Origin: a virus
Lineage: Duplodnaviria; Caudoviricetes
Length of the DNA: 35,742 bases
Strand: one strand, 5' to 3'
IMG/VR virus record: IMGVR_UViG_3300047282_000185
Span: 1-35,742 of that record
Positions 1 through 35,742 of this stretch are shown here, one piece after another (within the stretch, counting starts at the first letter, position 1; every line of letters begins with the position of its first letter). A program made the translations under genes and the position numbers. Under the pieces are notes generated by a model. The model was not told the DNA's origin and made no database searches. It saw only the letters and a program-made list of their open reading frames with translations.

Positions 1-139
1 GGGCCATCGGGCCAGGGGCGCGGGGCATGTTGCGCGGGGCAAAACGGGCAGGGAGCGGAGCGGGCCCTTTATCCCCATAACCGCAAAGAAAAACCCGACG
101 CTACGTAAGCCAATACGTATGCATACTTTTGTGGGGGGT

Positions 140-347
140 CATGTGGACCAGTGGACCATGCATTTTCAGTTGGCGCCAGAATGCGCGGGCATGGACAATT
201 TCCGGCCATTCTCTATATATTTATATATTTTTCTATAGCATTTAAAGAATGATAGTCCACATGGTCCACAAGTCCGCGAACCCGCATGGATACTAGCTTT
301 GCGGTGGACACTGTCATGGTCCACGCATGGTCCACGCATGGTCCACA
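140..347. repeat. Putative replication origin: inverted iteron arrays around an AT-rich core
   Basis: GTGGACC at 143 and 151; AT-rich tract ~211-252; (G)GTCCAC at 255 and 263; three tandem 11-bp CATGGTCCAC(G/A) at 315, 326, 337. Two more GTGGACC copies at 35717 and 35726. Confidence 0.65.
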
Positions 348-386
348 CTAGCCAGGGCACTAGGGTAAACGCCTAGAAAAAAGCTA

Positions 387-415
387 TTGACAGCTGTCAG
401 ACAATCCCTTACGAT
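387..415 (+). promoter_or_regulatory. sigma70-type early promoter
   Basis: TTGACA (387-392), 17-bp spacer, TACGAT (410-415), 35 bp upstream of the ATG at 450; AGGA SD at 437-440. A perfect palindrome TGACAGCTGTCA (388-399) overlaps the -35. Confidence 0.8.
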
Positions 416-449
416 TCATCCGTCGTAACACTCCATAGGACACTACAGT

Positions 450-1205
450 ATGAACAAATTTCTCGGATTCATTGCTTATGAAGGCCCGTCCGCTATTGAC
501 GGCGCGCCCATTGTCGTTATCGTGAACAAGATTGACGACGGCTCGGACAATGCGAAAACGGGCGCAATTGTTCAATCATTCATCATCCGGTCCGACGTGG
601 CGCCGGTGGAAGCACTGCAAACCGGCGCGGACGAGTCCATATGCGGACAATGCGAACATCGTCCGCTACTGGCCAGGGAAACCGGGAAAGCGCCGTGCTA
701 TGTGCAAGTTGGCAAATCCGTGCAGTCCGTGTACCACGCCCACAAACGTGGCCGCTATACCCGCGCCGACACGGCCACGATTGCGCGCGCATTGGCGGGC
801 AAAATTGTCCGGCTCGGAACTTACGGGGATCCGGCCGCAGCGCCCGTCACAATGTGGGCTCAAATCACCCGCTACGCGGCGGGCCGTCGGGGCTATACGC
901 ATCAGTGGGACCGTCCGGATTTTGACGTGGCCGCATGGAGCCCGCTTGTCATGGCCAGCGCGGACACTATCGAACAAGCGGCGCGCGCGAATTTGCTAGG
1001 CATGCGGGTTTTCCGCGTGTCCGTCGGGGTTGACCGCCAGCCCGGCGAAACCGTATGTCCGGCCAGTGCCGAAGGGGGCCGCAAGTCTACATGCGCCAAA
1101 TGCGTGCTTTGTTCGGGTACGTCAATTCAGGCGCGCGATATCGTTATCGCGGACCATGCCGCTGGCCATAAGCGCCGCGTTATCGCAATTGGAGCCGCAG
1201 CATGA
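450..1205 (+). CDS. Cys-rich GP88/DUF7227-like early protein (possible Fe-S / radical-SAM-like fold)
   Basis: 251 aa; motifs NAKTG, CGQC...PCYV, VRLGTYGDP, GYTHQW, MASAD, CPAS...TCAKCVLC...H resemble phage GP88/DUF7227-type proteins (recognised from memory). Confidence 0.65.
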   Translation: MNKFLGFIAYEGPSAIDGAPIVVIVNKIDDGSDNAKTGAIVQSFIIRSDVAPVEALQTGADESICGQCEHRPLLARETGKAPCYVQVGKSVQSVYHAHKRGRYTRADTATIARALAGKIVRLGTYGDPAAAPVTMWAQITRYAAGRRGYTHQWDRPDFDVAAWSPLVMASADTIEQAARANLLGMRVFRVSVGVDRQPGETVCPASAEGGRKSTCAKCVLCSGTSIQARDIVIADHAAGHKRRVIAIGAAA

Positions 1206-1528
1206 AAACAATGATTGCAAAATATCCTGGCCGGTGCATCCGTACCGGCGCCAGCATCCGTCCGGGTGACTCCATTATCTGGCACGGGCGCGGGCGCGCC
1301 GAGCTGGCCGACGGGCCCACAATCCCGGCCGAGCTGGCCGCAGTGGCCGAACTTGATCCAGAGCTGGCCGCGTCGGATCCGGATGCGGCGCTGGCCGCTG
1401 GCCGTTATATGGCCCGGTCCCTGGCCCGGGGCGTGTCCGATATCTGGCGCGCCGATGGCCGCGAATATTACCGCAACAAGCGCGGCCGCTGTGAAGATGC
1501 ACCGTGCTGCGGATGCTGTAACGCGTGA
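1202..1528 (+). CDS. Hypothetical protein with C-terminal CEDAPCCGCC metal-binding motif
   Basis: 108 aa; ATGA overlap with the upstream gene; N-terminal AKYPGRC...IRPGD; C-terminal GRCEDAPCCGCC. Confidence 0.75.
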   Translation: MKTMIAKYPGRCIRTGASIRPGDSIIWHGRGRAELADGPTIPAELAAVAELDPELAASDPDAALAAGRYMARSLARGVSDIWRADGREYYRNKRGRCEDAPCCGCCNA

Positions 1529-1567
1529 TTTTCAGGAATAGGGGCCGTTCCCCTATTCCGGACAATC
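1527..1567 (+). promoter_or_regulatory. Intergenic RNA hairpin (RNase III-type processing site or stabiliser)
   Basis: GATTTTCAGGAATAGGGG-CCGTT-CCCCTATTCCGGACAATC: 18-bp stem with 2 mismatches, no U-tract. Confidence 0.5.
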
Positions 1568-1589
1568 CGGTCCGACAATGGAGTGCACT

Positions 1590-1727
1590 ATGGGAAAAAT
1601 TGTCATTATTCAACTATTCGGGCGCCCGACGCGGTGCCGGATCCTGGCCCGGCATGGCCGTTACACGATGGACGTCGAGCGACTATCTGACGGCCAGTGT
1701 TTCCGCGTATCCGGACTAGGGGGCTAA
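1590..1727 (+). CDS. Small hypothetical early protein (45 aa, MGKIVIIQLFGRPTRCRIL...)
   Basis: Translated by hand; GGAG SD at 1580-1583; fills the operon gap. Confidence 0.6.
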   Translation: MGKIVIIQLFGRPTRCRILARHGRYTMDVERLSDGQCFRVSGLGG

Positions 1728-1729
1728 CC

Positions 1730-1819
1730 ATGCACATCCGCGATTCTTGGAGTGCCCTTATCGTCGCGGCCATTCTGGCCGTGCCTTTTGTGATCTACTT
1801 CTGGAGCATGAAACCATGA
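1730..1819 (+). CDS. 29-aa single-TM microprotein (MHIRDSWSALIVAAILAVPFVIYFWSMKP)
   Basis: Translated by hand; starts 2 nt after the upstream stop; ATGA overlap with the next gene; one hydrophobic helix. Confidence 0.6.
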   Translation: MHIRDSWSALIVAAILAVPFVIYFWSMKP

Positions 1820-2223
1820 AAAACGTAACCATTGGCCGGACCCGGTACACGGTCCTTGATTCTCGCGACGTTTTCGCGTCGCATGCCCTAGCCACGGGCA
1901 AACATAAGCGCCAGAAGTCCAAAGGCGCGGAAAAGCGACAATTCCCGGTGTTTAACCCGGACATGTCCACGGCGGAATACGTCCGCCAATACTTCGCGTT
2001 GAACACGTCACGCAAAATTGCAGCCTTCGATCCCTTGCACACTTTGCAATTCGAGCCCTTGCGGACGGAACCCTGCCACGCGGCGCAGGGGGAAGAATCC
2101 TATTCTGAAGTATGCCCGGCATGCGGAAGCGAAGAATTCACGCCTCAGTTTGCGTTAGTAACGGGCATTGAGACTACCTATCAATCCTGCGACGAGTGCG
2201 GGCACCAGTGGGGGCACGAATGA
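1816..2223 (+). CDS. Hypothetical protein with C-terminal zinc ribbon
   Basis: ATG at 1816 with GGAG SD; CPACG...CDECGHQW zinc-ribbon pattern. Confidence 0.7.
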   Translation: MKNVTIGRTRYTVLDSRDVFASHALATGKHKRQKSKGAEKRQFPVFNPDMSTAEYVRQYFALNTSRKIAAFDPLHTLQFEPLRTEPCHAAQGEESYSEVCPACGSEEFTPQFALVTGIETTYQSCDECGHQWGHE

Positions 2224-2435
2224 ACACCTACACAATCAACCCCTGGGGTTTCGAGATGACAGTCCACGCGGACGTGGAACCCGGCGAGCCCATGACATGG
2301 GACCACCCGGGCGCACCGCCCCTGGCCGATATCTTCCATGTCTACGTCGGGGGCGTGGACATTGTGGAAATGCTCAATAACGCGCAATTCGCGCGGATTG
2401 AAGAGCACGTCCTACGGGCGGAGGATTACGTTTGA
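2220..2435 (+). CDS. Acidic hypothetical early protein (71 aa)
   Basis: ATGA coupling at 2220; MNTYTINPWGFEMTVHADVEPGEP... Confidence 0.65.
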   Translation: MNTYTINPWGFEMTVHADVEPGEPMTWDHPGAPPLADIFHVYVGGVDIVEMLNNAQFARIEEHVLRAEDYV

Positions 2436-2686
2436 TCTACGCTACCCTCGCCCTCCTGCTCCGGGTTATACTCGGGCGCCATCGCTAGTTTTTGCCCCTT
2501 CGGGGGCTTTTTCTTTTTGAAGCGCTGGCGCATCCAGAATGTCAGGGGCACCCCTGGGCGGTACCCTAAGCGCCAAAGGTGCCAGTAAGCGGCCAGGGCC
2601 TCGCGCACGCCAGCGGTCATTTGGCCCTCGCCCACAATGCGCGCGAGTTCGGCCTCGGCCTTGGTTAAAACTACGCCATGTTTCAC
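2426..2686 (-). CDS. Hypothetical protein, last gene of the leftward replication operon
   Basis: GTGA overlap with the primase stop; N-terminal half looks helical (AEAELARIVGEGQMTAGVREAL); C-terminus runs through the convergent terminator. Confidence 0.45.
   Translation of the reverse strand: MKHGVVLTKAEAELARIVGEGQMTAGVREALAAYWHLWRLGYRPGVPLTFWMRQRFKKKKPPKGQKLAMAPEYNPEQEGEGSVDQT
2432..2488 (+). CDS. Possible 18-aa hydrophobic micropeptide (MIYATLALLLRVILGRHR)
   Basis: TTG start overlapping the upstream stop; GGAGG SD at 2420-2424; ends just before the terminator. Confidence 0.3.
   Translation: MIYATLALLLRVILGRHR
2494..2518 (+). terminator. Rho-independent terminator of the early operon
   Basis: GCCCC-TTCG-GGGGC followed by TTTTTCTTTTT (cUUCGg tetraloop). 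Confidence 0.85.
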
Positions 2687-4914
2687 GCGACAAGCCGCCG
2701 AAGGTCTGAATTGGACATGTCCGCCAGTTCCGGCGCGCAGAACACTTGCTTTTTGACGTCAAATTCACGCGACTTGATCCGGCCTCGGTCAATCCAGCCG
2801 GCCTCCTTCAGCGCATGAAAGAGGGCCGCCTGGGGCACCTTCACGCCTGCGGGCATATGGGCTTGCAGGCGGTCACAAAGCGGATGAAAAGGCGCGCCTA
2901 TCACGCCCTTCGCAAAATCGCCCACACGGCGTTGCATCATGTCAACCAGCATGGATTCAGCCGTGCTCATCCCGTGTTCGACCATGATGGCCTTGGCCTC
3001 GGTCATGGGCGGCGGCGCGGTCGGGTTCCAAGCCGACACGTCGCGGGTGTGCAGGTACGCAGCGACGGCCTCGAAACCGCCACGGTGCTGATACCAATTC
3101 CACAGCGCCACGGCATCGGCTTCGGGCAGACGCGGCAGGTCAGCCCAGAGGCAAAACCAGCGCCTGTCTTCGGAAGGGATAGAGATAGCGGCGCGTTCGT
3201 TGGAGAACGCGACGACAAAGACGCGGTTTAGCGCCATGTACGGGTGTAGCCCTTTGCGGTTGACGGGCAGCAACTCGGGCGGCGCGGCGATGATGGGCTT
3301 GAGTTGGTTTTCCAGCGCACGGCGATCCTTGGCTTCAGTTTGACGAAGCTCGGCGATCTCCATCACCTCGCATTCGAGCGAGTAGCCCCATTGCGACGTA
3401 ATGTCTTCGTTCTTGACCAGCGAGCAATTGGTCTTGGTGGCCCCGCCGATGGCCCAGAAGAACGGGGCAAAGAGCGTATCCTTGCCGCAGCCCGGATTGC
3501 CGCCCATCAGGATCGCGTGGTTGATCTTGTGCCCGGGAAACTGCACCTTATGGGCCAGGGCGTTTAGGAGGTGCTCGCGCTCGAAGTCGACGGGGACAAG
3601 GCGCTCGACATGGCGCAGCCACGGGGTTACGTCCCCTGCTTTCGGTTGCGGTCTTGCGTTGCGCCAGCGGTTGCCGTATTCATGGCCCTCGCGTTTGACG
3701 ATCACATCCTGCCCGGCGGCGTAGGTGATGCCCACTAGGGCCTTCGCGCCCTTGGCCTGTCGCTGCTCGTCAAACGAGATGGCGGGTTCGATCTTGCGGT
3801 TATTGTGAATCGACTTGCAGCCGATATGGCGAAACAGGGCGTTGAACGTGCCCCGCGACAGTTCCCGGCGGTCTTGCAGATCGAAATAGGCATCATCCTC
3901 TTGGATATAGGCGAAGCGGTCCCACCATTCGGCCTTCTCAAGGCGCGCGGCTTCCTTGCGCTCAGTTTCGGCCACGATCACGGCGGCGGCGTCGGGGAAC
4001 GATTCAGTTGGCGTGAGTTTCGACAGGGCCGCATCCATCGCGCCCACCAGCAAGTCCTCGCGCAACCCCGGCGCGTGTTTCGGCCCGCCGTTGTCGGCCA
4101 CCCATTGCAGGAATTCCGTGCTGCCGAGTTCCGTGCAATGGCCGTGATAGCAGCAATATGCGCGATTCAGGGGCATGTAGCGCCCCTCGACGTTGCCGTC
4201 GGTATGCTGCGCGCTATTGGGGCACACGACACCCGCCCACCCTTCGTGGTTCGGGCGCGACAGGAGCAGCCCCTGCGATGAGAGCCACGCGAGCACATCG
4301 TCCTGGCCCGTGTCGTCCATCTTAATCGGGCGCAGTTCCTCCTGGGGTGCGTGGGGCGTCACGCCCAGCGCGGTGCAGATTTCCTCTAACGTGTATTCGA
4401 TCTTGGGGTCGAAATGCGTCAGCACGGCTTCGAAGCCATTCATCCCCGGCTTGTTGTTCACGGAGCCCGGCAGGCGAAAATTTCGCACGGCGTTGCTTGC
4501 GCCCGGGTCGGTGTAGCCTGCCTCGGCAATAGCCAGCATCGCGCCTACGAACGCGCCCTTAGTCGGCTGTTCGGAAAAGGCGTAGCCCCATTGGAAGTTG
4601 CCCGGCGAGGTTTCGATCTTCCATGTGGGGGCAAGCGGGGGCTCTTTGGCCTTGGTTCCGATGTCGTCCAGCATCATCACGAGGACATACTCGCAGTTCG
4701 CCTTGGAGGCGCTGGGCACGCCGTCCTTGAAGCGGTCCACGATGAAGCTGCCCGTATTGCCGAACCACGCGCCCTTCTTGCCCGGCTTGAGCGACGCAGG
4801 CCACGTTGCTTTGGGTTTGCCGTCGGCGTAAGTGCCACCGATGAGTTTTTGCTGCACGAAGAGGGCCGTCTCGCCCTCGGGGGCCAACCCCATGATGAAG
4901 TCAACGAAGTTCAC
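2683..4914 (-). CDS. Primase-helicase (RepB/AEP-like primase + Zn motif + DUF5906/NrS-1-like SF3 helicase)
   Basis: MLDDIG, IETSPGNFQWGY, RLPGSVN primase motifs; CPNSAQH...CCYHGHC; Walker A GNPGCGKD; FSNE and DRRW. GTG start at 4914 overlaps the polymerase stop. Confidence 0.85.
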   Translation of the reverse strand: MNFVDFIMGLAPEGETALFVQQKLIGGTYADGKPKATWPASLKPGKKGAWFGNTGSFIVDRFKDGVPSASKANCEYVLVMMLDDIGTKAKEPPLAPTWKIETSPGNFQWGYAFSEQPTKGAFVGAMLAIAEAGYTDPGASNAVRNFRLPGSVNNKPGMNGFEAVLTHFDPKIEYTLEEICTALGVTPHAPQEELRPIKMDDTGQDDVLAWLSSQGLLLSRPNHEGWAGVVCPNSAQHTDGNVEGRYMPLNRAYCCYHGHCTELGSTEFLQWVADNGGPKHAPGLREDLLVGAMDAALSKLTPTESFPDAAAVIVAETERKEAARLEKAEWWDRFAYIQEDDAYFDLQDRRELSRGTFNALFRHIGCKSIHNNRKIEPAISFDEQRQAKGAKALVGITYAAGQDVIVKREGHEYGNRWRNARPQPKAGDVTPWLRHVERLVPVDFEREHLLNALAHKVQFPGHKINHAILMGGNPGCGKDTLFAPFFWAIGGATKTNCSLVKNEDITSQWGYSLECEVMEIAELRQTEAKDRRALENQLKPIIAAPPELLPVNRKGLHPYMALNRVFVVAFSNERAAISIPSEDRRWFCLWADLPRLPEADAVALWNWYQHRGGFEAVAAYLHTRDVSAWNPTAPPPMTEAKAIMVEHGMSTAESMLVDMMQRRVGDFAKGVIGAPFHPLCDRLQAHMPAGVKVPQAALFHALKEAGWIDRGRIKSREFDVKKQVFCAPELADMSNSDLRRLVA

Positions 4915-6851
4915 TTCCCATACCTTTCCATCACTTTGACGCCCGCATTCAGGGGCAAATCGCTCGCCCACGCGGGCGGCGTACACATCACACGTTTAAG
5001 GTTTTCTGCGGCCTGGGGATCGCTCGTTTCGAGGACAATCTCGTCGTGAACGTGGAGCACCACGTCGTCGAGTTGGCGCAGCGCGTGACGCAGCAGATCG
5101 TTCGCGGTGGCCTGCGTGATATTTTCACACGCCAGACCCTTCCACAAACGCCCGCGCGGCCATTCTTTTGCGTCCACTGAAGGCTTCCATGCGCTTTTTG
5201 CATACGTCACGCCCTCGGCCTCCAGGCGGGCGTATGGATAGCAAAGTATGCGGCCCGACGGCAATGCATACCAAAGATGCTGGCCGTCGAACATGTACGT
5301 TACCTTGCCCGCCTTGAACTCATGGCCCCGGTTACGCATTGCGCGGGTGTAGGCGGCTTCCAAGTCCTGCCAGTAGGCCACGGCCCAGGAGTTAGCGCGC
5401 CGCCATGCATCGACGATCCGGCGGGCGTCGGACTCGGGCAGCGTAATGCCGTAGTTGCGGCCCATCGCGGCGAACGCGCCTACGCCGCCAGCAAAACCTA
5501 GCGACAGGATGGCCACCTTGCCGATCTGGCGCTCGTCGGACTCGGGGCCGATCTGGTCCTCGGGCATGCGGTAAATCCCCGCCGCCTCGCGGATGTAGAT
5601 GTCGCGGCCAGCGCGAAAAACGTCCAGCACCTCCTGCGCCTGGGGTTGGTTGCTCGCCCAAGGCGTGACGCGCGCCTCGACGGCAGACCAGTCGGCCACG
5701 ACGAACTTCTTGCCCTTGGCCGGGATCAGTGAGGGCCTGAGCATTCCCCGTAAGACATCAGTAACGCGCTTTCCAAATCTTGGTACAACTGCATGGCCTC
5801 GGACCATCGCAGTTCTAACAGCTTCGGGTTCGCGGGAACACTTACGTGTAAAGTTATGGACTTGGGCTCCGTAGGAACTGGCGCGGCCTGTGGCGCTTCC
5901 TCCGGCAAAGACGAAAGCTCCGCGAACTCGACCATCCTCCTCATCAGCAAGTTGTGCGAGGCGGCTGAACTTCGCAACCGAAGACGCCCAGAGGTCGTCC
6001 GCGCATTGAATGACTTCGGCCACATCGGGCGGGACTTCATCGGGATCCTCCATTGCGAGCAGGTTAGCCCGCACGCTCTTGTCGATTGAATACTTGTCGT
6101 CTTTGAGCATCAGGCGCTTGGCCTGCGGCCCGACGCGCTCTAGCACCCACTCGCGCATACGCGGGGAGCGAACGCTGGTGATCTCGCCTTCTGTGACCTC
6201 GACGACGATCTTTTGAATCTCTTCGGTCTCAGCCTGCGCGTACTTGATCGCGGCCTTGCAAAGCTCAACGTCTACCAGCACGCCCCGGTCATTGATGCGC
6301 TCGTTGGCATGATAATCGGCCAGTTCCTCGGGCGACAGGCCGCGCAGGCCCTTGCTGACCGCGCGCATGGCGCGCACATCCTGTTCGCAGTATTCGATCA
6401 GTTCGGGCAGCAGTTCGGTGTTGTACGGCGGCATGCAGCACTGGCGAACCAGATGCGCGCCCCGGTGGTCCTTCTTCATGGACGCGCCAGCAAAGCGGCC
6501 AACGTCCTCCAGCGATCCCGGCGCGCAGTTGGCGCGGGCTTGTGTTGCAGTGCAGTAAAACTGCTCTAGGGCGAAGTTCTGTTGCAGCACATACCAGAAG
6601 ATCAGGCGCTCGAACGCGGCGTTATGGGCGCGGATTTGACCAGTGTGCTGGGCCACCCGTATAGGAAACGGGTTTTTCTGTATACGTCCCTGGGCATCTG
6701 TATAGGTAGGCGTCCAAGTCTGAACGTCTTCATCGTCAAACGCATAGGACATGCACAAGACATCGGTGCTCGCGTCCTGCGCGTAGTTGTAAACGCCCGC
6801 GACTGTTAGGTCGCAGGCGCTACGGGTCTCAAAATCAACCCAAAGGATCAT
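4911..6851 (-). CDS. polA: Family A DNA polymerase with 3'-5' exonuclease
   Basis: Exo motifs DFET, HNAAFE, YCEQD; TGRASS; motif A ADWSAVEAR; motif B RQIGKVAILSLGF; motif C VHDE. ATG at 6851. Confidence 0.95.
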   Translation of the reverse strand: MILWVDFETRSACDLTVAGVYNYAQDASTDVLCMSYAFDDEDVQTWTPTYTDAQGRIQKNPFPIRVAQHTGQIRAHNAAFERLIFWYVLQQNFALEQFYCTATQARANCAPGSLEDVGRFAGASMKKDHRGAHLVRQCCMPPYNTELLPELIEYCEQDVRAMRAVSKGLRGLSPEELADYHANERINDRGVLVDVELCKAAIKYAQAETEEIQKIVVEVTEGEITSVRSPRMREWVLERVGPQAKRLMLKDDKYSIDKSVRANLLAMEDPDEVPPDVAEVIQCADDLWASSVAKFSRLAQLADEEDGRVRGAFVFAGGSATGRASSYGAQVHNFTRKCSREPEAVRTAMVRGHAVVPRFGKRVTDVLRGMLRPSLIPAKGKKFVVADWSAVEARVTPWASNQPQAQEVLDVFRAGRDIYIREAAGIYRMPEDQIGPESDERQIGKVAILSLGFAGGVGAFAAMGRNYGITLPESDARRIVDAWRRANSWAVAYWQDLEAAYTRAMRNRGHEFKAGKVTYMFDGQHLWYALPSGRILCYPYARLEAEGVTYAKSAWKPSVDAKEWPRGRLWKGLACENITQATANDLLRHALRQLDDVVLHVHDEIVLETSDPQAAENLKRVMCTPPAWASDLPLNAGVKVMERYGK

Positions 6852-6853
6852 CG

Positions 6854-7471
6854 TTACGCAGCGCGACGACGACGGGTCGGAGCGGCTTCCTCTTCGGGAG
6901 CGCCCTCCATGCTCACCCACTCAACGATTTCGAAGAGCGGGGTGTAGATACGGCCATAGCTCTTGTGCTGATAGTGCTCCTTCTTCAGGCGCACGATAGC
7001 CACGGGCTTAGACTGATCTTTCTCGACCTGATCGGCCAGGGCAACTGCGAGGGTTTGCACAGCCCGCTTGCCGCCCACCGAAGTGGTCGTAAAGCGCGCT
7101 TCCGTGCCCTTGTCAGAACCCGTGACGCATTTCAGGCTCAGGCCCACTTGCGTCTCCCAGCCCTTCTTAGCGTTGGGCGGGGCGGCGTCAAGTTCAGGCA
7201 GAGGCTGCGACACCGACACCATCTTTTCCCCGAGGACTTCGCCGTCGCCCCAGGCGATATAGCCGTGGACGAAGGAGAACGGATTGACAGCCCAGGTCGA
7301 GCCGTCATCCACCTCGGTTTGATCCGCGCCATAGACCCAGTGGCCGGTCTTGTCCATCTTGAGGATGGCCATACCGACGCCGGGCGCGTCAGTGTGCAAC
7401 TGGCGCAGGGCGGTGGTCAGGGTGGTGACTGCGGGAAGGTTAGCAGCCGAGAACGTGGTGAGATTGGACAT
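6854..7471 (-). CDS. Putative single-stranded DNA-binding protein
   Basis: 205 aa, beta-rich with aromatic residues; lies between the Cas4-like nuclease and PolA, the usual SSB position in this module type. Confidence 0.55.
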   Translation of the reverse strand: MSNLTTFSAANLPAVTTLTTALRQLHTDAPGVGMAILKMDKTGHWVYGADQTEVDDGSTWAVNPFSFVHGYIAWGDGEVLGEKMVSVSQPLPELDAAPPNAKKGWETQVGLSLKCVTGSDKGTEARFTTTSVGGKRAVQTLAVALADQVEKDQSKPVAIVRLKKEHYQHKSYGRIYTPLFEIVEWVSMEGAPEEEAAPTRRRRAA

Positions 7472-8601
7472 TACTGTACTCCAAGGTTAAGAAAAGCACT
7501 CTTCAGGTGAGCGCCAAGTTGAAGCACCTCGGGCCTCGGATCGCTCCGGGGCACCAGGGTGCTACCCGAACTGATGGCGACGACGACATCCTCGGGCATT
7601 TCGAGCTTCTTCTTTTTGAGAATCTTCTCTACTTGCGCCGGGGACAGCATCTTGCTCTCCATCAGTTCAGATTCGGTCAGGCCCAAGGCGAGCAGCGCCT
7701 CTTTCGCGCCGTCGGCCCACTGGCGCGTTGCGCGCTTGGCCACCAGTTTGTGATCGGGCAGTTTAACGCCGCTCTCGGCCATTTGGAAGGCCAGCGCGCG
7801 CAGATCGTTGATCCATTGCTCGACGATCTCTGCCTGTTTCAGGTACTCGTTAATCTGCGTAACGTCCAGGTCTTGCACGCGCTTGAGTGTGGTGCGCTGC
7901 ACAAGGCCAGTCATCTGCGGGCAGATCGGTTTTGCCGCGCACCAGCGGCAATGATCGCCCACCGCTAGGCGAGCATCCGGGCGCTGGGCCTCCTTGACCG
8001 CCGCGACCAGTTCGCGCTCGAAACGCTTGATGCGCTCAGGGGTGGTCGTCCAGCGGCGAATGCTGGGCGGCTGCACAATGACGCATTCGATCTCGGTTGC
8101 GCCCTCGAACACCCACTGCGCCTTAGCAGTACGCATGGCCGCAGCGGCGTAGAACATTAATTGATCATTTTCTTCGACCTCGACGATCACGCCGTCGCCG
8201 AACTTCCAGTCCAGCACGATGGCCTTGTTGTCGATACGGCCCAAGAGGTCGGTGCTGCCAAAGACGCCCGGCAGGAGTTCGCCGAATTCGACCATCGTCT
8301 CTACCGCGTACTGCATGCGGTCATCGGGGTCGATCTCGTCGAGCGCCGCCAGCGCGGGCAGCAGCTTCTCGTCGATGAGTTCCTGCGTGAGTTCCTGCTC
8401 GCCGTAGCGCTCGCCCAAAAAGTCCTCGGGCACGGCGGTGTCGCTGTCCAGAATCTGCGCGATCACATTGTGAAGCAGCGTGCCTTCGTCGGCGTATTTG
8501 CTGCTGGGGCGCTCGGGCATCTGCTGCACAAGCGCCACGCTGCCGGGGCAGTTGATGACGCGCTTGGCAGTGGAGCCGCCGACGATCTTCGAATGTTGCA
8601 C
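7471..8601 (-). CDS. DUF2800 / Cas4-like PD-(D/E)xK exonuclease
   Basis: N-terminal HSKIVGGS..R..NCPGS, EGTLLH, GSTD...DWKFG, QLMFYA, HCRWC..KPIC Cys cluster. Confidence 0.9.
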   Translation of the reverse strand: MQHSKIVGGSTAKRVINCPGSVALVQQMPERPSSKYADEGTLLHNVIAQILDSDTAVPEDFLGERYGEQELTQELIDEKLLPALAALDEIDPDDRMQYAVETMVEFGELLPGVFGSTDLLGRIDNKAIVLDWKFGDGVIVEVEENDQLMFYAAAAMRTAKAQWVFEGATEIECVIVQPPSIRRWTTTPERIKRFERELVAAVKEAQRPDARLAVGDHCRWCAAKPICPQMTGLVQRTTLKRVQDLDVTQINEYLKQAEIVEQWINDLRALAFQMAESGVKLPDHKLVAKRATRQWADGAKEALLALGLTESELMESKMLSPAQVEKILKKKKLEMPEDVVVAISSGSTLVPRSDPRPEVLQLGAHLKSAFLNLGVQ

Positions 8602-8625
8602 TGTACTCTCCTGTTGTGTGCAGCC

Positions 8626-8654
8626 ACTGTAGCACAGAAAAATCTCTTGTGCAA
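8626..8654 (-). promoter_or_regulatory. sigma70 promoter for the leftward replication operon
   Basis: On - strand TTGCAC-17bp-TACAGT with extended TG; AGGAG SD before the GTG at 8601. Confidence 0.7.
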
Positions 8655-8676
8655 AAGTTTTTTAGTGTGTTAAATT
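8647..8676 (+). promoter_or_regulatory. Overlapping divergent sigma70 promoter for the rightward operon
   Basis: TTGTGC-18bp-TAAATT with TGn extension; predicted +1 at about 8683-8684. Confidence 0.55.
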
Positions 8677-8683
8677 GTGGGGC

Positions 8684-8959
8684 ATGAAAGAAGCCGAGAT
8701 CGAAAAACACTTCGACTGGACAGTGCAGCGCATGGGCGGCAAGACCTATAAGTTCACCTCGCCCAACCAGCGTGGAGTTGCGGATCGTATCGCATGCATG
8801 CCCGACGGCACAACATGGTTTGTCGAACTCAAGACCAAGGGCGGGCGGCTGTCGGAATTGCAGAAGATTTTCCAATCGGATATGGCGCGCCTGAAACAGA
8901 AGTACGCATGCCTGTGGACAAAAGAACAAGTAGACGGGTGGGCGCGTGAAACTGCGTGA
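8684..8959 (+). CDS. VRR-NUC domain nuclease
   Basis: E..IE...GG..YKF.SP..RGVADR....FVELKT.GG.LS.LQ pattern. Confidence 0.9.
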   Translation: MKEAEIEKHFDWTVQRMGGKTYKFTSPNQRGVADRIACMPDGTTWFVELKTKGGRLSELQKIFQSDMARLKQKYACLWTKEQVDGWARETA

Positions 8960-10268
8960 GTATCAAGAGACAGCCGCCGACTTCCTGTACGAGCACGACA
9001 GGGCGATGATCCTCGCGCCAGTGGGCGCGGGCAAAACGGCCATTACGCTCACGGCTATGAAGGCGATGCTGGATGACGGCGTTGTCAAGCGCTGGCTTGT
9101 GCTCGCCCCTAAGCGCGTCTGCACGGATGTCTGGCCTATAGAGGCGAAAAAATGGGCCTCCGATTTGCAGTTGGCCGTCGCCGTGGGCACGCCAGCCCAG
9201 CGCAAGGCGGCGCTCTGCGCCCAGGTTGTCGTGATCAACTACGACAACATCCAATGGTTGGCCGAGCAGGCGCTGGACTTTGACGGCGTGGTGTTCGACG
9301 AACTGACGCGCCTGAAGAACCCCTCTGGCGCGCGTTTTAAGGCGCTGGCCAAGGTGCTGGACTGCCCGATCCGCTGGGGGCTCACAGGCTCGTTTACCAG
9401 CAACGGCCTGGAGGACGTCTTCGGCCAGTGCAAGATCGTCGATGAAAAGCTCCTGGGCCGCTCCAAGGGCGCATTCATGCAGCAGTATTTTGTTTTGCTC
9501 AACCGCGAATTTGGCGACTGGGCACCGCGCCCGGGGTCGCTGACCAGGGTCATGGAAAAAATCAAGCCCGCCACGTTCGTGCTGGAGCCGGGCGAGTACA
9601 AGGACAAGTTGCCGCCGCTGCATGTGGTCGAGGTGCGCTGCGACATGGACCTGACCAAGTACGACGAGATGAAAAAGAACTTCGTCGTCGAGTTCCCCGA
9701 CGCCCGCGCTATAGCGGTCAACGCAGGCGTTGTAACAGGAAAGTTGCAACAGATGGCGTCGGGGTTTGTTTACGAGACAAATAGTTCCCCCTCCATCACG
9801 CCCGGTAAGTTCATTGTGACACAAAAAGCGGCGTGGTTTAGCACCCACAAATTTGACCGCCTTGACGAACTGCTTGATGAGAACCAACATGCCAACACTC
9901 TCATTGCGTACACATATCAGGAAGAACTGGCGCAGCTTCGCCAGCGCTATCCGAAAGCTCAGACGCTGGATGATGACCGCGCCGTGGAACGATGGAACGC
10001 GGGGCAAATCGAGCTGCTACTGGTGCATCCGAAATCAGCCGGGCACGGGCTTAACTTGCAGTTTGGAGGATCGAAAATCGTTTTCCTGTCCTTGCCTTGG
10101 TCGCTGGAACTGTACGAGCAGACCCTCGGACGTTTGCATCGATCCGGGCAGCGCCACGACGTCTGGTGCTACGTCATGCTCACCAACAAAACGGTAGACG
10201 AAAAGATTTGGGCGGCGCTACACGACAAGCGCGCGCTATCAGACATTGCAATGGAGGAACTCAAGTGA
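8946..10268 (+). CDS. SNF2-like (SF2) helicase
   Basis: LREYQ, GAGKT, VFDE, LTGS, SAGHGLNLQ, QTLGRLHRSGQ motifs. Confidence 0.93.
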   Translation: MKLREYQETAADFLYEHDRAMILAPVGAGKTAITLTAMKAMLDDGVVKRWLVLAPKRVCTDVWPIEAKKWASDLQLAVAVGTPAQRKAALCAQVVVINYDNIQWLAEQALDFDGVVFDELTRLKNPSGARFKALAKVLDCPIRWGLTGSFTSNGLEDVFGQCKIVDEKLLGRSKGAFMQQYFVLLNREFGDWAPRPGSLTRVMEKIKPATFVLEPGEYKDKLPPLHVVEVRCDMDLTKYDEMKKNFVVEFPDARAIAVNAGVVTGKLQQMASGFVYETNSSPSITPGKFIVTQKAAWFSTHKFDRLDELLDENQHANTLIAYTYQEELAQLRQRYPKAQTLDDDRAVERWNAGQIELLLVHPKSAGHGLNLQFGGSKIVFLSLPWSLELYEQTLGRLHRSGQRHDVWCYVMLTNKTVDEKIWAALHDKRALSDIAMEELK

Positions 10269-10426
10269 GACGTATTGATTTGTGGCGCGCCAAGATGAAA
10301 GCGGCCCAGGCTGAGATGAAGATTGTTGTGCGGCGGGCTAACTCGATAGCCAAGCGCCGCGCGGCGCTGGAGCGATTGATCGACGATATGGAGAAGAAAA
10401 TTGGCACTTTCCTGGCGAAAACTTAA
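10265..10426 (+). CDS. Small coiled-coil hypothetical protein (53 aa)
   Basis: GTGA overlap with the helicase stop; GGAGG SD; helical sequence RRIDLWRAKMKAAQAE... Confidence 0.55.
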   Translation: MRRIDLWRAKMKAAQAEMKIVVRRANSIAKRRAALERLIDDMEKKIGTFLAKT

Positions 10427-10592
10427 CGAGGTTCTTGCGGACTTGTCTGAAGAGCAGGTGCTGCGCCTGCTGGATGATGAGCGCATAACACACCGTCGTC
10501 TGACGGTATTGGAGCGGCTGCACCAGCGCTACACGACGCTGCGCGCCAGTCGAGAACGTATCGAACTACTAAAGGAAGCTAAACGACCATGA
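10401..10592 (+). CDS. Hypothetical protein (63 aa)
   Basis: TTG start with GGAG SD; helical protein (WRKLNEVL...RLHQRY); ATGA coupling to the next gene. Confidence 0.65.
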   Translation: MALSWRKLNEVLADLSEEQVLRLLDDERITHRRLTVLERLHQRYTTLRASRERIELLKEAKRP

Positions 10593-10759
10593 CCACGAAA
10601 CGATTCCCTCGCACTATGGAAGAAGCATTTGGCCCTTACGCTCGTGGCGGCATCTACGAGCACCCGACGCCGATGTCGCTGTCTGACAAGATCATCACTG
10701 GCGTTAGCGGCATCATTCTGTTTGGCCTGCTGCTGGCCATCCTGGGGGGTTGGCTGTGA
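10589..10759 (+). CDS. Small membrane protein (56 aa; PRTMEEAFGP + C-terminal TM)
   Basis: Translated by hand; ATGA/GTGA coupled at both ends. Confidence 0.65.
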   Translation: MTTKRFPRTMEEAFGPYARGGIYEHPTPMSLSDKIITGVSGIILFGLLLAILGGWL

Positions 10760-10956
10760 AAGACGTACAGACTGATTATAAAAGTTGGGTAGATAAATAC
10801 GGCGGCTACGCAAAGGATATGACCTTGCGGGATCACTTCGCTGCCAAGGCGTTGCAGGGAATCATCGCCACAAACTCTCACTTTGTAAAAGACGCGGAGG
10901 CTTTGGCGAGCAAGGCTTACGAGTTCGCCGACGCCATGCTGGAGGCGCGCAAATGA
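10756..10956 (+). CDS. Phage protein of the 'MTLRDxFAAKAMQG...ADAMLxAR' type
   Basis: Contains MTLRDHFAAKALQG...AYEFADAMLEARK, a motif I recognise from many phage small proteins. Confidence 0.75.
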   Translation: MKDVQTDYKSWVDKYGGYAKDMTLRDHFAAKALQGIIATNSHFVKDAEALASKAYEFADAMLEARK

Positions 10957-11123
10957 GCGGCCCATATTTTGAGACTTGGACGCACGAGAACCTCGTGAAG
11001 TTCGCCAAGGAGGCCTACGAAAAACTCCAGCGTCAGGAGGAGGAGCTTCAGCGCCTGCGCTGGCCGTTTCCGACTAAGCAAAACGCTAACTATCTGGACG
11101 ACGTTGGGGAGGCGCTGTTGTGA
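10953..11123 (+). CDS. Hypothetical protein (56 aa, MSGPYFETWTHENLVKFAKEAY...)
   Basis: Translated by hand; GGAGG SD; coupled at both ends. Confidence 0.65.
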   Translation: MSGPYFETWTHENLVKFAKEAYEKLQRQEEELQRLRWPFPTKQNANYLDDVGEALL

Positions 11124-11281
11124 CTGATCAAGAACTGATGCATCAGGCGCTGGAGGCGCTGGAATGGGCATCCGACATGATCCCTCAACAAAAGGAGCCA
11201 GTCTGCGATTGCCCGATCTGCAAGGCATCTGACGCTCTGCGAGATCGGCTGGCGCAGCCGCTGCGGGAGAAGAACGCATGA
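11120..11281 (+). CDS. Hypothetical protein with CxCxxC (53 aa)
   Basis: GTG start with GGAGG SD; QALEALE...CDCPIC; ATGA coupling downstream. Confidence 0.6.
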   Translation: MTDQELMHQALEALEWASDMIPQQKEPVCDCPICKASDALRDRLAQPLREKNA

Positions 11282-11457
11282 CCCTCGCCATCATTTTGTT
11301 CCTGTTAGCCACCTGCGTGGTGGCGCTGCTGGCTGTGCCCTTGACCATGCTGATTGCGCCGAACGACTGGCCTGACATATGGGTGAATATCAAGCTCTGG
11401 TCTGTCGTCGCGGCTGTGTGGGCGGCGGTCTGGTTCGCGGTGGGCTATGGGCAGTAA
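11278..11457 (+). CDS. Two-TM membrane protein (59 aa)
   Basis: Translated by hand: MTLAIILFLLATCVVALLAVPLTMLIA...WSVVAAVWAAVWFAVGYGQ. Confidence 0.6.
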   Translation: MTLAIILFLLATCVVALLAVPLTMLIAPNDWPDIWVNIKLWSVVAAVWAAVWFAVGYGQ

Positions 11458-11677
11458 CGTACGGATCAACCAAACACGGGAACTATTGCGTCAAAACCCG
11501 GATGGTCTAACCGCCAAGCAGATTGACGAGGCAATTAACTACAACAACTTGCCGCACGTCTACAGGATACTCAAGAGCATGCCCGACGCCTACATTGACC
11601 GCTGGCAACGCACTGGCAAGCGCCTAAGTGCCGTCTGGTGTGTCGTCGTCCCACCACCTAACTGCCCGAAACCCTAA
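11447..11677 (+). CDS. Putative winged-helix DNA-binding protein (76 aa)
   Basis: RELLRQNPDGLTAKQI...VYRILKSMPDAYIDRW fits an HTH/wing pattern. Confidence 0.6.
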   Translation: MGSNVRINQTRELLRQNPDGLTAKQIDEAINYNNLPHVYRILKSMPDAYIDRWQRTGKRLSAVWCVVVPPPNCPKP

Positions 11678-11710
11678 AAAGAAAGGGCTGCGCGCAAACA
11701 CAGCCCTTTC
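11676..11710 (-). terminator. Rho-independent terminator for - strand transcription
   Basis: Perfect 10-bp inverted repeat GAAAGGGCTG / CAGCCCTTTC (11681-11710) with an A5 tract at 11676-11680 (U-tract on -). Confidence 0.75.
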
Positions 11711-11760
11711 AACTTCTCATCGGGAAGTCCCAACAACAAGTGTCGTAACGTCTCTAGTAT

Positions 11761-11970
11761 ATGAAAACCAAATGCAAATGCCCGCCAGGAAGCCCATTTC
11801 ACTGGCGTCAAGACTCAAGACCCTCCATCTTTGTCAAAGACAACGCCGCGTTACTATCCATGCGCCAGACCGAGGTTGTTGAATCAGCCCGCCGTCAGGG
11901 CCGCGACATCGGCCACATCCCCGGCGTCACCGCTAAGGTGCGCTACTTCCACTTTTTCTCAAAAGCATGA
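11761..11970 (+). CDS. Hypothetical protein (69 aa)
   Basis: ORF track; ATGA coupling to the next gene; no clear SD. Confidence 0.5.
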   Translation: MKTKCKCPPGSPFHWRQDSRPSIFVKDNAALLSMRQTEVVESARRQGRDIGHIPGVTAKVRYFHFFSKA

Positions 11971-12143
11971 TTGACTACGCCTACCCCTGCATGATGGCCG
12001 AGAAGGCTCTCAAAGACCTGCACAATGCGGCCATTGAAGGGCGGCTGGAGGACGCCAAGGAGCACGCCCTGGTGGCGCTGGCCGAGGTGCGCCTGACGTA
12101 TCAGTCCCTGGTGGCTATGTCAGAGCGTCAAGCGCGTGATTGA
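11967..12143 (+). CDS. Hypothetical protein (58 aa, MIDYAYPCMMAEKALKDLH...)
   Basis: Translated by hand; helical; 3' end overlaps the convergent endolysin by 29 bp. Confidence 0.65.
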   Translation: MIDYAYPCMMAEKALKDLHNAAIEGRLEDAKEHALVALAEVRLTYQSLVAMSERQARD

Positions 12144-12720
12144 TGTGCTTGATGCGGTCATCTAGACCGATAACGCCGCCATTGATCTTTTTGGTCATGG
12201 CGGTGTAGTCCTTGGCGTCGGCCTCTTTGTTCAGGCCGCGCTTGTTCCAGAACCAGCCAGCCGTGAGAGCAGCGTACTTGGGCACCAGAACGTAATCTGG
12301 CGAGTGGATGAAATCCATGTCCAGCGCGTCGCCAGCCATCTTGTAGTTGTCCTTGCCGGTCAACTGGATCAGCCCGCGCCCGTGGTAGAGCCATCCGTCG
12401 CCCGTTTCCTCCGTGCCGTTGCCCATCCTGCCGCCATAGACCTTGTTGGCGATCTTTTCGGGATTGCGGGCGTACTGGTCTGCGACCTCTTTGGTCGGGA
12501 AGCGGCTGGGCCAGACCCGCATGAGAGCCTCTGCGCTGTAGTTCAGGTTCTCTTCCAAAACCTTGAAGTTCGCACTTTCATGGGCGCACTGCCCGATGAA
12601 CGCAGCCTGCCGCGCCGGGGTGTTGATCTCATAGCGGTGGAACACCTCCACCAGCGGCTCGGCCCACGAGGGGTCGATCTTCAGTTTGGTCAGGACTTCG
12701 GTGAGGGCAAGGATGGTCAT
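12115..12720 (-). CDS. Endolysin, glycoside hydrolase family 19
   Basis: FIGQCAHES, ENLNYS, YHGRGLIQLTGKDNY, TKKINGG motifs. Confidence 0.93.
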   Translation of the reverse strand: MTILALTEVLTKLKIDPSWAEPLVEVFHRYEINTPARQAAFIGQCAHESANFKVLEENLNYSAEALMRVWPSRFPTKEVADQYARNPEKIANKVYGGRMGNGTEETGDGWLYHGRGLIQLTGKDNYKMAGDALDMDFIHSPDYVLVPKYAALTAGWFWNKRGLNKEADAKDYTAMTKKINGGVIGLDDRIKHINHALDALT

Positions 12721-13214
12721 TTGACGGGCTGTGCTTTAGAGAGAAGATCGGTCTTGGCCTGCGACCCTGCGCTAGAGCCAAAGTAATAGGCAATGATGCC
12801 TGTCCACGCGGTGCCCAGCGACCCCAGCATCATCAGGATGGCCGGGTTGTTGGAGTCCACCTTGCCAAACAGCATCATCACAAGGATGCCGAAGAACCCG
12901 ACAGTGACGATGCCCGCCAACGCCGGGGGCACGATGGAGCGGGTAGCGGCCTGCATCTCGCGGGCGCTCTTCCTGTCGTCCACCGCCAGTTTCTCAAAGT
13001 TTAGGCCCAACTCCTGAGCCTGCTTTTGCAGTTCAATCTCGGCGATCTTGATCTGGGCCACCTGATCTGCGGTCAGCTTGTTGTTGCTGATCAGGTCACC
13101 AACCTCCTTCTCATCCACCCCGATGGCCTTGGAGATGGCCGAAACCGCCATGCCCGCAAGCGGACCTCCGAGTGCCGACGCGACAGTCGGCGCGATCTGT
13201 TTGAGCCAATCCAT
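12717..13214 (-). CDS. Holin (3TM/GTA-holin-like)
   Basis: N-terminal APTVASALGGPLAG, coiled coil, DRKSAREMQ, two C-terminal TM helices, YYFGSS; directly upstream of the endolysin. Confidence 0.8.
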   Translation of the reverse strand: MDWLKQIAPTVASALGGPLAGMAVSAISKAIGVDEKEVGDLISNNKLTADQVAQIKIAEIELQKQAQELGLNFEKLAVDDRKSAREMQAATRSIVPPALAGIVTVGFFGILVMMLFGKVDSNNPAILMMLGSLGTAWTGIIAYYFGSSAGSQAKTDLLSKAQPVK

Positions 13215-13822
13215 TACTGTTTACTCCTCGAAAGCATGGTTGAAGCAATCTGTAAGAGAACGCGGTACGCATCCACATCTGGCGGCTCTTCTCTCCACCC
13301 GACTGTGATCTGGCCCACCAGCTTACCCGGCTCCGGGGGGACGCCCACCCGGCACCCGTAGGTCATGCCCTTTTCGATGTACCATAGACCGATCTCAGAC
13401 TGGGCCGTCTTGTAATGGCCGCACGGGATCTCGCCTGCCATCAGCGCCACGACATCCCGGTTGTTGGAGGCGTTCGCGGTAAAGAGGCCCACATCCAGCC
13501 CCTCCAGCGTCTTATCCCGTCCCTGCTTGGTGTACGCCCGATACAGGACGCGGGTGCCAAACATGGGGTTGACCTTGAAGATCGCCACCACCGTGGCATC
13601 TGTGTTCTTGAACAGGTGCGCCGCAACGTCCTCCACCCGGTCCTCGGCAATCGACGGCAGCTTCTTTTGCTCGTTGTACGCGCCGATCAAGAACGCTTGG
13701 TTCTGCCAGACGAAGTACCCCACGAACGTGAAGATCGCCATGAGCAAGATGGCGAACAGCTTGAATGGCGAATCCACATATCCGAGAACCCGATCTAGGA
13801 CAGTGATTCGCTCATCGCTCAT
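13214..13822 (-). CDS. Bitopic membrane protein resembling T4 gpT-type holin (TM + periplasmic GAF-like domain)
   Basis: 202 aa from ATG 13822; one N-terminal TM and a soluble C-terminal domain with 2 Cys; motif order similar to T4 T as recalled; first gene of the lysis cassette. Confidence 0.55.
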   Translation of the reverse strand: MSDERITVLDRVLGYVDSPFKLFAILLMAIFTFVGYFVWQNQAFLIGAYNEQKKLPSIAEDRVEDVAAHLFKNTDATVVAIFKVNPMFGTRVLYRAYTKQGRDKTLEGLDVGLFTANASNNRDVVALMAGEIPCGHYKTAQSEIGLWYIEKGMTYGCRVGVPPEPGKLVGQITVGWREEPPDVDAYRVLLQIASTMLSRSKQ

Positions 13823-13826
13823 ACTT

Positions 13827-16484
13827 TCATTCCGGCATCTGCTGCGCCGCACCGCGAGCAGCACCCGTAGTCAGATCGTTGACGGCGTCCTGCACCCAAT
13901 TGATGCCGTACTTGCGGCCAACTTCGATGGCGTCTCTAACCCTTTGCGGGTCAATCGCCGCTGCGCGAGGGGCCACAGCTTGGAATACTCTTACGGCATC
14001 TGCCGGGTTAAGAAGCAGGTTTTTCAGCCGCTCTTCCGTAGCCTCCGACGCCTTCTTTGCCCAGAACTTGCTGAACAGCGAAGTGATGGCATAGGTAGCG
14101 CCAGAAACCGGGTTATAGATGCGCGAAATGATCTGCTCGGGCGGGATGCCCGTAAGCTGTTCAATCGGCGTGCGCGGGACTGTCTCGCCTCGAAACGGCA
14201 CTTGCGTGATGTCTTTGCCCAGCCGCTCAGAAACAACTGCAAAGTCGGCCACTTTCTGGGCGTAAGTCGGGCCGAAGACGCGATTGAACACCGCCGCCTT
14301 AGTCCGATCATTAAGCAACGCCAGAGGGTCGCCTGAGTTCACAATGTCGTCCAGCATAAACGCGCGGGCGGCGTTGACCGAATCCTTATCCGCGCCATAC
14401 TGTTGCATGAACTTGTTGGTGAACTTAACGTCGCCGTACATGCGCGCCACCAACTCCTGCGGGCTCTTAAAGCCGTTTTGGTTGACGATTTGTTCGCCCG
14501 CCACACGCTGAAAGTCGGCGTTCAGGCGGTTGCGCTGGGCGATCAGGTTCTGCACGTTGGTGCTGGCGGCTTGCAACTCGTCGCGCAGCCCAGGCACTAG
14601 CGACACGCCGCCTTCGTTTGCCTTAATCCACTTGGCCGCAGCTTTGGGGTCCAGAACGTCGTTTTTGAGCGCTGCGCGGCTAAAGCTGTCTAGGAAAGCA
14701 TCCCGCGCAACCCGCACGCCCTCGTCGCCCGTAGCGCGGATGAACTCGTCCACATTGGAGCGGTTGCCGATGATTGCGGGGGCGATCTGTTCAACAAACT
14801 TCTTGCGGTCAATTGAGCGCAGCGTCTCAGCGGTGAACGGCAGGCCGACGCGCTGAAGATAGGCGTTGTCCGCGTTGCGATAAGCGGCAACAAAATCCGG
14901 GTCAAGATTGTCGATATGGCCCGCAACGCGCGATTTGAGTTCAGTCAGCAGGCGGATATTGTTTTCATCCTTGCTTTTGCGAAGCTGCGCGTTAATTTCG
15001 CGCTTGAGCGAATCAAGGTCTTCAACCGTTGCCGCCGCAAAACGCCTACCACCTTCAGCCATTGGACGGCCTTCGGCGGTCAGAATTGGGCTAGGTTCAG
15101 TCGTTTCTGGCCGGAATCGAGAGCGTACTTTGCCGTAAATAGACGGAAAGTTTTTGAAGATGTCCCGCCCCTGCTCCCCGACGACAAAGTTGTAGATATC
15201 ATCAACCGAGGCCGCAGGCAGTTCGACATTCTTGGCTTGCGCGATCTTAAACGCCTCGTCGTATAGGGGCCGCGTAGACGCACGCGCCTCGTCTTCACGC
15301 TTGGCAAGCAGCGAAGATACCCGCTGACCGAAGGCGGTTGGATCGACGCTCTGATCACGATAAGCGTCAGCAATTTGCTCGTCAATGCTGCGAACGCGGC
15401 GCGCCTGCACCTTGGCCAAATCCGGCCCGACGACGTTGACCTGGACCTTAGACGGATCGCCAAACAGGCGAATCTGGTTGGCCGTCAGCGCTTGCTTGGC
15501 CTGCTCGAACTGATTGGCATACTGCGCGCGGAAGACCGGGTCTTTGGATGCCAGACTTTGAATGAAGTTGTTGATGACGGGGTTGTCAGCCAGAAGCGAA
15601 CTAATCGGCATCTGAACAGCAGCGCCGCCAGGGGCCTTAAGCGAGACGCCTTCCTGGGCCTTAGCCGCTTTGGTCAGCGTGTCCATGAACTTGGGGTCCG
15701 CCGCCGCCGCTGCGATGAAGACGTTGCTGATGCGGTTGTCCACATCCTTGAGCAGTTCATCTTCGGGAACCGTGCCGCGAATCTTCTCCCACTGCGACTT
15801 AGCCAGATCAAACGCTTTGCCGCCCAGCGCGGCGGTACGCATTGCGCTGCCCAGTGCAAGGCCGGTTCCTGCGCCGCCGACAATACCGCCGACAACGCGG
15901 CCAGCCGTAGGCGCGCCGAGCTTTTCGCCCGCCATTTCGCCAGCCGTCGCGCCCGCTTCTGCCCCCGCGCCGATACCGACTTGTTCGGCGGGGCGCATAA
16001 TGGCTTGCCCCAAAGGCCCCATACGGCGCACGCCTGCCAGTGGCGGGAACAGATACGATTCAGGCGATGTAGCGGCTTGCAGACCGCTGGCGATAATCCG
16101 CTCACCAATCGTCTGCGGTTCTGCGCCGGTAGAGCCGAGCGCACCCAAGACGCCGCGATACACAGGCTCACGGGCTTCCGCAAAAACTTGTCCTGGCGGG
16201 CGTTGAGGAGCTATAGGCTGGCTAGGCGCGCGTAGCGCGGCGACCAACTCAGGGACGCCTCGACCTAAAGCGCTTTCGCCAATTAGCGCGCCTAAACCCG
16301 CAACTAAACCCACGCTTGACGCGGGGCCCTTACGCAACGCTTCAGCCATATAACCTTGCGACGACATGGCTGGCGCTTCAGGCCGCAGGCTGATTGCCAG
16401 CGCGGCTAGACGCTGCGCGTCTTGCGTATTGCCCGCTGCGTCTGCTTGACGCAGTGCCTCCATGACTTGTTCGTAGGTGGCCAT
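13827..16484 (-). CDS. Large internal virion / DNA ejection protein
   Basis: 885 aa, Ala/Gly-rich hydrophobic N-terminal segments and a helical body; third of three large genes after the tail genes, as in podoviruses. Confidence 0.7.
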   Translation of the reverse strand: MATYEQVMEALRQADAAGNTQDAQRLAALAISLRPEAPAMSSQGYMAEALRKGPASSVGLVAGLGALIGESALGRGVPELVAALRAPSQPIAPQRPPGQVFAEAREPVYRGVLGALGSTGAEPQTIGERIIASGLQAATSPESYLFPPLAGVRRMGPLGQAIMRPAEQVGIGAGAEAGATAGEMAGEKLGAPTAGRVVGGIVGGAGTGLALGSAMRTAALGGKAFDLAKSQWEKIRGTVPEDELLKDVDNRISNVFIAAAAADPKFMDTLTKAAKAQEGVSLKAPGGAAVQMPISSLLADNPVINNFIQSLASKDPVFRAQYANQFEQAKQALTANQIRLFGDPSKVQVNVVGPDLAKVQARRVRSIDEQIADAYRDQSVDPTAFGQRVSSLLAKREDEARASTRPLYDEAFKIAQAKNVELPAASVDDIYNFVVGEQGRDIFKNFPSIYGKVRSRFRPETTEPSPILTAEGRPMAEGGRRFAAATVEDLDSLKREINAQLRKSKDENNIRLLTELKSRVAGHIDNLDPDFVAAYRNADNAYLQRVGLPFTAETLRSIDRKKFVEQIAPAIIGNRSNVDEFIRATGDEGVRVARDAFLDSFSRAALKNDVLDPKAAAKWIKANEGGVSLVPGLRDELQAASTNVQNLIAQRNRLNADFQRVAGEQIVNQNGFKSPQELVARMYGDVKFTNKFMQQYGADKDSVNAARAFMLDDIVNSGDPLALLNDRTKAAVFNRVFGPTYAQKVADFAVVSERLGKDITQVPFRGETVPRTPIEQLTGIPPEQIISRIYNPVSGATYAITSLFSKFWAKKASEATEERLKNLLLNPADAVRVFQAVAPRAAAIDPQRVRDAIEVGRKYGINWVQDAVNDLTTGAARGAAQQMPE

Positions 16485-16486
16485 GT

Positions 16487-17779
16487 TTACGGCTTTCTAG
16501 GTGCGTATTTGTCCAACAGAGCTTGGTCAGCAGGCGAAACCGCCCTTGGCGCAGCGCGTGGTGCGGCGCGGGGGCCAAACTCCGGGAAAGCTAGCGCAGC
16601 GTCTACCGCTTCAGCAGAGTATCCCGGCGAGCGCAGCGCAATCACACGTTGGCGTCCGATTTCTTGGAGAGCCTTGTCAGAGGCCACTGTCCGAATCGCT
16701 TCCAGCGTCTGTTTGATCTTGTTCTGTGTATCGACAGTCGGCGTTCCAGTAAAGAGCGTCGAAGTCACATCAGACAGACGGCCCAAAATAGACGGATCGC
16801 CACCTGCCTGCTCCACATCGCGGCGGCTCAGTTGGCTATCGCCCAGCGCCTTGGCCAGTTGGACGCGGGCGGCGTTGAACGATACGAAGTTGTTGGTCTT
16901 GAGGGAGTCTTCGATGGCGGTCAGAGCGTTATCCGCAGCGAACACCGCCTTAGACTGCGGCTCAATCGTCTTTTGAACCTTGGCGCGGAACTCGGGAATA
17001 TCGACCAGCCGCTCTTGCCCTGGCATCACGTTTGTGATCGTGGTTCGCGGTTTAGCCGCTTCAACGCGCTGGTTGACTGCGGCCATTTGCGTCTGCGTAA
17101 GCTCGCCAAAAGACTTGCCATACAGTTCCCGAGAGACGCGTTCAGCCTCTGCGCCAAACGTCTGCTCTTTCGGCTGGCCTCGGTAGACGACATTACCCGC
17201 CGCATCTACCAAAGAGCCGTTAACTTCTTTAAGCGTGCGTAGCTCATCAATTTGCGTTTTTAGCAACGCCGCTTGTTGCGCCGATTGATCATCGCCCATT
17301 TCCAGCAACGCGTTGCGCTGTTGCGTTAAACGCTTAATTTCTTCCGCTTTCAGAATGTCTGCTGGAATAGCCTGCTTACGTTCGCGGCTCGCTTGCGCCA
17401 GCGATGCAGCAGCGGAGGCTTCACGCTGGCCCACCAACGCGCCGCTTTCCTGCGCTTTACGATACTCTTGCGTCAGCATCATCGCGCCTAGCGGATCAAG
17501 AGGGGCAAGTTTTTGAATGCCCGCTTGTACAGACGCCGGATCGGTATAGTCAATCTCTCGCGCAACAGACTGCCGCAAGCTAATCCGCGCCAGTTCCGGG
17601 TCTTGCCCACCCAGCGCGCGCCCAAGTTGGCTAGCCCCACGGAAGATGCCGTAGGTGGCACGCTCAAACGGATCAAGCTGGGCGAACTGGAGTGCCTGCT
17701 TATCAAGCAGAGCATCTTGCTGGCGCTGGTACATCTCCGGCGTAAGGCCGAAAAGGGTTGGAACGATGTCGGTTGCCAT
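16487..17779 (-). CDS. Internal virion / DNA ejection protein
   Basis: 430 aa, Gln/Ala-rich helical; position in the ejection-protein trio. Confidence 0.65.
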   Translation of the reverse strand: MATDIVPTLFGLTPEMYQRQQDALLDKQALQFAQLDPFERATYGIFRGASQLGRALGGQDPELARISLRQSVAREIDYTDPASVQAGIQKLAPLDPLGAMMLTQEYRKAQESGALVGQREASAAASLAQASRERKQAIPADILKAEEIKRLTQQRNALLEMGDDQSAQQAALLKTQIDELRTLKEVNGSLVDAAGNVVYRGQPKEQTFGAEAERVSRELYGKSFGELTQTQMAAVNQRVEAAKPRTTITNVMPGQERLVDIPEFRAKVQKTIEPQSKAVFAADNALTAIEDSLKTNNFVSFNAARVQLAKALGDSQLSRRDVEQAGGDPSILGRLSDVTSTLFTGTPTVDTQNKIKQTLEAIRTVASDKALQEIGRQRVIALRSPGYSAEAVDAALAFPEFGPRAAPRAAPRAVSPADQALLDKYAPRKP

Positions 17780-17780
17780 G

Positions 17781-18812
17781 TCAAAACTCCAAAGAACCGA
17801 AGAATTCGCCCGACACAGGGTTTACACCTGCGCCGAACCCAGACGGGCCGAAACCACTAGTAACAGGGAACAAGTTACGCAACCCTCTAACGAGCCCCGG
17901 ATTCTGCGCGAAGCCTGTCAGCGCGGTAGCAAATGGGTTGTAAGCGTCGGCCATGAACTGCGAGCGAGCCGCGCCTGTCAGGCCGGTCAGTTGTGCTTGC
18001 GCCGCCGCAGGGCTCATGCCTCTTGCGCCGATGTTGATACCGACGTTCAGCGGCTGCTGCGCCAAGTCTTCCAGACCCGTAGCCCCGCCCAGATACGCCT
18101 GATACGGAGCCAGCGCGCCGACCTGACCGCGCCCGTACAAATCAAACATCTGTGCGCCAGTGCCAAACAGGCCCGTGCCGAACGCCAATTGACGTTGCCC
18201 GGCTTCCTGTGCTTCTGCGGCTATCCGCGCATCCTGCTGGGCCAGAGCGTTGTAATACGCCTCCATGTCTGGATTAGCAGCGCGAAGACCTTCGCCGCCG
18301 CCAGGACGCAGACCCGTAGCGCCAACGGCCAGACCGCCACGGCCTGTCTGGAACAGTTGGTTTTGCAGTTGAGCAAATTGGCGCTCGCGGCTAGGGGCCA
18401 GAAGAGCTTGCTGGCTTTGCATGAACCGGGCGGCAACCTGCTCGGGCGTCTCAGCCAGATACTGCTCGCCAAGGCCGAAGAGGCGCTGACCGGCAGCGGT
18501 AAGCGGCGCAAACTGTTGCGGGGCCATCTCGGCCTGGGTCAGACCCTGGCCAGCCAGCCCCAGCAGACGCTCTTGATAGGCGCGGAACTCAGGCGACAAC
18601 TCGTACCCTGCGCCCGTCACGCGATCATCTGGGCCGTACTCAAACATTGAGCGGCCAAAGCGCGTTGTGATGCCTACGGGGCGAAAGCGCGCTTCCTCGG
18701 CGGCGATTCGTGCGGCGTCTCGCTGTGCGTCAGCCTGAATCTGTGCGGCGCGGCGGGCAGAACTGCCTTGTAGCAGACTCCCGCCGATAATTGCTGCTGC
18801 GGCTATAGGCAT
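17781..18812 (-). CDS. DNA ejection (pilot) protein, P22 gp7-like position
   Basis: N-terminal MPIAAAAIIGGSLL...AAQIQADAQ; Gly/Ala/Gln-rich. Confidence 0.7.
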   Translation of the reverse strand: MPIAAAAIIGGSLLQGSSARRAAQIQADAQRDAARIAAEEARFRPVGITTRFGRSMFEYGPDDRVTGAGYELSPEFRAYQERLLGLAGQGLTQAEMAPQQFAPLTAAGQRLFGLGEQYLAETPEQVAARFMQSQQALLAPSRERQFAQLQNQLFQTGRGGLAVGATGLRPGGGEGLRAANPDMEAYYNALAQQDARIAAEAQEAGQRQLAFGTGLFGTGAQMFDLYGRGQVGALAPYQAYLGGATGLEDLAQQPLNVGINIGARGMSPAAAQAQLTGLTGAARSQFMADAYNPFATALTGFAQNPGLVRGLRNLFPVTSGFGPSGFGAGVNPVSGEFFGSLEF

Positions 18813-18813
18813 A

Positions 18814-19107
18814 TCAAACTCCAATCAAAACGTCATCAACCTTGGACGCATCCTTCTCGTCCGTGGCGTGGATACAAAACCAAACACAATCCGTTAGCGC
18901 CTTGACGCCGTGCGTCACGCCTGCCTTGATCTCAATACAAGCGGGCGCTTCAACCACTTCTATATCGCTACCCTTCATCACCGCCACCTTGCCTTTAGCC
19001 AGAATCGACAGGTGGCTAAAGTCATGCGTGTGCTTCAGGATGGCTACGCCAGCAGGGAACGCTGCCTGCTTGGCGTAAAGACCATCGCTGAAGTGGTGGG
19101 TGATCAT
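18814..19107 (-). CDS. Cupin (RmlC-like) domain protein
   Basis: HHFSDGLYAK...HTHDFSHLSILAKG...GVTHGV..WFCIH; ATGA coupling at 19104-19107. Confidence 0.8.
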   Translation of the reverse strand: MITHHFSDGLYAKQAAFPAGVAILKHTHDFSHLSILAKGKVAVMKGSDIEVVEAPACIEIKAGVTHGVKALTDCVWFCIHATDEKDASKVDDVLIGV

Positions 19108-19838
19108 GCCGTCCTTTTCCACATATACACAGTGATGTACGGCTGGTAGTTGGCGTTGGTGCCAGACGAGCCAGTCGTAGAAATTGTGTGAGTGTGCGCT
19201 CCAGCCGTGTTTGTCAAGCCAATAGACGCACCGCCCGAAGTGCCATCTAGCACATAGCTTTCAGAAGAGCCATCCCAGGCATTTGAACTGACATAATTGC
19301 TGCTGGTGACTGTCGTGTTAGGGAAAGCTTTGCCTGTGTTGCCGTCGTTAGCTGCGACATAATGCGTGTGGTTGCCTTGGCTGTCTGTAGTATGCGTGTG
19401 GCTGACAGTAATCGCATCCGCGCTGCCGCCAGTTTCTTCAGCCGTATCAAAAAGCGCGTTGCCAGAATCAAAGCCGACCATGACGCGGCCAGCGCCGAAG
19501 GCCGTCCAAGTGCCAAAGCCCAGTAACGTACCGGGGTTGGTAGATACTACCGCCGTGTAGATCGAACCGACAGGGAACAGCGCAGCTTTAGCCGCCGCTA
19601 CGGCAGCATCAACATAGGCTGTCGTTGAAATCTGCGTGCTGTTATTGCCAGCAGAGGCCGTAGGCGCGGCAGGCGTGCCCGTGAACGTCGGCGAAGCCAG
19701 ATCAGCCTTGGTCGCCACCGCAATAGCGATGTTGGCAAACTCGGTGTTGATCTCTGTGCCCTTAACGATCTTCAGGGGATCGCCAGACGACAGGTTGTCT
19801 TTCGTGGCGAAGTTGGTGCTCTGAACGTAGTTACTCAC
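19104..19838 (-). CDS. Short tail fibre/needle protein with T4 gp10-C-like domain
   Basis: SPTFTGTPAAPT repeat, FPVGSIY, NPGTLLGFGTW, HTH His-triad repeats, QPYITVYMWKRTA. Confidence 0.8.
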   Translation of the reverse strand: MSNYVQSTNFATKDNLSSGDPLKIVKGTEINTEFANIAIAVATKADLASPTFTGTPAAPTASAGNNSTQISTTAYVDAAVAAAKAALFPVGSIYTAVVSTNPGTLLGFGTWTAFGAGRVMVGFDSGNALFDTAEETGGSADAITVSHTHTTDSQGNHTHYVAANDGNTGKAFPNTTVTSSNYVSSNAWDGSSESYVLDGTSGGASIGLTNTAGAHTHTISTTGSSGTNANYQPYITVYMWKRTA

Positions 19839-21394
19839 GATAGCTTCCCTTCTTTGGCCTGAATCTCGATCTTCTGGATCGACATAGGCGCGCCGTTAAT
19901 GTTTGACTCGTAACCAGTCTGTACCACTTTGCCGCTGCCCGTAGCGGGGGTTTGTAATTGTTGAAGCGCAACGCCGTCTGAGTAGTACGCCACTACAGTA
20001 GCGTTCGCGCCGTACTCCGCAATGCCATACTCGGATTCCCCCTGCGTCGGGATCAACATGTTGGCCGACAGGTAGTTGGCCGAGAAGTCAAAGGCCCACT
20101 TGGCCGTCACATACTGATTTGAGCCACCGATCACGATGACCTTTAGGCGCTTCAAAATTGAAGTGATGTTCTGATTGCCAAGATCGGCGTGGTTGGTAAA
20201 GTACTGCATCCGATACGAGGACTGGTAGTCCTGATAGGTGTTGTACTTCCCAACGTAGCCGTTCTTGCCGATCAGAACATCGCCGTTTTTGCGCGACAGC
20301 AACGCCGTTGGCTCAATGGAGTCCCAGGTCGTGACGCGAAACGATCCATCTTGCAACTGCACGCGGGTGTCAAAACAGTAGACCTCTTTGACCGACGGCA
20401 GCGTCAGCAGATAGAAGGCTTCCCTCTCTGAATACACCGACTTGATATTAGCCAGCGTTTCACTGGCAACTATACCCATCAAGTCGCTACGCACGTTTTT
20501 GGACAAGTCCCCCAGCGGGGCTGACTTCTCCACAATCGTGCGGGCAAACGAGCGCACGCCCGAGTTGGACAGGAACAGCACATCCTTGCCCGTATTCTGG
20601 ATCGAATCGCGGGCGATGCATCCAATGCCGCCCACAGTGTCGTACAGCGTGATTGACGCTGGCGTTGTGGCGCTGGAGTACACCAGAATCTGGCGCTGAC
20701 CGAAGATGATCAGGAAGTTGTTGTGCGCTGCCAGACCCACGATGTTGTCCGCGCCGTTGGGCCAGACCTTGTTAATGTCCAGCGTACCCGAAGTGCCGCC
20801 CGTCCAGATGTGGCCCGCGATCAGATCAGAGAACGAGACAGTCGTGTTGTCCGTCGTCGTATCCGCAACCCACAGACGCCCGTAGGCCGAGATCACCACG
20901 TTGCCAGACGGCACAGTGCCAGCATAGCCCGTCTTCTCGCTCACGCGCCGATAGGTCGTCGTGCTCACCGCCGGGTCGTAGATCAACGGGTCGTGGCCTT
21001 CTTGGAAAAAGTAGGTGATGCCATTGAGTGAAGCACAAGACCAGTTGCTGGCGGTGATCGTGGGGGCCGTACCCCCACCCCCGTAGGTCAACTCAACCAC
21101 GGCGTTTGAGCCGTCGAGCTTGAATAGCTTGTTGTTGCCCGCAAACAAGATGGTCGTCGTGCCATCTGACTGCACCAGTTCGTGAATTACGCCGACGTTG
21201 TTAGCGCCCAGGTTGCCAGAGGAGCTATTGACGCGGCTCCACCCCTTGCGCGAGCCGATGCGGCCATACTGATCAATAATGCAGTTAGTCGCAACCAGCG
21301 CAAAGCCAGCATTCAGATCAAGAGGCGAGTCTTGAGTGTTCAGCCCGTAAAAACCCGGGGCTGAGATGCTGTAGGTGGAAAGGGGTTCGCTCAT
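19835..21394 (-). CDS. Tail nozzle / tubular protein B-like (P22 gp10-like)
   Basis: 519 aa beta-propeller-like sequence; follows the adaptor gene. Confidence 0.7.
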   Translation of the reverse strand: MSEPLSTYSISAPGFYGLNTQDSPLDLNAGFALVATNCIIDQYGRIGSRKGWSRVNSSSGNLGANNVGVIHELVQSDGTTTILFAGNNKLFKLDGSNAVVELTYGGGGTAPTITASNWSCASLNGITYFFQEGHDPLIYDPAVSTTTYRRVSEKTGYAGTVPSGNVVISAYGRLWVADTTTDNTTVSFSDLIAGHIWTGGTSGTLDINKVWPNGADNIVGLAAHNNFLIIFGQRQILVYSSATTPASITLYDTVGGIGCIARDSIQNTGKDVLFLSNSGVRSFARTIVEKSAPLGDLSKNVRSDLMGIVASETLANIKSVYSEREAFYLLTLPSVKEVYCFDTRVQLQDGSFRVTTWDSIEPTALLSRKNGDVLIGKNGYVGKYNTYQDYQSSYRMQYFTNHADLGNQNITSILKRLKVIVIGGSNQYVTAKWAFDFSANYLSANMLIPTQGESEYGIAEYGANATVVAYYSDGVALQQLQTPATGSGKVVQTGYESNINGAPMSIQKIEIQAKEGKLS

Positions 21395-22038
21395 ATGGCC
21401 ACGAACTCCTGATTATCAGGAAAGCGCGTGGCTTCCAGCGCAATGTAATCCGACAGCATCAGTCGGTACAGTTGGTAGGCTTCCGACGAGGTAAGCCCCC
21501 CGTCCTCGCCACGCTCGGCCAGAGCGCGGGCGTAAGCGTTTTGCACCACCAGCACATCAGGCACCAAGACGCTTGCGCCGTCCGAGGACAGCGCGGCCTG
21601 GGGGATGTTCAGAGTGAAGTTAAGCTGATAGACGTTATCCGGGCGCGGATAGAGCGTCACCTTGGCATCGCCGCTGCCGTCAACGCCATCGAAGATGAAC
21701 TCCGACGGGATGCCCGAGACTGGCGTGGCAAAGTTCTGGCGGCGGTTCATCCACTCATAGGAGATGTTACGCAGCGTGACGTTAGAGGTCACGTTGATCG
21801 CATCCTCCAGCCGAAACTTCTGCCCGGCACCCGTCAGGGCGTACTCGTAAGTGCCCGCAACAGTATTGATCGTGATGACCTGCTCTAGCGAGTTCCAGTC
21901 AAAGGCATCTTCAACTTGACGTTTGGCGTCGTTGACAAACTTGCCGATCAGCGCGGAGTAGGTCGTTTCGCTGGCCGTAGAGACAGGCGTCTCACGCAAG
22001 CGCGTGAGAACGTCGTTGATCATCTCAAGGTAGGTCAC
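21391..22038 (-). CDS. Head-tail adaptor / tail tubular protein A-like
   Basis: MTYLEMINDVLTRLRE...FVNDAKR.V...WNSL; LYPRPD; podovirus position. Confidence 0.75.
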   Translation of the reverse strand: MTYLEMINDVLTRLRETPVSTASETTYSALIGKFVNDAKRQVEDAFDWNSLEQVITINTVAGTYEYALTGAGQKFRLEDAINVTSNVTLRNISYEWMNRRQNFATPVSGIPSEFIFDGVDGSGDAKVTLYPRPDNVYQLNFTLNIPQAALSSDGASVLVPDVLVVQNAYARALAERGEDGGLTSSEAYQLYRLMLSDYIALEATRFPDNQEFVAI

Positions 22039-22328
22039 TTCTTATTCCTCGCAGAAATTGCCTTGGCTTTCGCCTTAGCATCCGCTTTGGACGATGCGCC
22101 CCAGGCTCGAAGTGACAGGAGCAGGCGAGTCGGTTCGCCATCCTTGTACTCGGGTCCGGGCATATTGCCCATTCGCGCCAGGAAGGAGGCCCGTCGAGGG
22201 TTGTCGCCTGATTTGACGGGAGCTTTCAGGTTCCCGCCGGTTGCGGCATTATAGGATGCCCTGCCCTTGGCGTTCAACCCACCTTTGGGGTTCTGGCCAG
22301 CCTTTCGCTGCCATGCGGGCGTCTTCAT
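22035..22328 (-). CDS. Small basic protein, DUF6321-like
   Basis: AWQRKAGQNPKGGLNAKGRASY...RRASFLARM...SLRAW. Confidence 0.75.
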   Translation of the reverse strand: MKTPAWQRKAGQNPKGGLNAKGRASYNAATGGNLKAPVKSGDNPRRASFLARMGNMPGPEYKDGEPTRLLLSLRAWGASSKADAKAKAKAISARNKK

Positions 22329-22480
22329 TTCTTCCTCGCCGCACGCAGGTTGTCCACCATGTTGGGGTAGGGACGCCCCGCCGCCTTGGCCATGCGCTTG
22401 GCAGCGGCCTTCTTGGCTGGCGTAAGAGGCTTCGGCTCACCCAGTGACTTGGGGCGCTTTTTGTCCCAGATCGGCTTCAT
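22325..22480 (-). CDS. Small basic protein (51 aa, ...AGRPYPNMVDNLRAARKK)
   Basis: Translated by hand; ATGA coupled at both ends. Confidence 0.7.
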   Translation of the reverse strand: MKPIWDKKRPKSLGEPKPLTPAKKAAAKRMAKAAGRPYPNMVDNLRAARKK

Positions 22481-22635
22481 TTCTTCTTTGCCTTGCCCGC
22501 TTGCGATAGGGCAATGGCAACCGCCTGTTTCTGGGACTTGACTACAGGGCCACCTTTGCCCGAGTGCAAGGTTCCAGCCTTGTACTCGCGCATGACCTTG
22601 CTGATCTTCTTCTCCGCTTTGGTGGGCTTTTTCAT
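22477..22635 (-). CDS. Small basic protein, DUF6496-like (52 aa)
   Basis: KISKVMREYKAGTLHSGKGGPVVKSQKQAVAIALSQA; ATGA coupled. Confidence 0.75.
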   Translation of the reverse strand: MKKPTKAEKKISKVMREYKAGTLHSGKGGPVVKSQKQAVAIALSQAGKAKKK

Positions 22636-22775
22636 TTGCCGCGCCCCATTTTCTTCATGGGAGCGGCCTTCATCGGGGGAGCCTTCATGGTTTTACCCAT
22701 TTTGGCGGCGTATTCTTTAGCTTGTTTCTTACCCTTTTGGGTATAAGCAAACTTTTTATCTCCAACCATCGGCAT
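22632..22775 (-). CDS. Small Lys/Met-rich basic protein (47 aa)
   Basis: MPMVGDKKFAYTQKGKKQAKEYA...; AAGGAG SD. Confidence 0.7.
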   Translation of the reverse strand: MPMVGDKKFAYTQKGKKQAKEYAAKMGKTMKAPPMKAAPMKKMGRGK

Positions 22776-22785
22776 AGCGTTCTCC

Positions 22786-22995
22786 TTAGAGAGTGGGTTG
22801 CTTGCGGGGCCGTCCGCGCGGGCGGGCGATTTGTTGCGGCGCGGTAAACGGCAGATTCACGCGCTGGGACTCAGCAGCGGGCGGCGCATCTTCATCGATG
22901 CGAACGTAGCCCGTGTGACCCTTCATGGACTCAATATCGTGGGGCTGGGTGAACGTCACCGTATTGCCACTTGTCAGACAACGATAGGTAGCCAT
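22786..22995 (-). CDS. Small protein with C-terminal AT-hook-like motif (69 aa)
   Basis: AAGGAG SD; ends ...ARPRGRPRKQPTL. Confidence 0.7.
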   Translation of the reverse strand: MATYRCLTSGNTVTFTQPHDIESMKGHTGYVRIDEDAPPAAESQRVNLPFTAPQQIARPRGRPRKQPTL

Positions 22996-23008
22996 TTGAA
23001 CTCCTTGC

Positions 23009-23036
23009 AAAACAGGGGGCGCTTGGCCCCCTGTTT
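23009..23036 (-). terminator. Terminator/attenuator after the decoration gene
   Basis: Inverted repeat AAACAGGGGG / CCCCCTGTTT with a short U-tract. Confidence 0.6.
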
Positions 23037-23037
23037 G

Positions 23038-23361
23038 TTAGACCATGCGGGCCACGACCAGCTTGACGGTTGTCGATGCGAGATCGACAGCGCCGCCAGT
23101 GGTGTTGGTGGTAGCAATGGTGACGGTGTTAGCCGCCGAGACGTAAGCGCGGCGAACGAGGCCAGCCTCGTCAACGCCAGCGGACATGCCGATCACCATG
23201 TCGCCCAGGGCAACGCCCGGAACGGCCACGGTGTCGGTGGCAGCGCCCTGATCAGCCACGGAGGCCGAGTTCAGGGTGCAGGTAACAGCCCAGGTATCCG
23301 AAAAGATGCCCCGGAACTGGTCATTCCCGCGACGGGAAACAACAGCGGATGCAGCAGCCAT
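23038..23361 (-). CDS. Putative capsid decoration protein
   Basis: 107 aa beta-rich, directly after the MCP; AAGGAG SD. Confidence 0.6.
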   Translation of the reverse strand: MAAASAVVSRRGNDQFRGIFSDTWAVTCTLNSASVADQGAATDTVAVPGVALGDMVIGMSAGVDEAGLVRRAYVSAANTVTIATTNTTGGAVDLASTTVKLVVARMV

Positions 23362-23373
23362 TTCAATCTCCTT

Positions 23374-23406
23374 AAAAAGACACCCCCCGGCTTGTGGCCA
23401 GGGGGT
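23374..23406 (-). terminator. Terminator after the major capsid gene
   Basis: On - strand ACCCCCTGGC-CACAA-GCCGGGGGGT then GTCTTTTT. Confidence 0.65.
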
Positions 23407-23412
23407 AGTTCA

Positions 23413-24387
23413 TTAGGCCGGGACGGCCAGAGCGAAGGCAGCGGAGGCGTTCGAAGCGGTGCTGGTAGCCGAGGTACGCAGCGCCTTGACACCGTAAATG
23501 GTGTCAGCGGTGAACAGCGTGCCCAGGTATTCCTGCTTGTACTGGGTCTGCGAGCGGATGCCCAGTTGCTCAATCAGCACCATAGCGTCGCGGTGGCCCA
23601 TCAGGCAGATGCGGTCAGCGCCAGAGTTACCAGCGCCAGTGTCGGCGTTGGTGGAGGCGAAGACGGCCATGCCGTACAGTTGACCGATTTCGCCGTTGCG
23701 GATCGCATCGCCGTTGCCGATGAAGGCTTGCTCGGTGTAGCGGGCCAGACCCATCAGGGTGTTACGGCTAGACGGGGGGATCAGGAAGAAACGGCCGTCC
23801 ATCGGAACGTCGTTGTCGTCCAGGCGCTGGATGGTGCGACGGATCGCGGCATCGGTCAGCGCAGCGGCGTTGGAGGTGGTGCTGTTGTAAGCAGTCGTGC
23901 CATCAGAGCCAATGTAAGCCTTGGTGGTCGTGTTGCTGGTGGCGTAGTCGTCGGTGCCAACGGTTGCGCCGTTGAAAGCGCGGCCCAGTTGAACCAGATC
24001 GGTGTCGATGCGACGAGCCAGGGCGTAACCAGCGTCTTCCGTGTAGAAAGAACGCAGGCTGGTCAGGGCTTGCACTTCAACGATGTCTTCGATCAGGCGG
24101 CTGTACTCATAGTGCTTGTTGATCAGCACTTGAATGTTGCTGTCCGACTCAGCGATCAGGGTCACGGCGTCGGTAGCGGCCTTGGCGTTGGCGGTGCCAC
24201 GAGCGGGCGAGGGGATGTTAACGGTGTCACCCTTCTTGCCCTTGAAGTTCATGCGCTTGACGAGGTTCGCCAGAACGAGGTTCTTCTTGTAGGCGGCAAC
24301 AATCTCATCACTCCAAATCTCGGGGATGAAGTTCGCTGCGGAAGTGGTAGTTACACTATTAGTCGGGGAAAAGGCGGTGTTTGCCAT
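23413..24387 (-). CDS. Major capsid protein (HK97 fold, P22-coat-like)
   Basis: FIPEIWS, GDTVNIP, GYALARRID, LDDNDVP, GEIGQLYG, D.IYG; biased codon use; flanked by scaffold and terminator. Confidence 0.9.
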   Translation of the reverse strand: MANTAFSPTNSVTTTSAANFIPEIWSDEIVAAYKKNLVLANLVKRMNFKGKKGDTVNIPSPARGTANAKAATDAVTLIAESDSNIQVLINKHYEYSRLIEDIVEVQALTSLRSFYTEDAGYALARRIDTDLVQLGRAFNGATVGTDDYATSNTTTKAYIGSDGTTAYNSTTSNAAALTDAAIRRTIQRLDDNDVPMDGRFFLIPPSSRNTLMGLARYTEQAFIGNGDAIRNGEIGQLYGMAVFASTNADTGAGNSGADRICLMGHRDAMVLIEQLGIRSQTQYKQEYLGTLFTADTIYGVKALRTSATSTASNASAAFALAVPA

Positions 24388-24414
24388 GATTCAAATCTCC
24401 AGAAAAAGAAAGGT

Positions 24415-25146
24415 TTAACGAACCCGTCCCTCTGCGTATGCCTTCATAATTTCATCAGAAAGCATTTCGTAGCGGCCTGGGTCGGTCATCTTGAGCCGGA
24501 TGAGGTCTGCGCGTCGATAGACTCGTTTGGAGCTTTCCCCGGAGCCACCTACGTCAACTTGCGCGGCTTTCATGCTTTGCTTCCTCGTCGCCTCACCGGC
24601 GTCCTCGGTTGCCTTGGCCTTCACGCCACGAAGTTGTTTATAGGTTGAGAGCAGTTCGTTAGCCGCGTCGAAATCAAACTCACCATCGGCCTTTGCGTAG
24701 AGGCCCACCCGCACGGGGGAGGCTTTCACCCAAGACGCAAACTCAGGGTCTTGAACCAACTGAGTGTAGTCAGGGTGCTCTTGCGCCAGCCTTTGCTGGG
24801 TCTGCATCCGTTTGAAGTCAGCAGCAGCTTGACGCGCAGCCAGCACATCGGGATGTTGTTCGACAGTCTTTTGAACCGCTTTCTTGGGGTCTTCAAAGAA
24901 ATCTACTTCAGGCTCTTCATCCTTGGGTTGTTGCTTAGAACTGATACTCTGCTTGAGCAGCTCATCGGCGAGTTTTCGCACTTCGCCCACTTCCTGGGCT
25001 TGCTTGCCAATCAGTTTTTCAGCCTCTTGGTGCATGCGAATGACTTCCTCCAGAGACTTGGCCCGATATTTCTCGGGGATCTCGGGTTTGGATTCCTCGA
25101 CAGCTTCGATTTCGCTGGGCGGGTTCTGTTCTTCGTCAATCAACAT
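24415..25146 (-). CDS. Capsid scaffolding protein
   Basis: Acidic N-terminus, IPEKYRAKS...EAEKLIGKQAQEVGE, C-terminal EIMKAYAEGRV; precedes the MCP. Confidence 0.8.
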   Translation of the reverse strand: MLIDEEQNPPSEIEAVEESKPEIPEKYRAKSLEEVIRMHQEAEKLIGKQAQEVGEVRKLADELLKQSISSKQQPKDEEPEVDFFEDPKKAVQKTVEQHPDVLAARQAAADFKRMQTQQRLAQEHPDYTQLVQDPEFASWVKASPVRVGLYAKADGEFDFDAANELLSTYKQLRGVKAKATEDAGEATRKQSMKAAQVDVGGSGESSKRVYRRADLIRLKMTDPGRYEMLSDEIMKAYAEGRVR

Positions 25147-25196
25147 ATTTGGTTCCTGCCAATCTGGTTGTAGGAGATTCAACTCGGCATTCCTGC

Positions 25197-25427
25197 TTAT
25201 GAGTTGGCTTTACGCTCTGCATTCAACTTTTCGATGTGTTTGCGCTCAAACCGCCCGTGTTCGGACGGAAAGTGCCCAGACCAACCTTCGAGTTTGAAAG
25301 TAGGAGCGCTCATAACGCGCATGGCGCTGCCGCCACACGCACACTGAACGCTGGCCGACTCATAATCGGTCAGACGCTCAATTCGTTGTCCGCATTCGCA
25401 GACGAATTCATAAATTCGCTTCGGCAC
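25197..25427 (-). CDS. FmdB-like zinc-ribbon protein
   Basis: IYEFVCECG...CACGG..RVMSAP; GTG start with GAGGA SD. Confidence 0.75.
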   Translation of the reverse strand: MPKRIYEFVCECGQRIERLTDYESASVQCACGGSAMRVMSAPTFKLEGWSGHFPSEHGRFERKHIEKLNAERKANS

Positions 25428-25650
25428 GCAAGTCCTCGTAGGCTCGTTCACTTATCTGCTTGAGGTTCCGAACCCAAAGCAGGATGGACAATTCGCCCTT
25501 GCGAAATTGCAAGGCGTTGCCGTCTTCAATCGTAGAAATATTGTTTAACGATTCCAGCATCTTGTCAACATCTTCCATCAGGTCTATCCAGCCCTGTTGA
25601 GAGAACATGCTAAATCTTTCCTCGTAATATTTCTGAAGTTCAGGGGTCAT
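25408..25650 (-). CDS. Conserved small head-module protein (Bbp19-like)
   Basis: FSQQGW...QFRKGEL pattern typical of small genes near portal/scaffold. Confidence 0.65.
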   Translation of the reverse strand: MTPELQKYYEERFSMFSQQGWIDLMEDVDKMLESLNNISTIEDGNALQFRKGELSILLWVRNLKQISERAYEDLRAEANL

Positions 25651-26108
25651 TGAGTGGCTTGCCTTACGATGAAGATGATGAGAACGCCCAAGATGATGAC
25701 AGTAATGACCGCGCCGATGATCTGAGCGGCCAGGATGCGCTGGGCCACTAGCTTGCGCCGGGCGATGCGAGCCTCCCGCTCGGACTTCTCGCGGGCCTGA
25801 CGGATCTTTGCGCGCTCAATGAGCATCTGCTCCCAGAGTTCGGGATACCCCCCGTAGACCAGTTGATGTTTCAATTGTTCCTCCATTTCGCGCAACTGAT
25901 TGGCCTGCATGACGATTTCCATCGCCTTGCCGGTATCAGACTGCCCCTTCTTGCCCGCATCGTTAGCCGCCTTCTGGACAGCGTCCTTGGCATCAAAAAA
26001 CTTCCCAAACTCGCCCACCAGACCCTGGATGTCCTTGCCGAGTTTGATCGCCTTTTGGATGCCAGCGACAGCAGCCTGGGCGGCAGCGAATGCGGTTATA
26101 GGATCCAT
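25647..26108 (-). CDS. Coiled-coil protein with C-terminal TM anchor (153 aa)
   Basis: MDPITAFAAAQAAVAGIQKAI...; hydrophobic C-terminus IIGAVITVIILGVLIIFIV. Confidence 0.75.
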   Translation of the reverse strand: MDPITAFAAAQAAVAGIQKAIKLGKDIQGLVGEFGKFFDAKDAVQKAANDAGKKGQSDTGKAMEIVMQANQLREMEEQLKHQLVYGGYPELWEQMLIERAKIRQAREKSEREARIARRKLVAQRILAAQIIGAVITVIILGVLIIFIVRQATQ

Positions 26109-26185
26109 ATCGTCACCTGAACGAGGCACCACACTGATGCAAAGAGCATCAGTGCAATGATGAGCGCCAGAATCCAGTCGATCAT
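26096..26185 (-). CDS. 29-aa hydrophobic microprotein (MIDWILALIIALMLFASVWCLVQVTIWIL)
   Basis: Translated by hand; ATGA overlap upstream; fills the gap. Confidence 0.5.
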   Translation of the reverse strand: MIDWILALIIALMLFASVWCLVQVTIWIL

Positions 26186-26382
26186 TTCCAGTGGCTAGTC
26201 ACCCAGGAGATGCCAGCGCCAACCATGCTGGCGATGGTCATGCCCATCCAGAAACCACCCTTGCCTTTGTTGGCCAGGGCAATCAGTTCTTCAAGCTGGC
26301 GTTCCATCTTGTCGATCTTCTTGTCCATCGTCTGGACGCGCTCCCACAGCACACCGTACTTGACCAGATCAATCTCCTCCAT
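26182..26382 (-). CDS. XhlA/holin-like small membrane protein (coiled coil + C-terminal TM)
   Basis: 66 aa; ANKGKGGFW followed by a TM helix. Confidence 0.65.
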   Translation of the reverse strand: MEEIDLVKYGVLWERVQTMDKKIDKMERQLEELIALANKGKGGFWMGMTIASMVGAGISWVTSHWK

Positions 26383-26385
26383 GGT

Positions 26386-26562
26386 TTACTCCGTCGGCGC
26401 ATCCGCAGGCAGCGGCTCGTTACCTTCAGCCAGCCACGCGAGGTACTGCTGGTAGTCGGTGTTGGCGGGGTCGAACAAAAATGACTTGCACGGGCCTTCT
26501 CCAACAGTCATAACCGCGTTGGGCTGGGGTATCTCCGGCGAGGTTCTATAAAGTTTGTACAT
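26386..26562 (-). CDS. Tail fibre assembly chaperone-like protein (58 aa)
   Basis: DPANTDYQQYLAWLAEGNEPLPAD motif following a fibre gene. Confidence 0.7.
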   Translation of the reverse strand: MYKLYRTSPEIPQPNAVMTVGEGPCKSFLFDPANTDYQQYLAWLAEGNEPLPADAPTE

Positions 26563-27671
26563 CACAACTCCATCCCAGTGAATCCAATATACGCCGTGCC
26601 TGTTTGCCAAATTGCTCGACCATAGGCGTTAGACGTACCGCCCGATACAGTAAAGGTAATGGTTACAATTTGATTGTTAGCCCGGTTAAACGCAACTGCG
26701 CTGGGCGTAAAGTTTGATGCGTTCTGAACAAAAAATGTCCCGGCTGAAGAAGTCTCTATGCCGGTCGGCGCGGTTCTCCCAATAACAGGCAATATAAATT
26801 CGCCTTGGAAGTTGGTACTGCTATGAAAACCACCAAGGCAGAACGTCGTGTTGTTCGTGGATTCCGTGAGGCGGTAGTAATACCGCTGACACAGCATCAA
26901 CATCTCACCATACGGCCTGCGCTCAAACGGCGAGGCCACAGTGCCAGCTTCAAGCTGCACGCCGGTGATGTAGAAGGTGGCTCCGTTGGTGCCGACTACG
27001 CTGGTGGCTCCGGTGGCTGAGAGGTAGTTTGCGCTTGCCCACGATCCGGCGGTACCGCTGAATGTCGCTCCAACACCGAAGCCAAAGACAAGCACCATCC
27101 CCCTGCCTGTTGTGGTTAGCCACGTTCCAGACGTATCGCCAGCGATAGTGACGGATTTTTGCTCCCAAGTGTTTGCCGCGTTGATGGTGTAGGTAAATGG
27201 ATAAGAGCGATTGCCAGCATCGTTAACAATCGATCCTCCAAATGTCCCTGTTAAAGAGCTACGAACCCAAAACGACAAAGTAACTGTTGCCGCACTCGCG
27301 GTGCCCCAAGCCAAATCAGCGACGTTCAGCCCTTCAATTGCCTGCCTAACGGTAAAATAATCACCCGTCAAAACAGAATACGCAGACGAAGATGTGACTA
27401 AAAGACTGTTAGTAAACCCAGTTGGGGCTGTAGAACTTTGTTGCGTTGTAAATTTTGATGACTGGTTAATTAAAAACTGCCATCTGTCCAATGTGTAAGT
27501 AGTTGCTGTCGGCGTCACACTCGCCCCAGCATTCCTCTGGTCAATCCGCATGTCGCCGTTGATGATGCGGTTGCGGAAGCCCATGCTATTAGGCGGCGAG
27601 GCCACGCCGTATAGCTGGGCGTTGCTGCCGCCAGAGGTGTCGTAGTAGTTGTTAGCGCGTACGGTGCTCAT
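26562..27671 (-). CDS. Tail fibre / receptor-binding protein with carbohydrate-binding-like domain
   Basis: FRNRIINGDMRIDQRN...TLSFWVRS...GVQLEAG...FERR...CQRYY. Confidence 0.8.
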   Translation of the reverse strand: MSTVRANNYYDTSGGSNAQLYGVASPPNSMGFRNRIINGDMRIDQRNAGASVTPTATTYTLDRWQFLINQSSKFTTQQSSTAPTGFTNSLLVTSSSAYSVLTGDYFTVRQAIEGLNVADLAWGTASAATVTLSFWVRSSLTGTFGGSIVNDAGNRSYPFTYTINAANTWEQKSVTIAGDTSGTWLTTTGRGMVLVFGFGVGATFSGTAGSWASANYLSATGATSVVGTNGATFYITGVQLEAGTVASPFERRPYGEMLMLCQRYYYRLTESTNNTTFCLGGFHSSTNFQGEFILPVIGRTAPTGIETSSAGTFFVQNASNFTPSAVAFNRANNQIVTITFTVSGGTSNAYGRAIWQTGTAYIGFTGMEL

Positions 27672-27829
27672 GCCAGTTGCTCCTCGGTCGGGCGGGGCAG
27701 AGTCGGATGGTTCCACGCGGCAATGTAGTCGCCACGGCCATCGCTGTCGTTTTGCAGCGTAATGACAGTGAAGAAATCTTCTTGCTTTAGGCTTGGATAC
27801 AACGCCATGATTTTTTCGTACAAAGTCAT
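27668..27829 (-). CDS. XkdW-like fibre accessory protein (53 aa)
   Basis: Translated by hand: LQNDSDGRGDYIAAWNHPTLPRPTEEQL; coupled at both ends. Confidence 0.7.
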   Translation of the reverse strand: MTLYEKIMALYPSLKQEDFFTVITLQNDSDGRGDYIAAWNHPTLPRPTEEQLA

Positions 27830-28395
27830 TATCCTGCCCTCACAAGAGATGCGCTGAAATAGGTTTGCGTGGCGCTACCTTTAACGCTGATGTTGTTGCC
27901 AGAAATCACATACAGCTCAACGTAATCTGTGGAGCCGTTCAGGTATACAAGTTGGCTGATCACGGAGCCGTTGCGAACGCCGCCAACATCAATGCCAGCA
28001 ACGCCGCCAGAGCCGTAGTTCAAGATAGAGCCGTTCTTGTATAAAACAGAGAACAAGGCCGCGTCGGTGGTCGGCTTGATAGCCCCGTTGACCTGATAGT
28101 AGCCAGCAACAGCGGGAGTAAATCGGTAGTTTGTTGTTGAGTCAAAATTAGAGTTGGTGTCAAACAACTCGGTATTGATCTGAACCTTGGTGAAAGTGTT
28201 GTTTGTGATGCTCTGGTCGTTGGCAGCATACGCACTAAACGCAGGCCCGTTCACCGGCACACCAGCCGTGCCCGTAGTCAGAAGCGTCCCCGTGCTATCC
28301 GGCAGGCTCAAAGTGCGGTTCGTGTTGCTGTTGGGCGCTTCAATGGTGAAGATGCCGGTGCCCGAGGCATTCGGCGCTAGTTTGATGCTGCTCAT
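27829..28395 (-). CDS. Fibre protein with C1q/TNF-like head domain (188 aa)
   Basis: PAFSAY...FDTNSNFD...RFTPAVAGYYQV...LYKNG...YLNGSTDYVELY. Confidence 0.75.
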   Translation of the reverse strand: MSSIKLAPNASGTGIFTIEAPNSNTNRTLSLPDSTGTLLTTGTAGVPVNGPAFSAYAANDQSITNNTFTKVQINTELFDTNSNFDSTTNYRFTPAVAGYYQVNGAIKPTTDAALFSVLYKNGSILNYGSGGVAGIDVGGVRNGSVISQLVYLNGSTDYVELYVISGNNISVKGSATQTYFSASLVRAG

Positions 28396-28460
28396 TTGGC
28401 CTCCAGTGCGGCGATGCGGGCCGTCAGCGATTCGATGAGGGTTTGCAAGATAACTTCTCC

Positions 28461-29543
28461 TCAACCGCAGTAAAGAACGGCAGGGACGCAGTACGACCCA
28501 TCGGCATATTCATGCGTTTTGATTGTGCAAGTGACTTTGCCAATCGTGCTGGAGCGCATGATGTCGTCGGCCTGAACGCGGGCGGTTCCATCACCATTGG
28601 ACTCCAACAGGTCGCCTTCCTGCACCACCACCGCGCCGTTCACCCGGCAAACAAACGCGCCGACAGAGGTGACCAACATATCGTTCGTGGCAATCCAATC
28701 CTCATCCCAGCACATGAACACGCCGTAGACTTTTTTGCTGCTAGCAGCATCGCTGACTTTCACGCGGCACAGGCGCTCGGTTGTAGGCTCATCGGGCCAC
28801 TGACACAGTTCATCAATAGATTCCATGACTGTGCCACGAAGAATCTCTGGCTTGCTCCCGTCAGAGAGTTGTGACCAGTGCGAACCTGCAAATGCGTTGT
28901 AGGAGACGGTTTCGCCCGATACCGAAATGGTTCCTTTTTCTGAGCCGCCTCTTTGAAAAGAAACTAAGTTGCCGTCGCTCGTTAGGCGGTTGACCCGCAA
29001 AGATGAGTTGCCATCAGTCGTCAGGTTTAGCTGCTTTACAGAAGCGTCATAGTTGAAGCCCGCAGTACCAAAATCGGTGGTTGTTTTCGCCACCAGCAGA
29101 TTCCCGCTGGTAAAACGAGCACGCTCAATGTTGTTTTCAATAAAGGCAACTACATTGTTCGTGATTGACCCAATGTTTACGCTGTTTGCTCCAGCATACG
29201 AAGTGTCCGAGCCTCCGTTGTGCCGGAACATCGAAGCCTCTCCGCCAGCGTTGTAGACGATCATCCCCGACGCATACGACGCATTGTTGTTACGCAAATA
29301 GACCTGAGCGGTGGTGGTGTCGTTGACAGTGACATCCAGCTTGCGTTGCGGCGAACTCGTCCCGATGCCCACATCACCACCGCTGGTTGCCCTCAGCCTC
29401 TCACTGCCACCCGTAGCAATCGCCACAGTGTCCGCAGCGGGATAAAAGACACCCGTATTCGTGTCCGTTCCTTGGACGGCGGGTGTGGTTGCCGAGCCGT
29501 CAACCCCAGCAATACCAGTTGTGCCGTTGATCGTGATAGGCAT
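28461..29543 (-). CDS. Tail fibre with C-terminal intramolecular-chaperone-like (peptidase G2-like) domain
   Basis: GDVGIGTSSP beta repeats, ERARFTSG; C-terminal HWSQL...VKVSD...GDLLESNGDG...TIGKV...LYCG. Confidence 0.75.
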   Translation of the reverse strand: MPITINGTTGIAGVDGSATTPAVQGTDTNTGVFYPAADTVAIATGGSERLRATSGGDVGIGTSSPQRKLDVTVNDTTTAQVYLRNNNASYASGMIVYNAGGEASMFRHNGGSDTSYAGANSVNIGSITNNVVAFIENNIERARFTSGNLLVAKTTTDFGTAGFNYDASVKQLNLTTDGNSSLRVNRLTSDGNLVSFQRGGSEKGTISVSGETVSYNAFAGSHWSQLSDGSKPEILRGTVMESIDELCQWPDEPTTERLCRVKVSDAASSKKVYGVFMCWDEDWIATNDMLVTSVGAFVCRVNGAVVVQEGDLLESNGDGTARVQADDIMRSSTIGKVTCTIKTHEYADGSYCVPAVLYCG

Positions 29544-29553
29544 ATCTACTCCT

Positions 29554-31824
29554 CTACACTACTGTCCACACTGCGCCAGAGCTAACAGTCACCGTGATGC
29601 CGCTGTTAACTGTTACCGGCCCTGCGCTCAGGCCGTTGTCAGTCGCAGCAATCGTGTAGTTTTCAGCAATCGTCTGACTGTTAACGTGGATGCCGTTGCT
29701 GGAGCGATGCACAGTCGAACTCAACTCGCCAGTGCTAGGCTTGTAGAGCAACTTGGCATTGCCCGTATAGATCGTCGTGAGCGAACCCGACGTAGCCGCA
29801 GCAAAGAGCGGGTATAGATTGCTAGTCGTTGAAGTGTCGTTCGAGGCCGTGACGCCTGCCGTTGCCCAGGAGGTATTCGTGCCGTCTGTCGTCAGGTACT
29901 TGCCCGAGTTGCCAGTCTGACTGGGCGCAAGTGCATTAAATGCAGCATTCGCAGTAGTTTGACCCGTACCGCCGTTGGCAATCGGCAGCGTGCCCGTCAC
30001 CTGGGTCGAGAGGCTCACCCCAGAGAGCGTGCCGCCTAGCGTCAAGTTGCCCGATGAGGTGACAGTGCCCGTAAGCGTGATGCCGTTGACTGTGCCCGTA
30101 CCGCCGACGCTCGTGACAGTGCCCACATACTGATCATTAGAGGTGATCGTAAAGTTGGGGTAGGTGCCTGTGACGCTCGTCGTGCCAGCGCCCGTCAGCG
30201 ACACCGTCTGATCGGGGGCTGTGTTGGTGACAGTAACTGTGTTAGTTCCTGAAACCGAAATCCCCGTGCCAGCGGTTATTGTGCGAACACCATTGTTGGT
30301 GATGGTGATGTCGTTGGTGCCAGTAACCGAAATGCCGTCGCCCGCCTGGGCAGTTCGCACACCGCTGTTGGTGATCGTGATCGACCCCGCACCCTCGGTG
30401 ATGCTGATGCCGTTACCATCGGTCAGCGTGTGTTTTTCCCACAGGCTGGTCGATTCGTTATAGATCAGCACCTGCCCGTTTGTCGCATTCTGAGCCGACA
30501 CGTTGTGCAGCTCATCCATCTCGTAGCCGTTTTGGATGCGAACTTCAATCGAACCCTGGTTAACGTGGCTGCGAGTGACCACCCCGACATACACAAGATG
30601 ATTCGGGGCGTACTGCTTGGTGGAGGTGTATGTCCCCGCCGTGGTGGAACTCAGATAAAGCTGCGTGCCGTTAGCAAAAGCAGAAGTGTCCAGGCCAGAG
30701 ATATCGCCCGCCAAAATGGCATAGCCGTTGTTATTGTTGGCGATATCGGCAAAGATCAGGCCAAACGTCTGAGCCGAGGTTGCATCACTTGTTGCAATCG
30801 CTTTGGAGACTGTGGCCTTGTTGCCAGAAGCCCCGCTGATGTAGACCACCGTGCCTTTGGACAGCGTAGCCCCAGTCTCGTTGCGAACCTGAGCAATCAG
30901 GCGCGGGGATGAATAGACCGCCAGATCAACCGCCGGGCCAGTGGTCGTGACTGTGACGCTGCTGTCAGCCGAGGCAATCGTTTGGATAACGTCCGACTGG
31001 TCAATCTTTTGCCAGACTGTGCCGTTGAACATCAGCCAGTCGCCAACTTGCCAGTCGGTGATGCCGTCTAGGTTCGTGCTGCCAGCCGTGGCAACGATGT
31101 AGTAGTAGCCGTTCGTCCCAACGCCAGAGGCCAGCGTCGGGGTGTTCGTGCTAGCGTTCCAGGTACCCTGGTAGGACAGGCCACCGGCTACCGCCGCCCA
31201 TGACAGCACCGAGCCGTTGGTCGTGAGGAACTTACCCGCATTGCCCGTCTGGCTGGGGATGAGGTTGTCAATCTGGGTTTGAAGACTCGCAAGAGTATCA
31301 AGCACCGTCTGGCTCGTACCACCGCCATTGGTGATCACCTTGATCTTCTCAGCCAGGTCAGGGGCTACCACCTCGCCCACGTTGATCTCGCGCCCGGTGG
31401 ATAGCGAGATGATCAGCGAGCCGTCAAAGTCAATGCGCGCATCAGTGACCGAGACGCCATCTTCACCATCGCGGCCATCCACGCCATCACGGCCTGCAGG
31501 ACCACGCGGCCCCATTGCCCCATCACGGCCCGCACGCCCATCCTTGCCGGGCCTGCCATCCACACCATCGCGCCCGTCCTGGCCATCCTTGATGGAGGCC
31601 ACCCGCGCTTCGATCTTGTTGCCGACCTCGTCGTAGCGGGACTTGATGTCCGCTTCAATGCGTTTAAGGGCTTCAATGACCAGACGGGCCTGCTCACCCA
31701 CGCGCTGCTTTTGCAACTCGCGGGCTTGGCCCATCGTGGTCTTAATCGACTGAAGAACAGCCTTTTGCTGCTCCTCGGTCATTCCCTTGAGGATTAGCTG
31801 CTTGGCAAGGCTTTCAACGTCCAT
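29554..31824 (-). CDS. Long fibre protein with coiled coil, collagen-like repeats and Thr/Gly-rich shaft
   Basis: About 14 Gly-X-Y triplets (GQDGRDGVDGRP...), YQGTWNASTNTP, repeated GISVTG units, GTLPIANGGTG, C-terminal SAGPVTVNSG..WTVV. Confidence 0.8.
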   Translation of the reverse strand: MDVESLAKQLILKGMTEEQQKAVLQSIKTTMGQARELQKQRVGEQARLVIEALKRIEADIKSRYDEVGNKIEARVASIKDGQDGRDGVDGRPGKDGRAGRDGAMGPRGPAGRDGVDGRDGEDGVSVTDARIDFDGSLIISLSTGREINVGEVVAPDLAEKIKVITNGGGTSQTVLDTLASLQTQIDNLIPSQTGNAGKFLTTNGSVLSWAAVAGGLSYQGTWNASTNTPTLASGVGTNGYYYIVATAGSTNLDGITDWQVGDWLMFNGTVWQKIDQSDVIQTIASADSSVTVTTTGPAVDLAVYSSPRLIAQVRNETGATLSKGTVVYISGASGNKATVSKAIATSDATSAQTFGLIFADIANNNNGYAILAGDISGLDTSAFANGTQLYLSSTTAGTYTSTKQYAPNHLVYVGVVTRSHVNQGSIEVRIQNGYEMDELHNVSAQNATNGQVLIYNESTSLWEKHTLTDGNGISITEGAGSITITNSGVRTAQAGDGISVTGTNDITITNNGVRTITAGTGISVSGTNTVTVTNTAPDQTVSLTGAGTTSVTGTYPNFTITSNDQYVGTVTSVGGTGTVNGITLTGTVTSSGNLTLGGTLSGVSLSTQVTGTLPIANGGTGQTTANAAFNALAPSQTGNSGKYLTTDGTNTSWATAGVTASNDTSTTSNLYPLFAAATSGSLTTIYTGNAKLLYKPSTGELSSTVHRSSNGIHVNSQTIAENYTIAATDNGLSAGPVTVNSGITVTVSSGAVWTVV

Positions 31825-33835
31825 TGTTCAACTCCTTGGACAGCTCCTCCAAGAAGTCTTCTTCCATGCCCGAAACCCTGTTTTGCTTTTCGGCCATCTG
31901 AAGCTCTACGATCTTGGACTTGTTCTTGATGTCCGCTTCCTTGAGCATGAGTTCAGCGATCTTCACGCGCTTGTTGAACTCGTCAGCCTCCTGACCTTGC
32001 GGCAGGTTCTTCGTCGTAGACGCGATGACCTTGGCCTGCACTTCCTGCGGCATCAGTTGCGCTTCGGTCAGCAGCTTTGCAGCCTCTGCCCGATTCTGCT
32101 CGGCCTGGGTCGTGTTCACCGCAATCTGCGCCTGAGCCGCTTGCAGGGCCAGTTGCTGCTTGGCCATCTCCAACTGCTGCGCCTCAGGATTGGGCTGGGC
32201 CATCTGCTCCAGCGCGCCGATGAGTTCGTAGCGGTTCGTGAGACTGCTGTTGGACAGGATGCCCTTAAGCAACAGCGGCAGGACAGGCGTATTCGGCCCC
32301 AGCGTCTGCAACAGTCCAATGAACTGCTGCTGCTCGTACTCGCGGGCAATGATGCCCAGCGTTGCCGTCGGGATGAACTTCAGATCCACCGACGGATAGC
32401 GCTCGGGGTCAAACTGCATGTAGCGGAATGCCGCCTTCTGGATGAACGGGATCAGGAAGTCTTCCTGGAAGTTCACCAGCGTGCGCTTGTACTTCTTGAT
32501 GATCGTGGCCACCGCCATCGACATCCCGCCAGCATCGCGCGCCGCTTGACTGACCATGCCCTGGCTATCGAGCGTGCCGGTCGATTGCAGCAGCATGCGC
32601 TCGAAGTCCTTGGCCGTGGCCAGATTCGCCCCGTCGGTGTTGCCAAACTTGAACGGAAAGAGAATCTCATTCGGATTGCCGTTCGTGAGGATCGCCTTAC
32701 CCGGGCGCACTTCAAACTTCGCACCGCGCGGCAGACGCGTGGCATCCATCGCCATCATGGGGGCGGTGGTCAGGGCCAGCGAGTCCAGGTGGCTACGCAC
32801 CTCGGCATCGATGGCCTTTTGCATGTTGTAGGCTTTTTCCACAGTGCCACGGCCCAACAGGCGGTTGGGCACTGTGTCATCCTGATACGCCAGGACCGGG
32901 CGGTCCTTCATCATGTAGGGGTTCTCTTCTGCTTTCAGGAGGAACCCCTCGTTGGCCACCACGACAATCGCTTCCACCAGATCGCTGTACTCATCTAGCG
33001 CCGTGTCCTCGGGGAAGAGGTCTTCGACTTCTTCCTCCTGCACGGCCTTCAAGTACTCACGCGGCACCAGACCGTAGTACGTCAGCAGGCGCACCTTGTC
33101 GCTCTCGTATTGGCTGATCTCCTGCGTCGGCTCCAGATCGGTGTCCTCGCCAGCGGGCTGGATCGGCAGTTTGCGGTAGATACCGCGCTCCATTCCCTCC
33201 ACGATCTTGTGGATGGAGACGTACTTCTCAATCGCCACGCCCAGGCAGTCGTCAATGCTGGTGCCGTTGGGGTCGAACAAGAAATTCTTGGGGTTGACCG
33301 GGACGATCTTCACGGCCACGCGGGGCTTTTCCACCACGCCAATGGCCGCTTGGCCCATCTGGCCCGGGATCGGCTGCGTGGCAGGCACAAAGACCTTCTC
33401 GGTCTTGACGATGATCTCGCCAATGCCCGTGCCGTAGATTTCGGCCATCAGTTCAATCTGATCGATGGACTTCTTGATCTTGTCTTGCTTGAAGTCCTCC
33501 ATCAGTTGAGCCTTGATCATCTCAACATCAAGCGGATTGCCGTTAACGTCCTTGATGTCATCCTCAATGTCAAAAAACTCGCCCTGACCGAAGATCGCTT
33601 CCATGATCTCCGCGTGGCGAGTCTCGACGGCCTGCTGAGTGGCGGGGGTGACTAGCTTTGAGCGCTCCGATTCGCGCATCTTGTCTTCCGCTGCCCACTG
33701 ACCCCGGAAGATTCGCTCATACTCCAGGTACGCGGGCAGGAAGTTCGTGTCGCGCCAGTCCCTCCAGCGGTCACAGTGATCCGTCACAAAGGCCAGCAGC
33801 TCTTTGTCGCCCTCAGTAGGCTCGTAGTAATCCAT
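31814..33835 (-). CDS. Portal protein (podovirus, P22-like with long helical C-terminus)
   Basis: 673 aa after TerL; YGTGIG, FDP, GRGTVE..Q; Gln/Ala-rich C-terminal helix; GGAG SD. Confidence 0.85.
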   Translation of the reverse strand: MDYYEPTEGDKELLAFVTDHCDRWRDWRDTNFLPAYLEYERIFRGQWAAEDKMRESERSKLVTPATQQAVETRHAEIMEAIFGQGEFFDIEDDIKDVNGNPLDVEMIKAQLMEDFKQDKIKKSIDQIELMAEIYGTGIGEIIVKTEKVFVPATQPIPGQMGQAAIGVVEKPRVAVKIVPVNPKNFLFDPNGTSIDDCLGVAIEKYVSIHKIVEGMERGIYRKLPIQPAGEDTDLEPTQEISQYESDKVRLLTYYGLVPREYLKAVQEEEVEDLFPEDTALDEYSDLVEAIVVVANEGFLLKAEENPYMMKDRPVLAYQDDTVPNRLLGRGTVEKAYNMQKAIDAEVRSHLDSLALTTAPMMAMDATRLPRGAKFEVRPGKAILTNGNPNEILFPFKFGNTDGANLATAKDFERMLLQSTGTLDSQGMVSQAARDAGGMSMAVATIIKKYKRTLVNFQEDFLIPFIQKAAFRYMQFDPERYPSVDLKFIPTATLGIIAREYEQQQFIGLLQTLGPNTPVLPLLLKGILSNSSLTNRYELIGALEQMAQPNPEAQQLEMAKQQLALQAAQAQIAVNTTQAEQNRAEAAKLLTEAQLMPQEVQAKVIASTTKNLPQGQEADEFNKRVKIAELMLKEADIKNKSKIVELQMAEKQNRVSGMEEDFLEELSKELNNGR

Positions 33836-33837
33836 AG

Positions 33838-35097
33838 TCACACTCCGCTAATGACATCAAGCGGTTGCCAGTCATCCTGATCTTCTTCCTCGAAGTAGGA
33901 TGTGACCGCTAACTGGTCTATATATGATAGGGCATCCGGCAGGTCGTCATGGACGCCTTGCGCCGGAAACATGAGAAGCTGATCCGTGAAGTCGTCCCAC
34001 TCCTCATCCTGATTGAGCACGATTCTCCCATGCTCAAAGCGGCCCTGCAAGGCCCAAATGATGCGGTCTGCCTTCTTTCGGTTGCCATGCGTCAGGTCCA
34101 CGATGTGGGCGTAGACGTTGTTCTTTCGCATGAGGTCCGACAAGTAGGGCAAAACCGCGTTTTTGAGCGATCCGCGCTCAATCCCTACGCTTAAGGGCCG
34201 GTAATCCCGAATCTTGATCAGAATCTTGGCGGCGGTTTCTCTCACATCCCATCTTCCGTGCTCAATCTCCTTGACGAACCACTTTCCCTCGTCCGTTACC
34301 TTCACCACCGCGATGGCCGACTCGTCCAGGCGCTTCTTGGCGTTGGCCGCTTGCTTGGCCACCTCCTCAAAACCCGCCAAATCCACCGCGATGAACCAAC
34401 TTCCATGCTGTGGCTCCTCGCCATAACGGATCCACTCCTCCTTGAAGATGTCCGAACCAGCATTTGAGAAGCTGGCAAGGTATTCCTGCTTGAAAGCGAA
34501 GCTGGAAAGCGTCTTTTTCGCCGACTCAATCTCGCTCGGATCGATCAGCGGGTTGTCTTTTGTCGTAAAGTGCCAGCTTTTCCAGTCCTTATCACTCTCT
34601 TGCTGGCCTAATTGCCATAAATCGTAGAACCAATTCCTACCTTTTGGCGTGCCGATGAACATGGCGCGCCCTTTTCGGTCACTTAAACTGGCCCGGATCA
34701 CCTGCTCCCAGGCTTCTGGCTTGATGTCAGCCACCTCGTCGAGCACCGCGTAGGTCAGGCTCACGCCGCGCAGCGTGTCCGGGCGGTCGGCACCTCGCAC
34801 ATAGATGCGCGCGCCGTTGATCATCGTGATGTCCAGATTGTTCACATGACTGCCCGAGATCACTTCGCGCCCCAACTCCAGCAGCAGGTCCCAGATGATC
34901 TGGCGCGACTGGCCCATCGTCGGTGAGACGTACAGCACCGCCGATCCGGGCGGGCACTTCAGGGCCTCAATGATCAGCGTCGTTGCCGCTAGTCGGCTTT
35001 TGCCACACCGCCGTCCGGCGGCGATCACTTTGAATCTCGTGGAATCGGCGTATACGGATTGCTGCCAGGGCAGAAGCTGGAAATTTAGGTCAGACAT
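33838..35097 (-). CDS. terL: Terminase large subunit
   Basis: Walker A AGRRCGKS, LRG, Walker B VLDE, GTPKG, nuclease VDLA...DES...HDDLPDA. Confidence 0.95.
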   Translation of the reverse strand: MSDLNFQLLPWQQSVYADSTRFKVIAAGRRCGKSRLAATTLIIEALKCPPGSAVLYVSPTMGQSRQIIWDLLLELGREVISGSHVNNLDITMINGARIYVRGADRPDTLRGVSLTYAVLDEVADIKPEAWEQVIRASLSDRKGRAMFIGTPKGRNWFYDLWQLGQQESDKDWKSWHFTTKDNPLIDPSEIESAKKTLSSFAFKQEYLASFSNAGSDIFKEEWIRYGEEPQHGSWFIAVDLAGFEEVAKQAANAKKRLDESAIAVVKVTDEGKWFVKEIEHGRWDVRETAAKILIKIRDYRPLSVGIERGSLKNAVLPYLSDLMRKNNVYAHIVDLTHGNRKKADRIIWALQGRFEHGRIVLNQDEEWDDFTDQLLMFPAQGVHDDLPDALSYIDQLAVTSYFEEEDQDDWQPLDVISGV

Positions 35098-35266
35098 AGA
35101 CCATCTCCGTCGGCGCGATCAGGATCGCATCGGCGTTCGGGTTCCAAACCTCAAAGCGCGCCTGTAACTCAAGGATTAACGCTGGCAGCTTTTCGGTTGT
35201 CGTCAGGTACTGCTCTTTGACAAGGTGATCCGCTTTGGTGAAGGTAACCAGCCAGTTCTTAGACAT
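35090..35266 (-). CDS. Hypothetical protein between terS and terL (58 aa, MSKNWLVTFTK...)
   Basis: Translated by hand; 8-nt overlaps with both neighbours; AAGGA SD. Confidence 0.55.
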   Translation of the reverse strand: MSKNWLVTFTKADHLVKEQYLTTTEKLPALILELQARFEVWNPNADAILIAPTEMVYV

Positions 35267-35546
35267 CCGTTATATCCTTCGCTTCTATGATCGTGGGCGC
35301 TTCGCCGATCCCGGTTATATTGATCGTGACGGCGCTGCGCGCGCCTTTCTCGCGGTCAAACAAGCTGGTGGGTAGCGTTCGGTCCATGCACATCTTCAGC
35401 GCCGCCATCTGGCCTGGATGCGTGTCGTCCATCGCAATGTCGAGCACCTTCTGCACTACGTTCTTGCCGCCAGACTTCAACAGATGCTCCTTCAACTCCT
35501 TCAGGCGCATCGTCTCCGTCTTGGGCAACGTCTTGGGCAAGTTCAC
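35259..35546 (-). CDS. Putative terminase small subunit
   Basis: 95 aa; AMDDTHPGQMAALKMCMDRTLP followed by a beta strand VTINITG; AGGAG SD; first late gene. Confidence 0.65.
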   Translation of the reverse strand: MNLPKTLPKTETMRLKELKEHLLKSGGKNVVQKVLDIAMDDTHPGQMAALKMCMDRTLPTSLFDREKGARSAVTINITGIGEAPTIIEAKDITDV

Positions 35547-35712
35547 TTTTTCTCCTGTAGGGAAAGCGGTGCCTTGATTCTAGGCCGAATCCCTTTTTAT
35601 GTGGGGCGGAGGCACCGTCAAATTTACACAGCCAGCCAGACCCCTCCCCCCCTATCAATAAGCCAAAGTCCATAGGCTCGGGCTATTGCTTCGCGCGGCA
35701 GGCGGCCATCGG

Positions 35713-35732
35713 CCATGTGGACCATGTGGACC
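35713..35732 (+). repeat. Tandem CCATGTGGA repeat, same iteron as at 140-347
   Basis: CCATGTGGA x2 (35713-35730), containing GTGGACC at 35717 and 35726. Confidence 0.7.
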
Positions 35733-35742
35733 GGGCTGGCGG

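Follow-up and report, generated by a model that had tools for sequence, protein, structure and literature searches.

The leading segment of the lake phage genome described here is poor in asymmetric restriction-type words yet tolerant of palindromes; in both respects the remainder of the genome shows the reverse. The term window is used for the whole stretch of DNA that was analysed (35,742 nucleotides), and lead for the segment at positions 1–2142 and its counterpart in related phages. We demonstrate for the lead a distinct composition, defined edges, a match to known asymmetric motifs and recurrence in relatives. It is probable, at roughly 70%, that the lead has been shaped by selection from asymmetric-site defences (Type I, IIG, III or BREX-like) acting on first-entering DNA, through many specificities and not through one host motif. 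The concept of a site-free leading region is itself already known, from T5 and Murciavirus.

Genome organization

The record is a whole 35.7-kb phage genome, classed as linear and 100% complete; no end overlap is found within the window. The right side carries, on the minus strand, podovirus-like tail genes, capsid, portal and terminase, and a replication module (primase, PolA, exonuclease and helicase) is also present. The large terminase (phrog_2) lies at 33838–35097 and a putative small terminase, assigned by position and with no family hit, at 35259–35546; both are on the minus strand, the latter divergent from the early operon. A conserved C-tract, ACCCCTCCCCCCC, follows at 35640–35652 (plus strand) and is a candidate packaging or terminus signal. 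Positions 35653–35742 are the start of a variable, repeat-rich spacer that runs on into position 1, a junction spanned by the related loci L001–L004. Within the lead, GTGGACCA and CATGGTCCAC repeats, which may be origin- or packaging-like, surround an AT-rich tract (137–347).

The early operon is short and rightward (450–2435). It is preceded by a sigma-70-like promoter match, TTGACA-17-TACGAT (387–415, plus strand; a consensus match only), and at its end stands an intrinsic-terminator-like hairpin with a T-run (2494–2517, plus strand). All of its genes are on the plus strand. Gene 1 (450–1205) encodes a 251-residue protein of phrog_2554, a putative distant GP88/DUF7227 relative and candidate anti-defence protein. 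It is followed by genes for a 108-residue protein of phrog_5664 (1202–1528) and a 45-residue protein with homologs in relatives (1590–1727), both with no assigned function, a 29-residue hydrophobic product (1730–1819), a 135-residue protein with a Zn-ribbon-like C-terminus (1816–2223), across whose 3′ part the depletion weakens, and a 71-residue protein with no assigned function (2220–2435). One contig (run X3) skips window positions 1820–2219 and so lacks the Zn-ribbon gene, and X7 lacks 35091–35261, pointing to variable accessory genes.

The public runs that match best are freshwater and marine metagenomes; parts of the window occur in 20 runs, in each case as contigs. No cultured relative exceeded 60% in terminase, capsid or primase, a host search of genome contigs returned three short MAG contigs, and no N6/N4 methyltransferase (PF01555) was found in the genome.

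The CCTC/GAGG and ACCT/AGGT gap

An earlier note on this sequence had drawn attention to two words. Its statement that CCTC and GAGG are missing before 2143 is correct: CCTC first occurs at 2143 and GAGG at 2421. The long gap that it reported for ACCT and AGGT is also real, with a minor error in its end, placed at 2226; ACCT first occurs at 2176 and AGGT at 2577. Had 1–2142 the word frequencies seen elsewhere in the genome, it would contain 15.3 CCTC/GAGG and 12.0 ACCT/AGGT. The last CCTC of the window, at 35643, lies within the conserved C-tract.

When 1–2142 was randomised 1000 times, the expectations for CCTC/GAGG and ACCT/AGGT were 21.8 and 15.7 in mononucleotide shuffles, 10.6 and 7.7 in dinucleotide shuffles, where a zero count was never reached in 1000 for either pair, and 4.3 (p = 0.005) and 3.7 (p = 0.020) in trinucleotide shuffles. 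A codon test covered the early genes up to 2223, in which CCTC and ACCT are each observed once. For CCTC, 9.4 are expected from genome codon usage and 6.2 from the genes' own usage (p = 0.007); for ACCT the values are 5.0 (p = 0.027) and 3.8 (p = 0.063). The depletion thus outlasts the shuffles that the earlier note had proposed as a check. The note had also named equally long motif-free stretches elsewhere as evidence against its claim. The next-longest gaps of the two word pairs are only 959 bp (CCTC/GAGG) and 885 bp (ACCT/AGGT), but a CGCG-free stretch of 2139 bp lies at 28763–30902, in tail-fibre/collagen genes of a genome that contains 331 CGCG. In 4-let shuffles of the whole genome, an equally extreme gap arose for one of the 136 words in 3 of 40. 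As a single-word statistic the gap is therefore of borderline significance.

In relatives CCTC depletion is family-wide (lead/rest 0.29), while that of ACCT is much weaker (0.60), and ACCT is found in gene 1 of most relatives. The suggestion that the two words are the recognition cores of a single host system is not supported, since dozens of words are depleted and the loss of ACCT is largely a property of this genome. CCTC and ACCT are mere extremes of a broader filter, and the robust signal is a broad loss of AG/CT.

A broad AG/CT loss shared with relatives

AG/CT stands at 0.58 of expectation in 1–2142 and at 0.94 elsewhere, with recovery spread over a few kb; the best-scoring stretch is 57–1988. 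The depletion affects both strands and, as had been claimed, coding and non-coding DNA alike. A rightward block at 8675–12143, with a VRR-NUC endonuclease, a helicase and about nine small genes, has an ordinary composition; neither rightward orientation nor small gene size therefore accounts for the signature.

Related loci were fetched through gene 1 (66) and through the terminase (80). With the C-tract upstream of the small terminase as anchor, 82 loci could be placed. A right flank of 1.5 kb or more was available in 65 of them, and removal of near-duplicates left 45, of which 18 carry the gene-1 family and 27 do not. In relatives both AG/CT and GA/TC drop right at the C-tract and remain depressed over some 2.5 kb, so the broad loss recurs. 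The pooled values in the lead are 0.64 for AG/CT and 0.74 for GA/TC, against 0.90 and 0.93; in loci without gene 1 the effect is weaker (0.89 and 0.88, against 1.02 and 1.01). The lead/rest ratio in the family is 0.73 for AG and 0.81 for GA. The 4-mers most depleted in the family are AAGA, CCTC, GAAG, AGGA and GGAG, and those most enriched are TATA, CCGG, ATAA, ATAT, CGCG and CATG.

Coding DNA is nearly symmetric between strands (AG 0.54, CT 0.60), and permutation of the genes' own codons leaves the depletion in place (CT 0.83, AG 0.85). Before the first open reading frame the values are already low (CCTC 0.08, GAGG 0.23). An artefact of protein composition was considered as a cause and rejected. 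Among ten whole genomes, the minimum of asymmetric motifs and the maximum of 6-bp palindromes both fall on the lead block in six; the signature is weak in one of the other four (G008) and hardly present in three (G007, G009 and G010).

Asymmetric motifs are avoided and palindromes tolerated

A REBASE-derived list of 617 sites, taken from Biopython, was compared with the lead. The median observed/expected ratio of the 386 contiguous asymmetric motifs is 0.58 in the lead and 0.95 in the rest, and that of the 49 bipartite motifs 0.52 and 0.85; the 182 palindromic motifs behave in the opposite way, with 0.94 in the lead and 0.65 in the rest. The unweighted summed ratio of the contiguous asymmetric motifs is 0.98, because a few degenerate motifs dominate the sum. 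The median log2 value is −0.65 for the real motifs; six sets of motifs with shuffled letters gave −0.22 to −0.38, about half the effect.

Motif load, the frequency with which a word occurs inside asymmetric motifs, correlates with 4-mer depletion in the lead (rho −0.53; shuffled motifs −0.31 ± 0.05) and hardly in the rest of the genome (−0.04). With dinucleotides removed, rho is −0.31/−0.27, and −0.08/+0.02 in controls. GAAG, GGAG, GAGG, CGAG and AGGA, the words commonest inside asymmetric motifs, are among the most depleted. The correlation persists with gene 1 excluded (−0.55 versus −0.14 to −0.26) and in nine loci with other GP88/DUF7227 genes (−0.49 versus −0.13 to −0.18), and is faint in 18 loci without such genes (−0.15 versus −0.05 to −0.12). 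In the window taken alone, real and shuffled motifs are inseparable (−0.43 versus −0.08 to −0.79; dinucleotide-free −0.05, −0.10).

Locus by locus, asymmetric motifs are rarer in the lead than on the terminase side in 16 of 16 gene-1 loci (two of the 18 were dropped for a short flank), in all nine loci with other GP88/DUF7227 genes and in 15 of the 18 remaining loci. Palindromes are more frequent in the lead in 16/16, 9/9 and 14/18, respectively. The loci share kinship, so that p-values are overstated. Given motif load, the 6-bp palindrome term is +0.14 log2 in the lead, which is neutral, and −1.39 in the rest. In the rest of this genome palindromic 6-mers stand at about 0.2–0.55 of expectation and asymmetric sites are not avoided. 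What had been an aside in the earlier note, that palindromes are not avoided in the first 2.1 kb, has proved to be half of the signal. Two palindromes, GAGCTC and CCGCGG, are nearly missing even from the family leads, where most are tolerated.

A single defence or modification system that reads a short AG/GA core (for example CCTC/GAG-type or phosphorothioate-linked) on first-entering DNA could give a similar picture, with the REBASE match incidental. Most of the signal is indeed carried by AG/CT and GA/TC, and CCTC is depleted in the family beyond its sub-words (72 versus 124). However, no short word is absent family-wide, words free of AG (CATC, CCGC, CACC and CAAC) are depleted too, and the motif-load correlation outlasts the removal of dinucleotides; we regard one system of this kind as improbable, if the best of the alternatives to selection by many specificities.

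Edges of the depleted zone

Edges were located by a leave-one-out Markov scan of 22 loci. The depleted zone starts between −132 and +255 bp from the C-tract in 20 of the 20 loci with sufficient left flank; in the window its left edge is not position 1, as had been supposed, but the C-tract, which lies some 100 bp short of the right end of the window. It ends 2.1–4.1 kb on from the C-tract, no more than 250 bp from the 3′ end of the primase in 12 of 16 loci, and in relatives it mostly ends together with the early operon.

Of six near-complete contigs classed as ‘linear’, four begin no more than about 500 bp from the C-tract, at differing bases, an arrangement that repeats could also produce; these openings are a hint of a terminus. 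Contig depth is flat or strain-mixed, and the metagenomic contigs yielded no molecule ends. The C-tract stands upstream of either of two unrelated terminase/portal modules, one with a 419-residue terL and the other with a 508-residue terL and a P22-like portal (window 35640–35652; L036, L006, L009, L017 and L027). To its right, the spacer of L001–L004 contains arrays of GTGAGTGCTCACTAAC-like and CTGGTCAGTC repeats. L069 and L090 have TTATCCACAG repeats, which we take to be DnaA-box-like, and spacer length differs by several hundred bp.

That the zone follows the operon and has no fixed length, that its gene content is hypervariable and that signature strength tracks the presence of a GP88-type gene would all suit an early operon exchanged horizontally as a module with the composition of another gene pool. 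Against this, the zone takes in the untranscribed spacer, and it begins at the C-tract whichever of the two unrelated terminase modules adjoins it. The signature is moreover seen with four different first-gene families, it is absent around eight distant gene-1 homologs in other phages (L057–L062, L064 and L066), so that the protein sequence is not its cause, and the loss of AG/GA is common to T5. Exchange is accordingly a poor explanation, with a small chance of being correct.

Slighter still is the chance of selection at the RNA level on a strongly expressed early transcript, through codon adaptation and avoidance of Shine-Dalgarno-like words (AGGA, GGAG and GAGG) and pyrimidine-rich Rho sites. 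Codon adaptation is described for plasmid leading regions in the cited parts of PMC13478746. Codon use in the lead is strongly shifted, with GAA, CAA and AAA preferred. The codons nevertheless also move towards TTT, TAT, CAT and AAT, which is away from the usual optimal codons. Both strands are alike, the depletion survives codon permutation, the lead shows no extra mRNA folding, and depletion is present upstream of the promoter (CCTC observed/expected 0.18 in nine loci), so this cause is already largely excluded. Equally slight is the chance that the cause is physical or mutational, namely a need to avoid UV dimers, the bending of DNA that is packaged last, or a local bias towards transversions close to an origin. 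Such causes would suit the purine and pyrimidine runs among the most depleted 4-mers and a surface-water habitat, but AA/TT, the strongest UV-dimer site, is unchanged, codons of the form NAG give way to NAA, no enrichment of gapped inverted repeats was seen, and the palindrome contrast is left unexplained.

Comparison with cultured phages

The first-step-transfer (FST) DNA of T5 (L165, 1–10219), of which 30 of the 122 kb were examined, has AG at 0.72 and GA at 0.79 of the values in the 20 kb that follow; the change comes as a step at 10 kb, where injection stops. Its 4-mer profile correlates with that of the family leads (0.41; null −0.07 to 0.17), and the dinucleotide-free (partial) correlation is inside the control range. 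A literature search found no published account of this AG/GA loss. As in the window, the first block of T5/BF23 (Tequintavirus) adjoins the terminase, is AG/GA-depleted and has a sharp edge. The T5 FST is longer, with 10 kb compared with 2–4 kb in the window phage and its relatives, and T5 enters in two steps, whereas the window phage is known from contigs only. Restriction–modification of Types I and II acts in T5-likes only on sites in FST DNA, as stated in the cited passages of PMC10644984, and the same passages describe T5 as sensitive to palindromic sites within the FST. The T5 model therefore does not predict palindrome tolerance. T5 shows no palindrome contrast, while in the window phage palindromes are avoided outside the lead only; as a host-target-depleted block the lead resembles the FST for asymmetric motifs and not for palindromic ones. 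No A1, A2 or dmp was detected among the window's early proteins with PHROG, Pfam and NCBIfam.

Homologs of gene 1 matched 152 cultured-phage records. Most of the homologs listed lie a few kb or less from a record end (cluster A and M mycobacteriophages, Gordonia phages and roseophages); those of Microcystis and most of the Klebsiella entries lie away from the ends. In S2B (Autographiviridae), the homolog is 1.2 kb from an annotated terminal repeat and upstream of the RNA polymerase, and its lead shows the family trend (asymmetric motifs 0.89–1.0 versus about 1.2; palindromes 0.91 versus about 0.45). Weak versions of the signature are present in T7, Che12 and KatherineG. The nearest cultured capsid relatives, A-4L and Pf-WMP3 (27–32%), have a layout in common with the window, terminal repeats of 810 and 234 bp, and little or weak signature. 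The segment that runs from the C-tract to about where the early operon ends is likely to be the first DNA to enter the cell. The idea that it enters first and is purged of asymmetric targets thus draws its support from indirect evidence: the REBASE asymmetric match, the AG/GA loss of T5 and the position of gene-1 homologs near ends.

For Murciavirus faced with Mme2I, only early-injected Type I sites matter, according to the passages cited (PMC12455610), and T3 SAMase and Ocr serve as the anti-restriction reference in those of PMC8594841. The early regions of Autographiviridae (T7 0.3 Ocr, T3 SAMase, Murciavirus) have in common with the window short repeats and a small early operon with a candidate restriction–modification inhibitor as first gene, together with an end and a host promoter, of which the window has candidates. 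The T7-type layout is represented in the window by the consensus matches to a promoter at 387–415 and an operon terminator at 2494–2517; a scan of 49 window proteins found no phage single-subunit RNA polymerase. The Autographiviridae reports concern single motifs, whereas the window family is depleted over a broad motif space.

The survey of Rusinov 2018 found, genome-wide and in the passages cited, no avoidance of Type I or IIG sites and only rarely of Type III (PMC6286503). Here the avoidance of asymmetric sites is restricted to 6% of the genome, and the palindrome avoidance of the rest is alike. Plasmid leading regions likewise have a distinct composition in first-entering DNA and carry anti-defence genes (cf. 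the ArdC-N of L135), but they enter as ssDNA and show codon adaptation, with systematic target depletion absent. Within its incomplete coverage, the literature search found no report of the broad AG/GA signature, the palindrome mirror image, a link to gene 1 or a function for DUF7227.

Gene 1 and the early slot

Gene 1 scores 19.1 bits against DUF7227, below the Pfam cut-off of 27, and DUF7227/GP88 is carried by 11–33% of the members of its Atlas neighbours. Its invariant cysteines are C65-x2-C68-x14-C83-Y and a C-terminal Cys cluster; the CX3CX2C motif is absent. The predicted model, a confident one (pLDDT 87.8), has QueE as its best VIA match, a weak one (Z 5.3, rmsd 5.3, 163 aligned), and the top ten VIA rows are all radical SAM or related enzymes. 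Foldseek gave no match at E ≤ 0.001, a PDB sequence search gave 0 hits, and neither a family match (Pfam/PHROG) nor a fold match to Ocr or SAM lyase was found. With GP88 (PF17338), DUF7227 (PF23872) and QueE-like small radical SAM enzymes, the model may share a Cys-rich partial barrel; the sub-cut-off Pfam score and the missing CX3CX2C set it apart. The protein is thus, weakly, a distant GP88/DUF7227 relative with a faint predicted likeness to the radical-SAM fold.

In nine related loci the early slot is held by true GP88 or DUF7227 members. Four distantly related GP88/DUF7227-type families occur in this slot (L113, L072, L095, L121, L143, L138, L144, L106 and L079). Other occupants are a beta-clamp-like protein (L131), an ArdC N-terminal domain, encoded within the L135 lead, and a SprT-like protein (L001).

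Type IIG and BREX systems are SAM-dependent. Type I and III enzymes also require SAM and orthodox Type II enzymes do not, as stated in the cited passages of PMC6286503, which would fit a SAM-consuming early enzyme guarding against the very class whose sites the body of the genome does not avoid. A role for gene 1 as an inhibitor of host defences that targets SAM is a tentative suggestion, with the odds against it.

Proposed explanation

Under selection from asymmetric-site defences on first-entering DNA, the C-tract would be the virion end, and host RNA polymerase would transcribe the early operon from the promoter at 387–415 before the remaining DNA is exposed. An early product, most likely that of gene 1, may then inhibit SAM-dependent systems, which would free the remaining genome from having to lose their sites. 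Type II enzymes of the orthodox, palindromic kind would stay uninhibited, for which reason the rest of the genome would avoid palindromes. Successive loss of each current host's motif may erode the cores that these have in common: AG and GA, and GAAG, GGAG, GAGG, AGGA and AAGA. The weakest step is the palindrome neutrality of the lead: the lead may have a further copy at a terminus, or selection on asymmetric sites may be stronger than that exerted by Type IIP enzymes.

These observations indicate that avoidance of Type I/IIG sites, missed by whole-genome surveys, can be strong yet restricted, throughout an uncultured phage group, to a segment of a few kb. The signature, compared with T5, offers a sequence-only marker for first-entering DNA, and the widespread, uncharacterised GP88/DUF7227-like family (with the 152 cultured-phage records) is nominated as an anti-restriction candidate. 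More speculatively, and doubtful as it stands, uncultured, abundant freshwater podophages may split the labour of anti-restriction: a lead purged of all of asymmetric motif space would express an Fe-S enzyme of the GP88/DUF7227 type, which would remove SAM by destruction or sequestration and thereby blind Type I, IIG, III and BREX together, while the body of the genome would escape palindromic Type II enzymes by site loss. If such a division of labour is true, an AG/GA-low, palindrome-high signature would show, with no data other than sequence, which DNA enters first and where genome ends and anti-defence genes lie.
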